Both the position numbers and the translations under genes were made by a program. The notes beneath the pieces were generated by a model. It saw only the letters and a list, made by a program, of their open reading frames with translations. It did not search any database and was not told where the DNA came from. A stretch of 64,000 nucleotides of DNA from NCBI GenBank assembly GCA_036639635.1, contig JAVWIF010000004.1, positions 8,646 through 72,645 of the forward strand, read 5' to 3'. Below, in pieces: positions 1 through 64,000 of this stretch. This stretch comes from Longicatena sp. (GTDB lineage: Bacteria > Bacillota_I > Bacilli_A > Erysipelotrichales > Erysipelotrichaceae). Each line of letters starts with the position of its first letter. The stretch's first letter is position 1.

Positions 1-431
1 AAACGAACGTTAGGATCATCACTGTGTACTTTCATACTTGTATCGATATGAATCTTTGTAAAACCGGCTGCTACATAACAGCGAACTAGTTCACTTGCGT
101 TTTTCATTGCTTCTTCTTCATCTTGAGAAGCAAATGTTAAAGGTCCTAAATGATCTCCACCTAAGAATACACGACTTTCGTCTAACCCAATCTTTTTTGC
201 CTTTTCCATAACAAAGTTACGGAAATCAATTGGTTTCATTCCTGTATACCCACCGTTTTGATCTACTTGGTTTGCTGTAGCTTCAATTAATACACATGAA
301 TTATCGCGTTTAACACATTCTAAAGCAGCTTCAATAACGTAATCATTGGCACTACAACAAGAATAAATTCCTACTGGTTGGCCACTTTTTTGTTTCTTTA
401 CAATTTGTTTCAATGGATTTGTCTGAGTCAT
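1..431 (-). CDS. GatZ/KbaZ/AgaZ-family tagatose-bisphosphate aldolase accessory subunit (N-terminal 143 aa only; rest lies beyond window start)
   Basis: Own translation of minus strand from ATG at 431..429: MTQTNPLKQIVKKQKSGQPVGIYSCCSANDYVIEAALE..LIEATANQVDQNGGYTGMKPIDFRNFV..FLGGDHLGPL..AGFTKIHIDTSM. This matches remembered E. coli GatZ motifs (IEATSNQVNQFGGYTGM, GGDHLGP, GFSKIHLDASM). AGGAGG lies 7 nt upstream. Absent from the ORF track because it is open at the window edge. Confidence 0.85.
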   Translation of the reverse strand, partial: MTQTNPLKQIVKKQKSGQPVGIYSCCSANDYVIEAALECVKRDNSCVLIEATANQVDQNGGYTGMKPIDFRNFVMEKAKKIGLDESRVFLGGDHLGPLTFASQDEEEAMKNASELVRCYVAAGFTKIHIDTSMKVHSDDPNVR

Positions 432-645
432 ATAAAATCCTCCTTATGTATAATAAAATTATAGCACGTTAAATTATAAAGTAAACGCATTAACAAGTCC
501 TTGTTGTTTTGTGTAAAAGAATTACACAAAAATGCAAATAAAGGGAATGTCGTTTTGAATTTATTCAATGTTCATCATAGATGTGTTATACTTTTAGAAG
601 AAGAGGACTTGTTTTTATAGCGTCCTATATACAGTGAGGTACTCT

Positions 646-1944
646 ATGGAAAATAAACAAATCATACAACAGATGCTTGCGTTATTAAAACAATTAGATT
701 ATAAAGAAACCAGCAAAGATGAAAGTTTAATGAAAAATCTAGTGGAAATGAGTTGTGATCGTTATTGGCTTTATAATCCAATTACGAAAGTTATGCAAAT
801 TACCATTACCAATAATAAGGATAAGGAAAATGCAACACGAACACGTTTATTAACTGACTTACTCAAACATGTAAGTAGTGATGATCAAGCAAAAATTAAT
901 AAAGCTTTTTATAATCTAGAAAAGCAAAAAACCACAGAAGAAGACTTTGAATATTGTAGCGATAATGGAAACGTTGCTATTGCTTATGAAGTGGTTACGA
1001 GAAGTTTTATAGTAGATGATGAACTTAGGATAATAGGCATCACAAGAATTTTAGGTGAAGCGCAAAAAACAATTGATTATATTATTCAAGCACAAAAGAA
1101 ATTTGATTTGCTAATGGGATTATCTTCCATGTATATATGGGAGTATGATATTTTAAATAAACAATTTTGTGCAAACGAAAGTTTAAGTAATAAACTTGGC
1201 ATAGAAGAACGTGTATATTCACTAAAAGAATTATTAGAACATATTAAAATACAAGAATTAGCGTTATTTAAGGAACAAATACAAAAACAAAAACCGATGG
1301 ATAATAGCGTGTTACATATTAATATTTTGAAGAACAGTTACGAATCTATTTTCGAAACAAATTATCGACCTATTTTAAATAAACATGGTGATTATGTTAT
1401 GTTACTTGGAACACTGAATGATATAACAGAAAAAGAATTATTAAAGACTATGGCTTCTAAAGACAAGCTTACTGGTTGTTATAATAGGAGTATGGCGGAT
1501 GTTAAACTTGAATCTACGTTTACAAGTTTTAAAGAAAACGATGATTTCTATACGGTTATCTTTTTTGATATAGATAAGTTTAAACAGATTAATGATCGTT
1601 ATGGGCATGATGCAGGAGATTTTGCACTTTGTGAAATATGTAAGGAGTTAACTAAAGAAATACGTAGCAATGATATGATGTTTCGTTGGGGCGGAGATGA
1701 GTTCTTATTAATTTGTAGTGGCATAGTAAAAGCCAATATGTATGGTTATGTAGATCGCTTACGTAAAATAATTGAATATAAAACATTCGAATATAATGGC
1801 AATAAGTTAAACTTTACGATTTCGATTGGAGCTGCGTCTTATTATCATAGTGATACAAGTGCACAAGATGCAATGAAACGTGCGGATCGTAGCTTATATA
1901 AAGCAAAAATAGCTGGTCGTAATAAAGTTTGTATCTTAAAGTAA
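646..1944 (+). CDS. GGDEF-domain diguanylate cyclase with N-terminal PAS-like sensory region
   Basis: C-terminal RWGGDEFLL active-site motif. RSND (RxxD I-site) sits exactly 5 residues upstream of GGDEF. DIDKFKQINDRYGHDAGD is typical of the family. ATG 646 preferred over GTG 634 (GAGG 6 nt upstream). Confidence 0.85.
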   Translation: MENKQIIQQMLALLKQLDYKETSKDESLMKNLVEMSCDRYWLYNPITKVMQITITNNKDKENATRTRLLTDLLKHVSSDDQAKINKAFYNLEKQKTTEEDFEYCSDNGNVAIAYEVVTRSFIVDDELRIIGITRILGEAQKTIDYIIQAQKKFDLLMGLSSMYIWEYDILNKQFCANESLSNKLGIEERVYSLKELLEHIKIQELALFKEQIQKQKPMDNSVLHINILKNSYESIFETNYRPILNKHGDYVMLLGTLNDITEKELLKTMASKDKLTGCYNRSMADVKLESTFTSFKENDDFYTVIFFDIDKFKQINDRYGHDAGDFALCEICKELTKEIRSNDMMFRWGGDEFLLICSGIVKANMYGYVDRLRKIIEYKTFEYNGNKLNFTISIGAASYYHSDTSAQDAMKRADRSLYKAKIAGRNKVCILK

Positions 1945-1975
1945 AAAAAGTGCATTTGATTTATATGCACTTTTT
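1945..1975. terminator. Bidirectional rho-independent terminator between the GGDEF gene and the convergent pseudouridine synthase gene
   Basis: AAAAAGTGCAT-ttgatttat-ATGCACTTTTT perfect 11-bp stem flanked by A and T runs. Confidence 0.75.
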
Positions 1976-2839
1976 CATATCTGGTGGTAAGGGACAATCA
2001 ATTTGTAATGTTTTTTGTAAGAGTGGGTGAAATAAAATGACACGATAGGCATGCAATGCTAAACGAGGTATGTGAAAGCTTTTCTTACCATATAAAGAAT
2101 CACTTAATAAAGGATGATGAATACTTGCTAAATGAACACGGATTTGATGGGTTCTACCAGTATGCAAATGGCATTCAATAAAGGTATAGGAAGAAAATCG
2201 TTGTTTCACATAAACACTTGTACTAGCATTTTTTCCAGTAGAGGAAATTCTCATTTTTTGCGAATGATGTCGATCTTTGCCAATTGCCCCGGTAATCTCA
2301 ATCTTATTTTCTTTTATAACACCTTCACATAAAGCATAATATTGACGTTCTATTTTTTTCTCTTCTAGCATTGCATCAAGTAGCGGTTGAAAGAAAGTTA
2401 ACTTGCAAAATATTACGAGACCTGTAGTGTCATAATCTAAACGATGAATGGGACGAACAAGACAAGTTTGTTTAGTTTCTTGATAATAGGCTTTTACTAA
2501 ATTTGATAAATTTGCTTCCTTATTAATCCCATCACTATGAACAATCATGTTATTAGGCTTATCTACAATCAGAAATAAATCATCTTCATAGACCACGGTT
2601 AAAGGCTTGTGAATGGGAATTACTTGATCACTTTCTTCACGAAAAAAAATAGTTAAAATATCAGTCTTTTTTAATAGCATATTTTGCTTAATTGTTGTAT
2701 TATTAATCTGTAAAAGACCTTGTTGATAATATGCGTATTTTGTTTTCTTACCAATATGAAAACGTGCAAATAATGCATCAGTAGATGCCTCATTTATATC
2801 GCTAAAACAACAAGTCTTGTTCTTCATTTGTATGTTCAT
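1961..2839 (-). CDS. RluA-family pseudouridine synthase
   Basis: HRLDYDTTGLVIF catalytic-Asp motif and GRTHQIRVHL motif. Start moved to ATG at 2839 (GAGGTG 4 nt upstream) rather than track start 2866. Confidence 0.85.
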   Translation of the reverse strand: MNIQMKNKTCCFSDINEASTDALFARFHIGKKTKYAYYQQGLLQINNTTIKQNMLLKKTDILTIFFREESDQVIPIHKPLTVVYEDDLFLIVDKPNNMIVHSDGINKEANLSNLVKAYYQETKQTCLVRPIHRLDYDTTGLVIFCKLTFFQPLLDAMLEEKKIERQYYALCEGVIKENKIEITGAIGKDRHHSQKMRISSTGKNASTSVYVKQRFSSYTFIECHLHTGRTHQIRVHLASIHHPLLSDSLYGKKSFHIPRLALHAYRVILFHPLLQKTLQIDCPLPPDMKKCI

Positions 2840-2982
2840 ATAACACCTCATGTATTGGTTGAGCATTTGAATATCTTTTTTAGATAGGGTAATGCTATAC
2901 TAGAGTTACCAAAAAACTATATTTGGTAGTTCATAAGTAGTAACTACTATGAAGAATAACATAAAACTAGGAGGAATTAAAC

Positions 2983-3363
2983 ATGAAATTTTTGAAATGT
3001 GCGCTTTGCGGTAACGTGATTGAAGTTGTTGAAGACAAAGGTGGTCCATTGATGTGTTGTGGACAACCAATGAATGAATTAAAAGCAAATACAACAGATG
3101 GAGCTTTAGAAAAACATGTTCCAGCTGCGCAAATTATCGATGGAAACTTACATGTACAAGTAGGTTCTGTAGAGCATCCTATGTTACCAGAACACTACAT
3201 TACATTTGTAGCAGTAGAAGCTGGTGATACAATTTATCGTAAAGCTTTAAAACCAGGAGAAAAACCAGAAGCAACATTTGCATTAAATGGATACAAAGGA
3301 AAAGTAGTTGTTTATGAATTATGTAATATTCATGGACTTTGGAAAACAGAACTAGAAGCTTAA
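2983..3363 (+). CDS. dfx: Desulfoferrodoxin (class I superoxide reductase)
   Basis: N-terminal desulforedoxin CxxC..CC motif (KCALCGN...MCCGQPM) followed by the SOR domain (EKHVP, HPM). 126 aa, typical size. AGGAGG upstream. Confidence 0.85.
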   Translation: MKFLKCALCGNVIEVVEDKGGPLMCCGQPMNELKANTTDGALEKHVPAAQIIDGNLHVQVGSVEHPMLPEHYITFVAVEAGDTIYRKALKPGEKPEATFALNGYKGKVVVYELCNIHGLWKTELEA

Positions 3364-3380
3364 ATAAAAAACACTTAATG

Positions 3381-3409
3381 AAAATGCACTCCTTGATGGG
3401 GTGCATTTT
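3381..3409. terminator. Bidirectional terminator
   Basis: AAAATGCAC-loop-GTGCATTTT between convergent dfx and the oxidoreductase gene. Confidence 0.7.
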
Positions 3410-3416
3410 CATTAAG

Positions 3417-4271
3417 TTAATCTATATGATAATAATGTAATAATGCTTGTGTACCTAAGTTTTCTTCTCCTTGACTCGCTAGCTCTTCATACATCTGACA
3501 AACACTATCTAACATAGTTAGGTGAAGAGGGGTGTTTTTCATTTCGTCTTGTACGATATGCATATCTTTAATAATATGCTTGATATAAAACCCTGGTGCA
3601 TAATCTTTTTTCAAAATACGAGGAGCACTATTTTGAATTTGCCAACTGCTTGCAGCTCCCCCTTGTATTGCTTGAATCATTTTTTGTGGGTCTAATTCAT
3701 GTGTTTTGGCATAGACAATGGCTTCACTAAGTGCAGCGATGGCTCCTGCTACTGCAATTTGATTGCAAGCTTTTGTATGTTGGCCATTACCAGCTTCTCC
3801 CATATAATTAAGGCTAGTACCAAGAAGAGATAGTAAAGGGATACATTTGGTATAGACATCCAAATCACCACCACACATAAGCGTTAGTGTAGCATTTTTA
3901 GCTCCACTATCTCCACCTGAAACCGGACAATCTAACATATCCATTTCATATTTTTTAGCTTCTAAATATAAATGTTTAGCAAGCGTTGGTGAAGAAGTAG
4001 TCATATCAATTAATACTGTTCCTTTTTTAGCAAACTTAAAGACTTCTTCATAAACTTCCTTTACATCTTTTGGATATCCAACAATACTAAATACAACATC
4101 ACATTCTTTTACACACGCTTCAATAGAGTTTTTAACGTGTATGTGAGTATCTTCTAAATCCTTTGCTTTATCAATACTGCGATTAAATACATAAATACTA
4201 TGCTCACCCGTATTTAAATGCTGTACCATGGCTTTCCCCATAACACCACAACCAATCCATGCTAATTTCAT
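3417..4271 (-). CDS. NAD(P)-dependent oxidoreductase, 3-hydroxyisobutyrate/6-phosphogluconate dehydrogenase-like (HIBADH/GarR family)
   Basis: N-terminal Rossmann WIGCGVMGKAM, 284 aa, C-terminal all-helical domain typical of the family. Confidence 0.8.
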   Translation of the reverse strand: MKLAWIGCGVMGKAMVQHLNTGEHSIYVFNRSIDKAKDLEDTHIHVKNSIEACVKECDVVFSIVGYPKDVKEVYEEVFKFAKKGTVLIDMTTSSPTLAKHLYLEAKKYEMDMLDCPVSGGDSGAKNATLTLMCGGDLDVYTKCIPLLSLLGTSLNYMGEAGNGQHTKACNQIAVAGAIAALSEAIVYAKTHELDPQKMIQAIQGGAASSWQIQNSAPRILKKDYAPGFYIKHIIKDMHIVQDEMKNTPLHLTMLDSVCQMYEELASQGEENLGTQALLHYYHID

Positions 4272-4294
4272 AACATCACGCTCCTATGCTTTTA

Positions 4295-5182
4295 TTATAG
4301 CAGAAAACAGCCATATATTAGCGCAGAAAGTACACTTTGTAATAATCGATATCGTAAATAGGTTGGATAAGAAAAAGGTAAGTGTTCTAACAATGAATAT
4401 ACTTGAAGATGCACACAAAAACCACCAAAGCTTAAGACCATACAAGTTAATAGTTGTAGCGTTATGGAAGATAATGAAAGGGTGTTTAATAACATGATGC
4501 CACTACTAAATTCGCTAAGAATGCGGAGTGTATAAGAAAGAGATATGGGAAGAAAAGAAAAAAGTAAATTTGCACAACACATAAAAAATAATAAGTATCC
4601 ACCAATCATATACAATATTTTTCCGCTTTCCATAATGGAGGATGATAAGTCCTTACTTATTGAAGATATGACAAAACTTTTTTTATGATGCGTAACAATA
4701 CATGTTTTTCTAGTGAAAAACAATAAGCAAAGACCACTTGTTACTTGCGCTAGAAACAATAAGAAACCAATACGTACACTTTGGAATAAAACAACACCAC
4801 AAGATAATATGATAAAACTAGGAGTCGCAAAGCTACATGTATATAATAAACGTTGGGCTTCTTTTTTGGTTAATTCTTTGTTAGCATAGCATTCATCAAG
4901 AAAACAAGCCCCACTAGGAAAACCTAAAAATAAGGTACATAAGACCATACAGAAACTGTCCTTATCCATATGGAAAATCGACTTGACAAAAGGGATAGGA
5001 AGTTTTTGTAAAATTTCTTGTTTATAGAGTATGCGAACTAATACCATTGATACAAATAACGAGGGCACTAGTTTTTCAAACCATATGTGTAAAGCATCTT
5101 GGGTTGTTTGGACACTAATAGCCCCATTGCACAATGTTAAAGCAAATAGAATGATTAAACAAAGCTGAACACAACGTTTCAT
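4295..5182 (-). CDS. Polytopic membrane protein, YlbJ-like / nucleoside-recognition (Gate) domain candidate
   Basis: About 8 hydrophobic segments. The N-terminal ..IWFEKLVPSLFVSMVL.. resembles remembered YlbJ-type proteins. SD GGGTGAG upstream. The CDS looks solid; the family call is weak. Confidence 0.5.
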   Translation of the reverse strand: MKRCVQLCLIILFALTLCNGAISVQTTQDALHIWFEKLVPSLFVSMVLVRILYKQEILQKLPIPFVKSIFHMDKDSFCMVLCTLFLGFPSGACFLDECYANKELTKKEAQRLLYTCSFATPSFIILSCGVVLFQSVRIGFLLFLAQVTSGLCLLFFTRKTCIVTHHKKSFVISSISKDLSSSIMESGKILYMIGGYLLFFMCCANLLFSFLPISLSYTLRILSEFSSGIMLLNTLSLSSITLQLLTCMVLSFGGFCVHLQVYSLLEHLPFSYPTYLRYRLLQSVLSALIYGCFLL

Positions 5183-5287
5183 ATTTTCTCACCCATATAG
5201 TTTATGAAACGAGAAAATTAATGATGTTAAACTTCACGAAAATATAAAACTATGGTACACTATTCAAATCGAATGTAGGTGATTGAA

Positions 5288-6484
5288 ATGATGACATTAT
5301 TAGTAAAAAAGTTTATCAAACATTATGATCAAATTGAGAATGAAGAAGTACGTCATGCATATGGAAATTTAACTAGTTTAGTGGGTGTACTTAATAATAT
5401 AATATTATTTGTTATTAAATTTTTAGCAGGAACTTTGTCACATAGCGTTTCTATTACTGCAGATGCAGTAAACAACTTATCAGATGCAGGAAGTTCTATT
5501 ATTTCTTTGATAAGTTTTAAACTATCTAGTAAGCCAGCAGATGAAGAACATCCTTTTGGGCATGCCAGATATGAATGTATTGCCTCTATGGTGGTAGCTT
5601 GTTTGATCCTTTTTTTAGGTTTGGAATTAGTAAAAACTAGTTTTTTAAAGATACTACATCCAGAAGATATTTCATTTAGTTGGTTAAGTGTCGCAATTCT
5701 TATCGTATCTATCAGTATCAAAATTTGGATGTATCGATATAATAAAAAATATGCAAAACTATTAAAGTCGACGATTATGGATGCTACAGCAGCGGATTCT
5801 ATTAGTGATGTGATGGGAACAAGTGGAGTTTTACTATCAACGGTTTTATCTCCTATATTACATTTTAATTTAGATGGCTATATGGGGGTTATTGTTGCTT
5901 GTTTTATTTTAATGACAGGAGCTAGTGTAATAAAGAATGCATTAAATGAACTTTTAGGAAAAGCACCAGATGCAACTTTAGTAAAAGCAATTCAAGAAAA
6001 GATAGCAAGTTATGCCGGTGTTTTAGGAATCCATGATCTAATGATTCATGATTATGGGGCACATCGTACATTTGCAAGTGTTCATGTAGAAGTAGATTGT
6101 AAAGTCGATGTTTTAATCTCTCATGATATGATTGACAATATCGAACGTGATTTTAAAGAAAATATGGATTTAGAAATGGTGATTCATATGGATCCAATTG
6201 ATACAAAAGACCCACTAACAAATGAACTTAGAAGCTATATGAAAAAAGCCGTTAAAGAAATTAATGAAGATTTAACACTTCATGATTTTCGTGTAGTACC
6301 CGGTGAGACACATACCAATATGATATTTGATGTAGTAGTTCCTTTCCATATCAAATTAAATAATCAACAACTCATAGATATGTTGGAAGAAAAAATTAAA
6401 GAAAGAAAAGAAGATACGTATTATCTAGTAGTTACCTTTGATCGTGCGTATACTTCTGAATCAAAAGAAGAACACGATGAATAA
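5288..6484 (+). CDS. Cation diffusion facilitator (CDF) family metal efflux transporter
   Basis: Six TM segments. TM2 motif ADAVNNLSD and TM5 ADSISD metal-site motifs; C-terminal cytoplasmic domain (HDLMIHDYG..HVEV). ATG 5288 preferred (AGGTGA 5 nt upstream). Confidence 0.85.
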   Translation: MMTLLVKKFIKHYDQIENEEVRHAYGNLTSLVGVLNNIILFVIKFLAGTLSHSVSITADAVNNLSDAGSSIISLISFKLSSKPADEEHPFGHARYECIASMVVACLILFLGLELVKTSFLKILHPEDISFSWLSVAILIVSISIKIWMYRYNKKYAKLLKSTIMDATAADSISDVMGTSGVLLSTVLSPILHFNLDGYMGVIVACFILMTGASVIKNALNELLGKAPDATLVKAIQEKIASYAGVLGIHDLMIHDYGAHRTFASVHVEVDCKVDVLISHDMIDNIERDFKENMDLEMVIHMDPIDTKDPLTNELRSYMKKAVKEINEDLTLHDFRVVPGETHTNMIFDVVVPFHIKLNNQQLIDMLEEKIKERKEDTYYLVVTFDRAYTSESKEEHDE

Positions 6485-6501
6485 AAAATTGTATGTTTAC
6501 T

Positions 6502-6536
6502 AAAGACAGCTTAATTCTAGTTGTCTTTATTTTTTA
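6502..6536 (+). terminator. Terminator of the CDF gene
   Basis: AAAGACA-loop-TGTCTTT followed by a T-rich run. Confidence 0.6.
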
Positions 6537-6539
6537 TCT

Positions 6540-6578
6540 AAAAAAAGTCAACCAAGAATATAAATTCTTAAGTTGACT
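6540..6578 (-). terminator. Terminator of pgeF
   Basis: AGTCAAC-loop-GTTGACT with a U-run on the minus strand (A-run 6541..6546). Confidence 0.6.
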
Positions 6579-6596
6579 ATGTTATTGAGATGTTAG

Positions 6597-7358
6597 TTAC
6601 TTCATCATAATAAAGCTTAGATGTCTTCCACAATTGTGATCTCTACGATAAGAAAAAAAGGCGTCATTGTCTAAAAAGGTATCATTACGATTATATGTAA
6701 TGTTTTCGTAAGGAACATGGGCATTCAACAACATTTGACGATTTAATCCTTTGTTATTAACAAGTGCTTTTCCATCTTTTCTATACGTAATAAAAGAAGA
6801 GGTATCAAAACTCATGTTTTGTACTTTTTCAATTACATCTTGTCCTACTTCAAAGCTATGATAAGAAATAGCAGGACCAATATAAGCGAGTAAGTTTTCA
6901 GGCTTTACATGTTCATTTTCTATTAGATAAGATACTACTTTAGCTGTAATTTCTTTTATCGTTCCTTGCCAACCACTATGAATGGCACAAATAAGTTGTG
7001 TAAAGGGATCATATAATAAAATCGGTACACAATCAGCGTGAAAGACACCCAAAGCAACGCCTTTATCTTTTGTATACAAGGCATCACAATCGGCAATGCC
7101 ATCACTATGAAGAAGTGTTCCTCTGCCTTGCTCATCTTTTCCAACTTTTATCAGATGATCACTATGCGTTTGTTGTGCAAACACCCATTGAGATAAGGAA
7201 ATCGATAAGTCTTTACTAAGCACTTTTCGATTTTCAATAATTGCTTCTAAATCTCCGTGTGTATGAAGGGCTAAATTTCCGTTTTCTTTAAGTTCTGAAT
7301 TACGCAGCGTCGTTCCAGCAATTATGTTATCACTATTCATCCATTGAATATAGTTCAT
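6597..7358 (-). CDS. pgeF: Peptidoglycan editing factor PgeF (YfiH/DUF152, polyphenol-oxidase-like)
   Basis: QTHSD.., DALYT.., GVFHADCVPILLYDP, IHSGWQGT motifs. 253 aa. Confidence 0.85.
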   Translation of the reverse strand: MNYIQWMNSDNIIAGTTLRNSELKENGNLALHTHGDLEAIIENRKVLSKDLSISLSQWVFAQQTHSDHLIKVGKDEQGRGTLLHSDGIADCDALYTKDKGVALGVFHADCVPILLYDPFTQLICAIHSGWQGTIKEITAKVVSYLIENEHVKPENLLAYIGPAISYHSFEVGQDVIEKVQNMSFDTSSFITYRKDGKALVNNKGLNRQMLLNAHVPYENITYNRNDTFLDNDAFFSYRRDHNCGRHLSFIMMK

Positions 7359-7373
7359 ATAATATCCTTTCTT

Positions 7374-7512
7374 TATCTATCTTCAGTATAGATGAGAGAT
7401 AGATAATTATGCATGTTATCTTCAAGTAGTATATAGCAAAGTCTTAGGACTTGCAAATAGGGATATAAAAAATACTAGAAAAATATATTTGAGTTTTAGC
7501 ACTAAAGTGTTG
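7374..7512. repeat. Direct repeat copy A (truncated copy of the hrcA upstream region, ends inside the CIRCE operator)
   Basis: Manual alignment to 9042..9179 gives 4 substitutions plus one 1-nt indel over about 139 bp. It ends at ..TTAGCACTAAAGTGTTG and then diverges. Confidence 0.9.
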
Positions 7513-8221
7513 TTATGACGTGAGTTTTGTTCAACAGCATAGGGTGTCATATGGACATATTTATAAGGCTTTTGATATACAAAGATATATCCTTGTTCAT
7601 CACAAATTGTCTGTTTATAAAAAAAGGTGTCAATTATTAGTATTAAATAAGTGCTTGTTAGGACAAGATACAAAATGAAAATGTAGTGGGTGAATATCTG
7701 TCTTTTTATATTGTCACAATATCTTTTCTGGCACCGTAACAATATCAAAATACAAAAGAAAATTCAATATATAATAAGGTTAATTTAACAAAGTTTCGTT
7801 TGTTGGAGAATTTAATTTTTCACTCTACGTATATAACCAGCTCACTAGCTGAATTAGGATAAACGCATGAATAAAAATATTACTTTAAACATGGATTAAA
7901 ACTAAATGAAGCAATTCTATGCATAGCTGATTTGAATCGACTTTCTTCTAGCTTAATTAGGATAAACGCGTGAACAAAATTGTTATTATAAACACGAAAT
8001 GAAATCAAGCAAAACAAATATAAGGTTAGCTGAAAGGAAAGTTCATTATAAAATAGAAGGGATAATGTATTTTAATAATTTGTAATACATTTCTAGATGT
8101 AATTTATTTTGTCAATCTTATTTATATCTAATTTAATGCGTATATCTCGCTGACTTAATGGAAGCGCTCGCATTTTTACAAAAAAGATGGTATATTGAAA
8201 TCGGAAGGGGGATGATTTATC

Positions 8222-8347
8222 ATGGTTACTTATATTTTTATGATTATCATCGTATTATGTGCTTTAGATATTGTTTTTTATCTAAAAAAAATAAATACTT
8301 TGCTAAATGAACAATTTACTAAAAAAGAAACGACTAAAGATAAATAA
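8222..8347 (+). CDS. 41-aa single-TM peptide (type I toxin-like architecture), hypothetical
   Basis: Own translation: MVTYIFMIIIVLCALDIVFYLKKINTLLNEQFTKKETTKDK. SD GGAAGGGGGA at 8203..8212, 9 nt from the ATG. Extended -10 TGgTATATT at 8188..8196. Not in the ORF track (too short). Confidence 0.35.
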   Translation: MVTYIFMIIIVLCALDIVFYLKKINTLLNEQFTKKETTKDK

Positions 8348-8362
8348 AAATGAGAAAAAAAT

Positions 8363-8912
8363 ATGGGAAAAATGAAGTGTTTTATGGGGATAGTTGTATG
8401 TAGCTTGTTGGTTTGTATATTTCCTGTTAATGTAAGTGCTCAACAAGGCGCTGAACCAAAACAAAACGATTCGCGCGAATCAATAATCGTATTTTTTAAT
8501 TTGAATGATTCAAAAGAGCAATCAATTACAGTTTATGATGAACGCGGAGAAGCCTTCGATATAAAAATGTTACCTAATTTAGAAAAAGAGTATATTCCAT
8601 TGGGGGAGTTTTAGCAGAAGGTTTGAAGCAACTGGATTTTCTACTACAATGTCTGCAAAATTAATAGGGACAACAAATCCTTATGTATCGACAATTTCAT
8701 CAGTAAGCGATGGCTTGTTTAATGCAACAATCTTAACGTGGCTTAAGGATAGCTATTTTATAGAAAACAGTAGTACTACTTCAAATTCATCACCAGCTTC
8801 AGCAAGATATACAGCGACTTTTACTTCGTATATTGGAAATACAGCAACTAGATCATTACGATTTTCATTGTATTTAAATGGTTATATTGAAGTATCTGTA
8901 ACATATGCTTAA
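8363..8912 (+). pseudogene. Secreted protein of unknown function, split by a frameshift at a G5 tract (8602..8606)
   Basis: ORF 8363..8614 carries a signal peptide (..CIFPVNVSAQQ). The frame of ORF 8649..8912 is open back to 8583. Removing one G from TGGGGGA fuses them into about 180 aa (..EYIPLGSFSRRFEATGFSTTMSAKLIG..). Confidence 0.55.
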
Positions 8913-9041
8913 TGCTATTGTTAATTAATCTTTAACTATGTAGTTTAAAATTAGAAACAGTAAATTGTATTTATAGTTTGCTGTTTTTATTTATCTAAAA
9001 TTGTGTATATAAGTTAGCGTCCTCCCTTTTTTTTCTTACAA

Positions 9042-9179
9042 TATCTATCTTCAGTTTAGATGAGAGATAGATAATTATGCATGTTATCTTCAAGTAGTAT
9101 ATAGCAAAGTCTTAGGACTTGCAAATACGGATATAAAAAACACTAGAAAATATATTTAAGTTTTAGCACTAAAGTGTTG
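9042..9179. repeat. Direct repeat copy B (continues into the intact hrcA promoter/CIRCE)
   Basis: See copy A. Here the sequence continues ..GTGTTGACAGTGCTAA, completing the CIRCE inverted repeat. Confidence 0.9.
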
Positions 9180-9233
9180 ACAGTGCTAAAAGAATATCAT
9201 ATACTATTAGCAGACATAGAGGAAGAGTGCTAG
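9163..9233 (+). promoter_or_regulatory. hrcA-operon sigma-A promoter embedded in two CIRCE operators
   Basis: CIRCE1 at 9163..9189: TTAGCACTA-N..-CAGTGCTAA. -35 TTGACA (9177..9182) lies inside CIRCE1; 17-bp spacer; -10 TATACT (9200..9205). CIRCE2 at 9207..9233: TTAGCAGAC-N9-GAGTGCTAG. Consensus remembered as TTAGCACTC-N9-GAGTGCTAA. Confidence 0.85.
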
Positions 9234-9248
9234 AAGGGAGTGAATAAA

Positions 9249-10276
9249 ATGTTAACAGAACGTCAGTTAGGTATCTTCAAAATGATTGTAGACGAATTTA
9301 CTAGAAGCGCTGAACCAGTTGGTTCTAAGACACTGATGGATTTGTTAGATTTTACTTGTTCTAGCGCTACGATTCGTAATGAAATGGCAGTCCTTGAAGA
9401 GATAGGCTTATTAGAAAAGACCCATACTTCAAGTGGTCGTATTCCTAGTAGTAAAGGATATCGTTTCTATGTTGAACATCTTATGGAACATCAATTAGAC
9501 GATACAGTAAAGAATTCATTACAAGCTGTATTTAAAGAACGACATTATTCAATGGATGAAATCGTTCAAAAAAGTTGTGACATACTTTCTCAAATGACTT
9601 CACTTACATCAGTTGTATTAGGACCAGAAAGTAAATGTCAGACTTTACAACATATTCAACTTTTTCCCATAAGTGAACGAAGTGCAGTTGCTGTATTTAT
9701 TACTGACCATGGACATACAGAAAACAAAACATTTCAGTTTGATACCGAAGTTGGCGTAGAAGATATCAAAACTTGTTGTGCTTTATTAAATGATAAGTTG
9801 TCTGGTATTCCGATTAGTGAAGTAGTTGAAAAAATGAAGGAAATACAACCTTTGTTAGCTTCTCATGTTGCCCGTCATGAAGTATTGTTTGAAGCGTTTG
9901 TGAATGCCTTTATGCGATTTGCGACAGAACATGTGTACTGTAGTGGTCAATCGAATATGTTATATCAACCTGAATTTGCTGATATTGAAAAATTAAAGGA
10001 AATTATGAAAATGCTTGAAGATAGTTCCTTATTTAGACAACTTGCAAATCATGAAGGTGATGTTGCTATTGAAATTGGTGGCGATAATGAATTGCTTACA
10101 ATGAACGATGTTTCTGTCGTTAGTAGCAAGTTCAAAATCAATGAATTTGAAGAAGGCGAGCTCATGATTGTGGGTCCTACAAGAATGCAATACAGTCGTA
10201 TTGTTTCCTTGATGGAATATATGAGTAAAGTAATTGAAGATATGTATAAAAGCGAAAGAACCGATAGGAGGTCAAC

Positions 10277-10280
<4 letters not shown>
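9249..10280 (+). CDS. hrcA: Heat-inducible transcription repressor HrcA
   Basis: MLTERQL..PVGSKTL N-terminal wHTH as in B. subtilis HrcA; first gene of the hrcA-grpE-dnaK-dnaJ order. ATG 9249 with AGAAGGGAG 9 nt upstream, preferred over GTG 9240. Confidence 0.92.
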
Positions 10281-12732
<2,452 letters not shown>

Positions 12733-12752
12733 AACGAACGTATACTACAATC

Positions 12753-12774
12753 CCTAGTGCTTGCGCTAGGTTTT
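12753..12774 (+). terminator. Small intercistronic hairpin plus U4 between dnaK and dnaJ (partial terminator/attenuator)
   Basis: CCTAGTG-cttg-CGCTAGG 7-bp stem (one G-U pair) followed by TTTT. Confidence 0.4.
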
Positions 12775-12811
12775 GTATGTTGTAAATGAGGACTATGAGG
12801 AAGGTGATTGA

Positions 12812-13924
12812 ATGGAAAAGCGTGATTATTATGAAGTCTTGGGACTAAAAAAAGGTGCCAGTGATGATGAAATAAAAAAAGCCTATCGAAAAATGGCAAA
12901 AAAATATCATCCAGATATTAACAAAGATAAAGATGCTGAAATGAAATTCAAAGAAATCAATGAAGCAAATGAAGTCTTAAGCGACCCTCAAAAGAAAGCA
13001 ACCTATGACCAATTTGGACATGCTGGTATGGATGGATCATCTTTTGGTGGAGGCGGTCAAGGTTTTGGTAACTTTGATGACTTAGGGGATATTTTTGGAT
13101 CATTCTTCGGTGGAGGTTTTGGTGGAGGACAACAACGTCGTCAACAAAGCAATGGACCACGTAAAGGCAATGATCGCTTTATGCAAATGCGAATTGAATT
13201 CATGGATGCAGTTTTTGGTAAGACAGAAACAGTGAGTGTGGAAGTGGATGAGACTTGTGATGAGTGTTTAGGTAGTGGAGCTAAAAGTAAATCTGATATT
13301 AAATCCTGTTCAAAATGTAATGGTACAGGATCTGTAACGACACAACAAAGAACACCTTTTGGTGTTTTCCAATCACAAGGTGTTTGTCCTGATTGTCATG
13401 GAACAGGAAAGACAATTGCTAATAAATGTCCTAAATGTCATGGAAAAGGTTATGAACATAAACGTGTGAAACTAGATATAAAAATACCTGCAGGTATTCA
13501 ATCAGGTCAACAAGTTCGTGTAAGTAACAAAGGAGAGCGTGGAGCAAATGGTGGACCAAATGGAGACTTATATATTGAAATCATCGTAAGTCGTCATAAA
13601 CAATTTGTTCGTGATGGTAATGATATCCGTATTTCTATTCCATTAAGTGCAGTTGATGCGGTGTTAGGTTGTAAACTAGATGTTCCAACTGTTTATGGAG
13701 ATGTTGAATTATCAATTCCTACAGGAACACAACATGGACAACAATTCCGTTTAAAAGGAAAAGGTGTCAAATCTCCAAAAGGTGGACAAGGTGATCAATA
13801 CGTTCAAGTAACAATTGAAATCCCTACAAAGCTAACCAAAGAAGATCGTGAATTATATGAAAAAATAAAGAAAAACCAAGGGCATGAATCTGCTTTTGAA
13901 AAGTTCAAAAAAGCCTTTAAATAA
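12812..13924 (+). CDS. dnaJ: Co-chaperone DnaJ (type I Hsp40)
   Basis: J domain with KYHPD, G/F region, four CxxCxGxG zinc-finger repeats ([32 protein letters not shown]). Confidence 0.97.
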
Positions 13925-13956
13925 CTAAGATATATATCCGTATCTTAGTTTTTTTT
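13925..13956 (+). terminator. dnaK-operon terminator
   Basis: CTAAGATA-tatatccg-TATCTTAG followed by T8. Confidence 0.85.
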
Positions 13957-14054
13957 AACAAATGTAATAAACTTTCATGAAAATAAATATATAATTACAG
14001 AAAATATATTGACATGTTTCATAAATGAGCGTATTCTATAACTAATACAAAAGC

Positions 14055-14318
14055 AATGATCAGGACTAGTAATAGAACTTCTTAGTATAGAGAACTGTCA
14101 CTTTGGTGAAAGACAGGATAAGAGACTATGACAACTCACCTGGGAGCTATAACTTGAAATACCTTTGGGTAGAGTAAACGTTATCGGTCAACTCACACGT
14201 TATCGTGAGAACATAGGCAAACAATAGCTATGTAAGTGGATAGTATGATACTATCAATAAGAGTGGTACCGCGATGAAGTTAGTAACTTCCGTCTTTTAA
14301 ATAGATGGGAGTTTTTTG
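14055..14318 (+). promoter_or_regulatory. T-box riboswitch leader (leucine, candidate CUC specifier) controlling leuACDB
   Basis: Stem I elements: AGTA, AGAGA (14089..14093), distal GGTGAAAG. CTC-A at 14135..14138 sits immediately 5' of the helix closing the specifier loop (CAGG/CCTG). T-box sequence AATAAGAGTGGTACCGCG at 14256..14273. Terminator ACTTCCGTC..GATGGGAGT plus T6 at 14285..14318. Promoter TTGACA 14009..14014, 17-bp spacer, TATTCT 14032..14037. Confidence 0.85.
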
Positions 14319-14337
14319 TTTATAAGGAGGATGTATT

Positions 14338-16017
14338 ATGAAGGGTTATGAAAAGTATAAACGACAGTATTTCTTACCACCAGAAACATGTATGGATTGG
14401 GCAAAAAAGGAATATATTCAGAAAGCACCTAGTTGGTGTAGTGTTGATTTACGTGATGGAAATCAATCATTAATTATTCCTATGAGTCTAGATGAAAAAG
14501 TGGAGTTTTTTAAGCTATTAGTAGAGATAGGATTTAAAGAAATAGAAATAGGATTTCCAGCAGCTTCTCAAACTGAATATGATTTCTTACGTAAACTAAT
14601 AGACGAAGATATGATTCCTGATGATGTTACTATTCAAGTATTGACACAAGCACGTGAACATATTATTAGAAAAACATTTGAAGCAGTCAAAGGAGTTAAA
14701 CAAGCAGTGATTCATGTTTATAATTCAACCTCTCTAGCACAACGCGAACAAGTCTTTAAAAAGTCAAAAGAAGAAGTCTTGAAAATTGCAGTAGAAGGTG
14801 CGCAATTATTAAAAAAATTAACATTAGAAGACGGTGGAAATTATCGCTTTGAATATTCACCAGAAAGTTTCACTGGAACAGAAATGGAATATGCATTAGA
14901 AGTATGTAATGCTGTATTAGATGTTTGGCGCCCAACAAGTGAAAATAAAGTAATTATTAATCTTCCAGTAACAGTGCAAATGTCGATGCCTCATGTATAT
15001 GCTCAACAAATTGAGTATATGTGTAAGCATATGAACTATCGTGAAAATGTAATCGTTTCTTTGCATCCACATAATGATCGAGGATGTGGAGTAGCTGATA
15101 GTGAACTAGGAATTCTAGCTGGTGCGGACCGTATTGAAGGGACGTTATTTGGCAATGGAGAACGTACTGGAAACGTTGATATTATTACATTAGCATTAAA
15201 TATGTATGCCATGGGAATTGATCCTAATTTAGATTTTACGAATATGCCACACATTGTAGAAGTATATGAAAATGTTACTCGTATGCGCGTGGGAATGCGT
15301 CAACCATATGCAGGACAATTGGTATTTGCGGCATTTTCAGGATCGCATCAAGATGCCATTGCAAAAGGTATGCATTATCGTGATGATAAAGATCCAAATC
15401 ATTGGACAGTACCATATTTACCAATTGACCCAAGAGACGTAGGACGTGTTTATGAAAGCGATGTTATTCGTATTAATTCACAATCAGGTAAAGGTGGTAT
15501 TGGTTACATGTTATCGGAATACTACGGTTATGAAATACCTACCAATATGCGTGAGGATGTTGGCTATTATATGAAAGATGTATCCGATAATGAACATAAG
15601 GAATTGTTACCAAATGAAGTACATGATTTATTCCAAAAGGAATATATGAACGTAAATACACATTATGAATTACAAGATTTCCATTTTACAAAAGGGGATA
15701 AAGCGGTTATGTGTACCTTAACATTGCGCTTTGAAGGAGCCGTTCATACTATTAGTGGAAAAGGAAATGGACGTTTAGATGCAGTTAGTAATACGTTGCG
15801 TGATAATACATCATTATCTTTTGAAATCTTAGATTATAGTGAACATGCATTAAGTAAAGGGTCTACATCAAAGGCTGTATCCTATGTTGAAATAAAAGAT
15901 TGTCGAGCAAAAAAACAATGGGGTGTTGGTTTAGATGAGGATATTATTACATCTAGTGTAAAAGCTTTATTTGCAAGTATTAATCGAGCGCTACAACAGA
16001 AAATAGAAAATAAATAG
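14338..16017 (+). CDS. leuA: 2-isopropylmalate synthase (long, about 560-aa LeuA form)
   Basis: [15 protein letters not shown] and GERTGN motifs. C-terminal regulatory domain. Leu T-box upstream and leuCDB downstream. Confidence 0.93.
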
Positions 16018-16031
16018 GAGGAAATGCCATT

Positions 16032-17291
16032 ATGGGAATGACGATGACACAAAAGATATTAGCACAACATGCACGATTAGAAAAAGTTGAAGCAGGACAA
16101 TTAATAGAAGTGGATGTGGATATGATATTAGGAAATGATATAACAACACCGGTTGCTATTAAAGAATTTGAAAAACATGGATTTAACCAAGTATTCAATC
16201 CAGGGAAAGTAACCATGGTAATGGATCACTTTGCTCCTAATAAAGATATTAAGGCAGCGCAACAATGTCTTGCATGTCGAACATTTGCTTATGATAAACA
16301 TATCGAAAATTTTTATGATGTTGGTGAAATGGGAATTGAACATGCCTTATTACCTGAAAAAGGAATTGTAGGACCAGGAGAATGTATTATTGGTGCAGAT
16401 TCTCATACGTGTACGTATGGAGCATTAAATGCATTTTCTACAGGAGTTGGAAGTAGTGATATGGCAGCTGGTATGGCAATAGGGAAATGTTGGTTTAAAA
16501 TACCTGAAGCAATTAAGTTTGATATCATTGGAGAACTAGCACCAAACATTAGTGGAAAAGACGTTATTCTTCATATTATTGGAATGATTGGAGTCGATGG
16601 CGCCTTATATAAATCAATGGAATTTAGTGGAACAGGATTAAAAAACTTAACGATTGATGATCGTTTATGTATGGCGAATATGGCAATTGAAGCAGGGGCT
16701 AAAAATGGAATCTTTGCTTTTGATGAAGTAACGAAAGCTTACGTTGAAACAAGAGTACATCGTCCCTTTCAAACATATGATGCTGATGAAGATGCACCAT
16801 ATGAAAAGATAATACAAATAGATTTAGCAAAGATTACACATACTATCGCTTTTCCACATCTACCCGAAAACACGAAAACAATTGATGAAATAAAAGAACC
16901 TATTAAAATTGACCAAGTAGTCATAGGTTCTTGTACAAATGGTCGTTTATCAGATATGGCTGTTGCTGCAACAATTCTAAAAGGAAAGCATGTAGCCAAA
17001 GGAGTACGAACGATAATTATTCCAGCTACGCAAAGCATCTATAAAGAAGCGATGAAACGTGGATACCTTGAAATATTTATTGATGCAGGTTGTGTTGTAT
17101 CAACGCCTACATGTGGTCCTTGTTTAGGTGGGTATATGGGCATTTTAGCCGAAGGTGAGCGCTGTATTGCCACAACCAACCGTAATTTTGTTGGACGTAT
17201 GGGGCATGTTGATTCAGAAGTGTATTTAGCAAGTCCACAAGTAGCTGCAGCAAGTGCCATCGCAGGTTACATCGCTGCGCCCAAAAAGTAG
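16032..17291 (+). CDS. leuC: 3-isopropylmalate dehydratase large subunit
   Basis: Aconitase-family motifs GADSHT, GSCTNGR and CGPCLG. 419 aa. Confidence 0.92.
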
Positions 17292-17303
17292 GAGATAAAG
17301 AAT

Positions 17304-17798
17304 ATGAAAACAAAAGGAAATGCTCATAAATACGGAGATAACGTCGATACAGATGTAATCATTCCAGCACGTTATTTAAATACAAGTGACCCCAAAGAAT
17401 TGGCTCAAAAATGTATGTGTGATTTAGATAGTGCGTTTATTCACCAGGTAAAAAATAATGATATTATGGTTGCTGGGTTTAATTTTGGTTGTGGTTCTTC
17501 AAGAGAACATGCACCAATTGCCATTAAAGCAAGTGGAATATCTTGTGTTATCGCAAAATCGTTTGCACGAATATTTTATCGTAATGCAATAAATATAGGC
17601 TTGCCTATTCTTGAATGTGTTGAGGCAAGTGAGCGTATTGCGGCCCATGATGAAATAGAAATTAATTTTGATACAGGTGTTATTATAAATCATACAAAAA
17701 AGGAAACATATCAAGCAATGCCATTCCCTGATTTTATTCAAAACATTATGAAGAATGATGGTTTATTAAATGCCATACGTAAAGGAGCAATTAAATAA
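17304..17798 (+). CDS. leuD: 3-isopropylmalate dehydratase small subunit
   Basis: GCGSSREHA motif, 164 aa, follows leuC. Confidence 0.92.
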
Positions 17799-18877
17799 TG
17801 AAAAAAAATATTGCAGTTATTAGAGGGGATGGAATAGGACCTGAAATCATACAAGAAGCCTTAAAAGTTCTAGATTGCATTGCTGAAAAATATCATCATG
17901 AGTTTATTTATACGGATGTTATCGCAGGAGGATGTGCAATTGATGCATATGGAACCAGTCTACCTGAAAAGAGTGTTAACGATTGTTTAGCTAGTGATAG
18001 TGTATTATTAGGCGCTGTAGGTGGACCTAAGTGGGATCATGTAGATCCTAGCATTCGTCCTGAAAAAGCCTTATTAGGGATACGGAAAGCAATGGGATTA
18101 TATGCCAATTTACGTCCCGCTAAAATATTTCCACAATTAGCACAAGCATCACCATTACGAAGTGATATAGTAGAAAAAGGAATCGACTTAATGGTTGTAC
18201 GTGAATTAATTGGCGGAGTATATTTTGGTGATAAGATAACCAAAGAAGTTGATGGCGAGCTATATGCCAGTGATAACATGTGTTATTATGAACATGAAAT
18301 ACGAAGGATTGCTCATATAGCATTTCAAACGGCTAGAAAACGTAATTCGAATGTAATTTCAGTAGATAAAGCAAATGTTTTAGATACTTCACGCTTGTGG
18401 AGAAAAGTAGTCAGCGAAGTAAGCCTTGCCTATAGTGATGTGGTTTATAGTGATATGCTTGTTGATAATGCAGCGATGCAGTTAGTAAAAAATCCTGCAC
18501 AATTTGATGTTATAGTAACTGAAAACATGTTTGGAGATATCCTAAGTGATGAAGCTAGTATGATTACTGGTTCTATTGGTTTGATACCAAGCGCTTCTTT
18601 AGGAGAAACTACAAGAGGGATGTATGAACCAATTCATGGTTCAGCGCCAGATATTGCCAATCAAAACATTGCCAATCCAATAGGTACTATCTTAGCTGCT
18701 GGAATGATGTTGAAATATGCGTTTGATATGGAAGAAGAAAATGTAGCTATTGAAAAAAGCGTTGAGTTGGCTTTAACAAAGCGATATCGTACGAAAGATA
18801 TTATTGAAAAAGATAGTAAAGAGGTATCTTGTAGTGAGATGGGTGACATTATTGTGGATATAATAAAAAGTCTGTAA
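17798..18877 (+). CDS. leuB: 3-isopropylmalate dehydrogenase
   Basis: IAVIRGDGIGPEI, NMFGDILSDEAS and GSAPDIA motifs. ATGA-type overlap with the leuD stop. Confidence 0.93.
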   Translation: MKKNIAVIRGDGIGPEIIQEALKVLDCIAEKYHHEFIYTDVIAGGCAIDAYGTSLPEKSVNDCLASDSVLLGAVGGPKWDHVDPSIRPEKALLGIRKAMGLYANLRPAKIFPQLAQASPLRSDIVEKGIDLMVVRELIGGVYFGDKITKEVDGELYASDNMCYYEHEIRRIAHIAFQTARKRNSNVISVDKANVLDTSRLWRKVVSEVSLAYSDVVYSDMLVDNAAMQLVKNPAQFDVIVTENMFGDILSDEASMITGSIGLIPSASLGETTRGMYEPIHGSAPDIANQNIANPIGTILAAGMMLKYAFDMEEENVAIEKSVELALTKRYRTKDIIEKDSKEVSCSEMGDIIVDIIKSL

Positions 18878-18881
18878 GTAA

Positions 18882-20240
18882 TTACAGGCTTTTCTTAAAT
18901 TTTATTTGAATAGTTTTTAAGAGGTAATCTTTGGCATTCACACTTGGATCATGTAAAACTAAATCTAAGGCATAAGTTAAGGCATCACCAATTTCTTTAC
19001 CTTTTAAACCAATTGCTTGTATATCTAATCCATTAATAGCAAGGTCTTTTAAAGTAAATAAGTCATGTTCTTTTTCCATTTCTATCATCATCTGTTTACA
19101 TCTGATAATGGTATCTATTTTCTCTTGTGACTTTTCCATGTTTTTAGCATAGTCATCTGCTATTTGAATATCTAAGGCTTGAAAAGCAAAATCAATGTTA
19201 TTGTCAAACTTTGTTAAAAATTTACGTAACATACTTTTGTTTTCTTGTAGATAATAATCATGATATAAAATGAGTGTACATACTTTTTCGATAGTATGAT
19301 TATCAAACTTTAAGTCCTTTAAATAAGTCCTTGCTAAAGAGGTAGAAATAAGTGCATGTTTCTTATAATGAGCAATCCCTTGTTCATCAAAACTTTCTAC
19401 TTCTATTTTTCCAATATCATGAAAGATAATGGCTAACTTACTTTCTAAAGGATAGCTATACGTATGGTTTAAAGCAATATCTGTATGTGTAAAGATATCG
19501 TATTTATGCCAAGGCGTTTTCTGTTCCCACCCATATATTTTTTCATAACCAGGTAAGATATAGGAAAGCGTATGCGTTGCATGTAAACGCTCTAAAGTGT
19601 TTTCTCGCTCACCCATTAATAACTTGCTAAATTCATCACGAATACGCTCTTTTGAAATATAAGCTAGTAAGTGTGCATTGTTCATAATGGCTTGTTGACA
19701 CGCTTGTGTTAAGCTAAAGTTTAAAACAGCTTCAAAACGTAAGGCACGCAGTATTCTTAATGCATCTTCTTGCATACGTTTATTTGCATCACCAACACAA
19801 CGTATAACGTGTTCTTTGATGTCTTGTACCCCATTAAAAGGATCTAGTAAACCTTCCTCTGGATGATAAGCAATTGCATTCATCGTAAAATCACGACGTT
19901 TTAAATCTTCGATTAAACTACGACTAAAAGCAACTTCTTTAGGACGGCGATGGTTTATATAATCTGAATCAATACGATAGGTTGTAACTTCGATTGCTTC
20001 ATGATGACGTAATAAGGTTATTGTTCCATGCTGCAAGCCAGTAGGGATTACTTTACAGTTTTCTTTTGAAAAGATATCGATAACTTCTTCAGGTAAAGCA
20101 CTTGTCGTAATATCAATGTCATGTGGAATACGTTTCATGAGCATATCACGAACGCAACCACCAACTAAAAAGGCCTCTTTATGGTGTTGCTTTAAAATTG
20201 ATAAAATCCAGATACTATTTTCCGATAAAATAAACGGCAT
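18882..20240 (-). CDS. cca: CCA-adding tRNA nucleotidyltransferase with C-terminal HD domain
   Basis: GGCVRD, DIDI and RDFTMNA head-domain motifs; HDIGK HD motif. 452 aa. Confidence 0.85.
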   Translation of the reverse strand: MPFILSENSIWILSILKQHHKEAFLVGGCVRDMLMKRIPHDIDITTSALPEEVIDIFSKENCKVIPTGLQHGTITLLRHHEAIEVTTYRIDSDYINHRRPKEVAFSRSLIEDLKRRDFTMNAIAYHPEEGLLDPFNGVQDIKEHVIRCVGDANKRMQEDALRILRALRFEAVLNFSLTQACQQAIMNNAHLLAYISKERIRDEFSKLLMGERENTLERLHATHTLSYILPGYEKIYGWEQKTPWHKYDIFTHTDIALNHTYSYPLESKLAIIFHDIGKIEVESFDEQGIAHYKKHALISTSLARTYLKDLKFDNHTIEKVCTLILYHDYYLQENKSMLRKFLTKFDNNIDFAFQALDIQIADDYAKNMEKSQEKIDTIIRCKQMMIEMEKEHDLFTLKDLAINGLDIQAIGLKGKEIGDALTYALDLVLHDPSVNAKDYLLKTIQIKFKKSL

Positions 20241-20353
20241 AACACCACTTCCTCATGGGTTTATTATACACAAGATAGTAACCATATGTAAACTATTCAT
20301 TTTTGAAATGAAGTATGATATGATAGGCAGGTAAACGAAAAGAGGGAATAGAT

Positions 20354-20986
20354 ATGAAAGGTGTTATATTTGATATGGATGGCGTATTAATAGATAGTGA
20401 ACCAGCTAATTTGAAACAGTTAAATGATTTTTATCAAGAACATGGTGTATGCGCAAGTGAAGATTTTTTGGCTTCTTTAATTGGAAGTAGTATTCAATAT
20501 ACAGCAATTGAAAGCACAAAACTTTTAGGGAAAGATTGGTCTGTTGATGAGTTTAATATGCACTTTGATGCCTATGTAGAAGAACACCCTATACGTTATT
20601 ACGAAATATTAAATGAAGGGGTACGAGATATATTAATATATTTACGTGCGCATAACGTTAAAACAGCGATAGCTAGTAGCTCACAGCTTTATAATATCAA
20701 ACGCATGTTAAAAGAATGTCAGTTGAGTGAACATTTTGATGTTATTTTAAGTGGTGAAATGTTTAAGGAAAGTAAACCAAATCCAGAAATATATTGTTGT
20801 GCAGCTAGTAAACTAGGATTGGATTCTAAAGAATGCATGGCAATTGAAGATAGTGAATTTGGAATTGAAGCTGCGTTGCGTGCTGGAATGTTAACAATCG
20901 CTTATGAAGATTTACGTTATGGTGTAAATCAAAATGAAGCACATCATTCCATTCAACATATGAATGAAATCAAACAATATTTATAA
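20354..20986 (+). CDS. HAD-IA family hydrolase (beta-phosphoglucomutase/phosphatase-like)
   Basis: DMDGVLIDSE motif I, ..ASSS.. motif II, KPNPEIY, EDSEFGIEA motif IV. Confidence 0.8.
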   Translation: MKGVIFDMDGVLIDSEPANLKQLNDFYQEHGVCASEDFLASLIGSSIQYTAIESTKLLGKDWSVDEFNMHFDAYVEEHPIRYYEILNEGVRDILIYLRAHNVKTAIASSSQLYNIKRMLKECQLSEHFDVILSGEMFKESKPNPEIYCCAASKLGLDSKECMAIEDSEFGIEAALRAGMLTIAYEDLRYGVNQNEAHHSIQHMNEIKQYL

Positions 20987-21028
20987 AACATGAGAGGCGA
21001 ATGCTTCTTTTTTTAAAAGTTAAAAAAA

Positions 21029-21101
21029 TTAGCACTCATCTATTGACAGTGCTAAACAATGTGCTATAATACAATTAGCAATCATAGACAGAGAGTGCTA
21101 A
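21029..21101 (+). promoter_or_regulatory. clpB sigma-A promoter embedded in two CIRCE operators
   Basis: CIRCE1 at 21029..21055: TTAGCACTC-N9-CAGTGCTAA, with -35 TTGACA (21043..21048) inside it. -10 TATAAT at 21065..21070. CIRCE2 at 21075..21101: TTAGCAATC-N9-GAGTGCTAA. SD AAAGGAG follows directly. Confidence 0.85.
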
Positions 21102-21115
21102 AAGGAGTGATAACA

Positions 21116-23665
21116 ATGAACTTTGAAAAAATGTCAGAGAAACTACAAGAAGTAATCATGCAAGCCGTAGAGGTGAGTAAGAGCTATCATCACGCATCAG
21201 TTGATACCATTCAATTGTTAAAAGCAATTCATGAAAATGACGTACTGGATGGTTTATTTAAACGCTTAAATATAGATAATAGTAGAGCACTAGAAATTAT
21301 TAATCAAGAGATGGAAAGAGTCGCTACTACTAGCCAAGAAAATCCACAATTATCAAATGATGTAGGTAATGCGTTTAATAAAGCCCAAGATTGGAGTACT
21401 TCCATTAATGAAACATATTTAAGTGTAGCTAGCGTATGGATTGCGTTAATCTTTAATAAATCTTATATCTCTAAATTATTAGTAAAAGAGTTTCAATTAA
21501 ATGAAAAGACTTGTAAAGATGAAGAATTACAACGTAGAGGTGGTAAAAAAATGGATACCCCTAATGCGGAAAGTAATTTAGAAGCATTGAGTAAATATGG
21601 TCGAGATTTAGTAGAAGAAGTAAAGAATGGAAAGATTGATCCAATCATTGGTCGTGATGATGAAATACGTCGTGTTATTCAAATTTTATCACGTAAGACG
21701 AAGAATAACCCCGTATTAATTGGAGAGCCAGGTGTTGGTAAAACAGCTGTTGTAGAAGGAATTGCATGGCGTATTATGAAAGGTGATGTACCTTCATCTT
21801 TGAAAGAAAAGAAATTAATTGAATTAGATCTAGGTTCTTTATTAGCAGGAGCAAAATATCGAGGAGAGTTTGAAGAACGTTTAAAAGCTGTTCTAGAAGA
21901 AGTAAAACAAGCACAAGGAAATATTATCTTATTCATTGATGAAATTCACAATTTAGTTGGCGCTGGTAAGAGCGAGGGTAGTATGGATGCTGGAAACATG
22001 TTGAAACCAATGTTAGCACGTGGTGAATTACGTTGTATTGGAGCAACTACTTTTAAAGAATATCGTCAAAATATCGAAAAGGATGCTGCATTAGAAAGGC
22101 GTTTCCAAAGAGTTACGCTACAAGAGCCTACTGTGGAAGATACAATTAGTATCTTACGTGGTTTAAAAGATCGTTTTGAATCTTATCATGGAGTTAAAAT
22201 ACTTGATGAGGCAATACTAGCTGCAGCTACTCTTAGTAATCGTTATATAAGTGATCGTTTTCTTCCAGATAAAGCCATTGATTTAATTGATGAAGCATGT
22301 GCAACACTACGTGTTGAAATGGAATCAATGCCCCAAGAACTTGATGAATTACAACGTAAGATTATGCAGCTACAAATTGAAGAAACTGCTTTAAAAAAAG
22401 AAGAAGATAAGAAAGCACGAGAACGTTGTGATGAAATAAGAAATGAATTAAAGGAGTTACAAGCTAAAAAAGATGTACTCTATACAAAATGGGAAGATGA
22501 AAAAGCTGTTCTTGAAGAAAATAAAGATGCGAAAGTAAAGCTTGAAAAAGCTCGCTTAGATTTAGAAAAAGCCCAAAATGAATCACGCTATGAAGATGCA
22601 GCTAAACTTCAATATGGAACTATTCCTCATTTAGAAAAAGTGATTGCTAACCAAAATGATAAAGAACATGAAGATGCACTTATTCAAGAGATTGTAAATG
22701 AAGAATTAATTGCGAAAATTGTATCACGTTGGACAGGTGTAGAAGTAAGTCGATTAGTAGAAAGTGAACGTAAAAAGCTTTTACAATTAAAGGACGCTTT
22801 ACAAAAAAGAGTAATTGGTCAAGACAATGCATTAGACTTAGTTAGTGATGCCATTCTTCGTAGCAAGGCTCAAATTCAAGATGAGCATCGTCCGATTGGT
22901 TCCTTCTTGTTTTTAGGACCTACTGGGGTTGGTAAAACAGAGGTAGCGAAAGCACTTGCAGAACAATTATTTGATAGTGAATCGCACATTGTTCGTATTG
23001 ATATGAGTGAATACATGGAGAAACATAGTGTTTCTAGATTAATTGGAGCACCTCCTGGTTATATTGGATATGATGAAGGTGGACAATTAAGTGAAGCAGT
23101 ACGTCGTAATCCTTATTCTATCATTCTTTTTGATGAAGTAGAAAAAGCACATCCTGATGTATTTAATGTCTTATTACAAATATTAGATGATGGACGTATT
23201 ACCGATTCAAAAGGAGTGTGCGTAGACTTTAAGAATACCTTGTTAATTATGACAAGTAACTTAGGAAGTCAGTTTGCTTTCCATGAAGATGACAAAGAAG
23301 CAAAATATATGGCAGAAGTAAAGAAATACTTTAAACCTGAATTTATTAATCGTATCGATGAAATTGTGGTGTTTAATGCTTTAAATGATGATATGTTAGG
23401 TAAGATTGCACATAAATTTATGTCAGAATTACAAATTCGTTTAGCGCGTAAAGATATTAGATTAGAGATTAGTGATGCAGTATATCAAGAAATTGCTACA
23501 CAAGGAGTAGATGCTCTTTATGGCGCACGTCCAATGAAACGTTATATTCAAAGAAATATCGAAACATTAATTGCTCGTAAAATGATTGAAGGTAATGTTG
23601 GTAAGGATGATGTGATAGAACTTACTGTAGAACATGGTGAATACAGCGTTTCACTAAAAAAATAA
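21116..23665 (+). CDS. clpB: ATP-dependent disaggregase ClpB
   Basis: Two AAA+ modules (GEPGVGKTA, GPTGVGKTE) separated by a long coiled-coil M-domain; N-domain present. Start moved to ATG 21116, because the track start 21059 lies inside the promoter/CIRCE. Confidence 0.95.
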   Translation: MNFEKMSEKLQEVIMQAVEVSKSYHHASVDTIQLLKAIHENDVLDGLFKRLNIDNSRALEIINQEMERVATTSQENPQLSNDVGNAFNKAQDWSTSINETYLSVASVWIALIFNKSYISKLLVKEFQLNEKTCKDEELQRRGGKKMDTPNAESNLEALSKYGRDLVEEVKNGKIDPIIGRDDEIRRVIQILSRKTKNNPVLIGEPGVGKTAVVEGIAWRIMKGDVPSSLKEKKLIELDLGSLLAGAKYRGEFEERLKAVLEEVKQAQGNIILFIDEIHNLVGAGKSEGSMDAGNMLKPMLARGELRCIGATTFKEYRQNIEKDAALERRFQRVTLQEPTVEDTISILRGLKDRFESYHGVKILDEAILAAATLSNRYISDRFLPDKAIDLIDEACATLRVEMESMPQELDELQRKIMQLQIEETALKKEEDKKARERCDEIRNELKELQAKKDVLYTKWEDEKAVLEENKDAKVKLEKARLDLEKAQNESRYEDAAKLQYGTIPHLEKVIANQNDKEHEDALIQEIVNEELIAKIVSRWTGVEVSRLVESERKKLLQLKDALQKRVIGQDNALDLVSDAILRSKAQIQDEHRPIGSFLFLGPTGVGKTEVAKALAEQLFDSESHIVRIDMSEYMEKHSVSRLIGAPPGYIGYDEGGQLSEAVRRNPYSIILFDEVEKAHPDVFNVLLQILDDGRITDSKGVCVDFKNTLLIMTSNLGSQFAFHEDDKEAKYMAEVKKYFKPEFINRIDEIVVFNALNDDMLGKIAHKFMSELQIRLARKDIRLEISDAVYQEIATQGVDALYGARPMKRYIQRNIETLIARKMIEGNVGKDDVIELTVEHGEYSVSLKK

Positions 23666-23667
23666 TG

Positions 23668-23712
23668 CACAACAAATGGGTACAATGAAGCGTACCCATT
23701 TGTTGTGTTTTG
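23668..23712 (+). terminator. clpB terminator
   Basis: CACAACAAATGGGTAC-loop-GTACCCATTTGTTGTG 16-bp stem followed by TTTT. Confidence 0.9.
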
Positions 23713-23878
23713 CTAAATTTTGATAAAATGAGAATTGGAACACAATTTTTTGTCATTATATTCACAAAAAATCATGTGTTATTATGGGATAACTACTGAT
23801 TTACTTGAAATTTTAGTTAGATAGTTATAAACTATATGACATGAGTGCAATTTATAACGTACTAGAAAAGGAGAATTT

Positions 23879-24715
23879 ATGTTTGGATATGTAGTAGTAA
23901 ATAAACCAGAATTAAAAATAAAAGATTTTGATGTCTATCAAGCGTTCTATTGTGGACTTTGTCGTTCCTTACATAAACAATTCGGACGCTTTGGACAAGT
24001 TTCTTTGAATTATGATTTAACTTTTCTAGCAATTCTATTAAGTGGACTGTATGAGCCACAAAATGAAACAATCGAAGAACGTTGTATTGTTCATCCTCTT
24101 TCTAAACATCAAAAAGTTGGTAATCCATATATCGATTATGCTGCTGAAATGACCATTGTCCTAACTTATTTGAAATGTAGTGATGATTGGAACGATGACC
24201 ATCACTATCAAAGTCGCATGATGATGGGAATGCTTGCTCATAAATATGAACGTGTAAAAGAAAAATACCCAAAGAAGATTGAGAATATAACAAATGCTTT
24301 AACAAAAATTAACGCTTGTGAAGAGCAAAAAGATTATGACTTAGATAAGCTAAGCTCTTTGTTTGGAATTGTAATGGGAGAAATTCTCGCTTATAAAAAT
24401 GATGAATGGAATACGCTACTATATGAAACAGGAGATTATCTAGGACGTTATATTTATATTATGGATGCTTTTGATGATATTGAAGAAGATGTTAAAAATG
24501 GGGCTTTTAATCCATTTATAGAAGAATATAAACATGAAAACTTTAATACAAGAGTAAAAACGATTTTAGAAATTATGATTTCTAAATCAGCTGATGCTTT
24601 TGAGATGTTGCCCATCTTGCAGTATGCAGATATTTTAAGAAATATTATATATTCAGGAGTATGGGCAAAATATGAAATGATAAGAAAGCAAAGATTAGGT
24701 GAACAACATGAATGA
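23879..24715 (+). CDS. DUF5685-like protein (unknown function; two Asp-rich motifs)
   Basis: N-terminal MFGYVVVNKPEL..FYCGLCRSL is as I remember for DUF5685. All-helical remainder with YLKCSDDWNDD (aa 97-107) and MDAFDDIEEDVKNGAFNP (aa 195-212). Good SD AAAGGAG. Confidence 0.6.
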   Translation: MFGYVVVNKPELKIKDFDVYQAFYCGLCRSLHKQFGRFGQVSLNYDLTFLAILLSGLYEPQNETIEERCIVHPLSKHQKVGNPYIDYAAEMTIVLTYLKCSDDWNDDHHYQSRMMMGMLAHKYERVKEKYPKKIENITNALTKINACEEQKDYDLDKLSSLFGIVMGEILAYKNDEWNTLLYETGDYLGRYIYIMDAFDDIEEDVKNGAFNPFIEEYKHENFNTRVKTILEIMISKSADAFEMLPILQYADILRNIIYSGVWAKYEMIRKQRLGEQHE

Positions 24716-25325
24716 TCCATATAGAACATTGGGAATCGCGAGTAATGCAAGCGAAGATGAAGTAAAAAAAGCATATCGGACCATGGCAAAGAAGTATCAC
24801 CCAGATGTAAATAAAGATCCTGGTGCAGAAGAACGTTTTATTGAAATTCAAAATGCTTATCAACAGATTATGGATGCGAAAAAGCGTGGAGATAGTGGTA
24901 ACTTTTGGGAAAATAGTGGCTTTGGTGGCTTTGGCGGTTTTGGTGGAAATACGTATAGTGGTGCAGGACAAGGCAATGCATATCAAAATGTTGTAAATTA
25001 TTTAAATATGCAACGTTATAGTGAAGCATATCAAATTTTACAACAGATGCAAGATAGAGGAGCAGATTGGTATTACTTAAGTGCTATGGCAAATTATGGC
25101 ATGGGTAATCAAATTGCGGCAATGGATTGCGCTGAAAAAGCTTGTCAAATGGATCCTACAAACCAACAATATCGTCAGCTTTACGCACAATTACAAAGCG
25201 GTCGTACACGTTATCAAAATATGCAACAGCCTTTCACTATGGGAGGTAGTAATTTATGTTGTAAACTAATTGTTTGTAACATGTGTTTAACCTCTTGTTG
25301 TGGTAGAGGATATATATGTTGTTAA
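24708..25325 (+). CDS. J-domain protein with G/F stretch, TPR-like segment and C-terminal cysteine string
   Basis: [24 protein letters not shown] (HPD motif). GFGGFGGFGG. Helical YSEAYQILQQ..MDPTNQQY segment. The last 22 aa, CCKLIVCNMCLTSCCGRGYICC, hold 8 Cys. ATG 24708 (AGGTGA 5 nt upstream) overlaps the upstream stop by 8 nt. Confidence 0.85.
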   Translation: MNDPYRTLGIASNASEDEVKKAYRTMAKKYHPDVNKDPGAEERFIEIQNAYQQIMDAKKRGDSGNFWENSGFGGFGGFGGNTYSGAGQGNAYQNVVNYLNMQRYSEAYQILQQMQDRGADWYYLSAMANYGMGNQIAAMDCAEKACQMDPTNQQYRQLYAQLQSGRTRYQNMQQPFTMGGSNLCCKLIVCNMCLTSCCGRGYICC

Positions 25326-25332
25326 AAGCGTA

Positions 25333-25367
25333 TTGTGAAAGTTTATTAGTAGACTTTCACAATTTTT
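25333..25367 (+). terminator. Terminator after the J-domain gene
   Basis: TTGTGAAAGT-loop-ACTTTCACAA followed by T5. Confidence 0.8.
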
Positions 25368-25403
25368 CCATAAAGATTAAGATAGAAACAGGAGGTAGAT
25401 TGT

Positions 25404-26054
25404 ATGAGCAGTATTAAACATATTATATGGGATTGGAATGGAACACTTTTAGATGACATAGATGTCAGTATGACAGCATTAAATATTCTTCTAGAAAGTG
25501 AGCATTTACCTCTTGTTCTAGATATCAACGAGTACCGTAAATATTTTCAATTTCCAGTGCGTGAATATTACAAGAAAGTTGGCTTTGATTTTGAGAAGAC
25601 ACCATTTACGCTTCTAGCACAAAAATACATGGACTATTACCAACCACATAGTTTTACGTGTTCTCTACATGATGGTGCATTAGATACCTTGCAAAAAGCG
25701 CAAGACAATGGAATTAAACAATATTTGTTATCTGCTTCCAACCTAACATTTTTAAAAGAACAAGTAGCTAATTATCCTATTTCTCAATATTTTACAAGTA
25801 TTTGTGGCTTAGACAATATACATGCCTCTTCTAAAGCAGCACTAGCCAAAGAGTTTGTGGAAGCAAATGGATTTAGTCATGATAGCGTGGTCTTTGTAGG
25901 TGATAGTGTACATGATAGTGAAGTAGCACATGGAGCTAATTGTCATTGTATTTTAATAGCAAATGGGCATGAACATCGAAAAAAACTCGAAGATACTGGT
26001 TGTAAAGTAGTAGACAGTATGCGCGAGTTTGAACAATTATTAGATATTATTTAG
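25404..26054 (+). CDS. HAD-family hydrolase (phosphoglycolate-phosphatase-like)
   Basis: IIWDWNGTLLDD motif I, LSAS motif II, VGDSVHD motif IV. Confidence 0.75.
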   Translation: MSSIKHIIWDWNGTLLDDIDVSMTALNILLESEHLPLVLDINEYRKYFQFPVREYYKKVGFDFEKTPFTLLAQKYMDYYQPHSFTCSLHDGALDTLQKAQDNGIKQYLLSASNLTFLKEQVANYPISQYFTSICGLDNIHASSKAALAKEFVEANGFSHDSVVFVGDSVHDSEVAHGANCHCILIANGHEHRKKLEDTGCKVVDSMREFEQLLDII

Positions 26055-26761
26055 TACTTATTTTCAAGGAATTGATGTAAACATTGTAGCTGATGAGTGG
26101 AAAGCTGAATTTTACCATGCATGACACTAATCAACTGTTCTTTACTTAAGGCTAATAAAATACGATTTAAAGTTCGAATCGAACAACCAATTTGAGCAGC
26201 TATCTTTTCACGTGTGACTAGAATTTGGAATGTCTTATTATCTTTTTGTTGTTCACAGATATTTGCGATATAAGAAAGTAATCTTGTTTTATTATCCATT
26301 GCTAAATATTGGCGTTGCTGTTGCGTTTGTATGGAAAGTACCTTCATTAACATTTGCGTTCGTAAAAACATTGCATTTGCATCATGCTTCATCCAATACA
26401 AATACATCGCTGAAGGAAGTTCTAAACATACAGTTGCCTCTAACGTATTTAAGGTAACGTAATGTCCTTCAATATCAGTGAATAGTTCGTAATCCCCAAC
26501 AATATCAACAGGCTGAATTTGGGTAAAACTATACGGGATATCTACGACACGTTCCTCAATTGCTTGTAGTTTACCTTGTAAGAGAATATAGACAAAACGA
26601 CTTTCGCGATATGTTGAAATTAGATTATAATCTTTTTTATAATGGGTTACACATATACTATGGATTACTTCTTTGGGACAGTTTGAAAATAATTGTTTTA
26701 GGAATTTTTCATCATTTTTTGGAAAACATTCTTGTAGTTCTTGTAGTGTAGCCAAATGCAT
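26051..26761 (-). CDS. Crp/Fnr-family transcriptional regulator
   Basis: N-terminal cNMP-binding-like beta-barrel region and C-terminal HTH (REKIAAQIGCSIRTLNRILLAL). 236 aa. Confidence 0.75.
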   Translation of the reverse strand: MHLATLQELQECFPKNDEKFLKQLFSNCPKEVIHSICVTHYKKDYNLISTYRESRFVYILLQGKLQAIEERVVDIPYSFTQIQPVDIVGDYELFTDIEGHYVTLNTLEATVCLELPSAMYLYWMKHDANAMFLRTQMLMKVLSIQTQQQRQYLAMDNKTRLLSYIANICEQQKDNKTFQILVTREKIAAQIGCSIRTLNRILLALSKEQLISVMHGKIQLSTHQLQCLHQFLENKY

Positions 26762-26791
26762 TCACCTATCTTTCTTTATCTTTCTTAAAAA

Positions 26792-26824
26792 AGGGACAAA
26801 TGTCCTTTTTATACCTTTGTCCCT
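26792..26824. promoter_or_regulatory. Nested inverted repeat in the crp-like/deoD divergent promoter region (candidate operator)
   Basis: AGGGACAAATGT (26792..26803) and ACCTTTGTCCCT (26813..26824) match 11/12 as an inverted repeat. Inner palindrome GGACA-aa-TGTCC at 26794..26805. Confidence 0.4.
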
Positions 26825-26893
26825 ATAGTATTATAAATATGTAAAAATGGCAAGAAAAATGATTCTTGTTCATAAATTAGGAGGATATATAAA

Positions 26894-27610
26894 ATGTCAA
26901 CACCACACAATGCAGCAAGTCTTAACGATATAGCAAAGACTGTTTTAATGCCAGGAGATCCACTTCGTGCAAAGTTTATTGCACAAACTTATTTAACAGA
27001 TATTGTAGAATTTAATACGGTTAGAAATATGTTTGGTTATACAGGCACGTATAAAGGAAAACGTATATCTGTAATGGGGTCAGGAATGGGTATGCCAAGT
27101 ATTGGTATTTATTCTTATGAACTCTATAAATTTTATGAAGTAGAAAATATCATTCGTATTGGAAGTGCTGGAGCATATAGTGAATCATTAGCTTTGTTTG
27201 ATTTAGTATTAGCAGATAGTGCTTGGAGTGAGTCTACATTCGCAAAAGTGCAAAGTGATGTAGATGGAGATATTCAATACCCTAGTCTCACATTAAACAA
27301 TGCAATTGAAGATAGTGCTAAAAAATTAAATAAACCTTTAACAAAAGCTAAAATACATTCAAGTGATGTATTCTATCATGAAGAAAATGTTGATGGGTAT
27401 AAAGAGTTCTACGAAAAACATGGTTGTGTTTGTGTAGAGATGGAAAGCTATGCACTCTTCCATAATGCCAAAGTATTAGGAAAGAATGCTGCTTGTTTAT
27501 TGACAATCTCAGACTCTTTGGTAAAACAGACAGAAATTAGTGCACAAGAGCGTCAAAATTCCTTTAACAATATGATGGAAGTAGCACTTGAGTGTGCGAT
27601 TACGCTGTAG
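26894..27610 (+). CDS. deoD: Purine nucleoside phosphorylase, DeoD type
   Basis: [20 protein letters not shown] and VEMESYALF motifs. 238 aa. Confidence 0.92.
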
Positions 27611-27620
27611 GATTATTTAT

Positions 27621-28811
27621 ATGAAACCATACAAACGAATTATTACTCTTATTATTGATTCAATGGGTGTAGGAGCAATGCCTAACGCAGTAGAATATGG
27701 AGATGAAGGAGTCGATACATTAGGACATATTGATGAACAGATGGAAACCTTTCATATACCTAATTTGCAAAAATTAGGACTTGCCAATTTACATCCATTA
27801 ACACATGTTCCCGCAATAGAAGAACCACTTGGTTACTATACAAAAATGCTAGAAGCAAGTGTTGGAAAAGATACAATGACAGGACACTGGGAAATGATGG
27901 GATTACATATCACTTCTCCTTTTCAAACCTTTACTGAAACTGGATTTCCAAAAGAGTTATTAGATGAATTAAGTGCTCGTACAAAACATAAAATTGTCGG
28001 TAATAAGTCAGCTAGTGGAACTGAAATATTAGATGAATTAGCAGAACATGAAATTGCTACTGGAGATATGATTGTATATACATCAGCAGATAGCGTTTTG
28101 CAAATATGTGGGAATGAAGAAACATTTGGGTTAGACGAACTTTATCGTTGTTGCGAGATTGCTCGAGAATTGACAATGAAGCCAGAATGGAAGGTAGGAA
28201 GAGTGATTGCTCGACCTTATCTTGGACGTAAAGTTGGTGAATTTAAACGTACAAGTAATCGCCATGATTATGCTTTAAAACCATATGGAAAAACTGTTTT
28301 AAATGCTTTAGATGAAAAGGGTTTAGATGTTATAAGCATTGGTAAAATCAACGATATCTTCGTAGGAGAAGGAATTAACGAAGCTCATAAATCGAAGAGT
28401 AGTGTACATGGTATGCAACAGACAATTGAACGTATGCAACGTGACTTTCATGGTTTATGCTTTGTAAACCTAGTTGACTTTGATGCTTTATGGGGACATC
28501 GCCGTAACCCGATTGGATATGGTGAAGAGTTAGAGCGCTTTGATGTCTTGTTAGGTGAGTTAATGCATTACTTAAACGAAGATGATCTATTGATCATCAG
28601 TGCAGATCATGGAAATGATCCTACATTTAAAGGTAGTGATCATACGAAAGAAATGGTACCGTTCTTAGCTTATAGTCCTTCTATGAAAGGACATGGTTTG
28701 TTACCAATAAGTGAGAACTTTGGAATGATAGGTGCTACGATTGCGGAGAACTTTGGTGTTGAAATGCCTCCTAATACAATTGGAACAAGTATTTTAAAAG
28801 AACTAAAATAA
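27621..28811 (+). CDS. deoB: Phosphopentomutase
   Basis: [31 protein letters not shown] and SADHGNDPT motifs. Start ATG 27621; the track start 27588 overlaps deoD. Confidence 0.92.
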
Positions 28812-28816
28812 AAGGT

Positions 28817-28849
28817 TTACTAGGTAGTTATATCTAGTAAGTCTTTTTT
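28817..28849 (+). terminator. deoDB terminator
   Basis: TTACTAG-loop-CTAGTAA followed by a T-rich tract. Confidence 0.6.
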
Positions 28850-28929
28850 CTTTTGAAATGATTCAATTGATAATTATATTTACTTTTCATTATATATAGT
28901 TCATAATAAAATAAATGGAGGGAATTCAA

Positions 28930-30720
28930 ATGAAAAAAGTTTATAAGGGATTGCTTGCTTTTACATTAGCATTTACAATGGTTGCTTGTGGTAAAAGTGA
29001 AACAAAAAAGAGTGAAGAAAGTCGTGTAGCAAACAATGTAGTCGATAAGAATGGCATGATTATATCGTATGAAGAAGACAAAGGAAATGATGAAAATCAA
29101 AGGAAATTTTTAAATGGACTTGTTGATAAAAGTGGAAAAACAATTGTAAAACCTATTTATCAAGAATTACAGTTGTTGTGTGGTGAGTATTATGCAATGC
29201 AACTAGATGGCAAATCAGGAATTATTAATGCAAAAGGTGAAGTTGTAGAAAAAGCGAGTCACACAGGGGTATACTTTGATAAAGTAGGGGATGCCATTAT
29301 TATAAGTGATGAAGGTAGTTTTACCCAATATAGTTCTTCTTTAAAAAAAGGTAAGACGATGAAAGGAACGTATATTGATGGATATAATGGTCAATACATT
29401 GTGGACAGAGATGGATTGCAAGGTGTTGTTTCTAAGGATGACAAAACATTACTTGACTTTACATATCAAAATATTGCTACTACAGGTGTAGGTTCTTATC
29501 TAAGCAAGTATGAATTAACAAATTATATAGCAAATGATGGTAAAGATAATATTACGTTATTTGATTCAGGTTGTAAAAAAGTAAATGATGAAACGTATAC
29601 TGCATTTAATGGACTAAATTATTTTGATCAAAATAATTTAGGTCATGTTGAAACAGGATATATGGCATTTACAAAAGAAGGTAAAACTGGAATCATTGAT
29701 CATAAAGGAAAGACAATTATACCTTTTGAGTATGATGCGATTGAAAATAAAATTCCAGGTAGAAATATTACATACCATCATAAATACGAAGCTTTTGAAT
29801 TGTCAATGAATGGAAACATTCAAATTGTAAATAAAGATAACAAAGCATTATTAACATTAACGCCACTAGATAAAGAAATGGCTAGCTTTCGTAATGAAGA
29901 GGATAATTTTGTGTTCGGAGATCAAGATATAGAAGTGTATTTTGATGGTAAGAAAACCCATTATTTTGATAAAGATTTAAAGGAAACACTAGTTTTAGAT
30001 GGGGAAGGTAGCGTTTTTAGAAATGGAATAGCAACTATTAGGAGTGATAATGAAGATGGATCTAGTCGTGGTAGTTCAATTATTGATGAAAAAGGAAATG
30101 AGATTTTAAGTACTATAAAACCTAATAAAAATAAAGAAGTATACAATTCATTATCTACAAGTAATGGCTTTATTCTGTATTCTAAAATAAATCAAGAAAC
30201 GCAAAAGCGTGAGGTTGGAATATTAAATAAAGACTTAAAAGTTCTAGTGAAAAATGAAACAAGCGCTGATACAGCGCAACGAACAGAAATGTCTGCGAAG
30301 AAATGCGGAGACAAGGTAATTCTTATCCAAAGTATTGATAAAGAAAATGCTTTAACAAAAAATACAATCTTTGATGAAACAGGAAAACAATTAGCAACGA
30401 TTGAAGGAGAAATTAGTCGATTTTCTCATCCTCAAATGATTGCTAATAGTATTGAATTCTTTGAAGGATATAGTAAGCCCAATACTAAAAGTCATTACAT
30501 GACAAGAATTGATAAAAACGGAAAAGAAAATGCCTATATTAATGGAGTTATAGATGCGAGTGGAAAGGTTATTATAGAACCTATTTATCGCTCAATTCGT
30601 GCTTATGATGATTACATTGTAGTTGTTGGGGCAAACAATAGTTCTTTATTAGATAAGAAAACATATAAAGAAGTAATGAAGTCAGAAGATAATGTTGCAT
30701 TGGATCGATACTCAAACTAA
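28930..30720 (+). CDS. WG-repeat-containing lipoprotein
   Basis: Lipobox FTMVAC-G after a signal peptide. Many repeats of the G..G(I/V)(I/V)D..GK.(I/V)(I/V).P.Y type seen in WG/KWG repeat proteins. SD GGAGGG 7 nt upstream of ATG 28930. Confidence 0.7.
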   Translation: MKKVYKGLLAFTLAFTMVACGKSETKKSEESRVANNVVDKNGMIISYEEDKGNDENQRKFLNGLVDKSGKTIVKPIYQELQLLCGEYYAMQLDGKSGIINAKGEVVEKASHTGVYFDKVGDAIIISDEGSFTQYSSSLKKGKTMKGTYIDGYNGQYIVDRDGLQGVVSKDDKTLLDFTYQNIATTGVGSYLSKYELTNYIANDGKDNITLFDSGCKKVNDETYTAFNGLNYFDQNNLGHVETGYMAFTKEGKTGIIDHKGKTIIPFEYDAIENKIPGRNITYHHKYEAFELSMNGNIQIVNKDNKALLTLTPLDKEMASFRNEEDNFVFGDQDIEVYFDGKKTHYFDKDLKETLVLDGEGSVFRNGIATIRSDNEDGSSRGSSIIDEKGNEILSTIKPNKNKEVYNSLSTSNGFILYSKINQETQKREVGILNKDLKVLVKNETSADTAQRTEMSAKKCGDKVILIQSIDKENALTKNTIFDETGKQLATIEGEISRFSHPQMIANSIEFFEGYSKPNTKSHYMTRIDKNGKENAYINGVIDASGKVIIEPIYRSIRAYDDYIVVVGANNSSLLDKKTYKEVMKSEDNVALDRYSN

Positions 30721-30726
30721 ATTATA

Positions 30727-30756
30727 AAAAAAGTTCCAGTTCATTGGAACTTTTTT
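30727..30756. terminator. Bidirectional terminator
   Basis: AAAAAAGTTCCA-gttcat-TGGAACTTTTTT between convergent genes. Confidence 0.85.
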
Positions 30757-31528
30757 AATGCAACACTGCAATGTCTTTTAATAACGCAAAGAATTCTCTA
30801 AAATAAAATACCGGTGCTAAGTCTAAATCGCTTCGAGAAGGATAAGACATACATGAGAGTCCTTGTTGTGAACCGATATAATTTGCACGTGCCATATGGA
30901 AGTTATTGGTAATTAATGTAATCGTTGATGTATTATTTGGAATGAACTTCATAGAATTTGCAAAGTTTTCTTGGGTATTACGTGAGGTATCTTCTTGTAA
31001 TATCCTTTCTTTATCAATGCCATGAGCAACTAAAAATTCTGTCATGGCGTGCGCTTCACTTGTTAGTTCACCAGCACCTTGCCCCCCACTGACTATGAGA
31101 TATGCTTGTGGATATGTTTGTGCGAATGTTACAGCACTTTCTAGACGATAGCGTAAAGATTTCGTAATTGTTTTACCTTTTAGTTGAGCGCCTAAAACGA
31201 TAGCATAATCTCCTTGTTTATTAGATGTAATTGATCCTTGATAGATAATATATCCTTGGACAACAAAAAAGAAGAGTAGTGCTATTCCAATGCAGATAGA
31301 TAAACTAGTACGTAGTGTTTTTGAAAACTTATGAAATATGTTTTGTTTTGTAATTACTTCATAAGCTCCATAAGCACTAAGTACAATTCCCATACATAAA
31401 AAGCTCCAAGAGAAAGAGATAGCAAACAGACCATATTTGATACTTAGAAATAGATAATAGAAAAGAAATAAACAACCAATTGTTAATAAGATATAACGCC
31501 ATATGATATTCATTCTTTCTTTGTTCAT
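30755..31528 (-). CDS. YdcF/DUF218-family membrane-anchored protein (SanA/ElyC-like)
   Basis: Four N-terminal TM segments followed by the DUF218 core (IVLGAQ..,IVSGGQGAGELTSEAHAM). ATG 31528 overlaps the helicase stop in ATGA. Confidence 0.75.
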   Translation of the reverse strand: MNKERMNIIWRYILLTIGCLFLFYYLFLSIKYGLFAISFSWSFLCMGIVLSAYGAYEVITKQNIFHKFSKTLRTSLSICIGIALLFFFVVQGYIIYQGSITSNKQGDYAIVLGAQLKGKTITKSLRYRLESAVTFAQTYPQAYLIVSGGQGAGELTSEAHAMTEFLVAHGIDKERILQEDTSRNTQENFANSMKFIPNNTSTITLITNNFHMARANYIGSQQGLSCMSYPSRSDLDLAPVFYFREFFALLKDIAVLH

Positions 31529-33867
31529 ATTGTATTTTCTTTCCAAAAGCAACGTAATGTACTTTGTAGTGTTTGCTCATCTTGTATCACTTCATAATGT
31601 CTTAAATGTAGGGGTAGCAAGTCCATGTAAGCTCTTGTAGTATAGCGCTCATCTATAAATACAAGAATTCCTAAATCCCTATGAGAACGTATGACACGCC
31701 CTGCTCCTTGTAATACTTTATTCATACCAGGAAAACGATAAGCATAAGCAAAACCATTTTGGTTTTCTTGATCAAAGTGGTCTTTAATTAAATCTTGTTG
31801 GGGGTTTATTTGAGGAAGTCCTACACCTATTAGAAAAGCACCGATTAATTTATCACCTTTTAAATCAATTCCTTCTCCAAACATACCTCCTAAAACAGCA
31901 AAGTATAAATGCAATTCATTTGTTGTTTCAAAGTTTGTTAAAAAAGCTTGTTTCTCTAGTGCATCCATATCAGGACGTTGAATGCTCACTTTAGTAGTTT
32001 GATAAGCTTGTGCATAAGCATTACTAATCTGTTGCATATAAGCATAACTTGGACAAAATACAAGATAATTTCCTAACTTTTCGCTACTTGCAATATGAAT
32101 ACTACGAACAATAGGCGCAATAGAGGCAGCTCTATTAATATAACGTGTACTGATGTTATTTTGAATAATGATTTTAACATGTTCTTTAGGAAAAGGAGAA
32201 GGTAGGGATAAACGTTTTGAATCGCATGTTCCTCCTAATAAATCTAAGAAGTATGAGATTGGAGAGAGGGTTGCTGAAAAGAAAACTGTAGCAGTTCCTT
32301 TCTTTAAAATATCACGTATGGGATGGGCAGGATTCATACAATATTGTTTGACGCTAATATCTTTATCTTCTAAGGATAAGGTTGTCACAAAGTTTTCATC
32401 ATAATAATCCATAATCTTTGTATAGTTCACCGCTTGAAAATAGACCTCACGTATTTCATCATCATAGCGTTCATCATGTTCACTTTGTAAATATGCATCC
32501 ATGTGTTCAATAAAACTAGATAGTTTTGGTTTTATTGAGAGCATGGCTTCACTTTGACTATAAAAGGTTGTGTTTTGTTCCATACATAATTTTTTATATG
32601 CTAAAAATTGAGTATTGAGTGTACGAATTGATTTTAATAAGAGGGTCGAATCTTTAGGAAGATATTGCTTTAGTTTCATAAATGTGGCTTTTGATAGACT
32701 AGCGCTATAATTGTCACGTCCTCTATCTACTAGATTATGAGCTTCATCAACTAAGAATACATAGTCTCCTTGTTCACTAAAGAAACGCTTTAAATAAACC
32801 TTTGGATCAAACACATAATTATAATCACATATGATAATGTCAGCGAACAAACTTGCATCTAAGCTAAGTTCAAAAGGACAAACTTGATACTTTTTCGCAA
32901 TTTCTTCCATTTGTTCTTGCCTCATAAAATCAGTTGTGGAAAGAAGTTCATATAAAGCATCACGAGAGCGATCATAGTATCCTTTCGCATAGGGACATTT
33001 CTTTGGATCACAATTTCTTTTTTCTAAAAAACAGATTTTATCTTTCGCTATAATGCCAACAGATTTAAAATGAACATCTTGTTCATATAATGTTTGTAAA
33101 GTATCATACGCAACACTTGCTGTGATATTTTTGGCACATAGATAAAATATCTTTTCTGCTTTTCCTTCTCCAATCGCTTTTAGTGCAGGAAAAATTGTAG
33201 AAATAGTTTTACCAATCCCAGTCGGTGCTTGTACAAATACGATATCTTTATCTAGAATTGTTTTATATACAGCAATGGCAAGAGTGCGCTGTCCTTCTCG
33301 ATACTCACGAAAGGGAAATACTAGTTCTTTAAGAGAAGAGGATGTTGTTTGTTTGATATTAATACTTAGTTTTGCCCAACGAACATAGAGTAATAAGGTA
33401 TCATAAAAAAACATTTCTAATTCTTCACGTGTTTTATGTTGGATAAATACTTTTGTTTTGTGTTGTTCTATTTGATAGTATGTAAGTTGAATATTTACTT
33501 CTTTCATATTACGCTCAACCATCAACATATAGCCATAACAATAGGCTTGTGCAAAGTGAACGTAATGATTATCTTGTATATCTTCATAAGGAATGGCAGT
33601 GGTTTTTATTTCATCAATCGTATAGATATCGTTTTCCTTAAGTAGACCATCACAGCGTCCTTCAATATGAAAGTTAATATCATCAAAGACTTCATCAATT
33701 TTTAAAAACACTTCGCTTTCATAATCACCTTGTGCTGTTGCTTGTAATTCACGATGAATAAGACTTCCTAAATTTGCTCGTTCATAAGAAGTAGAGGAAG
33801 CGATTAAGTCACCACTTTGGTAGACACTTTCAACAAGGGCGCGTACTGATAACTTACAAGTGTACAT
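31525..33867 (-). CDS. Fusion of a RecB-family PD-(D/E)XK nuclease domain and an XPD/DinG-type Fe-S superfamily-2 DNA helicase
   Basis: Nuclease motifs: GSLIHRELQ, GRCDGL, IDEIKT, QAYCYGY. Helicase motifs: QAPTGIGKT (Walker A), VDEAHNL (DEAH), a 4-Cys cluster (CFLEKRNCDPKKCPY...VCPFE), GEGIDL, QGAGRVIRS. Start ATG 33867 with GGAGG upstream. Confidence 0.8.
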   Translation of the reverse strand: MYTCKLSVRALVESVYQSGDLIASSTSYERANLGSLIHRELQATAQGDYESEVFLKIDEVFDDINFHIEGRCDGLLKENDIYTIDEIKTTAIPYEDIQDNHYVHFAQAYCYGYMLMVERNMKEVNIQLTYYQIEQHKTKVFIQHKTREELEMFFYDTLLLYVRWAKLSINIKQTTSSSLKELVFPFREYREGQRTLAIAVYKTILDKDIVFVQAPTGIGKTISTIFPALKAIGEGKAEKIFYLCAKNITASVAYDTLQTLYEQDVHFKSVGIIAKDKICFLEKRNCDPKKCPYAKGYYDRSRDALYELLSTTDFMRQEQMEEIAKKYQVCPFELSLDASLFADIIICDYNYVFDPKVYLKRFFSEQGDYVFLVDEAHNLVDRGRDNYSASLSKATFMKLKQYLPKDSTLLLKSIRTLNTQFLAYKKLCMEQNTTFYSQSEAMLSIKPKLSSFIEHMDAYLQSEHDERYDDEIREVYFQAVNYTKIMDYYDENFVTTLSLEDKDISVKQYCMNPAHPIRDILKKGTATVFFSATLSPISYFLDLLGGTCDSKRLSLPSPFPKEHVKIIIQNNISTRYINRAASIAPIVRSIHIASSEKLGNYLVFCPSYAYMQQISNAYAQAYQTTKVSIQRPDMDALEKQAFLTNFETTNELHLYFAVLGGMFGEGIDLKGDKLIGAFLIGVGLPQINPQQDLIKDHFDQENQNGFAYAYRFPGMNKVLQGAGRVIRSHRDLGILVFIDERYTTRAYMDLLPLHLRHYEVIQDEQTLQSTLRCFWKENTI

Positions 33868-33982
33868 TAAGCTACCTCCATTTCTTTTCATTATTATCAT
33901 TATTTTATGCGAAAAAAATTGATATTACAATACACTTATTGAAATAGTAAGGTATAATTAAGAAGTGAAATGAGGGATATGC

Positions 33983-34924
33983 TTGAGAGAATTTATAATA
34001 CAAGAAAATGATGCCAATCAACGTGTGGATAAGTTTATAACAAAAACAATGAAAACAATGCCGAAGAACTTAATGTATAAATATATTAGAAATAAAAAGA
34101 TTAAAGTGAATCGTTCACGTTGTGAGATATCGCAACGTTTAGTAGTGGGAGATAGTGTGCAATGTTATATTGCTGAAGAGTTTTTTGAACAAGAAATAAA
34201 GCAAAATTTTTTAGAACTGCCATCTTCTTTGGATATTTTATTTGAAGATGAAAACTTGTTAATTGTCAATAAACCAAGTGGTTTATTAGCGCATAGCGAT
34301 GTTCGTGAAGTACAAGATAATTTAGCGGATAGAGTACTTCATTATTTATATCTGAAGAAAGAATATGATTGTGCTAGTCAACTTAGCTTTTGTCCTGCTT
34401 TATGTCATCGTATAGATCGTAATACCCAAGGAATTGTGATAGCGGCAAAAAATGCGGAAGCTCTTCGTGAAATGAACGAAAAGATTCGCTTACGTGAAGT
34501 TAAAAAGAAGTATCTTTGTATAGTAGAAGGAAAACTTCCTAAAAAAAGCGAACTATTGACGCTTTATCATATGAAATTAGCTGGTAATAAAGCAGATATT
34601 AGAAAAGAGCCCAAAGATGGCTATCAAGAAATTAAAACGGCATATAAAGTATTAGAAGAAAGAAGCCATCATTCTTTATTAGAAATTGATTTATTAACAG
34701 GGAAGAGTCATCAAATACGTGCAGTTATGGCTTACTTAAAACATCCTTTAGTGGGAGATGTAAAGTATGGCGCAAGAAAAGATGCACAAACAACATATCA
34801 AGCGTTATGTGCTTATAAGGTAAGCTTTCATTTTCGTGATGTTCAAGGATTACTAGGTTATTTAAATGGTCGTACGATAGAACTAGAAAACGTTGATGTT
34901 GTAAAACGTTTCCATAGTTTATAG
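33983..34924 (+). CDS. RluA-family pseudouridine synthase with N-terminal S4 domain (RluC/D-like)
   Basis: HRIDRNTQGIVIAAK catalytic motif and GKSHQIRAV motif. TTG start with GAGGGA 6 nt upstream. Confidence 0.85.
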   Translation: MREFIIQENDANQRVDKFITKTMKTMPKNLMYKYIRNKKIKVNRSRCEISQRLVVGDSVQCYIAEEFFEQEIKQNFLELPSSLDILFEDENLLIVNKPSGLLAHSDVREVQDNLADRVLHYLYLKKEYDCASQLSFCPALCHRIDRNTQGIVIAAKNAEALREMNEKIRLREVKKKYLCIVEGKLPKKSELLTLYHMKLAGNKADIRKEPKDGYQEIKTAYKVLEERSHHSLLEIDLLTGKSHQIRAVMAYLKHPLVGDVKYGARKDAQTTYQALCAYKVSFHFRDVQGLLGYLNGRTIELENVDVVKRFHSL

Positions 34925-34939
34925 AAAGGAAGGGGCTAT

Positions 34940-35683
34940 ATGATTATCGTATGGATTCTTGTTGTAGTATTATTGATTATGTCAATTATTTTATGTATGG
35001 GGAAAGGAGGTTTTTTGATAGCTGGGTATAATACAGCAAGCAAAGAAGAAAAGGCTAAATATGACGAAAAGAAGTTGAGTCGTGTTTTTGGTGTTGGCAT
35101 GTTACTGGTAACTCTATTATTAATCGTTATGGCATGTTTTCCAATGATGGATTATGTAGGGTTCGTTATCGGAGCTGTTTTATTAATTGCTATTGGTATG
35201 GTCATCATTGGAAATACGATGTGCAAAAATAAGGATTATGTGGCAGGAACAACAACTATTACAAAGAAAAAGATGGATAATAAAACAAAAATAATAGTTG
35301 GTGTGAGTACGCTAGTTTTATGCGCTGGAATGATTTGGATGTTGTTTTTTGTTGGGACGATACAAGTAGTCGTAAACAAAGATAGTGCTACGATTGAAAT
35401 ATCCGTATGGGAAGATGAAACGTTTGCGTATCAAGATATTGAAACGTTGACATATACAGATTCTTTCGATGTTGGAAAGAGAGCAGGCGGATTTGGATCA
35501 TTTCATGTGTTAGCAGGTGATTTCAAAAATGATGCATTTGGAAAATATAAACTGTATGCATATAAGAATTGCCATGAATATGTGGTGATTTCAACAAAAC
35601 AAGGTAAGATTGTATGTAATAAGGAAACACCAGAACTTACGAAAGAAATATATCAAAAGCTAAAAGAGGCAATCAAAAGGTGA
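34940..35683 (+). CDS. DUF3784-type membrane protein with C-terminal PH-like domain
   Basis: GKGGFLIAGYNTASKEEKAKYDEKKL is the characteristic DUF3784 motif as I remember it. Four TM segments. Confidence 0.6.
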   Translation: MIIVWILVVVLLIMSIILCMGKGGFLIAGYNTASKEEKAKYDEKKLSRVFGVGMLLVTLLLIVMACFPMMDYVGFVIGAVLLIAIGMVIIGNTMCKNKDYVAGTTTITKKKMDNKTKIIVGVSTLVLCAGMIWMLFFVGTIQVVVNKDSATIEISVWEDETFAYQDIETLTYTDSFDVGKRAGGFGSFHVLAGDFKNDAFGKYKLYAYKNCHEYVVISTKQGKIVCNKETPELTKEIYQKLKEAIKR

Positions 35684-35802
35684 ACTTGATTCATCTTTTT
35701 TTTGCGAATCGAAGGTACTTTATGTTGACAATAAGCGAAAATATGATAGTATATAAATGTAAAAATTAGCTTAGGGTAACATTTGAAAGGTTGGTGGCGA
35801 AT

Positions 35803-36048
35803 ATGACAACGTTAGATAAGATAAAACCAGGATTTGGTGGAATCATTGAATCTGTTGGTGGTGAAGGTGCATTACGTAGACGTTTATTAGATATGGGAAT
35901 TACGCCAAAGACTAAAATACAGGTAAATAAAATAGCTCCTATGGGAGATCCTATGGAATTAAATTTAAGAGGATATGCACTTACTTTACGTTTAGAAGAT
36001 GCTTCCAAAATTAAGGTTAATGTGAATGTAGGTGAGTGTGATGAGTGA
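35803..36048 (+). CDS. feoA: Ferrous iron transport protein A
   Basis: Small SH3-like protein (..RRRLLDMGITPKT.I.V..IAPMGDP.E..), immediately upstream of and overlapping feoB. Confidence 0.85.
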   Translation: MTTLDKIKPGFGGIIESVGGEGALRRRLLDMGITPKTKIQVNKIAPMGDPMELNLRGYALTLRLEDASKIKVNVNVGECDE

Positions 36049-38056
36049 GGTTGTCATTGCTTTAGCAGGTAATCAAAATAGTGGTAAAACAACGCTATTT
36101 AATCGTTTAACTGGAAGTAATCAACATGTTGGAAACTTTCCTGGTGTAACAGTTGAAAAAAAGATGGGAGCAATTAAGAACTATAAAGGTGCTAGTCTTG
36201 TCGATTTACCAGGGATCTATTCATTATCTCCTTATACGAGTGAAGAAGTGGTAACACGTGATTTTATTCTAAAAGATCATCCAGCATTATTAATTAATAT
36301 TGTAGATGCTACCAACATAGAACGTAATTTATATTTATCGTTACAGTTAATGGAACTAAATACACCGATGGTGATTGCATTAAATATGATGGATGAAGTG
36401 GTTGCGAGTGGGAATAGTATAGATGTTGAAAAACTTTCTAAACATTTACAAATACCAGTAGTACCAATATCAGCTAGTAAAAATGAAGGTATAGACGATT
36501 TAATTGCAGTAGTAAAAAAACAAATAAAAGACGGTAAACAAGTCGCAAATTTAGACTTTTGTAAAGGCGATGTTCACCGTGCTATTCACTCTATTGCACA
36601 TATTGTGGAAGATCATGCACAAATTGCTCAGTATCCTATTCGTTTTGCGGCAACAAAACTTGTTGAAGGTGATGAGCCAATGCAAAAAGCATTAACTCTA
36701 CATCAAGACGACATAGATATTATTGAAAAAATAGTAAAAAGTATGGAAACTTCTCTTGGAACTGATCGTGAAGCAGCATTAGCAGATATGCGCTATTCCT
36801 ATATTGAAGAATTAGTGGAAGATTGTGTAGTGAAGTTAAATGAAACGAATGGGCAAATACGCAGTGAAAAGATTGATTATTTTTTAACCCACAAATACTT
36901 TGGAATCCCAATTTTTATTATGATTATGTTAGCTATCTTTTATCTAACATTTGGTCCTATTGGTGGTACGCTTCAAAGCTTGATGGAACAAGGAATTGCT
37001 ATGGCCACTGATGCGTTAAGTAATTTATTAATAAATGCGCACATTAGTGAGTGGTTACGTGCTTTAATTATTGATGGTATTTGTAATGGAGTAGGTAGTG
37101 TTTTATCATTCCTACCAGTTATTGTCACTTTATTCTTCTTCTTATCTTTGTTAGAAGATAGTGGTTATATGGCGCGAGTTGCCTTTGTTATGGATAAATT
37201 ATTACGTAAAATAGGATTATCAGGAAGAAGCTTTGTACCTATGCTTATCGGATTTGGCTGTAGTGTACCGGCAATTATGTCTACACGAACACTGAGTAGT
37301 GATCGTGATCGTAAGATGACTATTATTGTAACGCCGTTTATGTCATGTAGTGCAAAACTACCTATTTATGGAATGATTACTGCCGCCTTCTTTCCTAACC
37401 ATACAGCACTTGTTTTAATTAGTGTATATCTAGTTGGAATTGTTGTCGCAATCCTGTCTGCACTTTTATTAAAGAGTACAATTTTTAAAGGAGACTCAGT
37501 GCCTTTTGTTTTAGAGTTACCAACGTATCGTATACCTAGTGGTAAAAGTGTTGTTTTACATATGTGGGAAAAGGCGAAAGATTTCTTGCGTAAAGCCTTT
37601 ACGATTATTTTCGTAGCTTCTATTATTATTTGGTTTTTACAAAGCTTTAATTTCTCTTTTGATATGGTGAGTGATTCAAGTCAATCAATGCTTGCTAGTA
37701 TGGGTTCTTGGTTCTCACATATCTTTAAACCATTAGGATTTGAAGACTGGCGTGCATCAACTGCTTTAATTACGGGAATTACTGCTAAAGAAAGCGTTGT
37801 ATCAACGTTGAGTGTATTAACGAATGCATCAAGCGATGCAGGACTAAGCGCTATTCTACAAACAATATTTACACCAGTAGCATCTTATGCATATCTGTGT
37901 TTTACAGTATTGTACATGCCTTGTGTTGCAGCATTTGCAGCAACACGTAGAGAATTAGGCTCCTTTAAACAAGCGCTCTTGACGGTTGTTTATCAAACAG
38001 GGGTAGCTTATGTGGTAGCTTTCTTAGTATATCAAATTGGAAGTATGTTCTTTTAG
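36041..38056 (+). CDS. feoB: Ferrous iron transporter FeoB
   Basis: G-domain GNQNSGKTT and DLPG; two Gate/nucleoside-recognition membrane domains. About 670 aa. Confidence 0.95.
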   Translation: MSEVVIALAGNQNSGKTTLFNRLTGSNQHVGNFPGVTVEKKMGAIKNYKGASLVDLPGIYSLSPYTSEEVVTRDFILKDHPALLINIVDATNIERNLYLSLQLMELNTPMVIALNMMDEVVASGNSIDVEKLSKHLQIPVVPISASKNEGIDDLIAVVKKQIKDGKQVANLDFCKGDVHRAIHSIAHIVEDHAQIAQYPIRFAATKLVEGDEPMQKALTLHQDDIDIIEKIVKSMETSLGTDREAALADMRYSYIEELVEDCVVKLNETNGQIRSEKIDYFLTHKYFGIPIFIMIMLAIFYLTFGPIGGTLQSLMEQGIAMATDALSNLLINAHISEWLRALIIDGICNGVGSVLSFLPVIVTLFFFLSLLEDSGYMARVAFVMDKLLRKIGLSGRSFVPMLIGFGCSVPAIMSTRTLSSDRDRKMTIIVTPFMSCSAKLPIYGMITAAFFPNHTALVLISVYLVGIVVAILSALLLKSTIFKGDSVPFVLELPTYRIPSGKSVVLHMWEKAKDFLRKAFTIIFVASIIIWFLQSFNFSFDMVSDSSQSMLASMGSWFSHIFKPLGFEDWRASTALITGITAKESVVSTLSVLTNASSDAGLSAILQTIFTPVASYAYLCFTVLYMPCVAAFAATRRELGSFKQALLTVVYQTGVAYVVAFLVYQIGSMFF

Positions 38057-38108
38057 GAACAGTTAAATAAAGTATTCATAAAGTAATAGAAAGGGCGTGT
38101 GAAGAATT

Positions 38109-38303
38109 ATGAATATTGCCGATATTGTAGTAATAGGAATATTAATTCTTATTCTTGGACTCATCTTTTATGTTACGAGAGGTTCAAAAAACAAATCATC
38201 ACACTGTGGAGGGTGCCATAGTGATTGTTCAAGTTGTTCTTCATTTTCTAGCTTTTATGAAGATTATAAAAAGGAACAACATCTAAAGAATGAAAAAGAG
38301 TGA
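38109..38303 (+). CDS. FeoB-associated Cys-rich membrane protein
   Basis: One TM segment followed by CGGCHSDCSSCSS; position directly after feoB. Confidence 0.75.
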   Translation: MNIADIVVIGILILILGLIFYVTRGSKNKSSHCGGCHSDCSSCSSFSSFYEDYKKEQHLKNEKE

Positions 38304-38321
38304 AGTACATTCACTTTTTTT
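38296..38321 (+). terminator. feo operon terminator
   Basis: AGTGAA-gtaca-TTCACT followed by T7. Confidence 0.65.
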
Positions 38322-38421
38322 ATATCATTTGGAAACAATATGCAAAAAAAAAAGACAAAGGAAAACGATTTTGCTATACTATAATTAAGTTATACGAAAA
38401 TTGGAAAGAAGAGTGAAAGAC

Positions 38422-38931
38422 ATGATTATGAAATATCGTGATAAAGAACCAAAGATTGATGAAAGTTGTTTTGTTGCACATAATGCGACAATCATAGGAG
38501 ATGTAACCTTACAAAAAGATGCTTCTGTATTCTTTGGAACAATAGTTCGTGGAGATAAAAACAATATTAGTATTGGTGAAGGCAGTAATATTCAAGATAA
38601 TTGTACACTTCACACAGATCCATTTCATACGATCGTTATTGGTAAAAATGTAACCATTGCTCACAATGTGGCGTTACATGGAGCATTCATCGATGATGAA
38701 GTACTAATTGGTATGGGAGCAATTGTTTTAAATGGTGCCCATATTGGAAAGCATAGTATTATAGGCGCAGGAGCTTTGATAAGTGAAAATCAAGAAGTGC
38801 CAGAAAACAGTTTAGTTGTTGGAGTGCCAGGGAGAATTATAAAAACGACAACGCAAGAACAACGTAATGAAATATTAGAAAATGCAGTCCATTACGCTGC
38901 TTTAGCAAAAGAATATAAAGAAATGAAGTAG
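38422..38931 (+). CDS. Gamma-carbonic-anhydrase-family / hexapeptide-repeat protein (YrdA/PaaY-like)
   Basis: Left-handed beta-helix hexapeptide repeats. HTD..IG..V.I.H..ALHG pattern of His residues, about 170 aa. Confidence 0.8.
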   Translation: MIMKYRDKEPKIDESCFVAHNATIIGDVTLQKDASVFFGTIVRGDKNNISIGEGSNIQDNCTLHTDPFHTIVIGKNVTIAHNVALHGAFIDDEVLIGMGAIVLNGAHIGKHSIIGAGALISENQEVPENSLVVGVPGRIIKTTTQEQRNEILENAVHYAALAKEYKEMK

Positions 38932-39013
38932 CGCTTACTACTTTTTTTCATATTAATTTGGAATATTTGACAAAGCATGATAGAATTTAAAAGATTTGAA
39001 AGGACGTGAGGGT

Positions 39014-39931
39014 ATGGAATTAAAGGTTCAAAATTTAAAGAAAAGTTTTGAAAACAATGAAGTGTTACATGGTGTTTCTTTTTCTATTACGAGTGGAAAA
39101 GCACTAGGGTTACTTGGTCGTAATGGGGCAGGGAAAACAACAACGATTCGTATATTGATGGATGTATTTAAAGCGAATAGTGGAACAATTACAATAGATG
39201 GAAAACCATTTATTCCAAGTGATTATAGAATTGGGTATTTACCAGAAGAGCGTGGTCTTTATCCAAAGAAAAGAGTAGACGAACAATTAATTTATTTAGC
39301 AATATTAAGAGGTTCAAGTAAAACAGAAGCCAAAGCGAGCGTAAAAAAATGGTTAACACGCTTAGGCATATCTGAATATGAAAAAAGAAAATTAGAAACA
39401 CTATCAAAAGGAAATCAACAAAAAGTACAATTAGCACAAACCATACTTGGGAATCCAGATATTATTATATTAGATGAACCCTTTTCTGGTTTAGACCCAG
39501 TAAATTCACAAGTTTTACAAGAAGTAGTTATGGAACTTATTAAAGAAGGTAAATTGGTTATTTTCTCTAGTCATCAAATGAATTATGTTGAAGAGTTCTG
39601 TGAAGATATTATTATTCTACATCATGGAGATGTTGTTCTATCTGGTGATTTAAAAACGATAAAACAAGAATTTGGTAGGAATCGTTTGGTGTTAAGTGCA
39701 TTAAATTATAATCAAGCACAATTAGAAAAGTTATGTAAAGAATCTTTTAGTGGATTGGTGCGTGTGGTTGATAAGATAAGTGAAGGTTTGTTATTAGAAT
39801 TAATGGAAACAAGTGATAAAAAGATGTTTACAAATGCACTGATGAAAAGTGATATTGATATTGACAAATTCATGGTATACGAACCTAGTTTAACTGATAT
39901 CTTTGTAGCGAAAGCAGGTGATGAGTCATGA
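39014..39931 (+). CDS. ABC-2-type exporter ATP-binding protein (NatA/YhaQ-like)
   Basis: GRNGAGKTT, LSKGNQQKVQLA and IIILDEPFSGLD motifs, plus a C-terminal accessory domain. Confidence 0.85.
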   Translation: MELKVQNLKKSFENNEVLHGVSFSITSGKALGLLGRNGAGKTTTIRILMDVFKANSGTITIDGKPFIPSDYRIGYLPEERGLYPKKRVDEQLIYLAILRGSSKTEAKASVKKWLTRLGISEYEKRKLETLSKGNQQKVQLAQTILGNPDIIILDEPFSGLDPVNSQVLQEVVMELIKEGKLVIFSSHQMNYVEEFCEDIIILHHGDVVLSGDLKTIKQEFGRNRLVLSALNYNQAQLEKLCKESFSGLVRVVDKISEGLLLELMETSDKKMFTNALMKSDIDIDKFMVYEPSLTDIFVAKAGDES

Positions 39932-41157
39932 GACAATTTTTAGAAATATTTAAATACGAATTTAAAACATTTGTAGATAGTAAATGGTATAAAGTATCAA
40001 CGCTTTTAATCTGTGTGTTAGTAGCAGGGGCAATGTTTTTACCACATGTGATTGATATGGGAAATAATGATGATAATAAAGGTAAAAATGTAAGTGAGAC
40101 TTCATCAAAATTTGGAATCTATGATCCTAATCATGTCTTCAAAGATGAAAGCGTTCTAAAAGCAGGATTTCCCAAAGCTACATTTACAAATATGACGAGT
40201 GAAAAAGACTTACAACAAGGTGTACAAGAGAAAACAATTGATGCAGGTTTTGCGATAACATCAACAACCACTTATTCTTATTTGATTATGGATAGTATTA
40301 TGTCTGATACAAATAAAAGCATTTTTAATGCTTTAATGAATGCCCAATATCGTAGTAGTGAATTAGGCGCATTAGGATTGGATGCTAATAAAATAAATAG
40401 TATTATCAATACACCAATTAAAAGTGAAACTAAAATTTTAGGAGTAGATGGTGTTAAAAATTATATGTATACGTATATTTTAGTATTTGGATTATATTTT
40501 ATTATTATATTTTATGGACAAATGACGGCAACAGGTGTTGCTAGTGAAAAGGGAAATCGAGCAATTGAAATACTGATTACGAGTGCGAATCCAAATGCTT
40601 TAATCTTTGGTAAAGTATTGGCTGGTGCAATTGCAGGTATATTACAAGCAGGCGTTTTATTAGGCGTTAGTTATGGCGCATATCAGATAAATGCGGAAGT
40701 TTGGAATCATGCTTTAGATTTTATCTTTAATATTCCAATAAATGTATTGTTAACATTTGGTGTATTTGGAACATTAGGATATTTATTCTATAGCTTTATA
40801 TATGGAGCTTTTGGTGCCATGGTTAGCAAAGTGGAAGAAGTAGGAAGTGCAATTTCACCAATTACGATTATTTTTGTATTGAGTTTCTTTATTACCTTTT
40901 ATACAATGAGTGATCCGCAATCTTTGTTAGGAACGATTGCTTCTTATTTACCATTCTCTTCTTGTATGGCAATGTTTGCACGTGTTGCAATGGGTTCAGT
41001 AGGAATCTTTGAAGTATTGTTATCCGCAGGTATCTTGTTAGTATCAACGATTGTTATGGGTCTCATAGGCGCAAAACTATATCGTCGAGGAACCTTAATG
41101 TATGGAAATACATTTAAGATTTCAAATGTATTAAAAGAATTAAAAAAGAAAAATTAA
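39928..41157 (+). CDS. ABC-2-type exporter permease (NatB/YhaP-like)
   Basis: N-terminal TM, a large extracytoplasmic loop, then 5 C-terminal TMs. ATGA overlap with the ATPase gene. Confidence 0.75.
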   Translation: MRQFLEIFKYEFKTFVDSKWYKVSTLLICVLVAGAMFLPHVIDMGNNDDNKGKNVSETSSKFGIYDPNHVFKDESVLKAGFPKATFTNMTSEKDLQQGVQEKTIDAGFAITSTTTYSYLIMDSIMSDTNKSIFNALMNAQYRSSELGALGLDANKINSIINTPIKSETKILGVDGVKNYMYTYILVFGLYFIIIFYGQMTATGVASEKGNRAIEILITSANPNALIFGKVLAGAIAGILQAGVLLGVSYGAYQINAEVWNHALDFIFNIPINVLLTFGVFGTLGYLFYSFIYGAFGAMVSKVEEVGSAISPITIIFVLSFFITFYTMSDPQSLLGTIASYLPFSSCMAMFARVAMGSVGIFEVLLSAGILLVSTIVMGLIGAKLYRRGTLMYGNTFKISNVLKELKKKN

Positions 41158-41161
41158 TTGT

Positions 41162-41215
41162 ATAGCCCACGCGTTCTGAACACATACTAAGAAATAGTAA
41201 AGGAGCGTGGGCTAT
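41162..41215 (+). promoter_or_regulatory. Perfect 11-bp inverted repeat bracketing the Mn-catalase ribosome-binding site
   Basis: ATAGCCCACGC (41162..41172) and GCGTGGGCTAT (41205..41215) with a 32-nt spacer. SD AAAGGAG abuts the 3' arm; ATG at 41220. Confidence 0.5.
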
Positions 41216-41219
41216 TGTT

Positions 41220-41888
41220 ATGTTTGAACATAAAAAAAAGTTGTTACACAAAGTAAAAGTAGAAAAACCAAATCCCCAGTATGCAGTATTAATGCAAGAG
41301 ACACTAGGTGGAGCGAATGGTGAAGTAAAAGCAGCAATGCAATACTTATCACAAAGTTTTCGCGCAAAAGATCCAGTATTTAAAGATTTATTTTTGGATA
41401 TAGGAACTGAAGAATTAAGTCATATGGAAATGGTTGCTGAAACCATCAACCTTTTAAATGGGGATGATGTTGATTACACTAAAGTTGGTGTTGGTGAGAT
41501 TGAAACAATGGTAACTTTTGGGTTAAATCCAGCACTTGTGAATTCTAGTGGAATTCCTTGGAGCGCAGATTATGTAAGTGTAACTGGCGATATGGCGGCT
41601 GATCTATTAGCGGATATTGCGAGTGAACAACGAGCAAAAGTTGTGTATGAATACTTGCATCGACAGATCAAAGATAAAGAAGTACGTGCAACTATTCTCT
41701 TCTTATTAGAGCGAGAAGAAGCACATAATGCACTGTTCTGTGAAGCATTGAATAAAGTGAGCAATGATGGTTCTAATCAAGACTTTGGAATGAGTGAAGA
41801 TAGTCGATTATATTTTGATTTATCTAAACCAGGACGCTACTTTGATGATCCTAATCCTAAACCAGTAGAAATTAAAAATGCAAAATAA
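41220..41888 (+). CDS. Manganese catalase family protein (CotJC-like ferritin-fold)
   Basis: GGANGEVKAAMQYLSQSF, EELSHMEMV and ERAKV..EEAH di-metal ligand pattern. Confidence 0.8.
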   Translation: MFEHKKKLLHKVKVEKPNPQYAVLMQETLGGANGEVKAAMQYLSQSFRAKDPVFKDLFLDIGTEELSHMEMVAETINLLNGDDVDYTKVGVGEIETMVTFGLNPALVNSSGIPWSADYVSVTGDMAADLLADIASEQRAKVVYEYLHRQIKDKEVRATILFLLEREEAHNALFCEALNKVSNDGSNQDFGMSEDSRLYFDLSKPGRYFDDPNPKPVEIKNAK

Positions 41889-41890
41889 AG

Positions 41891-41921
41891 AAAAAGTCAT
41901 TCATTTCTGAATGGCTTTTTT
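41891..41921. terminator. Bidirectional terminator
   Basis: AAAAAGTCATTCA-tttc-TGAATGGCTTTTTT. Confidence 0.8.
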
Positions 41922-42891
41922 AGCGTTGAATCGCTTGGTAATTCACTATTTTTTCATCAAGAATATTCCCTTCTTTAATGATTAAACACTTTTCTAGTAC
42001 TTCATTTGCATTGTCTTCAACAAGATCATCAAGATAATCTTTTACACAAGTCGATATTTCTTTTGTTGCAGTTTTATAGAATAAACTAGGCACATTATTA
42101 ACAGCATAAATTAAGACACCATTCATTTCGTACATCGGTTTTTCGATAGTTGTTGAAATACTGTTTTCAATAGCACCATTGTCATCGTCACTAACATCAA
42201 TAATCATCGATCCAGGACGCATTAGTTTCATAATTTCAGTACTTAATAAATGATCCTCACGTTTCTCATCCCATAAAACAGCATTCACAATAATATCAAA
42301 ATCACGAATTTCTTCAGTTAGTAAATCTTCCATTTTACGATTAAAGAACTTTATATTTGCGCCTAATCCAGAAAGGATACGATTTGCCCCCATGGCTGTA
42401 TTTCCACGCCCAATAATTGCAACATTGCTTTCATAAGGCATCTTACCAAACTTTGTTAAAGCTTGTAGTACAGCACCTTCTCCTGCAATTTGATTGTTAC
42501 GCCAAAATACATGACAATCTTTATAATACATATCTTCCCATGCATAACAAGTTAGTTTTTGTTTTACTATTAGGTCTGTTAAATCACTGTGTTCTACAGC
42601 ATGAATCCATCCAAAGATCATCGTTTTAGGGGGAAGACTCGCTAAATAGGTAGCTTCTCCAATTTTAGGATCGCAAATAATATCCTTTGTTAATATTTCA
42701 AATCTTGGTTGTATATGAGCACCTTTTTGAACGTATTCCTCATCGCATATGGCATAATCAGCTCCATATCCTGCTTCAAAATATAGTTGGTCACAATGCT
42801 TACAATCTTTTAAATCCTCTGGTAATATAGCAATTCTTTTTTCAAATAGCTTTTCACTCTTTATAAATCCAATCGTTCTTAAATCTTTCAT
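41920..42891 (-). CDS. AlaDH/PNT-family NAD(P) oxidoreductase, N5-(carboxyethyl)ornithine-synthase-like
   Basis: N-terminal ..GFIKSEK..EKRIAILPEDL and Rossmann IIGRGNTAMGA. 323 aa. Sub-family assignment is from memory only. Confidence 0.5.
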   Translation of the reverse strand: MKDLRTIGFIKSEKLFEKRIAILPEDLKDCKHCDQLYFEAGYGADYAICDEEYVQKGAHIQPRFEILTKDIICDPKIGEATYLASLPPKTMIFGWIHAVEHSDLTDLIVKQKLTCYAWEDMYYKDCHVFWRNNQIAGEGAVLQALTKFGKMPYESNVAIIGRGNTAMGANRILSGLGANIKFFNRKMEDLLTEEIRDFDIIVNAVLWDEKREDHLLSTEIMKLMRPGSMIIDVSDDDNGAIENSISTTIEKPMYEMNGVLIYAVNNVPSLFYKTATKEISTCVKDYLDDLVEDNANEVLEKCLIIKEGNILDEKIVNYQAIQR

Positions 42892-43164
42892 TCGTTATCA
42901 TATCCTCTCTTGAAAATTTGATACTAAAAGATTAGTTGAACTAGTCATGTTCACTTACGAATTGTAACATAGCGAGGCTAAGAGTACAAGTTTCGCTAAA
43001 ACCTCAAGATTAGCTATTTCTTGTTATTTACATTTTCTTTCAGAAAAGCAATCGTTTTAGTTTCTTTTTATCATAATCTATGGCATAATATAGAAACAAT
43101 ACAGAAACGATATCTTTTTAAGAGATAGCGAATATACTGTAAGGAAGTAAGGAGGCAACATGGA

Positions 43165-43239
43165 ATGTTAAAGATTAATATACAACGTAATAAATTCAAA
43201 TGTGAACATGTTCTTCTAGATGGACGATGTTGTAGATAA
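43165..43239 (+). CDS. 24-codon upstream ORF in the cysK leader, 3 Cys codons including tandem TGT-TGT two codons before the stop
   Basis: Own translation: MLKINIQRNKFKCEHVLLDGRCCR. AAGGAGG at 43149..43155 lies 9 nt from ATG 43165. An overlapping mini-ORF ATG-GAA-TGT-TAA starts at 43160. Not in the ORF track (too short). Confidence 0.4.
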   Translation: MLKINIQRNKFKCEHVLLDGRCCR

Positions 43240-43278
43240 CAAGAACAATAAAATAATATAAAATGGAGGATGAAAGAA

Positions 43279-44166
43279 ATGAACCAGACAATTTCGTTGA
43301 TTGGGAATACCCCAATGTACAATATAGAAAATTCAAATATTTATGTAAAATTAGAAAAATTTAATGTTGGTGGAAGTGTAAAAGATCGTGCCGTATTAGG
43401 GATGTTACAAGAAGCCATGAAAAAAGGGGATATTGATCCTAGTAGTGTTTTAGTAGAAGCAACCAGTGGAAATACAGGAGTAGCTTTAGCGATGCTAGGA
43501 GCTATCTATCATATTCCAGTTATTATTTTTATGCCTGAAACCATGAGCAATGAACGTCGCCAGTTGGTGAAAGCATATGGAGCAAAATTAGAATTAACAC
43601 CAGGCTCTAAAGGAATGCAAGGTGCTCTTGAGGCAATGAATGCTAAAATTGAAGAAGATCCTAAAAAGTATCATTCTTTATTACAGTTTGATAATTATGA
43701 TAATTGCAAAGCACATTATGAAACAACAGGAAAAGAAATATTAGAACAAGTAGAACATATAGATATATTTGTTGCCTGTGTGGGTACTGGTGGTACATTT
43801 AGTGGCGTTAGTAAGCGTTTAAAAGAACATGATGAACATATCTTATGTATTGCAGGAGAACCAGAGCATAGTGCTATTTTGAGTGGACAAGATGCAGGTC
43901 CTCATAAAATACAAGGAATTGGAGCAAACTTTGTTCCTAAGAACTTTGATCGTGAAATTTGTGATGATATTATGTTAGTAAGCAATGAAGAAGCATTAAA
44001 AGAAACTGTTAATTTTGCGCGTGAAACTGGTATTTTAGTCGGTATTAGTAGTGGGGCAAATATTGCTTTAGCAAAACGTTTAGCTTGGCGTAATCGCGAT
44101 AAAACAATTGTAACAATCGCTCCAGATGGCGGAGAGAAGTACTTATCCGTATTGGACTTTGATTGA
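43279..44166 (+). CDS. cysK: Cysteine synthase A (O-acetylserine sulfhydrylase)
   Basis: PLP-Lys motif [15 protein letters not shown], and [11 protein letters not shown] 43279 (GGAGGA 8 nt upstream). Confidence 0.93.
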
Positions 44167-44167
44167 T

Positions 44168-44707
44168 ATGTTTCGTGTGCTAAAAGATATAAATTATAAC
44201 TTAAAGCGTTCTATGGAAAATGATCCAGCAGCACATTCTAAACTTGAGGTCTTATTGTTATATCCTCATATCAAAGCTTTGGCATTTCATCGTGTGAGTC
44301 ATTTTTTGTACCATTATCATTTGTTTTTTCTATCACGTTTTAACTCTAACATTGGACGCTTTTGGACTGGTATCGAAATCCATCCAGGAGCTACTATTGG
44401 AAAAGGTTTTCTAATAGACCATGGAATGGGAGTCGTGATTGGTGAGACGGCAGTGATTGGTGATGATTGTCAAATTTATCATGGCGTAACATTAGGTGGA
44501 ACAGGGAAGCAACATGCCAAACGTCATCCAACTGTTGGCAATGGGGTAATGATAGGTGCTGGAGCAAAGTGTTTAGGAAATATAAACATAGGAGATAATG
44601 CTAAAATTGGAGCGAATGCAGTTGTAATTTCAGATGTTCCAGCAAATACGACTTTTATTGGACTTGCTGCAAAAGATAAACGTCAAAAACATTGCGATTG
44701 TAACTAA
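44168..44707 (+). CDS. cysE: Serine O-acetyltransferase
   Basis: [20 protein letters not shown] and [13 protein letters not shown] hexapeptide repeats. Starts 1 nt after the cysK stop. Confidence 0.92.
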
Positions 44708-44739
44708 AGGTACGTATGGATTTCCATATGTACCTTTTT
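44706..44739 (+). terminator. cysKE terminator
   Basis: AAAGGTACGTATGGA-tt-TCCATATGTACCTTT followed by TT. Confidence 0.8.
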
Positions 44740-44830
44740 ACAACTCAAGAAAGTCTTTTTGATTTCTTGCTATTTAGTACTAAACTTGATATATTTTAAG
44801 AAGCTTACAAGAAAGACAGAGGGGAAAAGA

Positions 44831-45241
44831 ATGTTAGAAGTTAATGGAGAATTTAAAGCAGGAGCTGCTGTCATTTTCTCTAAAAATTTCTTTTAGGTAC
44901 GAAAGAGTAAAGCATTGATTACTAAATCGGATGCCATTATCATAGCTATCTATCTTCTCATTGCCTATCTTGGCAATGTTGGCTTGTGTATATGCTGATC
45001 ATGTGGTTGTTTAATTGTGACCAAAATTCGGATTTTATCATATTAGTTGGGTATGTTGCAGATGGGAATAGTGGCAGTTGCTAGTATTCCTAGTATTGTA
45101 ATGATGAAGAGTCATACTCTAACGCGTTACTCCTTAACAAACATGTCTTGGGTGACTCTATTACTGAATTTTGTAATAGCAGCAATTATTTTATATAGTT
45201 GTCGAAATATGATGAATGGTAGAGAGATTAAGAGTGAATAG
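44831..45241 (+). pseudogene. Decayed small membrane-protein gene: one 137-codon frame interrupted by three in-frame stops
   Basis: Own translation in a single frame: MLEVNGEFKAGAAVIFSKNFF*VRKSKALITKSDAIIIAIYLLIAYLGNVGLCIC*SCGCLIVTKIRILSY*LGMLQMGIVAVASIP... Stops are TAG 44894, TGA 44996 and TAG 45044. SD AGAGGGGAA upstream. The track ORF 45047..45241 is its tail. Confidence 0.5.
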
Positions 45242-45373
45242 GGCTTTAATTATGGTAAAGCATGTTATTGTTAACGTAAATTATGCGAAATATGGGATAC
45301 GTAGGAGGGTAAGGCTTTTTCTTTTACCTTAAGTATGATATTATAGATAACGATATAAAAAAGAGGTATAACT

Positions 45374-46627
45374 ATGTGGAAATTTCAATGTAAAAAACAA
45401 TTAGGTGTTATATTAGTAGGATTTATATTTGGGGCAATATTATTTGGTGCCTTTGGATACCAGAGAGAATTAATTCTTGATCTAATGAATAAAATGTCAA
45501 TGGCACAGCTTTCCAAAGAAGCGTACATTCCTTATTTATTAGGAGGAATAACCATTGCAGGAGCTGTTAATGGGTTTATGTTAACCATGTATTTTATTCA
45601 ACGCTTTAATATTAATTATATGTTTGTAATTATTATCTTCTTCTTTGGAGGATTTAGTTTCATTGCCCCAATTGGAGCAATATTATTATTGCCAACAGTA
45701 GCTGTTTGTATTTTCGGTTGGTTAACGATTCCTAATCGTGGTAATCATAAAGCTCTTGAAAAGAATGAAGTTACTAGTGTTGCTGAAGTAGAGCGCGTAT
45801 ATCGTTTACACCATAGGTATGTTAATGATTATGATGATTTGGCAAAAAAAGTTTGGAATTATACATTACGTATGAATGTTGTTTATGCAGTAGGTCTTAT
45901 TGTGATGTTCTTTGCTATCTTCTATGTGGAAGATTTATTCTTAATGTTCTTAGTTTTTGTTTGCTATGCAGTGATGTTTATTCAATTAACAAAAAGAAAA
46001 GCAATGGCATTAGAACCAATCATTGCTTTGTTATATGATGAGTGTAACCCAGAAGCTTGTGCTTCTGCAATCTTTGCTTTAGCAAAGTTTAGTAAAAAGA
46101 AGAAAACATTTCCATTACCACAACATTTAGCACAGTGTATGATATATTTAAACGATCCACATTTAGCAGTTGATGTTTTGGTAACTTGTCAAAAAGATAA
46201 AGTAGCAAATATGTTTCCATATTATTCATTGATGGCTTACGCATACTATCAATTAGGTGATGCAAGTATGGTACAGTTACAATTTGATGAATGTGAAAAA
46301 AATAGTGCAAGAAATGTAAATGGACCAATAGGAATGTTACGTTCACAATGCTTAGATGGTATTAGTAATAAACTAGAATTAATGAATAAAGAGTTCGGTA
46401 AAGCTAGAAGATACTTTGAGGCAAATGTAAACACGACGCCTTATGAGTTTCAAAAAGTTGATTTTCATTATTATTTAGGGTTGATTGCTTTTGTTGATCA
46501 CGATTTAGATGAAGCCCAAAGAAAGTTTGACTATGTAAAACAACATGGAAATCAAATGTACTTTGTCGAAAAAGCAAACAAATTTTTACAAATGATAGCA
46601 AATGCAGCACCAGAAGATACATACTAA
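45374..46627 (+). CDS. Hypothetical polytopic membrane protein with C-terminal helical-repeat (TPR-like) domain
   Basis: About 5 TM segments in the first 210 aa, then a soluble helical region (..YYQLGDASM..,..YYLGLIAFVDHDLDEAQRKF..). I recognise no family. Confidence 0.6.
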   Translation: MWKFQCKKQLGVILVGFIFGAILFGAFGYQRELILDLMNKMSMAQLSKEAYIPYLLGGITIAGAVNGFMLTMYFIQRFNINYMFVIIIFFFGGFSFIAPIGAILLLPTVAVCIFGWLTIPNRGNHKALEKNEVTSVAEVERVYRLHHRYVNDYDDLAKKVWNYTLRMNVVYAVGLIVMFFAIFYVEDLFLMFLVFVCYAVMFIQLTKRKAMALEPIIALLYDECNPEACASAIFALAKFSKKKKTFPLPQHLAQCMIYLNDPHLAVDVLVTCQKDKVANMFPYYSLMAYAYYQLGDASMVQLQFDECEKNSARNVNGPIGMLRSQCLDGISNKLELMNKEFGKARRYFEANVNTTPYEFQKVDFHYYLGLIAFVDHDLDEAQRKFDYVKQHGNQMYFVEKANKFLQMIANAAPEDTY

Positions 46628-46658
46628 CAGAGGCGAGAATCATTGCTTCTGTTTTTTT
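46628..46658 (+). terminator. Terminator
   Basis: CAGAGGC-loop-GCTTCTG followed by T7. Confidence 0.7.
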
Positions 46659-46708
46659 CTATTATGATGAAGAACCATGTGAAATATGTGTGAATAAATG
46701 CAAACGTA

Positions 46709-46771
46709 TTGACAGGTGAATAAAAATAATTATAATAGTTAAGGTAGTTAATAGTTAAGTGGCTTAACTAT
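46709..46771 (+). promoter_or_regulatory. marR-ABC operon promoter plus palindromic candidate MarR operator
   Basis: TTGACA (46709..46714), 16-bp spacer, TATAAT (46731..46736). Perfect palindrome ATAGTTAAG-tgg-CTTAACTAT at 46751..46771, just downstream of the -10. Confidence 0.65.
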
Positions 46772-46787
46772 CGAAAGAGGTGACAAT

Positions 46788-47255
46788 ATGGATGAGATGG
46801 AAATTGCGCGGAAGATAACGCATTTGTTTTATACAATGCGTAAAGAAAGTTTAATGAAACCCTCAAATAATCATAAAATAGGGCATCGTGACATTATGAT
46901 GTTAGATGCTATTATGCGCATAAATGCGGAAGGTGATTTAGTAAAGATGAGTGATATCAGTACGTATTTTAATGTAACGCCAGCAGCGATTTCACAAATG
47001 ATTAAAACATTTGAAAATAAGAACTGGGTGGAACGTATACTACTAGAGAATGATCGTAGAAGTGTTTATATTAAAGTTACCAAAGAAGCCAAAGAGCTGA
47101 TCAACGGATGTGAAAAACATATGAGTGATAAACTATTGTTATTCATTGAAGAATTAGGTGCGGAAGATGCACAAGCATTTATTAGAATTCTAGAAAAAGC
47201 TTCCATATTTTATAAGAAAGAAAATGAATGTAAACAGAAAGGAAATGACGAATGA
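46788..47255 (+). CDS. MarR-family transcriptional regulator
   Basis: Winged-helix region (..MSDISTYFNVTPAAISQMIKTFENKNWVERI..DRRSVYIKVT). 155 aa. ATGA overlap with the next gene. Confidence 0.8.
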   Translation: MDEMEIARKITHLFYTMRKESLMKPSNNHKIGHRDIMMLDAIMRINAEGDLVKMSDISTYFNVTPAAISQMIKTFENKNWVERILLENDRRSVYIKVTKEAKELINGCEKHMSDKLLLFIEELGAEDAQAFIRILEKASIFYKKENECKQKGNDE

Positions 47256-49474
47256 TTAAATTACTTAAATATTTAAAACCATTTACTTTATCATTAATTG
47301 TTGTTGTGGCTTTGTTGTTTGGACAAGCCCAATGTGAATTAGCACTCCCTGATTATATGTCAGATATTATTAATACAGGGATTCAAAAGAGTGGAATTGA
47401 AGATAGTGTTCCTGTTGCTATTAGAGAAAATGAATATAAAAAGATTGCTTTTTTTCTAGAAGATAACGAAAAAAACTTGTTCCTAAATAACTATGAACTT
47501 GTTCTACAAGATAAAGGAACAAAAGAACAAAAAGAGAAGTATCCAATATTAAAGAGTGAAAATTTATATGTCTTAGTGAATATCGAAAGTGCAACTAGAG
47601 ATAAACTGAACACAGCGCTAGTTAAAGCTGAAATGTTAGTAAGCGGAATTGAAAAACAAGCAAAAGATCCCAATAGTGAAATGATGAAAAAACTTCCTAA
47701 AGGCATGGATATATTTAAAGCATTGCCTTTCATGCCTAAAGAAGAAGTTGATGCCATGAAACAAGAAATTGAAGTACAATTACAAGCACTTGGAAAAAGT
47801 ACGTTAGCAACTGCTGGAGCAAGTTATGTAAAAGGTGAATATAAAGCAATAGGCATTGATACAGATGCTATGCAAAATCACTATATTTTACTTGCTGGTG
47901 GAAAGATGTTATTGATTGCTTTAGCAGGCTCAATAGCAGCTATCTTTGTAGGTTTATTTGCTGCACGTATTGGTGCAGGATTTGCGAAAGCAGTACGTAA
48001 AGATGTCTTTGAAAAAGTAGAAAACTTTTCTCAATCAGAATTTAATAAATTTTCGACATCTTCATTAATTACAAGAACGACCAATGATGTACAACAAATA
48101 CAAATGGTAATCATCATGTTTCTTAGGATGGTTGCATATGCCCCAATTATTGGAATTGGAGCGATTCTTCATGTTTTAAATTCAGAAGCAAGTATGACTT
48201 GGATTATTGCTTTATGTGTTGTTGTATTATTAAGTTTAATTGGTGTACTTATGATGGTCGCAATGCCTAAATTTAAGATAAATCAGAAGTTAATTGATAA
48301 TATTAATACGGTTACACGTGGCTCCTTAGAAGGAATGCCGGTTATTCGTGCTTTCAATACACAAGCATATGAAGAAGAGAAGTTTAATGAAGTAAATAGT
48401 AAAATGATGAAAACAAACTTATTTATTAATCGTGTTATGTCTTTTATGATGCCTGCTATGATGTTTATTATGAATGGTGCTAGTTTGTTGATTGTTTGGG
48501 TAGGTGGTCATCAGATTGCCGATGGAACTTTACAAATCGGAGATATGTTAGCCTTTATTCAATACTCTATGCAAATTATTATGGCCTTCTTAATGATTGC
48601 TATGATTGCAGTTATGTTGCCAAGAGCAAGTGTATCTGCTAAACGTATTTATGAGGTACTAAGTTGTAAATTTAGTATTCGTGATCCTAAGAATCCAAAA
48701 CATTTTGGTCACGAACAAAAAGGATATATTGATTTTCAAAATGTATCATTTCGTTATCCAGGAGCCGAAGATGATGTTTTACATGATATTAATTTCACTG
48801 CAAAACCAGGAGAAACGACGGCTTTTATTGGAAGTACAGGAAGTGGTAAATCAACAATTATTAATTTAGTTCCACGTTTCTTTGATGTGAGCGAAGGGAA
48901 AATATTAGTAGATGGCGTTGATATTAAAGAAGTATCACAACATGAATTAAGAGAAAAAATTGGCTATGTTCCACAAAAAGGTGTTTTATTCTCTGGAGAT
49001 ATTGAATCAAATTTACGATACGCTAAAGAAGATGCTAGTCAAGAAGAACTTGATCGTGCTAGTAAAATAGCACAAGCAACCGAATTTATTTCATCAAAAC
49101 CATCAGGATATGGAACGTCAATATCACAAGGAGGAACCAATGTTTCAGGTGGACAAAAACAACGTTTATCGATTGCGAGAGCACTTGTGAAACGTCCTGA
49201 AATTTATATCTTTGATGATTCTTTCTCGGCATTAGATTTTAAAACAGATGCCAAATTACGTGCTGCTTTAGCAGATGTTACGAAAGAAGACAATGCCACT
49301 GTTTTATTAGTTGCTCAACGTATTTCTAGTATTATGCATGCCCAACGTATTGTTGTATTAGAAAAAGGTAGAGTAGCCGGTATAGGAACACATAGCGAGT
49401 TATTAAAAACTTGTGAGGTATATCAAGAAATTGCCTATAGTCAATTATCAAAGGAGGAATTAGGAAATGAGTAA
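47252..49474 (+). CDS. ABC exporter half-transporter (TMD-NBD) with degenerate catalytic residues and a large TM1-TM2 extracytoplasmic insert
   Basis: Walker A GSTGSGKST. Canonical signature VSGGQKQR. Walker B IYIFDDSFSALD (Asp in place of the catalytic Glu). Switch VAQRISS (Gln in place of His). About 180-aa insert after TM1. Confidence 0.88.
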   Translation: MIKLLKYLKPFTLSLIVVVALLFGQAQCELALPDYMSDIINTGIQKSGIEDSVPVAIRENEYKKIAFFLEDNEKNLFLNNYELVLQDKGTKEQKEKYPILKSENLYVLVNIESATRDKLNTALVKAEMLVSGIEKQAKDPNSEMMKKLPKGMDIFKALPFMPKEEVDAMKQEIEVQLQALGKSTLATAGASYVKGEYKAIGIDTDAMQNHYILLAGGKMLLIALAGSIAAIFVGLFAARIGAGFAKAVRKDVFEKVENFSQSEFNKFSTSSLITRTTNDVQQIQMVIIMFLRMVAYAPIIGIGAILHVLNSEASMTWIIALCVVVLLSLIGVLMMVAMPKFKINQKLIDNINTVTRGSLEGMPVIRAFNTQAYEEEKFNEVNSKMMKTNLFINRVMSFMMPAMMFIMNGASLLIVWVGGHQIADGTLQIGDMLAFIQYSMQIIMAFLMIAMIAVMLPRASVSAKRIYEVLSCKFSIRDPKNPKHFGHEQKGYIDFQNVSFRYPGAEDDVLHDINFTAKPGETTAFIGSTGSGKSTIINLVPRFFDVSEGKILVDGVDIKEVSQHELREKIGYVPQKGVLFSGDIESNLRYAKEDASQEELDRASKIAQATEFISSKPSGYGTSISQGGTNVSGGQKQRLSIARALVKRPEIYIFDDSFSALDFKTDAKLRAALADVTKEDNATVLLVAQRISSIMHAQRIVVLEKGRVAGIGTHSELLKTCEVYQEIAYSQLSKEELGNE

Positions 49475-51326
49475 AGAACGTACACCTCGTCCTAGTCGTC
49501 CAGGACATGGCCCTATGGGGCATGGAATGCCTGCTGTTAAGGCAAAAGATTTTTCAGGGACTATGAAAAAATTAATTAAATTTATGCGTCCATATTATAT
49601 AGTAATAGCAATTGCCATTGTTTTTGCAATCGTTAGTACAATCCTTGCAATACTTGGACCAAAAATATTAGGAAATGCAACAACAGAACTAGCAGAAGGA
49701 TTTATGCGTATTGCGACAAATAAAGGAACCATTGATTTTGATTATATTACAGGGATAATGTTAACGCTTATTGCTATGTATATCATAAGTGCTGTTTTAT
49801 CCTATGCAATGAGTATTATGATGGCAACTATTACACAAAAAACAGCGTATAAGTTAAGACAAGATATTTCTCATAAAATAGATCGTATGCCATTTAAATA
49901 TTTTGATGCGACCTCTCATGGTGATATATTATCACGTGTTACAAATGATGTCGATACGTTACAAACTTCTATGTCACAATCTTTATCACAAGTAGTAACC
50001 TCTGTTGTAAGTGTCATAGGATATCCCGTGATGATGATAACGATTAGTTGGCAAATGACATTAATGGCACTTTGTGTAGTTCCATTATCATTAATCTTAG
50101 TATCGCGAATTGTTAAAAAATCACAAAGTTACTTTAAGCGCCAACAACAATATCTTAGTGATGTAAATGGCCATGTTGAAGAAATGTATAGTGGACATGT
50201 AGTTATGAAAGCTTTTAATGGAGAACAAAAATCCATTGAAGAGTTTAATAAACATAATGATAATTTATATGAAACTGCTTGGATTTCTCAATTCTTATCA
50301 GGCCTTATGATGCCAATTACGCAATTTGTAGGAAACTTAGGCTATGTTTGTGTATGTTTACTTGGTGGATATTTAGCAGCAATGGGTTCTATTACCATTG
50401 GTAATATTCAAGCATTTATTCAATATATAAGAAACTTTAATCAACCAATTGCACAACTTGCACAAGTTATGAATATGTTACAATCAACAGCAGCCGCTGC
50501 TGAGCGTGTCTTTACCTTCTTAGAAGAAGAGGAAGAAATACCAGAAACATCTACACCTGTTGAAGTCTTTGATAAAGACGGTAATACGAATATTACAGGA
50601 CAAGTTACATTTGAAAATGTTCACTTTGGATACACAGAAGATAAAATTATTATCAATAACTTTTCTATGTATATCAAACCAGGTAAGAAAATTGCCATAG
50701 TGGGACCTACTGGAGCAGGTAAAACAACGATTGTTAAACTATTGATGCGTTTCTATGAATTAAATAGTGGTTCTATTTATATTGATGGTATTAAGACTGT
50801 TGATATGCGTAGAAGTGATTTACGTTCGCTTTTTGGTATGGTATTACAAGATGCATGGTTATTTAATGGCACTATTATGGAAAACTTACGCTATGGACGC
50901 TTAGAAGCAAGTGATGAAGAAGTTATAAGTGCTGCTGATAGTGCTTATGTTGATCACTTTATTCGTACATTAGATCATGGATATGATACGATGATCAATG
51001 AAGAAAGTAATAACATATCACAAGGACAAAAGCAATTATTAACGATTGCACGTGCATTCTTATCAGATCCTAAAATTCTTATTCTAGATGAAGCTACATC
51101 ATCTGTTGATACACGTACGGAAGTATTGATTCAAAAAGGCATGGAAAAATTAATGGAGAATCGTACAAGCTTCGTTATTGCTCATCGCTTATCTACCATT
51201 CGTGATGCTGATTTAATTTTAGTTATGAAAGATGGAGATATAGTAGAAGCCGGAAGTCATAATGAATTAATGAGTGAAAATGGATTCTATACACAATTAT
51301 ATAATTCACAATTTGAAGAAGAATAA
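49467..51326 (+). CDS. ABC exporter half-transporter (TMD-NBD), consensus catalytic residues, degenerate signature
   Basis: Walker A GPTGAGKTT. Walker B ILILDEATSSVD. Switch IAHRLST. Signature ISQGQKQ instead of LSGGQ. 8-nt overlap with the upstream gene. Confidence 0.88.
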   Translation: MSKERTPRPSRPGHGPMGHGMPAVKAKDFSGTMKKLIKFMRPYYIVIAIAIVFAIVSTILAILGPKILGNATTELAEGFMRIATNKGTIDFDYITGIMLTLIAMYIISAVLSYAMSIMMATITQKTAYKLRQDISHKIDRMPFKYFDATSHGDILSRVTNDVDTLQTSMSQSLSQVVTSVVSVIGYPVMMITISWQMTLMALCVVPLSLILVSRIVKKSQSYFKRQQQYLSDVNGHVEEMYSGHVVMKAFNGEQKSIEEFNKHNDNLYETAWISQFLSGLMMPITQFVGNLGYVCVCLLGGYLAAMGSITIGNIQAFIQYIRNFNQPIAQLAQVMNMLQSTAAAAERVFTFLEEEEEIPETSTPVEVFDKDGNTNITGQVTFENVHFGYTEDKIIINNFSMYIKPGKKIAIVGPTGAGKTTIVKLLMRFYELNSGSIYIDGIKTVDMRRSDLRSLFGMVLQDAWLFNGTIMENLRYGRLEASDEEVISAADSAYVDHFIRTLDHGYDTMINEESNNISQGQKQLLTIARAFLSDPKILILDEATSSVDTRTEVLIQKGMEKLMENRTSFVIAHRLSTIRDADLILVMKDGDIVEAGSHNELMSENGFYTQLYNSQFEEE

Positions 51327-51364
51327 AAAAAGAGACATTGCCAAATAGGCAATGTCTTATTTTA
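51326..51364. terminator. Bidirectional terminator
   Basis: AGACATTGCC-aaata-GGCAATGTCT flanked by A and T runs. Confidence 0.8.
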
Positions 51365-51905
51365 CGACAAGAGCTAACATAGATAGAAAACTAACACTAG
51401 TATGAGAATACCGAACTTTTCGGCCACCTTGTAATAGTACTTCTGATAAGCAACAATATTTATCAACGGCTTGTAAAATCCAACCTTCTTTTGTTTTTGG
51501 AGTATGAATGGTCATAGGCCACATGTGATGAAGAATTGCATCATCAATAATAGCATTTGTTTTAGTAGCTTTTTTAGCATTTTCTAAAGCAATTCTTGGA
51601 TGTACAGAACAATGTCTTCCTTCGATAGGCTGTTCAAAATGACGATCATATAAATATAAGTCATGAAGAAGACCAGCTCTTGCTATACTGTAAGCATCAG
51701 CATTTAACTTACGAGCAATGAGAAAAGAATAGTAAGATACATTTATAGAATGTTGAAATCTAGACGTTTTCATATGTTGATGAAAGTCATGCAATTCAAT
51801 GACATCGTCAACACAAAGTAAATCATTTATACAATCTAAATATTCATTACGTAAACTACAATCTACATTGTTTAAATCTACCCTAGAGAAAATTGCATTT
51901 TGCAT
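51357..51905 (-). CDS. HD-domain phosphohydrolase (small, stand-alone)
   Basis: FQHSINVSYYS (His) and AGLLHDLY (HD) motifs. 182 aa. Confidence 0.75.
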   Translation of the reverse strand: MQNAIFSRVDLNNVDCSLRNEYLDCINDLLCVDDVIELHDFHQHMKTSRFQHSINVSYYSFLIARKLNADAYSIARAGLLHDLYLYDRHFEQPIEGRHCSVHPRIALENAKKATKTNAIIDDAILHHMWPMTIHTPKTKEGWILQAVDKYCCLSEVLLQGGRKVRYSHTSVSFLSMLALVVK

Positions 51906-52047
51906 TTAACTACCACCTTTTTTTCAAATACCCTTTAATAATACCACGTATTAATTAAAAAAGTATGTGATAGTGGTGTGATTTCTATTTTTACTAGAAT
52001 TTATTATGAAAATAGCGTAAAATATAAGAGAAAAAGAGGAACGATAA

Positions 52048-53049
52048 ATGATAGAATTCGAAAAAACGATACTCCATATTTTAGATAGTGAACACAATAC
52101 CCTTATTAATAGCGATGAGTGTATGCGTGATATGAGTGTCGAAATAGAAAAAATGTTGCAAATCAAAACTAGTAAAGTATTCGCATCAAGTGCAAAGAAG
52201 AAATGTGAATTCAAGGAAGGTGGACACATTACTCTTTATCTAAATGAATATAAAGAGTCTAAGACCACATTTGAAGAAATGAGTCAGAAGATTGCTCAAT
52301 TTATTTTTGATGCAAAGATGAAATATGGTTTATTTGATGCTACAGATTTAATTGTGAGTGAAGTGTTATTTGAAAGTAGACGCTATATTGTGGCAATTGA
52401 AAATGCATATAGTGAAGGAGTCACCCATAATCTTGTACAAAAAGATGAGCATATTACCAATGAAGTCATTCCTTATCGTACGTTATTATCGTTAAATTTA
52501 GTAAAAAATGATCGTGCATTTATTGTTGAACTATCTGATATGAGTGTATCTAGTGTTGAAAGTAAAGTCGAAATAGAAGCAGATAAAGTTAACTTTTATG
52601 CGAGTATTGTATTAGAAAGCGAATCTACACCTTCTTATAGTGAAGCACTCTCTTCCATATCGAAGACAGTTGCTAAATTAGGCGATAAATTTGAGATTGA
52701 TGAAATGGACTTGATTCCAAAGATGAAGGGGATTATTAATGATAGTGTTGCGGCACAAACACCGATTAAAGTACAAGAAGTAGGGACTTTATTATTTGCC
52801 GATAAACCATTGGCACAAAACGAGTTTCAAGAGGAAATGAGAACACAAGGAATATCCAAAGATATTGAAGTAGAATTTGTTAAAAGTAGTAAGCGTGATA
52901 AGATGCAAAAGATAAAAACGGATAAAGGAATTGAAATTAATATTCCTGTGGATTATATGAATTCAAAAGAATTCGTTGAATTTCAAACCCAAAGTGATGG
53001 CACTATTTCTATTCAATTAAAGAACATTAATCATATAAGCAGCAAATAA
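52048..53049 (+). CDS. Nucleoid-associated protein, NdpA/YejK (NA37) family candidate
   Basis: N-terminal I.KTILHILD... pattern and about 330-aa size match what I remember for NA37-family proteins. No other recognisable motifs. Confidence 0.5.
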   Translation: MIEFEKTILHILDSEHNTLINSDECMRDMSVEIEKMLQIKTSKVFASSAKKKCEFKEGGHITLYLNEYKESKTTFEEMSQKIAQFIFDAKMKYGLFDATDLIVSEVLFESRRYIVAIENAYSEGVTHNLVQKDEHITNEVIPYRTLLSLNLVKNDRAFIVELSDMSVSSVESKVEIEADKVNFYASIVLESESTPSYSEALSSISKTVAKLGDKFEIDEMDLIPKMKGIINDSVAAQTPIKVQEVGTLLFADKPLAQNEFQEEMRTQGISKDIEVEFVKSSKRDKMQKIKTDKGIEINIPVDYMNSKEFVEFQTQSDGTISIQLKNINHISSK

Positions 53050-53050
53050 A

Positions 53051-53087
53051 TAAGTCATAGCGTAATTGCTATGACTTATATTTTTTT
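53051..53087. terminator. Bidirectional terminator
   Basis: TAAGTCATAGC-loop-GCTATGACTTA followed by a T-run. Confidence 0.8.
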
Positions 53088-53316
53088 ATTCAACTAATTT
53101 CACACCTACAACACCATCAACTTCATCTAATAAAATGGCTTCGACACCTCCACTAATTGTATCATCAACAGACATACAACCAACGCAAGCGCCTAATAAT
53201 TTTACATTGACAATACCTTCTATAAAAGAAACAAATTCAATATCTCCACCATCTCTTTGGATATAAGGTCTAATTTTATCAATGACATGTTTAATCTCAT
53301 CAACTTTTGTTTGCAT
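53086..53316 (-). CDS. NifU-like (Nfu C-terminal domain) Fe-S cluster protein
   Basis: IRPYIQRDGGDIEFV..G.V.VKL.GACVGC motif (CxxC). 76 aa. Confidence 0.85.
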   Translation of the reverse strand: MQTKVDEIKHVIDKIRPYIQRDGGDIEFVSFIEGIVNVKLLGACVGCMSVDDTISGGVEAILLDEVDGVVGVKLVE

Positions 53317-53337
53317 CTTGTAACTTTTTCCTTCTTT

Positions 53338-53796
53338 CTATAAATGAATAAGTTGGTACATAACGAGTGAAACTACAATCCCTAGAAAGACACCACCAAG
53401 GATTTCTACAAATTTATGTCCCAATACACTTTTTATCTTTTCTTGATAAATAGGATCAGAGAAATTTAATCCTTTTAATGTTTCTAAATCAGTAATTAAT
53501 TGTTTTGTTAATTGAATGTTTCGCCCAGCATAATAACGAACATTTGCTGCATCATAAATGACTATAAAACTAAATACCGCAGTAACGGCAAAGATTGCCG
53601 AATCAAATCCTTCACTCATCCCAATAGCAATGGATAGCGAAGTTACTGTTGAACTATGAGAACTAGGGAAACCACCACAAGATATGCATTGATGGATATC
53701 AAGTTTTTGTGTACGTGAATATAAAACAATTGGTTTTAGTATCTGTGCTAATATATTTGCAATTAATGCTGCTGCTAGTGGATAAATAGAATCCAT
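53338..53796 (-). CDS. Divergent PAP2 / DUF212 family membrane protein
   Basis: GGFPSSHSSTVTSL motif, 4 TM segments, 152 aa. Confidence 0.8.
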   Translation of the reverse strand: MDSIYPLAAALIANILAQILKPIVLYSRTQKLDIHQCISCGGFPSSHSSTVTSLSIAIGMSEGFDSAIFAVTAVFSFIVIYDAANVRYYAGRNIQLTKQLITDLETLKGLNFSDPIYQEKIKSVLGHKFVEILGGVFLGIVVSLVMYQLIHL

Positions 53797-53910
53797 GTAT
53801 GTATCACCTCAATACTTCAGATTAAGAATAATTCTTGCTCTGTGTTTATTATTATAACACAAAAACAGAAAAGATATGCTATAATAAATGCAATGAAATG
53901 AGGTGAGCAC

Positions 53911-54264
53911 ATGCACTATATGGTTGGTGAAGTCGTAGAAGGTGTTATCACTGGGATAAAACCTTACGGAGCCTTTGTTTATCTAGACAACAAGCATAAT
54001 GGATTGATACATATTTCAGAAATTAGTGAACGATTTGTGAAAGATGTACATACCTATGTGAAGGTTGATGAACGTGTGAAAGTAAAAATCTTAGATATGG
54101 ATGAAGATGGTATTCATTTTAATCTTTCTCTAAAAGCCATAGAGACTAGCAAAGCTCGTTTTATGCGAAAACGCAGAATTGTTCACGAATTACCACCAAT
54201 GGAAATAGGGTTTCAAACATTGGAGGAGCATTTAGATCAGTGGATAGAAGATGCCATAAGATGA
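53911..54264 (+). CDS. S1 RNA-binding domain protein (GSP13/YugI/CvfD-like)
   Basis: GEVVEGVITGIKPYGAFV.L....GLIHISE S1 fold signature. 117 aa. Confidence 0.85.
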   Translation: MHYMVGEVVEGVITGIKPYGAFVYLDNKHNGLIHISEISERFVKDVHTYVKVDERVKVKILDMDEDGIHFNLSLKAIETSKARFMRKRRIVHELPPMEIGFQTLEEHLDQWIEDAIR

Positions 54265-54278
54265 AGGAGAAAAAGCAT

Positions 54279-55553
54279 ATGATGAAACTAGATACAACGC
54301 ATGCATTTTTGAAAGAAGACATTTGTGATTATCAAGAGGTTGTTACAAAGTGTCATGACGCATTATTGAATAAAACTGGTAAAGGAAATGATTATGTTGG
54401 TTGGGTTGACTGGCCTCTTAATTATGACAAAGAAGAATTTGCAAGATTGAAAAGAGTAGCAAAAGAGATTCGTGAAAAATGTGATGTACTTATTGTTTGT
54501 GGTATTGGTGGTTCTTATTTAGGATCACGAGCAGCTATTGAAATGATCAATGGAATGTACGCAAATAAAAAACCAGAGATAATTTTTATGGGAAACACAT
54601 TCTCTTCAACGTATATTGCACAAGTAATGGAATACATCAAAGATAAAGAAGTAGCCCTAAACGTTATTTCTAAATCTGGAACAACAACTGAAACTGCTTT
54701 GGCATTTCGTTTGTTAAGACAATTTATGGAAGAAAAATATGGTAAAGCTGAAGCTTGTAAACGTATAATAGCAACTACAGATAAAGCAAGAGGTACCTTA
54801 AAATCAATTGCTGATAAAGAAGGATACGAAACATTTGCGATTCCTGATGATATCGGAGGAAGATTTTCGGTAATTACACCTGTTGGATTGTTTCCAATTG
54901 CTGTTGCTGGAATTGATGTAGATGCAATTATGGATGGTCTTGTAACGGCTAAAAAAGATTTAAGTACACCAGATTTAACAAAAAATGATGCCTATGCATA
55001 TGCGGTTGCTCGTAGAATCTTAGAGAAACAAGGAAAGAACGCTGAAATGCTAGTTAGTTATGAAACACAAATGGCAATGGTTGCTGAATGGTGGAAACAA
55101 TTGTTTGGAGAAAGTGAAGGTAAAGAAGGTAAAGGAAACTTGCCAACTAGTGCAAACTTCTCTACAGACTTACACTCATTAGGACAATTTGTGCAAGATG
55201 GTAAAAAAATCTTATATGAAACATTGTTATTAGTAGAAAAACCAACGATAGATTTATTATTCCCAAGTGATGCTAATGATGAAGATGGTATGAATTATTT
55301 AGCTGGAAAATCAATTGACTGGGTAAATAAAATGGCTTGTCAAGGAACACTTGAAGCTCATGAAATTACTGGAAATGTTCCAAATCTTATGATTACAATG
55401 GACGATATGAGTGCTCATAGCTTTGGTTATATGTGTTATTTCTTCTTTAGTGCATGTGCAATGACTTGTTACATGTTAGATATTAACCCATTTAATCAAC
55501 CAGGTGTTGAAGTTTATAAAAAGAATATGTTCCGTTTATTAGGGAAAAATTAA
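54279..55553 (+). CDS. pgi: Glucose-6-phosphate isomerase (short Firmicutes type)
   Basis: GIGGSYLG, ISKSGTTTE, GGRFSV and GESEGK motifs. ATG 54279 with AAGGAGA 8 nt upstream. Confidence 0.93.
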   Translation: MMKLDTTHAFLKEDICDYQEVVTKCHDALLNKTGKGNDYVGWVDWPLNYDKEEFARLKRVAKEIREKCDVLIVCGIGGSYLGSRAAIEMINGMYANKKPEIIFMGNTFSSTYIAQVMEYIKDKEVALNVISKSGTTTETALAFRLLRQFMEEKYGKAEACKRIIATTDKARGTLKSIADKEGYETFAIPDDIGGRFSVITPVGLFPIAVAGIDVDAIMDGLVTAKKDLSTPDLTKNDAYAYAVARRILEKQGKNAEMLVSYETQMAMVAEWWKQLFGESEGKEGKGNLPTSANFSTDLHSLGQFVQDGKKILYETLLLVEKPTIDLLFPSDANDEDGMNYLAGKSIDWVNKMACQGTLEAHEITGNVPNLMITMDDMSAHSFGYMCYFFFSACAMTCYMLDINPFNQPGVEVYKKNMFRLLGKN

Positions 55554-55601
55554 CAAATAAGAGACAAGCAGTTAAATAACTGTTTGTCTCTTATTTGTTT
55601 T
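55552..55601 (+). terminator. pgi terminator
   Basis: 20-bp stem AACAAATAAGAGACAAGCAG / CTGTTTGTCTCTTATTTGTT followed by TT. Confidence 0.85.
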
Positions 55602-55731
55602 AGATGCTTCAACTAATGAGAATCTAATGGATAAGCAAGATGTTGAAATACTAGATACTATATTGCATATTTTGTCGACTTCTTTACTACATTTTTTCCT
55701 TTATAAGAACGTATACTAGAATGGTGATAAT

Positions 55732-56658
55732 ATGGAAAACAGTATTGAGGTACATAACGTATATAAAGCATTTGGCAAGAAACAAGCGTTACAAGGAATT
55801 AGCTTTCAGGTAAAAAAAGGAGAAATATTTGCTTTTCTAGGACCCAATGGGGCAGGAAAAAGTACGATGATTTCATTGTTAACAACCTTAGAAAAAGTGG
55901 ATAAAGGAAGTGTCAAAATTGAATCAAATGTTTTAGGCGTACATAATCAAGAGATACGCAAAGCGATTGGTATTGTCTTTCAAGATAGTAAATTAGATGC
56001 AATATTAAGTGTGGAACAAAACTTAAGATTACGTTGTGGCTTTTATTATCAAAGGAGCGAAGAAATAAGAGATAGGGTGAATGCTGTAGTAAAAGTGTGT
56101 AAACTTGAAGCATTTATGCATCAAAAAGTAGAAACGCTTTCAGGAGGTCAAAGAAGATGTGCTGATATTGCACGTGCGCTATTACCTAAACCAGCAATTT
56201 TAATATTAGATGAGCCAAGTATGAGTTTAGATCCTGTTGCACGTAAACATCTTTGGAGTGTGATTCAAGAACTTCATCAGAAAGAACATATGACAATCTT
56301 TATGACAACGCATTATATTGAAGAGTCAGAGATAGCAAGTCACATTTGTATTATTCAAAAAGGAAAGATAATGCTTGATGAGTCATTGTCACAATTTAAA
56401 AGAATGTCGTGTAGAAATCATTTGTATTTATATCCAACATCATTGAAGACCTTAATAGAAGTGCTTTGCGCTCATAAGATTGATTATCAAGCGTTTCCCA
56501 ATAGAGTGGAAGTGTGTCCATTAAATACATTTCATACGATGTCTATACTACGCATTTGTGAGCGTTATATAGAACACTTTAATGTTGTAGAAAGTAGTAT
56601 GGAAGAAATCTATTTAGAATTGGTGGAAGAAGGGGTAAACCATGAAAGCGTTGATTAA
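55732..56658 (+). CDS. ABC-2-type exporter ATP-binding protein
   Basis: GPNGAGKST, LSGGQRR and ILILDEPSMSLD motifs. Confidence 0.88.
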   Translation: MENSIEVHNVYKAFGKKQALQGISFQVKKGEIFAFLGPNGAGKSTMISLLTTLEKVDKGSVKIESNVLGVHNQEIRKAIGIVFQDSKLDAILSVEQNLRLRCGFYYQRSEEIRDRVNAVVKVCKLEAFMHQKVETLSGGQRRCADIARALLPKPAILILDEPSMSLDPVARKHLWSVIQELHQKEHMTIFMTTHYIEESEIASHICIIQKGKIMLDESLSQFKRMSCRNHLYLYPTSLKTLIEVLCAHKIDYQAFPNRVEVCPLNTFHTMSILRICERYIEHFNVVESSMEEIYLELVEEGVNHESVD

Positions 56659-57499
56659 GCGTAATATGATGTTGTTCTTCTACGATAAAACAGCTGTTTT
56701 CTTTTCTTTTATGGCGGTATTTGTTGTGTTGGGTTTATATTGTTCGTTTTTAGGGGATATGATGATAGAACCATTGAAAGTAGCGTTTCCAAAGTACGCA
56801 AGAGAATTAAGCGATACTTGGATAATGGCTGGAACACTAGGGATTGTATCACTAACGACTTCATTAAGTGTATTGGGTATTATCATAGCTGATCGAAGCA
56901 ATCATATTGTTAACGATTTTGAAATTAGCCCACTGTCTAAAGGAAAGATTATGCTTTCCTATATTATTTCAAGTGTTGTATTGACTTGTTTTGTTTCAGT
57001 TGTGACCTTACTTATTGGACAGATTTATATTGTAGCGTATGGTGGAAGGTGGATGTCAATGAGCACTTTAATAAAAGTGCTTGGGGTGATGGTACTTTCG
57101 ATTATGTCAAATACTAGTATGTTATATTTTTTTATGTCATTTTTTAGAAGCGCTACGTCTTTTAGTAATATTACAACAATCATTGGAACACTATCAGGAT
57201 TTTTGATGGGTATTTATGTACCAATGGGAGCACTTCCTAACTATTTACAAAGAGTGATTACGTACTTTCCTCCCAGTCATTGTGCAGCCTTATATCGCAA
57301 TATTATGATGCATGATGTCATGAACGATAGTTTTATAAATGTACCAATAGAAGCAATTACGACATTTAAAAAGAATTTTGGATTACTATTTACGTATGGC
57401 AGTCATACTACAAGCACTTTCGAACATGTTGGATTGATTGCGCTTACTGGAATTTTCTTTTATATACTTTTAAAGTTACAAAAAAAGAATCGAATGTAA
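56642..57499 (+). CDS. ABC-2-type exporter permease
   Basis: Six TM segments; overlaps the ATPase gene by 17 nt. Confidence 0.75.
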   Translation: MKALIKRNMMLFFYDKTAVFFSFMAVFVVLGLYCSFLGDMMIEPLKVAFPKYARELSDTWIMAGTLGIVSLTTSLSVLGIIIADRSNHIVNDFEISPLSKGKIMLSYIISSVVLTCFVSVVTLLIGQIYIVAYGGRWMSMSTLIKVLGVMVLSIMSNTSMLYFFMSFFRSATSFSNITTIIGTLSGFLMGIYVPMGALPNYLQRVITYFPPSHCAALYRNIMMHDVMNDSFINVPIEAITTFKKNFGLLFTYGSHTTSTFEHVGLIALTGIFFYILLKLQKKNRM

Positions 57500-57605
57500 G
57501 ATGATCATAAAAAAAGAAAATCTTCGTAATTCACTATGAAAATAAGGAATATTAAGGTATAATATAAACATTAAATGTAACCGATTACAAATAGGAGGAT
57601 GTGTA

Positions 57606-60236
57606 ATGAATAAGAAGTATGTCTATCTTTTTTCTGAAGGTAATGGAGAATTGCGAGAGTTATTAGGTGGAAAAGGTGCCAATTTAGCAGAAATGATGAA
57701 TTTGGGAATGCCAGTTCCTTTTGGCTTTACGGTAACAACAGAAGCTTGTAACCAATATTACCATGATGAAGAAAAGATTAATGAAGGAATTCGTAAAGAA
57801 ATTTTTGAGTACTTAATGAAATTAGAAGAAATTTCACAAAAACAATTTGGAGATCCTAAAAATCCATTGTTGGTATCTGTAAGATCAGGAGCACGCGCTA
57901 GTATGCCTGGTATGATGGATACGATTTTAAACTTAGGAATGAATGATGAAGTGGTAGAAGGGGTAGCTAAATTAACGCAAAACCCTCGCTTTGCATATGA
58001 TTCTTATCGTCGTTTTATTCAAATGTTTGCGGATGTTGTAATGGGACTCAACAAAGCAAAATTTGAAGAGATTATTGATGATATAAAGCAAGCAAAAAAA
58101 GTAGAACAAGATACTGATTTAGATGCTGATGATATGAAAGAAATGGTGAAACGATTTAAACAGTTCTATCAAGAATCTTTGAATGAAACATTTCCAAGTG
58201 ATCCTAAAGAACAACTATATCGCTCCATTGAAGCAGTATTCCGTTCTTGGAATAATCAAAGAGCAATCTTCTATCGTAAGATGAATGATATTCCAGGAAG
58301 TTGGGGAACCGCAGTTAGTGTTCAAATGATGGTATTTGGAAACATGGGTTCTGATTGTGGAACAGGAGTAGCATTTACACGTAATCCTTCTACTGGTGAA
58401 AACAAACTATATGGAGAGTTCTTGATGAACGCACAAGGTGAAGATGTTGTTGCGGGAATTAGAACACCACAAACAATTGATCAGTTAAAGAAAATTGCAC
58501 CAGAAGCTTATGATAAATTTGTAAATATATGTAATACTTTAGAAAAGCATTATAAGAATATGCAAGATATGGAATTTACAATTGAAAATGGTAACTTATT
58601 TATGTTGCAAACACGGAATGGAAAACGTACGGCAGCAAGTGCTTTAAAAATTGCTTGTGATATGGTAGATGAGGGAATGATTACCAAAGATGAAGCTCTT
58701 ATGATGGTAGAACCAAAACAATTAGATGCCTTATTACATCCAGGTTTTGAAGAAAAAGATTTAAAAGATGCAAAAGTAATTGCGTCAGCATTACCGGCAT
58801 CTCCTGGCTCTGCTTGTGGACAAATAGTGTTCTCAGCACAAGAGGCAATCGAAGAGACTTCCCTTGGTCATAAAGTTATTTTAGTAAGACTTGAAACTTC
58901 TCCTGAAGATATTGAAGGAATGCATGTATCAGAAGGTATCTTAACAGTACGCGGTGGTATGACGAGTCATGCTGCAGTTGTTGCTCGTGGAATGGGAGCT
59001 TGTTGTGTTTCTGGTTGTGGAGATATTAAAATTAATGAAAAAGAAAAATATTTTGAAGTTGGTGGAAATAAATACCATAAAGGTGAATATATTTCATTAG
59101 ATGGTTCTACTGGTAATATTTATGGTCGTAAAGTAAAGACGGTACCAGCACAAATATCAGGTGATTTTGAACGATTCATGAAGTGGGCAGATGAAGTACG
59201 TGTATTAAAGGTTAGAACCAATGCAGATACGCCTAAAGATGCACAACAAGCAGTAGGCTTTGGAGCAGAAGGTATTGGACTAGTACGTACAGAACATATG
59301 TTCTTTGAAGGAAATCGTATTAAAGCAGTACGTGAGATGATTGTTTCTAAAACAGAAGGACAACGTCGTAAAGCACTAGCAAAACTATTGCCAATGCAAC
59401 GTGGTGACTTTGAAGGAATCTATGAAGCAATGCATGGATTACCGGTAACAATTCGTTACTTAGACCCACCTTTACATGAATTCTTACCAACAAGTAGTTT
59501 TGATGTTGCACAACTTGCTAAAGATATGAAAATTGGCTTAGACGAATTACGTAATGTTATTGTAAGTTTACATGAATTTAACCCAATGATGGGACATCGT
59601 GGATGTCGTTTAGCAATTTCTTATCCTGAAATTGCAGAGATGCAAACAACGGCGGTTATTGAAGCCGCAGTTGCTACAAATAGGAAACATCCTGATTGGA
59701 ATGTTGTTCCAGAAATTATGATTCCTTTAGTAGGAGATAAAGCAGAACTTAAATATGTTAAAGATGTGGTAGTTCGTACTGCTGATGAAGTTTTAAAACG
59801 TGAGAAATTTGAAATGGATTATCATGTTGGTACGATGATAGAAATACCTCGTGCAGCGCTTCTAGCAGATGAAATTGCTGAAGAAGCAGCATTCTTTAGC
59901 TTTGGAACAAATGACTTAACACAGATGACATATGGCTTCTCACGTGATGATGCTGGTGGATTCTTGAATGATTACTATGAAAAGAAAATATTTGAACAAG
60001 ATCCATTTGCTAGAGTTGACCAAAAAGGTGTTGGTAGATTAATAGAAATGGCAGTTAAGTTAGGACGTCAGACAAATCCTGATATTAAATTAGGTATTTG
60101 TGGAGAACATGGTGGTGATCCTGCTTCTATTGAATTCTGTCATCGAATGGGATTAAGCTATGTTTCTTGTAGTCCATTTAGAGTTCCTATAGCTCGTTTA
60201 GCTGCAGCGCAAGCAGCCATTCGTGATAAAAAATAA
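57606..60236 (+). CDS. ppdK: Pyruvate, phosphate dikinase
   Basis: GGKGANLAEM; phospho-His motif GGMTSHAAVVARG; C-terminal PEP/pyruvate domain (GTNDLTQ, GICGEHGGDP). 876 aa. Confidence 0.96.
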   Translation: MNKKYVYLFSEGNGELRELLGGKGANLAEMMNLGMPVPFGFTVTTEACNQYYHDEEKINEGIRKEIFEYLMKLEEISQKQFGDPKNPLLVSVRSGARASMPGMMDTILNLGMNDEVVEGVAKLTQNPRFAYDSYRRFIQMFADVVMGLNKAKFEEIIDDIKQAKKVEQDTDLDADDMKEMVKRFKQFYQESLNETFPSDPKEQLYRSIEAVFRSWNNQRAIFYRKMNDIPGSWGTAVSVQMMVFGNMGSDCGTGVAFTRNPSTGENKLYGEFLMNAQGEDVVAGIRTPQTIDQLKKIAPEAYDKFVNICNTLEKHYKNMQDMEFTIENGNLFMLQTRNGKRTAASALKIACDMVDEGMITKDEALMMVEPKQLDALLHPGFEEKDLKDAKVIASALPASPGSACGQIVFSAQEAIEETSLGHKVILVRLETSPEDIEGMHVSEGILTVRGGMTSHAAVVARGMGACCVSGCGDIKINEKEKYFEVGGNKYHKGEYISLDGSTGNIYGRKVKTVPAQISGDFERFMKWADEVRVLKVRTNADTPKDAQQAVGFGAEGIGLVRTEHMFFEGNRIKAVREMIVSKTEGQRRKALAKLLPMQRGDFEGIYEAMHGLPVTIRYLDPPLHEFLPTSSFDVAQLAKDMKIGLDELRNVIVSLHEFNPMMGHRGCRLAISYPEIAEMQTTAVIEAAVATNRKHPDWNVVPEIMIPLVGDKAELKYVKDVVVRTADEVLKREKFEMDYHVGTMIEIPRAALLADEIAEEAAFFSFGTNDLTQMTYGFSRDDAGGFLNDYYEKKIFEQDPFARVDQKGVGRLIEMAVKLGRQTNPDIKLGICGEHGGDPASIEFCHRMGLSYVSCSPFRVPIARLAAAQAAIRDKK

Positions 60237-60240
60237 TTTA

Positions 60241-60277
60241 AAAGAAGGTTGCATTGGCTAATGTAACCTTTTTTTTT
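60241..60277 (+). terminator. ppdK terminator
   Basis: AAGGTTGCATT-ggct-AATGTAACCTT followed by T7. Confidence 0.85.
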
Positions 60278-60452
60278 GATGTGAAAATATATTAATAAGA
60301 AAATGAAATAAGCTGATAGAAGAACATATAATTGATATTGTATGTGGAAATACAATAAGTTGCCTAGAATAGAAGGATGATAAGATATTTATGGAGGAAG
60401 TTTAGGATTTACTCGTAATATATTTGTCTTTCTATTTGAATTAAAGTAAAAT

Positions 60453-60944
60453 ATGATAAAATCGTATCATATGATTTTGAACGATTATGTTCATTATAAA
60501 TCTCCAAAGAATAGAATAAAGAGATTAACAGATGAAGAAAAAATGATTAGGCTTTGCAAAGGCTAATATGAAACCGATAAAAAAACTTCTGGTTACTTAG
60601 TTGCTAATGCTATATATGGACCATCTTATTTATCTTTTGAATTTGCACTTTCTTATCATGGATTAATTCCTGAAGCAGCATATACTTTTACATCAGTAAC
60701 TTTCAAAAGAAAAAAGGAAAAGAAATATACAAATTTTTTGACGCTTCATGAGTAAGTGTGGGTGAATTTCATTAAAGAAAACCATATGATATTTTATTTT
60801 ATGACTAAATCAAAGAAAGCTGTTAAATCATATTTTCTATACATCAAATTATATAATCAAAAGTATTATTTGAATAAGTATCATTTGAAAATGAAGAATA
60901 TTAAGGATGCTTTGAGCGTTGCTGTGTATTCAAAACCTTCTTGA
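60453..60944 (+). pseudogene. Remnant of an AbiEi-family (type IV TA antitoxin / abortive infection) gene
   Basis: Own translation: MIKSYHMILNDYVHYKSPKNRIKRLTDEEKMIRLCKG*YETDKKTSGYLVANAIYGPSYLSFEFALSYHGLIPEAAYTFTSVTFKRKKEKKYTNFLTLHE*. Stop TAA at 60564 falls where the family has G-L-Y-E. The PSY(I/L)S.E.AL.YHGLIPE motif is typical of AbiEi as I remember it. The downstream tail is frame-broken, and no AbiEii toxin gene follows. Confidence 0.55.
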
Positions 60945-61021
60945 TGCTTTTCTTGGATTCATGTATAGCTCCTCTTTTTTTGTCTATACTAAAAACAGAC
61001 AGGAGGATGTATATGAATAGA

Positions 61022-61513
61022 ATGATGAAAAGACTAGCTTGTTTATTATTTATTGGTGCTATGGTAAGTGGTTGTAGTATGAATAAAAAAGAGGAAACTA
61101 CCAAAGAGACAGATAAGGTAAGTGATACAACGCAAAAGGATACTAAAAAGGTCGTTGACGAAAGTAAACAGAAAGTAAATGATAGTGTGGATAATGTTAT
61201 GAAGTATTTTAAAGACCAAGGCGTTGCCTATGATAATATGAAAAATATTGAAAATATTAATTTTGCGGCCTATGAAGGTAGATCATTTATGAGCAATGGT
61301 CAAATGAGTTATATTTATCGCGTAAAGTCAGAAGATGAGAATATGCAGAAAATATTGAAAGAAGCAAAGAATAATGGAAAAGTTAAAGTAAACATTGATA
61401 ATAAGGAACAAGAGTATGGTGCAAAAGTAAATGGTGATTATTTATTATTATATAATTCTAGTGCAAATACTACGGATTTACTTAAAGCATTTCCAAATTA
61501 CAAAATACAATAG
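61022..61513 (+). CDS. Hypothetical lipoprotein
   Basis: Signal peptide with lipobox MVSGC. AGGAGG 6 nt upstream of ATG 61022; the track N-terminal extension from 60941 was rejected. Confidence 0.7.
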   Translation: MMKRLACLLFIGAMVSGCSMNKKEETTKETDKVSDTTQKDTKKVVDESKQKVNDSVDNVMKYFKDQGVAYDNMKNIENINFAAYEGRSFMSNGQMSYIYRVKSEDENMQKILKEAKNNGKVKVNIDNKEQEYGAKVNGDYLLLYNSSANTTDLLKAFPNYKIQ

Positions 61514-61517
61514 ATGG

Positions 61518-61550
61518 AAAAAAAGTCGATGAAATACAGTCGACTTTTTT
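61518..61550 (+). terminator. Terminator
   Basis: AAAAAAGTCGA-loop-TCGACTTTTTT. Confidence 0.8.
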
Positions 61551-61574
61551 GATGGAAAAGAAATTTAATTATTT

Positions 61575-61603
61575 TTGCATTGTTACATGTATGATGTTAC
61601 AAT
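61575..61603 (+). promoter_or_regulatory. Promoter of the ankyrin/WYL/DUF2779 operon with internal TGTTACA direct repeat
   Basis: TTGCAT (61575..61580), 17-bp spacer, TACAAT (61598..61603). TGTTACA occurs at 61581..61587 and 61595..61601. Confidence 0.55.
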
Positions 61604-61646
61604 AGGGTATATGATAAGGTCATCAAGATAAGAGAGGATGAACTTT

Positions 61647-62003
61647 ATGATAAACGAAAAAGTATTAGCAAAACAATTATTAAATGCCGTATGGGAAGAG
61701 GATGTTGAAATGACAAAGACAGTGCTTGCTGCAGGTGGTGATCCAAATTGGATTTTTAATGGTTATCCAATTTTATTACATGCCGTATTCACTGCAAACA
61801 AAGAAATGGTCATGACACTTATTGATGCTGGAGCATCACAAGTGGAAGAAGCACTAGGATTTGCGTTAGATCGTGGAATTGGAGAAATTGTATTTCCTTT
61901 AGCATTCCTTGGAATTGTTCCAAAGGTTGAAAAAGTGGAAAAAGAATTTGGCTTATATCCATCACGTTATTGTCCTTTGCATTATCGTCCACTTGCCCAC
62001 TAA
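61647..62003 (+). CDS. Small ankyrin-repeat protein (2 repeats)
   Basis: LLNAV.EEDVEMTKTVLAAGGDPN and GYPILLHAVFTANKEMVMTLIDAGA fit the ANK consensus (..LH.A......v..Ll..GAd.n). ATG 61647 with GAGAGGA upstream. Confidence 0.65.
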   Translation: MINEKVLAKQLLNAVWEEDVEMTKTVLAAGGDPNWIFNGYPILLHAVFTANKEMVMTLIDAGASQVEEALGFALDRGIGEIVFPLAFLGIVPKVEKVEKEFGLYPSRYCPLHYRPLAH

Positions 62004-62020
62004 AGAAAGAAGGGCTATAT

Positions 62021-62974
62021 ATGTCACGAAGTACGTTATGTATTCAAATGTTATTGTTGTTGAAGAGTAGAGGGTTTATGACACGTGAAGAACTAGCTAA
62101 TCAATTACATTGTAATAAACGCAATATTGTCGAATATAAAAAAGAGCTAGAAGATGCTGGTTATCGCATTACTAGTACGAGTGGTAAATATGGAGGGTAC
62201 CAATTAGTTAGCGGTGCCCTTTTGCCTGTGGTTGGATTTGATGATATAGAACTTCATGCATTACATGAAGGGACAAATTACTTAAAAAGTCATCATGATT
62301 TTTTAGGCTATGAAGCATATGCTCGAGCAATGGATAAAATACAAGCGAGCGTTGAATTTAGTGTAGATGAAAGTGGCGTATATATTGAAAATGAAATAAA
62401 TGATTTAACAAAGCGGATTCAATTAATGATTGAAAAATGTACCTATGCACGTAAAAGTCATTACGTGATAGAACTTACCTATAAAGCGATGAATGCAAAA
62501 GAATATAGTAAGGTACTTGTACAACCTTATGAAATATTGAATTATAAAGGAGCTTATTATTGCTTAGGATATTCTTTAAAGGCAAAAGACTTTAGAAACT
62601 TTAAATTTAGTGAAGAACGTATGAAAGACGTTGTCGTTACAACAAAACTATTTCAAAGAGAAAAAGATTTTCATGTGTTTGACCATGTGGGAAAAACCGG
62701 ATTGATGAAAGATGATGTATATGAATTAGAGATAGTATTACGTGATGAGAGTGCGTTGTTAATAAGTGAAAAAAGTATAGGGCTAGCTATGCATAAAGAA
62801 TGGCTTGATGATCACAGACTTTATGTACGTACAATTATGGAAGGAAAGATGGATGTTATAAAATTTATATTATCATTAGGAAATCAATGTGAACTTAGAA
62901 AACCTGTCACAATACGCGATGAAATAGTAAAAATTATCGAAGATATGAGAACCTTATATTCCTATTCTAGTTGA
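62021..62974 (+). CDS. HTH-WYL-domain transcriptional regulator (YafY/BrxR/CapW-like architecture)
   Basis: N-terminal wHTH (CIQMLLLLKSRGFMTREELANQLHCNKRNIVEYKKELEDAGY.I). Central WYL-type region (..VQPYEILNYKGAYYCLGYS..FRNFKFSE). C-terminal extension. ATG 62021. Confidence 0.75.
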   Translation: MSRSTLCIQMLLLLKSRGFMTREELANQLHCNKRNIVEYKKELEDAGYRITSTSGKYGGYQLVSGALLPVVGFDDIELHALHEGTNYLKSHHDFLGYEAYARAMDKIQASVEFSVDESGVYIENEINDLTKRIQLMIEKCTYARKSHYVIELTYKAMNAKEYSKVLVQPYEILNYKGAYYCLGYSLKAKDFRNFKFSEERMKDVVVTTKLFQREKDFHVFDHVGKTGLMKDDVYELEIVLRDESALLISEKSIGLAMHKEWLDDHRLYVRTIMEGKMDVIKFILSLGNQCELRKPVTIRDEIVKIIEDMRTLYSYSS

Positions 62975-63018
62975 TGTCTGCTATAATTTAAAATAAAGAA
63001 GAAAGAGAAGTGGATAGG

Positions 63019-64000
63019 ATGTATCATATATCGGATATAAAAAAATACGAACGTTGTCCAAGAAGTTTTTGGTTATCACGTTCTAATAGAAAGAACTTTA
63101 TTCCTTTTGTAAATTATAATGAAAATATGAGCGAACTTTGTAAAGAACTATTAATGATTGCAGAGGATAATGCCTTTGTTGGAAAAGTAAATGATGATGG
63201 AGCACTAGCATTGGGTGCTTATAAAGAAAAAAAGACCTTGATAAATGCACGCTTTGCTTATGAAGATGTACGTATTAAAGTACCTTTTTTACTATGCGAA
63301 GAAGATAAAACAATTCTATATTTTACATATACAAATTGCTATCCTAAAGAAAGTGAAGCACAAGGTATGGCAGATACCATTTCAGTACTTGAGGCATTAG
63401 ATATAAACGTTGATGAAGTTTATGCAATTCATTTAAATCATGAATATATTCGCAAAGATAGTTTAGATGTAAAAGAGCTATTTATTATCAATGACTGTTT
63501 ATATAATAACAAAAATAAGGCACATAAAACAATTCAAGACTTACTGGCTCAAGATAAGCGTGATATAAAGCCACTGTTGGCAGCACTACGTGCTTGTGAA
63601 GAGAGCGAAGATGTAAAAATCAAACGTACTACAGCTTGTACTAGAGGCAATAAATGTCCTTATTATGAAGATTGTTTTCGCGAGAACGTAGAAGATTCTT
63701 CTGTTCTTAGTTTGGTACAATCTGCTCATAAATATGATATGAAAGAAGATGGAATTCAAGATTTAAAGGATGTTGATATTAAACGAATTGAAGGGACACG
63801 TCATCAATATGCACAAATTATGGCCGATAAATTAGGCGGTTGTTATGTTGATAAAGGTGCACTTACTTGTTGGATAAATGAGCATATCAGCTATCCTATT
63901 TCCTATTTAGATTTTGAATGGGAAACGTTTGCTTATCCCCCATATAAAGGTATGCGTCCTTTTGATGTATTGGCATTTCAATATAGTTTGCATATAGAAG
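63019..64000 (+). CDS. DUF2779-domain protein (Cas4/RecB-like PD-(D/E)XK nuclease superfamily), 5' 327 codons only; continues beyond the window
   Basis: Own translation: MYHISDIKKYERCPRSFWLS... with a later Cys cluster (TACTRGNKCPYYEDC) and ..ISYLDFEWETFAYPPYKGMRPFDVLAFQYSLH. The last stretch matches the remembered DUF2779 hallmark (..FLDFE..  ..iP...g.rPy..iPFQ.SlH). Open at the window edge, so absent from the track. Confidence 0.7.
   Translation, partial: MYHISDIKKYERCPRSFWLSRSNRKNFIPFVNYNENMSELCKELLMIAEDNAFVGKVNDDGALALGAYKEKKTLINARFAYEDVRIKVPFLLCEEDKTILYFTYTNCYPKESEAQGMADTISVLEALDINVDEVYAIHLNHEYIRKDSLDVKELFIINDCLYNNKNKAHKTIQDLLAQDKRDIKPLLAALRACEESEDVKIKRTTACTRGNKCPYYEDCFRENVEDSSVLSLVQSAHKYDMKEDGIQDLKDVDIKRIEGTRHQYAQIMADKLGGCYVDKGALTCWINEHISYPISYLDFEWETFAYPPYKGMRPFDVLAFQYSLHIE

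Follow-up and report, generated by a model that had tools for sequence, protein, structure and literature searches.

The locus studied here raises the question of why the gene of a DUF5685 protein should overlap that of a J-domain protein ending in a string of cysteines, and of what the two products do together. It lies in a 64,000-nucleotide stretch of the genome of a Longicatena species, which was analysed as a whole (referred to as the window). Our literature search, which covered DUF5685 (PF18937) as well as bacterial J-proteins with a cysteine string or a prenyl group, gave one incidental listing and no description. The DUF5685 family occurs in at least 571 GTDB species genomes and comprises 6155 clusters at 50% identity; the DUF5685/J-protein module is widespread and undescribed, and no published function was found.

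A discrete bicistron downstream of clpB

The genes and signals of the locus are as follows.

23668..23707, directly 3' of the clpB stop: terminator-like 17-bp hairpin, T-rich on both sides
23805..23833, plus strand: promoter-like TTGAAA-17-TAAACT, 5' of the DUF5685 gene
23870-23873: GGAG ribosome-binding site ahead of the DUF5685 gene
23879..24715, plus strand: DUF5685 gene, 278 aa (ORF, Pfam PF18937, AF2 and Foldseek)
24708..25325, plus strand: cysteine-string J-protein gene, 205 aa, overlapping the DUF5685 gene by 8 nt
25332..25363, plus strand: terminator-like hairpin and T-run, end of the bicistron

As the pair is bounded by the hairpin after clpB, a promoter-like site with a GGAG ribosome-binding site, and a second terminator-like hairpin, the two genes are a discrete bicistron that the first hairpin sets apart from clpB. 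The promoter-like site is a consensus match only and does not rise above shuffle expectation. The DUF5685 ORF begins with MFGYVVVNKPELK and stops at the TGA at 24713-24715. The J-protein ATG at 24708 reads ATGAATGA and has a GGTGA ribosome-binding site 5' of it. A mechanical ORF list gives the GTG at 24699 as the start instead; the start at 24708 is likely, since homologues and a near-identical NCBI-annotated protein (P0121) begin MNDPY.

The gene 3' of the J-protein gene encodes a HAD hydrolase. Elsewhere in the window, clpB occupies 21059-23665, the DnaK gene 10924-12732, and a canonical DnaJ with PF00684 and PF01556 (Pfam) 12812-13924. The initial annotation had placed DnaK at 10924 and had listed the motifs of the two proteins, the 8-nt overlap, the HPD motif, the linker and the tail with eight cysteines; all of these details proved correct when re-read from the window. 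CIRCE operators lie ahead of hrcA and clpB in the window and not ahead of the DUF5685/J pair, and a CtsR box was sought in the window and not found. Lacking both elements, the pair was rejected as a candidate for heat-shock co-regulation.

Fold and conserved residues of DUF5685

Residues 1-266 of the window protein match PF18937 (profile positions 1-271/272) with an E-value of 7e-105 and 350.7 bits, the cut-off being 26.7. It was the only Pfam family matched, and PF00348 (polyprenyl_synt) gave no match at E up to 1. In the longer members of the family the additional length is made up of low-complexity insertions or extensions; natural DUF5685-J fusions, which might have served to model the complex, were sought without success. 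Sequence searches of PDB chains, with the single sequence and with a profile, gave nothing relevant, the sole match (colicin E1) being due to chance. The AlphaFold (AF2) model is all-helical with a pLDDT of 91.6, and each of its top 50 Foldseek matches in the PDB is either a trans-isoprenyl diphosphate synthase or MoeN5 (probability 1.0; TMq 0.55-0.66 for the best). As modelled, DUF5685 is of the class I isoprenoid-synthase fold, which is what the initial annotation had guessed.

Conservation was counted in 118 DUF5685 representatives that are 32-48% identical to the query.

23951..23962, plus strand: C25-G-L-C28 knuckle (FYCGLC) in helix 1; C25 117/118, C28 117/118
24083..24094, plus strand: C69-x-x-H72 knuckle in the beta-hairpin of residues 63-81, ahead of the motif-1 helix; C69 117/118, H72 105/118
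24182..24199, plus strand: first Asp-rich motif D102-D-W-N-D106-D107 at the C-terminal end of helix 83-107; D102 117/118, D106 116/118
24464..24514, plus strand: second motif D196-x3-D200-x3-D204...N211-P212 at the C-terminal end of helix 178-206; D196 117/118, D200 118/118, D204 118/118, N211 117/118
24638..24664, plus strand: R254-N255-x-x-Y258-x-G260-x-W262 in the last helix, conserved and aligned with the C-terminal helix of CrtM

The first motif belongs to the segment YLKCSDDWNDD (residues 97-107) and the second to MDAFDDIEEDVKNGAFNP (residues 195-212), with about 97 residues from D102 to D199/200. In the AF2 helix assignment the two motifs close two helices that have three helices between them, which is how helices D and H are placed in isoprenoid synthases. 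Judged by its sequence, DUF5685 keeps the complete predicted Mg2+/diphosphate-binding apparatus, with DDxxD, the D-x3-D-x3-D of the opposite helix and N-P; the conserved residues from R254 to W262 are likely part of the wall of the diphosphate/active site. A diphosphate/Mg2+ site that is 98-100% conserved points to catalysis. C25, C28, C69 and H72 form a putative Zn(Cys3His) site, as suggested by the CxxC...CxxH pattern, an N-terminal element peculiar to this family.

The Asp-rich motifs had earlier been likened to those of CrtB, CrtM and squalene synthase. This likeness was recovered by hhalign against a profile of ten SQS/PSY sequences, built from plasmid-borne crtB, crtM and hpnD genes, with a score of 26.7 (P 0.006, Prob ~6%) that is weak and above all controls (14.8 for the reversed control, and no more than 20.3 in any of 30 column shuffles). 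One colinear alignment pairs D102/D103/D106 with CrtM D48/D49/D52, D196/D200/D204 with N168/D172/D176, and N211-P212 with the Y-x-P of the CrtM/SQS-PSY second motif. Against CrtM alone the signal was weak, and the ten-sequence profile was needed to exceed the controls. The alignment with verified E. coli IspA (1rqj_A) was non-significant, and its sole aligned stretch pairs both DD motifs. Among the 25 most-matched of 60 Pfam families for the 118 members, SQS_PSY (PF00494) ranks first after DUF5685, with weak matches to 3/118 (best E 0.0072, below the gathering threshold); four others match two members each, and PF00348 is absent. A further weak match among the members is to DUF2600, the YtpB terpene-synthase family. 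We place DUF5685 in the class I isoprenoid-synthase superfamily as a divergent member, whose profile is nearest, on a weak sequence signal, to squalene/phytoene synthases.

In the weak alignment of DUF5685 with the SQS/PSY proteins (CrtM, CrtB, HpnD) and YisP, both Asp motifs and the G-x-x-(Y/N)-x-P after them line up in colinear order. The SQS/PSY proteins are also of its size (~280 aa), and the common logic would be class I ionisation chemistry; their N-terminal 80 residues are replaced in DUF5685 by the CxxC...CxxH element and beta-hairpin. DUF5685 might be a membrane enzyme of small-molecule isoprenoid metabolism (an SQS/PSY-like or a terpene synthase, or a phosphatase of prenyl diphosphates like YisP) that the J-protein only tethers, stabilises or regulates, the tail cysteines not being a substrate. 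Enzymes that act on prenyl diphosphates have this fold and both of these metal motifs, the weak matches to SQS_PSY and DUF2600 agree with such a role, and YisP (PDB 3we9) shows that an SQS fold can serve as a phosphatase. However, hallmarks of trans-IDS/SQS enzymes beyond the Asp motifs are absent, with no match to PF00348 or PF00494 at threshold, and no other isoprenoid/terpenoid tailoring genes recur beside the DUF5685/J loci examined. Unlike those of SQS/PSY, DUF5685 loci are devoid of carotenoid/hopanoid genes and obligately coupled to a J-protein, and we know of no metabolic terpenoid enzyme with such an obligate tie to a J-protein and an Hsp70. We consider a purely metabolic role unlikely, though a serious rival.

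The J-protein and its cysteine tail

The second gene encodes the following elements.

24714..24887, plus strand: J domain, residues 3-60 (PF00226, E 2.5e-22; Foldseek J-domain matches at rmsd 1.6-2 A)
24798-24806, plus strand: HPD motif (KKYHPD), residues 31-33, from the sequence
24888..24968, plus strand: Gly/Phe-rich disordered linker GFGGFGGFGG (pLDDT <50 over residues 61-88)
24969..25202, plus strand: TPR-like helical domain, residues 88-165 (pLDDT ~80; matches to the TPRs of SPAG1, RPAP3, PP5 and MamA)
25257..25322, plus strand: cysteine-string tail CCKLIVCNMCLTSCCGRGYICC, residues 184-205 (8 Cys in 22, ending -YICC)

The Pfam TPR matches are sub-threshold and cover residues 98-164, and a disordered linker (residues 166-183) joins the TPR-like domain to the tail. 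Neither the PF00684 zinc finger (CxxCxGxG) nor the C-terminal domains of DnaJ (PF01556) were found in this protein by Pfam. On its domain content, it is a class-C J-domain co-chaperone, not a type I DnaJ.

Across 75 distinct J-protein tails, the median number of cysteines is seven (range 6-10) and the composition is 28% Cys and 15% Gly, with almost no Asp/Glu and ~0.2% Trp. The tails are rich in Gly and Leu, contain no His and are hydrophobic, the best 19-residue Kyte-Doolittle window having a median of 1.53. In the model the tail is flexible and exposed, being disordered or, at low confidence, helical. Its enrichment in Cys is kept across phyla while the positions drift; only one Cys column of the tail is invariant in the alignment (A4), and two are near-invariant. 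One J-protein subfamily has acidic tails (CGTGNMCCDLWIADSLCECMGGDLC), in which Asp/Glu stand among the cysteines; such tails speak in favour of the cysteines having a chemical role and make against a mere transmembrane anchor.

The tail had also been set beside farnesylated Ydj1/DNAJA and the geranylgeranylated -CC ends of Rab proteins. This CaaX/Rab analogy is loose: the window tail does end in -YICC, but it has no CaaX box, and CC followed by 0-3 residues ends 40/75 distinct tails and not the other 35/75. A reading of the tail as a C-terminal sorting signal or RiPP was rejected, as there is neither a signal peptide nor a CTERM-type NCBIfam match, and no radical-SAM or other maturase gene is found among the neighbours of the pair.

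Could the cysteine string instead be a metal or Fe-S tail, which would exchange or share a cluster with the Cys3His site of DUF5685 with the help of Hsp70? J-proteins with metal-binding Cys modules exist (HscB-type, Dph4-type), and the number of cysteines per tail, the Asp/Glu between them in the acidic subfamily and the conserved CxxC...CxxH of DUF5685 would all suit such a role. The poorly fixed Cys positions speak against it, as does a tail that is Gly/Leu-rich, free of His and predicted to be disordered or helical at low confidence, and the conserved Asp-rich diphosphate site would be left without a role. We consider a metal tail very unlikely.

Gene pairing and genomic neighbourhood

A same-strand J-protein gene with a Cys tail lies directly 3' of the DUF5685 gene in 80/80 independent species genomes, and the two genes follow each other in this order at 7/7 Coriobacteriia loci. 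Seeding with the J-protein instead, we found DUF5685 upstream at 63/68 loci; the remaining 5/68 have no adjacent DUF5685 and retain Cys-rich tails. The overlaps between the two genes are most often 4 or 8 nt. The pairing is essentially obligate and far beyond chance. The two genes are thus conserved neighbours in two phyla, usually overlapping, which agrees with the initial annotation, and they are the invariant core of a module in hundreds of gut Bacillota/Coriobacteriia species. The proximity to clpB, which had been listed as a feature of the module, did not hold up: clpB adjoins the pair only in the window, elsewhere the neighbours differ, and it was rejected as a module member because it is not among the most frequent neighbour clusters listed.

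In many lineages a gene for a two-TM zinc-ribbon membrane protein lies upstream of the pair. This protein matches no Pfam or NCBIfam family, and the window, which was searched for its gene, lacks it. No quorum-sensing genes are found near the pair. PADLOC gave no matches for any of the three proteins, and membership of a defence system was rejected on this ground.

An Hsp70 gene lies 14-112 nt downstream of the pair in three separate lineages, the Coriobacteriia (7/7 loci), Coprobacillaceae and Anaerostipes. In all, a dedicated Hsp70 gene was seen in 9/80 Bacillota genomes, at 8 metagenome loci and at these 7/7 Coriobacteriia loci, and not in the window. The link between the J-protein and Hsp70 that had been proposed from the J domain is strengthened by this arrangement.

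It also suggests another explanation, namely that DUF5685 is the client, or the stoichiometric partner, of an Hsp70 system dedicated to it, comparable to the way in which HscB-HscA serves IscU. The J-protein would bind DUF5685 by its TPR-like domain and hand it over to Hsp70 for remodelling, in which a bound lipid or metal might be loaded or released; the cysteine string would be an intrinsic membrane or metal-binding element that DUF5685 leaves unmodified. Besides the Hsp70 genes directly downstream, the gene overlap favours equimolar synthesis, the J-protein has a conserved protein-binding domain of TPR-like type, DUF5685 has a putative conserved Cys3His site of its own, and the tail, by its Kyte-Doolittle median, is nearly hydrophobic enough to associate with the membrane unaided. 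However, the conservation of an intact diphosphate/Mg2+ site and the upkeep of 28% Cys amid drifting tail residues would both go unexplained, and the acidic-tail variants speak against simple membrane insertion. The client explanation is in our estimation rather unlikely, though a serious one.

Proposed function

Our preferred reading is that DUF5685 and the J-protein are an enzyme-substrate pair resembling ComQ/ComX, in which DUF5685 prenylates the tail cysteines and so creates a membrane-tethered recruiter of Hsp70; by analogy this is quite possible, and we advance it tentatively. The analysis shows the fold, the conserved motifs, the coupling of the genes, the link to Hsp70 and the composition of the tail; that a prenyl diphosphate is the donor and a thiol the acceptor, and that the protein is tethered to the membrane, we infer. 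The steps would be the following. DUF5685 would bind and ionise a prenyl diphosphate, for example FPP of the cell-wall carrier-lipid pathway, and would attach the prenyl group to at least one thiol of the tail, following the logic of ComQ on ComX. The lipidated tail would anchor the J-protein at the cytoplasmic membrane, in many lineages near the two-TM zinc-ribbon protein, where the J domain would activate Hsp70. In the window this would be the canonical DnaK encoded 13 kb upstream, and in Coriobacteriia, Coprobacillaceae and Anaerostipes the dedicated Hsp70 encoded directly downstream.

In its full form, the proposal makes DUF5685 the founding member of a family of bacterial protein cysteine S-prenyltransferases on the squalene-synthase/isoprenoid-synthase fold, in contrast to the alpha-alpha barrels of eukaryotes, with the cysteine-string J-protein as substrate and lipidation creating a membrane station that recruits Hsp70 together with the zinc-ribbon protein and, in some cases, a private Hsp70. 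This full form is possible but doubtful. Several points count against the preferred reading itself. To our knowledge, no bacterium has been described that S-prenylates proteins of its own. The SQS/PSY fold is also that of the phosphatase YisP and of the complex I assembly factor NDUFAF6 (enzymatic activity not established), which by analogy counts against prenylation, as does the weakness of the sequence similarity to SQS/PSY. The J-Cys loci that have no adjacent DUF5685 count against it too, as the enzyme could be elsewhere in the genome or dispensable. The strict 1:1 translational coupling and the existence of a dedicated Hsp70 would be expected of a stoichiometric complex or a client, as in HscB-HscA-IscU, just as much as of an enzyme and its substrate. 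Finally, all characterised peptide prenyltransferases of the isoprenoid-synthase fold target tryptophan, not cysteine (PMC13290415), a precedent that argues by analogy against prenylation of Cys by DUF5685.

Comparison with known systems

In ComQ/ComX and StheQ/StheX, a prenyltransferase of the same fold modifies a peptide whose gene lies next to its own, the target being the flexible C-terminal part (bioRxiv 10.64898/2026.08.29.745113; PMC13290415). This group, which includes PalQ and the P domain of ChrPC, has in common with DUF5685 the all-helical isoprenoid-synthase fold, an Asp-rich motif for prenyl diphosphate and the adjacency of the enzyme gene to that of a product with a flexible C-terminal acceptor, the last being an analogy only. 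No sequence relationship between the group and DUF5685 was detected, as only PF18937 was matched. The acceptor is Trp on a short secreted peptide of ComX type, whereas Cys on a folded co-chaperone of 205 aa is proposed here. A conserved Gln just before the second Asp motif has been implicated in Trp recognition by ComQ-type enzymes (PMC13290415). DUF5685 lacks this Gln and has Met before D196, both in the window protein and in the family consensus (A3). In the second motif, the metal-type triad of DUF5685 is fully conserved, whereas StheQ has a non-metal 'pseudo-SARM'.

Among eukaryotic J-proteins, Ydj1/DNAJA are farnesylated and cysteine-string protein alpha (DNAJC5) is palmitoylated, and both types are anchored by these lipids. 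Like the bacterial J-protein, DNAJC5 and Ydj1 combine a J domain, a linker and a Cys element of the lipid-anchor type, and they bring Hsp70 to the membrane, which is the role predicted for the bacterial protein. The latter differs in having its string at the extreme C-terminus and in possessing a TPR-like domain. The eukaryotic anchors are attached by DHHC palmitoyltransferases or by the CaaX farnesyltransferase (an alpha-alpha barrel with Zn), neither of which resembles DUF5685. The likeness is one of convergent architecture, with homology limited to the J domain.

HscB-HscA-IscU likewise joins a specialised J-protein to its own Hsp70 and a specific partner, as the DUF5685 module does in some lineages. 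There the partner is an Fe-S scaffold, whereas here it is a protein of the isoprenoid-synthase fold, and the window has no dedicated Hsp70. DjlA acts close to the membrane, as the cysteine-string J-protein would, and uses an N-terminal TM helix to do so.

Implications

Even if DUF5685 were a client, an obligate module of an isoprenoid-synthase-fold protein, a J-protein and Hsp70 would amount to a novel, specialised chaperone system whose client can be named. If the tail is prenylated, the module would be the first case of bacteria S-prenylating a protein of their own. DUF5685 would also be the first peptide prenyltransferase of the isoprenoid-synthase fold directed at Cys, the others being directed at Trp, which would make it useful for biocatalysis. 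Lipid-anchored J-proteins of the Ydj1 and CSP-alpha type would then have evolved independently in bacteria, and abundant human-gut commensals and relatives of C. difficile would possess a branch of the DnaK network that is directed to the membrane.

A DUF5685 gene overlaps the gene for a cysteine-tailed J-domain protein

The two genes of the pair are arranged as follows.

23879–24715, + strand: gene 1, ORF of 278 aa, the DUF5685 gene
24708–25325, + strand: gene 2, ORF of 205 aa counted from ATG 24708, the J-protein gene

They overlap by 8 nt, inside ATGAATGA. The motifs described in the initial annotation were all found in place: FYCGLC, YLKCSDDWNDD and MDAFDDIEEDVKNGAFNP in gene 1, and in gene 2 HPD, GFGGFGGFGG and a 22-residue tail with eight Cys that ends in -YICC. 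Gene 1 belongs to DUF5685 (Pfam PF18937, E 7e-105) and had no match in NCBIfam. Gene 2 contains a J domain (Pfam, E 2.5e-22) and TPR matches below threshold, with only partial DnaJ-type matches in NCBIfam. A 17-bp hairpin lies 3' of clpB, a promoter-like site and GGAG lie 5' of gene 1, and a hairpin with a T-run lies 3' of gene 2. Judged by these flanking hairpins and the promoter-like site, the pair looks like an independent bicistron. A Longicatena sp. (Erysipelotrichaceae), to which the source organism is close, has a protein of 100% identity. The copy number of the GFG repeat in the linker (24918–24947) is variable: P0121, a near-identical, NCBI-annotated homologue of the gene 2 product, is otherwise 99% identical and reads GFGGFGG versus GFGGFGGFGG in the window (202 versus 205 aa).

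The canonical hrcA-grpE-dnaK-dnaJ operon (9240–13924) and clpB were both confirmed. Paired CIRCE elements, the HrcA operator, are found 5' of hrcA (9163–9233) and clpB (21029–21101), and none was found in the window ahead of the DUF5685/J pair. The second clpB element (21075–21101) falls inside the longest ORF (start 21059), so the true clpB start is probably the ATG at about 21116 (MNFEKM...). Two HAD-family hydrolase genes (20354–20986 and 25404–26054) stand on either side of the clpB/DUF5685/J block; HAD-hydrolase neighbours did not recur in other loci with the pair. Proximity to clpB, initially taken as a feature of the module, had to be dropped, because, among the commonest neighbour clusters listed, clpB adjoins the pair only in the window and the other frequent neighbours vary by lineage.

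DUF5685 is predicted to have an isoprenoid-synthase fold

Sequence searches with DUF5685 found no solved structures. An AlphaFold2 model made from 72 homologues (mean pLDDT 91.6, pTM 0.89) consists of helices throughout except for one beta-hairpin. Its top 50 Foldseek matches in the PDB were exclusively isoprenoid-synthase-fold proteins, including hexa-, octa- and solanesyl-diphosphate synthases, FPPS/GGPPS and the prenyltransferase MoeN5 (TM up to 0.66, probability 1.0, E-values only about 2e-3). The guess that the 278-aa protein has this fold was thus borne out by the model, and on predicted structure DUF5685 belongs to the isoprenoid-synthase fold superfamily. In this fold, the metal-binding motifs are carried by helices D and H. 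The Asp-rich motifs of DUF5685, which form the C-terminal ends of helices 83–107 and 178–206 with three helices in between, are predicted to occupy the same place.

Among 118 representatives with 32–48% identity to the query, D102, D106, D196, D200, D204, N211, C25, C28 and C69 are conserved in 116–118, Y24 and G26 never vary, 105 have H72, and R254 occurs in 89, with Lys in 10 more. D196/D200/D204 are spaced (i, i+4, i+8) like the second metal motif in class I enzymes, and the putative diphosphate/Mg2+ site looks intact. DUF5685 might use it for small-molecule isoprenoid chemistry, as a synthase, cyclase or YisP-like phosphatase with the J-protein as tether or regulator, which we consider improbable. 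The N-terminal CxxC...CxxH is an element specific to the DUF5685 family and, from its sequence, probably a structural zinc site.

For profile comparison, ten SQS/PSY sequences were used: CrtM, checked to be identical to PDB 4e9u_A, and nine plasmid-borne crtM/crtB/hpnD genes. Aligning the DUF5685 alignment to this profile with hhalign gave a score of 26.7 (P 0.0064, 110 columns), versus 14.8 for the reversed profile and at most 20.3 for 30 column-shuffled profiles. D196/D200/D204 were paired with CrtM N168/D172/D176, and N211-P212 with the Y-x-P after the second motif; global hhalign also paired D102/D103/D106 with D48/D49/D52. The comparison with E. coli IspA (sequence confirmed as 1rqj_A) was non-significant. 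Sequence profiles indicate that squalene/phytoene synthases are nearest to DUF5685, with a modest score judged against our own controls. Within the superfamily, DUF5685 stands apart as a very divergent family of its own. In a Pfam scan of all family members, SQS_PSY was the most frequent family besides DUF5685 (three members, best E 0.0072); four other families had two members each, and DUF2600 matched one. DUF5685 is not a member of polyprenyl_synt, and its matches to SQS_PSY stay below threshold. ComQ-family membership was rejected: DUF5685 has neither the Trp-recognition Gln nor a Trp acceptor, and its second metal motif is intact.

The J-protein tail conserves cysteine richness

Homologues of the J-protein from Erysipelotrichales, Lachnospirales and other Clostridia share an architecture of J domain (HPD), G/F-rich linker, conserved helical domain, Q-x-P-F/Y-G hinge and Cys-rich tail. 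The J-protein falls in class C of the J-domain proteins and is distinct from DnaJ proper. The eukaryotic cysteine-string protein DNAJC5 is parallel in architecture only, with homology confined to the J domain. The AlphaFold2 model (pLDDT 65 overall) contains these segments after the J domain.

Residues 61–88: linker, disordered
Residues 88–165: TPR-like domain, pLDDT about 80
Residues 166–183: second linker, disordered
After residue 183: tail, low-confidence helix

Foldseek matched the N-terminal part to J domains and the middle domain to the Hsp70/Hsp90-binding TPR domains of SPAG1, RPAP3, PP5 and Cyp40, and also to MamA.

Measured from the first Cys, 75 distinct tails have medians of 25 residues and 7 Cys (range 6–10). 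Cys makes up 28% of their residues, Gly 15% and Leu 12%; Asp and Glu are nearly absent, and a single basic residue is usual. In hydropathy, the best 19-residue window reaches a median of 1.53, slightly below the typical transmembrane threshold. CC plus 0–3 residues forms the terminus of 40 tails. At this exposed C-terminus, Cys richness is conserved instead of sequence. We think it very improbable that the tail serves as a site for a metal or cluster. One metagenomic subfamily has acidic tails, e.g., CGTGNMCCDLWIADSLCECMGGDLC, with the consensus CGTGNMCCDL[WC][IV]AD[SQ]LCECMGGDLCxC[IM] (loci L108, local positions 1697–4642, and L092, L093, L100, L102, L115 and L118).

The pair is conserved and has recruited further genes

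A census of one genome per GTDB species contained at least 571 DUF5685 loci. Gene context was read from best-scoring subsets of larger lists (here 80 of these loci), and the most divergent part of the whole family, which numbers 6155 clusters at E up to 1e-3, lies outside this sample. The adjacency seen in the window recurred at 80 of 80 retrieved loci: the next same-strand gene encodes a J-protein with 5–10 Cys in its last 30 residues, most commonly with an overlap of 4 or 8 nt. A reverse search of metagenomes seeded on the J-protein found 71 family members, 68 of them with sufficient upstream sequence. DUF5685 was upstream in 63 of these 68, including locus L108, where a 474-aa multi-helix, MATE-type transporter-like gene intervenes. 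It was missing in five, in four of which the J gene directly follows a zinc-ribbon protein gene.

The zinc-ribbon protein (about 135 aa) apparently has two hydrophobic helices, an N-terminal MKE(K/R)FxRFMQGRYGxDQ motif and a C-terminal CxxC...CxxC zinc ribbon, and matched no family in Pfam or NCBIfam. Its gene is directly 5' of DUF5685 in 57 of the 80 genomes, occurs in Coriobacteriia too and is absent from the window. In 9 of the 80 Bacillota genomes (Massilimicrobiota, Thomasclavelia, other Erysipelotrichaceae, Anaerostipes) and 8 metagenome loci, the J gene is followed 14–34 nt later by an Hsp70 gene; three separate lineages have an Hsp70 gene directly after the Cys-tail J gene. In Coriobacteriia, another phylum, all five distinct loci that we examined encode a zinc-ribbon/small protein, DUF5685, the Cys-tail J-protein and HSP70 in that order.

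Accessory genes in module-bearing loci (coordinates local to each locus)
Zinc-ribbon protein gene: L004 1385–1792; L007 260–652; L122 3475–3882; L166 3561–3977
Hsp70 paralogue gene: L003 7454–9217; L037 7658–9391; L161 5671–7461; L163 6086–7873; L165–L167

The module Hsp70s are 53–64% identical to the DnaK of the window, and a common C-terminal L-E-x-S-S/A-A-x-L-x-S replaces the acidic DnaK tail; this motif might be a ligand of the TPR-like domain of the J-protein. The module has repeatedly recruited a membrane protein and a private Hsp70.

One Coriobacteriia lineage carries a MarR-family regulator gene that abuts DUF5685 and separates it from the small upstream gene (L161 3475–3999, L162 1324–1848); its product may be a dedicated regulator of the module. 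Three module contigs (L068, L069, L079) bear the labels Alistipes communis, Bacteroidaceae and Flexilinea. All three have a single type of tail (…CMS…CCxGG…GLPIICC[IL]), which also occurs at the Anaerovoracaceae-like locus L053; this suggests mis-binning or lateral transfer.

A possible lipid-anchored co-chaperone

DUF5685 looks like a catalytically intact, prenyl-diphosphate-binding enzyme that is obligately co-encoded with an Hsp70 co-chaperone, usually in overlapping frames. The dedicated Hsp70 and the five loci without DUF5685 argue against a simple enzyme-substrate picture. A dedicated Hsp70 system might instead have DUF5685 as its client or partner, just as HscB/HscA has IscU, with the tail as an intrinsic anchor. 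We consider this unlikely; a purely non-catalytic role fits poorly with an Asp site that is conserved almost perfectly. By analogy, the most economical reading of the pair is a ComQ/ComX-like mechanism, which we regard as plausible at somewhat short of an even chance. A tail thiol of the J-protein would be the nucleophile in the DUF5685 reaction. This would yield a lipid-anchored J-protein, which would activate DnaK/Hsp70 at the membrane.

Full-text searches turned up neither a described function for DUF5685 nor any account of cysteine-string or prenylated J-proteins in bacteria; DUF5685 was mentioned only once, among the domains listed for C. difficile R20291. The pair would combine known kinds: a transferase of the isoprenoid fold encoded beside its substrate, and a J-protein anchored by lipid or Cys. 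A stronger reading of the pair would be bacterial protein S-prenylation, which we think possible and rather doubtful. As all characterised peptide prenyltransferases of the isoprenoid-synthase fold target tryptophan (PMC13290415), a Cys-directed member would be new.

Follow-up and report, generated by a model that had tools for sequence, protein, structure and literature searches.

The 3' end of the window, as we call the whole 64,000-nucleotide stretch of Longicatena sp. DNA that was analysed, carries three closely spaced co-directional genes, as the original prediction had proposed. They encode an ankyrin-fold protein, a WYL-domain transcription regulator and a DUF2779 protein, and lie among the following features (window coordinates, strand, description):

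60471..60755, + strand: remnant of a decayed AbiEi antitoxin gene, reduced to the N-terminal half, truncated and with one in-frame stop
61013..61513, + strand: lipoprotein gene (166 aa), an open reading frame (ORF) with a signal/lipobox-like N-terminus; a separate transcription unit
61519..61550, + strand: intrinsic terminator of the lipoprotein gene, with an 11-nt perfect inverted repeat
61575..61603, + strand: TTGCAT-17-TACAAT, the promoter first proposed, with a -35-like part that is unconserved among orthologues
61580..61602, no strand: operator palindrome TTGTTACAT-N5-ATGTTACAA (TGTnACA-N7-TGTnACA), a putative WYL dimer site with comparative support
61610..61615, + strand: -10 box TATGAT of promoter P1, conserved across 28 operator sites
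61647..62003, + strand: ankyrin-fold protein gene (118 aa), first gene of the P1 unit, assigned from an AlphaFold model and DARPin superposition
62021..62974, + strand: wHTH-WYL-WCX transcription regulator gene (317 aa; Pfam HTH_11 and WYL, with WCX just below the cut-off)
62979..62987, + strand: promoter P2, an extended -10 element (TGCTATAAT) that precedes the start codon of DUF2779 by 40 nt
63019..64000, + strand: DUF2779 gene (Pfam PF11074), truncated at the end of the window; the complete protein has 489 aa

The genes ahead of the operon belong to a different unit. The lipoprotein gene, whose 166-aa product matches lipoprotein families only weakly, occupies the syntenic upstream position in 23 loci, and the terminator expected between it and the operon is supported by the perfect inverted repeat and stable fold at 61519-61550 (AAAAAAGTCGA-N10-TCGACTTTTTT; -13.4 kcal/mol, z = -4.0). 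The decayed AbiEi gene reported upstream was confirmed by its truncation, its in-frame stop and a PADLOC AbiEi match over the N-terminal half of the profile (E = 1.7e-32); NCBIfam TAA_AbiEi also matched (E = 1.6e-4), and a Pfam search of the remnant gave no match. Half of AbiEi with a stop, and no AbiEii toxin gene seen, do not amount to an intact AbiE system. In loci L011 and L024 no gene stands between ppdK and the lipoprotein gene, and the AbiEi remnant is lineage-specific and lies outside the WYL-ankyrin module. Neighbouring genes in the window include pgi, ABC transporters, ppdK and a nucleoid protein gene.

Both TGTTACA copies that had been described as a direct repeat are present, at 61581-61587 and 61595-61601 (14 nt start to start), but in the orthologues the element is an inverted repeat. 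Its zero-mismatch occurrence is unique in the 64-kb window, where we found no second copy at up to three mismatches. Among orthologous loci, 28 unique sites score at least 14/16, with symmetric compensatory variants, compared with typical best background scores of 9-11, and the palindrome is restricted to loci bearing the WYL gene and absent from WYL-less loci. A conserved 23-bp palindrome with symmetric variants would suit the palindromic operators (~20 bp) of WYL dimers, and the TGTTACA elements are probably the operator of the adjacent WYL regulator.

The -10 box of P1 lies exactly 7 nt past the operator, an offset that is fixed across the 28 sites, in which positions +31 to +36 read TATnnT (T.96, A.93, T.89, n, n, T.96); no -35 consensus occurs at the proper spacing, and the -35 position reads ATAAAT-like. 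The TTGCAT-17-TACAAT sequence first taken as the promoter does exist, but comparative data favour the TATGAT box, and we set it aside as the main promoter because its -35 part is unconserved and the better -10 box lies 7 nt past the palindrome. Matches to a promoter consensus were as frequent as in shuffled sequence (22 found, 22.5 expected). Reading the palindrome as a hairpin RNA was likewise rejected, because the element is upstream of the conserved -10 box. Second operator sites in Merdibacter show the same operator/-10 geometry, and there the second operator and -10 box precede an unrelated 65-72 aa ORF adjoining spoIIGA-sigE; the regulon therefore reaches past the cassette. Lineages with a TNPRNV recognition helix in the HTH carry TGTGACA half-sites, a covariation that is confounded by phylogeny and was therefore used as a hint only.

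The 317-aa protein proved to be the HTH-WYL regulator that had been predicted, with Pfam matches to HTH_11 for its winged HTH (residues 10-61, E = 3.7e-9) and to the WYL domain (PF13280, E = 1.3e-9; 38.4 bits, cut-off 21.8), the latter echoed by PADLOC WYL (E = 6e-26). Its WCX domain scores 22.3 bits against PF25583, just below the cut-off of 23.9, and many orthologues carry a precomputed PF25583 match. A profile search of PDB sequences returned PafBC chains as the best matches (1.4e-8), followed by CapW (7.8e-6), BrxR (1.2e-4) and DriD (1.9e-3), and so matched both activator and repressor groups. The regulator carries AYYCL (KGAYYCLGY) where CapW and BrxR have RWHVR. All 87 detectable family members form one orthologous group, and the distant member examined on a long contig, from Breznakia, has the same gene context.

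For the 118-aa ankyrin protein, the predicted length and fold stand, but the AlphaFold model (pLDDT 92) has six helices arranged as three pairs and a conserved tail, where two repeats had been predicted. The Pfam Ank_2 score falls below threshold (16 bits, cut-off 27.3), and a few orthologues carry PF12796. Superposition of the model on DARPins (rmsd 1.9-2.1 A over ~90 residues/columns, 28-33% identity) indicates the stacked helix-turn-helix repeat fold of ankyrin proteins, and the conserved tail reads FGPYPSRYxPL. The family comprises 124 clusters, all of those with a source name being Erysipelotrichaceae-related, and is the most conserved of four genes compared (mean distance 0.41 versus 0.55 for WYL). 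A match to PADLOC PDC-M72A was discarded; it covers generic repeats only and was therefore not taken as evidence.

The full length of the DUF2779 protein (489 aa) was taken from an identical contig (L001) and protein (P0001). Family membership is indicated by the Pfam match of the truncated window protein (E = 1.3e-8, residues 296-327), by the PF11074 annotation of the full-length protein and by hhalign comparison with distant members (probability 100%, E = 1e-65). The family spans 6105 clusters at 50% identity, has no model in PADLOC or NCBIfam, and was not found among 50,697 phage records. The anticipated YERCPRSFW motif is present at the N-terminus, but the cysteine cluster is spaced C-x5-C-x5-C (C207, C213, C219) and not C-x6-C-x5-C; together with C13 these residues form an invariant four-cysteine, Cas4-like Fe-S motif. 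The structural model (pLDDT 91) finds Cas4 (4r5q) as its best fold match, although Foldseek support is weak (E = 5e-3, with RNase H-like, exonuclease and RecB chains at E > 0.03), and the profile gave no match to PDB sequences even at E = 10.

The nuclease activity of this Cas4-like domain had been part of the original prediction, and the catalytic residues do not uphold it. P89, F102, Y104 and T120 replace the D, E, K and Q of PD-(D/E)XK (D, ExK, QxxxY), and the same D/E/K/Q loss is found in ~54 related 50%-identity clusters, the Erysipelotrichaceae clade having P, F/Y and variable residues at these positions, whereas more distant members keep D-E-K-Q. Judged by these residues, the Cas4-like site is ablated in the whole clade. 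In contrast to this dead site, the DEDDy residues D298, E300, N367, E372, Y468 and D472 are invariant, and the protein is thus predicted to be an Fe-S Cas4-like domain with a dead PD-(D/E)XK site plus an intact DEDDy 3'-5' exonuclease site.

The exonuclease gene has its own predicted promoter. A TGnTAnAAT element stands 22-40 nt upstream of DUF2779 in 30/38 WYL loci and in 46/81 loci overall, against a background of 2.4%. No operator was found ahead of P2 and DUF2779, including at loci with a gene between WYL and DUF2779, and no terminator-like structure is predicted between the two genes. The effector set that was expected to continue past position 64000 did not materialize: in the extended identical contig, DUF2779 is followed only by a CorA transporter gene, a terminator and YgiQ, and the position of CorA and YgiQ 3' of DUF2779 is not conserved in other genera. 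We considered CorA as a system component, since PADLOC has CorA-like models, and rejected it because it is a full-length match to Pfam CorA and its adjacency is limited to the Longicatena group. Across ~80 Erysipelotrichaceae species, DUF2779 lies in housekeeping synteny, flanked by hpf (directly downstream in 49/81 loci), M29 peptidase, ROK kinase, RimO/MiaB and PtsI genes; in Breznakia its neighbours are pheT, RNase J, def, ftsW and coaD. Canonical DUF2779 genes of other phyla are found among PD-(D/E)XK, OLD/AAA, SRA-restriction, HD, Abi_2, RM and NERD genes and occasionally adjoin WYL.

The three genes are co-conserved across genera, and the link between WYL and DUF2779 is persistent, both in support of the original interpretation. 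Where it occurs, the WYL gene is always found shortly upstream of DUF2779, in 37 of the 80 Erysipelotrichaceae species loci, and the complete trio occurs in about 26/80 species, with carriers in Longicatena, Amedibacillus, [Eubacterium] hominis, Merdibacter, Dielma, Massilicoli and Breznakia; a further ~11 loci lack the ankyrin gene but have the other two, and in ~43 DUF2779 stands by itself. Same-strand adjacency of WYL and DUF2779 is kept down to ~31% WYL identity. Another gene intervenes in six loci (L019, L022, L023, L026, L029 and L031), on the opposite strand in two of them. Partial Mantel tests on 22 loci, a method prone to false positives with related sequences, gave r = 0.44 (p = 2e-4) for ankyrin-WYL divergence given DUF2779, r = -0.10 (p = 0.79) for ankyrin-DUF2779 given WYL, and r = 0.44 (p = 2e-4) for WYL-DUF2779 given the lipoprotein.

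With a probability of roughly 0.45, we favour a lineage-specific, autoregulated WYL-ankyrin cassette that, in one sub-clade of gut Erysipelotrichaceae, is docked directly ahead of DUF2779, a housekeeping exonuclease gene passed on by vertical inheritance, and has a role in ssDNA or DNA-damage-type stress. A WYL homodimer would bind the palindrome and autoregulate P1. By analogy with DriD, PafBC and CapW, a nucleic-acid ligand, most likely ssDNA, might switch the regulator, and this would raise the levels of the ankyrin protein and of the regulator itself. Read-through from P1 may then boost the exonuclease on top of constitutive transcription from P2, and the ankyrin protein would act on or with the WYL regulator, not on the exonuclease. 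The idea of a WYL-gated nuclease survives in the persistent linkage of the two genes, but DUF2779 owns a conserved TGnTAnAAT promoter and so is not simply WYL-gated; as P2 is conserved and without the operator, any WYL control of the exonuclease would therefore have to come entirely from read-through. It is possible, if unlikely, that the arrangement represents an SOS-independent, DriD/PafBC-like response in which an ssDNA-sensing WYL activator and an ankyrin co-factor drive extra domesticated DUF2779 (a dead, Cas4-derived Fe-S DNA-end-binding domain joined to an active DEDDy).

The link to DNA damage is suggested by analogy with characterized WYL regulators. DriD (Caulobacter) and PafBC (mycobacteria), ssDNA-activated activators of SOS-independent damage responses, have the three-domain architecture of the 317-aa regulator, whose WYL motif is likewise of the canonical type and not RWHVR, the sequence that replaces it in CapW/BrxR repressors (PMC11662680). 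The DriD site is a 7-N7-7 pseudo-palindrome, ATACGAC-N7-GTCGTAT, that overlaps the -35 position in promoters without a -35 consensus and keeps a constant spacing to the -10 box (PMC13004042); the P1 operator is similarly 7-N7-7, overlaps the -35 position, keeps a fixed distance to the -10 box and has no -35 consensus. Judged from this promoter geometry, the analogy leans towards activation of the DriD/PafBC kind over repression of the CapW/BrxR kind. DriD, PafBC and CapW all have ssDNA as their ligand (PMC11662680, PMC11804915), and ligands vary within the family, a WYL regulator of L. plantarum being reported to sense c-di-GMP (PMC11880434). The cassette regulator differs from DriD and PafBC in being only remotely similar (E = 1e-8 with the profile), in having only one or two operator sites per cassette locus and in being co-encoded with an ankyrin protein; PafBC is moreover a heterodimer, whereas the 317-aa regulator is presumed to be a homodimer. 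A further likeness is SiwR of M. smegmatis, a WYL regulator of neighbouring chromosomal genes under genotoxic stress, although its target genes are not those of the Erysipelotrichaceae cassette (PMC10693628).

BrxR and CapW, repressors of BREX, CBASS and other defence systems, share the domain architecture, the position of the regulator gene directly 5' of the controlled genes and a ~20-bp palindrome in the regulator's own promoter, and wHTH-WYL-WCX repressors with palindromes of ~20 bp are common upstream of defence operons (PMC9122601, PMC11662680). This makes it conceivable that the locus is a WYL-repressed anti-phage system of BrxR/CapW type, in which DUF2779 is the effector while the ankyrin protein has a sensor or adaptor role, and the defence-type neighbourhoods of canonical DUF2779 in other phyla and the decayed AbiEi nearby point the same way. 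We nonetheless consider this improbable. The regulator has AYYCL in place of RWHVR, and downstream lies no recognized defence system but a DUF2779 gene with its own, constitutive-looking promoter and a dead Cas4-like nuclease site; there are no phage copies of DUF2779 and no PADLOC matches to it, and the PDC-M72A match of the ankyrin protein reflects generic repeats only. Moreover, the locus is fixed in family-wide housekeeping synteny and is not island-like, and a DUF2779 homologue, MMSYN1_0389, is quasi-essential in the minimal cell JCVI-syn3.0, grown without phage (PMC13621843). MMSYN1_0389/PF11074 shares the Cas4-like plus DEDD exonuclease layout, with D298, E300, E372, Y468 and D472 conserved, but MMSYN1_0389 is reported to keep D/E/K and lack two cysteines, the opposite of the Erysipelotrichaceae clade, in which all four cysteines are kept; most other PF11074 members keep both catalytic residues and cysteines and sit in variable, defence-like contexts. 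The defence half of the originally proposed defence or DNA-damage module thus largely gives way to the housekeeping synteny conserved in ~80 species, and DNA damage is the better option.

Whether the cassette acts on its neighbour at all is a separate question. The ankyrin-WYL pair could be independent, with its true targets elsewhere in the genome and DUF2779 a mere syntenic neighbour expressed constitutively from P2; the absence of an operator at the conserved P2, the genes inserted between WYL and DUF2779 (in part on the opposite strand, and again with no operator before DUF2779) and the Merdibacter operator before an unrelated ORF would all fit. This explanation is rather unlikely, given that in 37 loci WYL and DUF2779 share a strand with WYL directly 5', even at ~31% WYL identity, that no predicted terminator separates them, that all 87 detectable WYL members are one orthologous group, whose distant Breznakia member has the same context, and that the WYL-DUF2779 partial Mantel correlation (r 0.44) holds after lipoprotein control. 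Ankyrin-repeat proteins are binders, and one encoded in the same unit, 5' of the exonuclease, and more conserved than the other genes compared might serve to inhibit the DEDDy exonuclease or to confer immunity to it, in a toxin-antidote logic with the ratio set by WYL. That role is very unlikely: ankyrin divergence is not tracked by DUF2779 once WYL is accounted for (r = -0.10, p = 0.79), the ankyrin gene is missing from ~11 loci that carry WYL and DUF2779, ~43 loci carry DUF2779 by itself, and DUF2779 would be made from its own promoter without the putative antidote.

In the literature that we searched, WYL was reported neither together with ankyrin nor in Erysipelotrichaceae, and the cassette would be, so far as the searched literature shows, the first case of an ankyrin partner for a WYL regulator; it also offers a cleanly defined predicted operator/promoter pair for a Firmicute WYL regulator. 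At the same time, it cautions that a neighbourhood of WYL and nuclease genes need not mean phage defence. The clade's DUF2779 appears to be a natural separation-of-function variant, in which the Cas4-like site is dead but the Fe-S cysteines are kept and the exonuclease is live. DUF2779 is a large uncharacterized family for which the WYL linkage provides a concrete functional hint: WYL proteins sense ssDNA in every well-studied case cited, and their persistent link to DUF2779 hints that it processes DNA ends or ssDNA. If the SOS-independent reading given above is true, the quasi-essential DUF2779 gene of JCVI-syn3.0 would serve to process DNA ends or ssDNA.

The three genes that the original prediction grouped behind a terminator, encoding an ankyrin protein, an HTH-WYL regulator and a DUF2779 (PF11074) protein, are co-directional, with intergenic gaps of 17 and 44 nt. 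The features in the window, with P1 and P2 denoting promoters ahead of the ankyrin and DUF2779 genes, are:

60471-60755, decayed AbiEi antitoxin gene between ppdK and a lipoprotein gene (PADLOC E = 1.7e-32)
61519-61550, intrinsic terminator hairpin at the end of the upstream lipoprotein gene, AAAAAAGTCGA-N10-TCGACTTTTTT
61610-61615, putative P1 -10 box TATGAT, from conservation across sites
61647-62003, gene 1, ankyrin protein, 118 aa
62021-62974, gene 2, WYL regulator, 317 aa
62979-62987, putative P2 extended -10, TGCTATAAT, beginning 5 nt past the WYL stop codon
63019 to beyond 64000, gene 3, DUF2779 protein

The terminator hairpin folds at -13.4 kcal/mol (z = -4.0). Pfam matches to HTH_11 and WYL, with WCX marginally below cut-off, confirmed the regulator, and a DUF2779 match in the last 32 residues of the window-truncated gene 3 confirmed that assignment, although its cysteines are spaced C-x5-C-x5-C and not the predicted C-x6-C-x5-C. 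Gene 1 gave a sub-threshold Ank_2 match only; its AlphaFold model, built with 29 homologues (pLDDT 92), superposes on designed ankyrin proteins at ~2 Å over ~90 residues, which upholds the ankyrin call, but the model shows three helix pairs followed by a conserved C-terminal tail instead of the proposed two repeats. An identical contig carrying the same genes (L001, 5,969 bp; L numbers denote DUF2779-encoding loci of other contigs) gave the complete 489-aa DUF2779 protein, followed after 20 nt by a full-length CorA-family transporter gene (L001:4564-5487; Pfam E = 7e-48), a terminator (z = -3.0) and a YgiQ-type radical-SAM gene. DUF2779 and CorA thus have a common terminator in this organism, and no more effectors were found after DUF2779 in L001, contrary to the expectation of an effector set continuing past 64000. 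Close DUF2779-CorA adjacency was seen in L001 and L002 only; in L003-L005 a CorA homologue lies ~0.8-1.2 kb further downstream.

We then compared 80 Erysipelotrichaceae DUF2779 loci, the best pattern matches of a species-representative genome scan, many of them MAG contigs and with genes called by our own ORF script. Among these best matches, a WYL orthologue lies directly upstream of DUF2779 on the same strand in 37/80, an ankyrin gene precedes WYL in 26/80 and the lipoprotein gene lies further upstream in 23/80. The WYL-bearing loci span Longicatena, Amedibacillus, [Eubacterium] hominis, Massilicoli, Merdibacter, Dielma and Breznakia; WYL occurs without the ankyrin gene in Traorella, Floccifex and some Merdibacter species, and in Holdemania, Solobacterium, Bulleidia and Anaerorhabdus, which form a more distant group, DUF2779 stands alone. 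All source-named members of the ankyrin (124 clusters) and WYL (87 clusters) families come from Erysipelotrichaceae or a related genus, which together with the shared loci indicates that the three genes are co-conserved. The module tolerates insertions: 5 kb of membrane-protein genes (L007:1760-6949) or a 410-aa opposite-strand ORF that we take to be a putative transposase (L016:5316-6965) separate the ankyrin and WYL genes, and a 235-aa putative lipoprotein (L019/L022:7098-7998) or an opposite-strand gene, presumably HTH-like (L023:3989-5048, L026:6958-8001), separates WYL from DUF2779.

Upstream of the ankyrin gene, both TGTTACA copies described as a direct repeat are real, but orthologues show that they are the arms of a palindrome (61580-61602), TTGTnACAT-N5-ATGTnACAA, that is, TGTnACA-N7-TGTnACA; the window copy looks like a direct repeat because of one asymmetric base. 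There were 28 unique sites scoring ≥14/16, where random 290-nt windows typically reach 9-11, and no palindrome was found in WYL-less loci. Variants among the sites are symmetric (central T/A to G/C; G3 to C paired with C21 to G), as expected if a dimer contacts a pair of identical half-sites. A TATnnT box, conserved at frequencies of T.96, A.93, T.89 and T.96, sits exactly 7 nt past the palindrome. The hexamer correctly spaced for a -35 element is ATAAAT-like and lies inside the palindrome. The proposed TTGCAT-17-TACAAT promoter is present as sequence, but its -35 part is not conserved in orthologues, and in DNA this AT-rich, consensus promoter matches are no commoner than expected by chance; our P1 and P2 assignments are based on conservation. 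Between the P1 -10 box and the RBS of the ankyrin gene, the leader (61616-61646) and its orthologues carry a moderately conserved A(T/G)AG(A/n)C(A/G)T(C/A)AA; positions +40 and +42, counted from the palindrome start, are G and C in ~70% of sites. Other TGT-rich palindromes accompany the more diverged WYL orthologues of Floccifex, Traorella and A. dolichus.

The DUF2779 gene has a putative promoter of its own. The extended -10 motif TGnTAnAAT is conserved 22-40 nt ahead of its start codon, in 30/38 WYL-bearing loci and 46/81 overall (background 2.4%), and is also common to many WYL-less loci. No operator was found at P2, and no terminator-like structure between WYL and DUF2779 (z = -0.98). The simplest map therefore has two units, P1 driving ANK-WYL with read-through into DUF2779-CorA and P2 driving DUF2779-CorA, both transcripts stopping at the post-CorA terminator. 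In six loci a gene intervenes between WYL and DUF2779, on the opposite strand in two, and no operator was found ahead of DUF2779 in any of them; the nuclease is thus not simply WYL-gated, contrary to the original proposal.

The DUF2779 family fuses a Cas4-like PD-(D/E)XK domain to a DEDD-type RNase H-like exonuclease (PMC3985635, PMC13621843), and its member MMSYN1_0389 is quasi-essential in JCVI-syn3.0 (PMC13621843). Our full-length model (pLDDT 91) matched Cas4 (4r5q) best, with weaker matches to RNase H-like, exonuclease and RecB structures. We aligned the protein with distant plasmid members and 150 representatives of the family, which comprises 6105 clusters. Across the ~54 clusters (50% identity) of the Erysipelotrichaceae-type clade, the catalytic residues D, E, K and Q have given way to P, F/Y and variable residues (residues 89, 102, 104 and 120 of P0001, the full-length protein). 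The D-E-K-Q set persists in almost all members further away, and profile-profile alignment confirmed that the columns correspond. All four Fe-S cysteines are retained throughout, as are D298, E300, N367, E372, Y468 and D472 of the DEDDy site. Gene 3, unlike an active Cas4-like nuclease in its catalytic residues, is therefore best described as a putative active 3'-5' exonuclease with an Fe-S, Cas4-derived, apparently catalytically dead domain.

The family profile of the WYL regulator matched PafBC (1.4e-8), PafC, CapW (7.8e-6), BrxR (1.2e-4) and DriD (1.9e-3), and its AYYCLGY motif follows the canonical WYL pattern. Of the four genes compared, the one for the ankyrin protein is the best conserved. 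Across 22 loci, partial Mantel tests, which are liberal with related sequences, associated ANK with WYL (DUF2779 controlled; r = 0.44, p = 2e-4) and WYL with DUF2779 (lipoprotein controlled; r = 0.44, p = 2e-4), and not ANK with DUF2779 (WYL controlled; r = -0.10, p = 0.79), hinting at joint action of the ankyrin protein and the regulator, and at a functional tie between regulator and exonuclease. We propose that P1 is autoregulated by a WYL dimer bound to the palindrome; that a nucleic-acid ligand, most likely ssDNA by analogy with DriD, PafBC and CapW, whose ligand it is (PMC11662680, PMC11804915), would switch the dimer; and that induction would raise the ankyrin protein and regulator, while P1 read-through would lift the exonuclease above its P2 baseline. 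In DriD promoters a 7-N7-7 site covers the -35 position, its distance to the -10 box is fixed and a -35 consensus is absent (PMC13004042), and P1 is alike in all three respects. This shared geometry favours activation; repression of P1 by occlusion is the less favoured mode.

Among rival explanations, the foremost is that the regulator has its real targets elsewhere. Three Merdibacter genomes carry a second palindrome (L032:14227-14249, L037:15087-15109, L028:14233-14255) with TATAAT 7 nt past it, between hpf and spoIIGA-sigE-sigG and directly ahead of a conserved ORF of 65-72 aa (MKYSIRLKEGWIGYYN...), unmatched in Pfam and NCBIfam, which may be a second regulon member. These copies support the operator-promoter geometry and also speak for a regulon extending beyond one operon.

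A BrxR/CapW-type defence system ranks next. The CapW/BrxR repressors have RWHVR where gene 2 has AYYCLGY, and the locus fails on context: DUF2779 sits in conserved housekeeping synteny, with hpf immediately downstream in 49/81 loci, an M29 aminopeptidase, ROK kinase and RimO/MiaB-type enzyme upstream and PtsI downstream in the WYL-less group, and pheT, RNase J, def, ftsW, rsmD, coaD and hpf around the Breznakia trio. The 25 kb upstream in this Longicatena-like Erysipelotrichaceae organism hold ABC transporters, a PLP enzyme, an alanine-dehydrogenase-like protein, a nucleoid-associated protein, pgi and ppdK, and are no defence island. The predicted AbiEi gene is real and decayed, with one in-frame stop, a PADLOC match covering the N-terminal half only and no Pfam match; it looks like an old insertion, because ppdK is followed directly by the lipoprotein gene in some relatives (L011, L024). 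Outside the Erysipelotrichaceae, canonical DUF2779 context is defence-island-like: neighbours on plasmids (L082, L083, L084, L090) and in metagenomes (L093-L172) are hypervariable and enriched in PDDEXK_4, SRA/PvuRts1I, HD, OLD-TOPRIM/AAA, ResIII, Abi_2, RM and NERD genes, with toxin-antitoxin genes also nearby. No DUF2779 copy was found in phage genomes. WYL-WCX proteins appear in 2/100 of these canonical neighbours. Two metagenomic loci with canonical DUF2779 genes have an adjacent WYL-WCX protein (L154:44-682 and L171:1920-3308), in one case directly upstream with an 11-nt gap, which suggests more than one origin of the WYL-DUF2779 pairing. Third in rank is inhibition of the DUF2779 exonuclease by the ankyrin protein.

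Overall, the locus behaves like a core chromosomal region to which a WYL-ankyrin cassette was probably added in one sub-clade. Its members belong to the wHTH-WYL-WCX regulator and DUF2779 families; the combination of WYL with an ankyrin partner, the defined WYL operator, the dual-promoter layout and the putative clade-wide inactivation of the Cas4-like site in DUF2779 appear to be undescribed in the literature searched.
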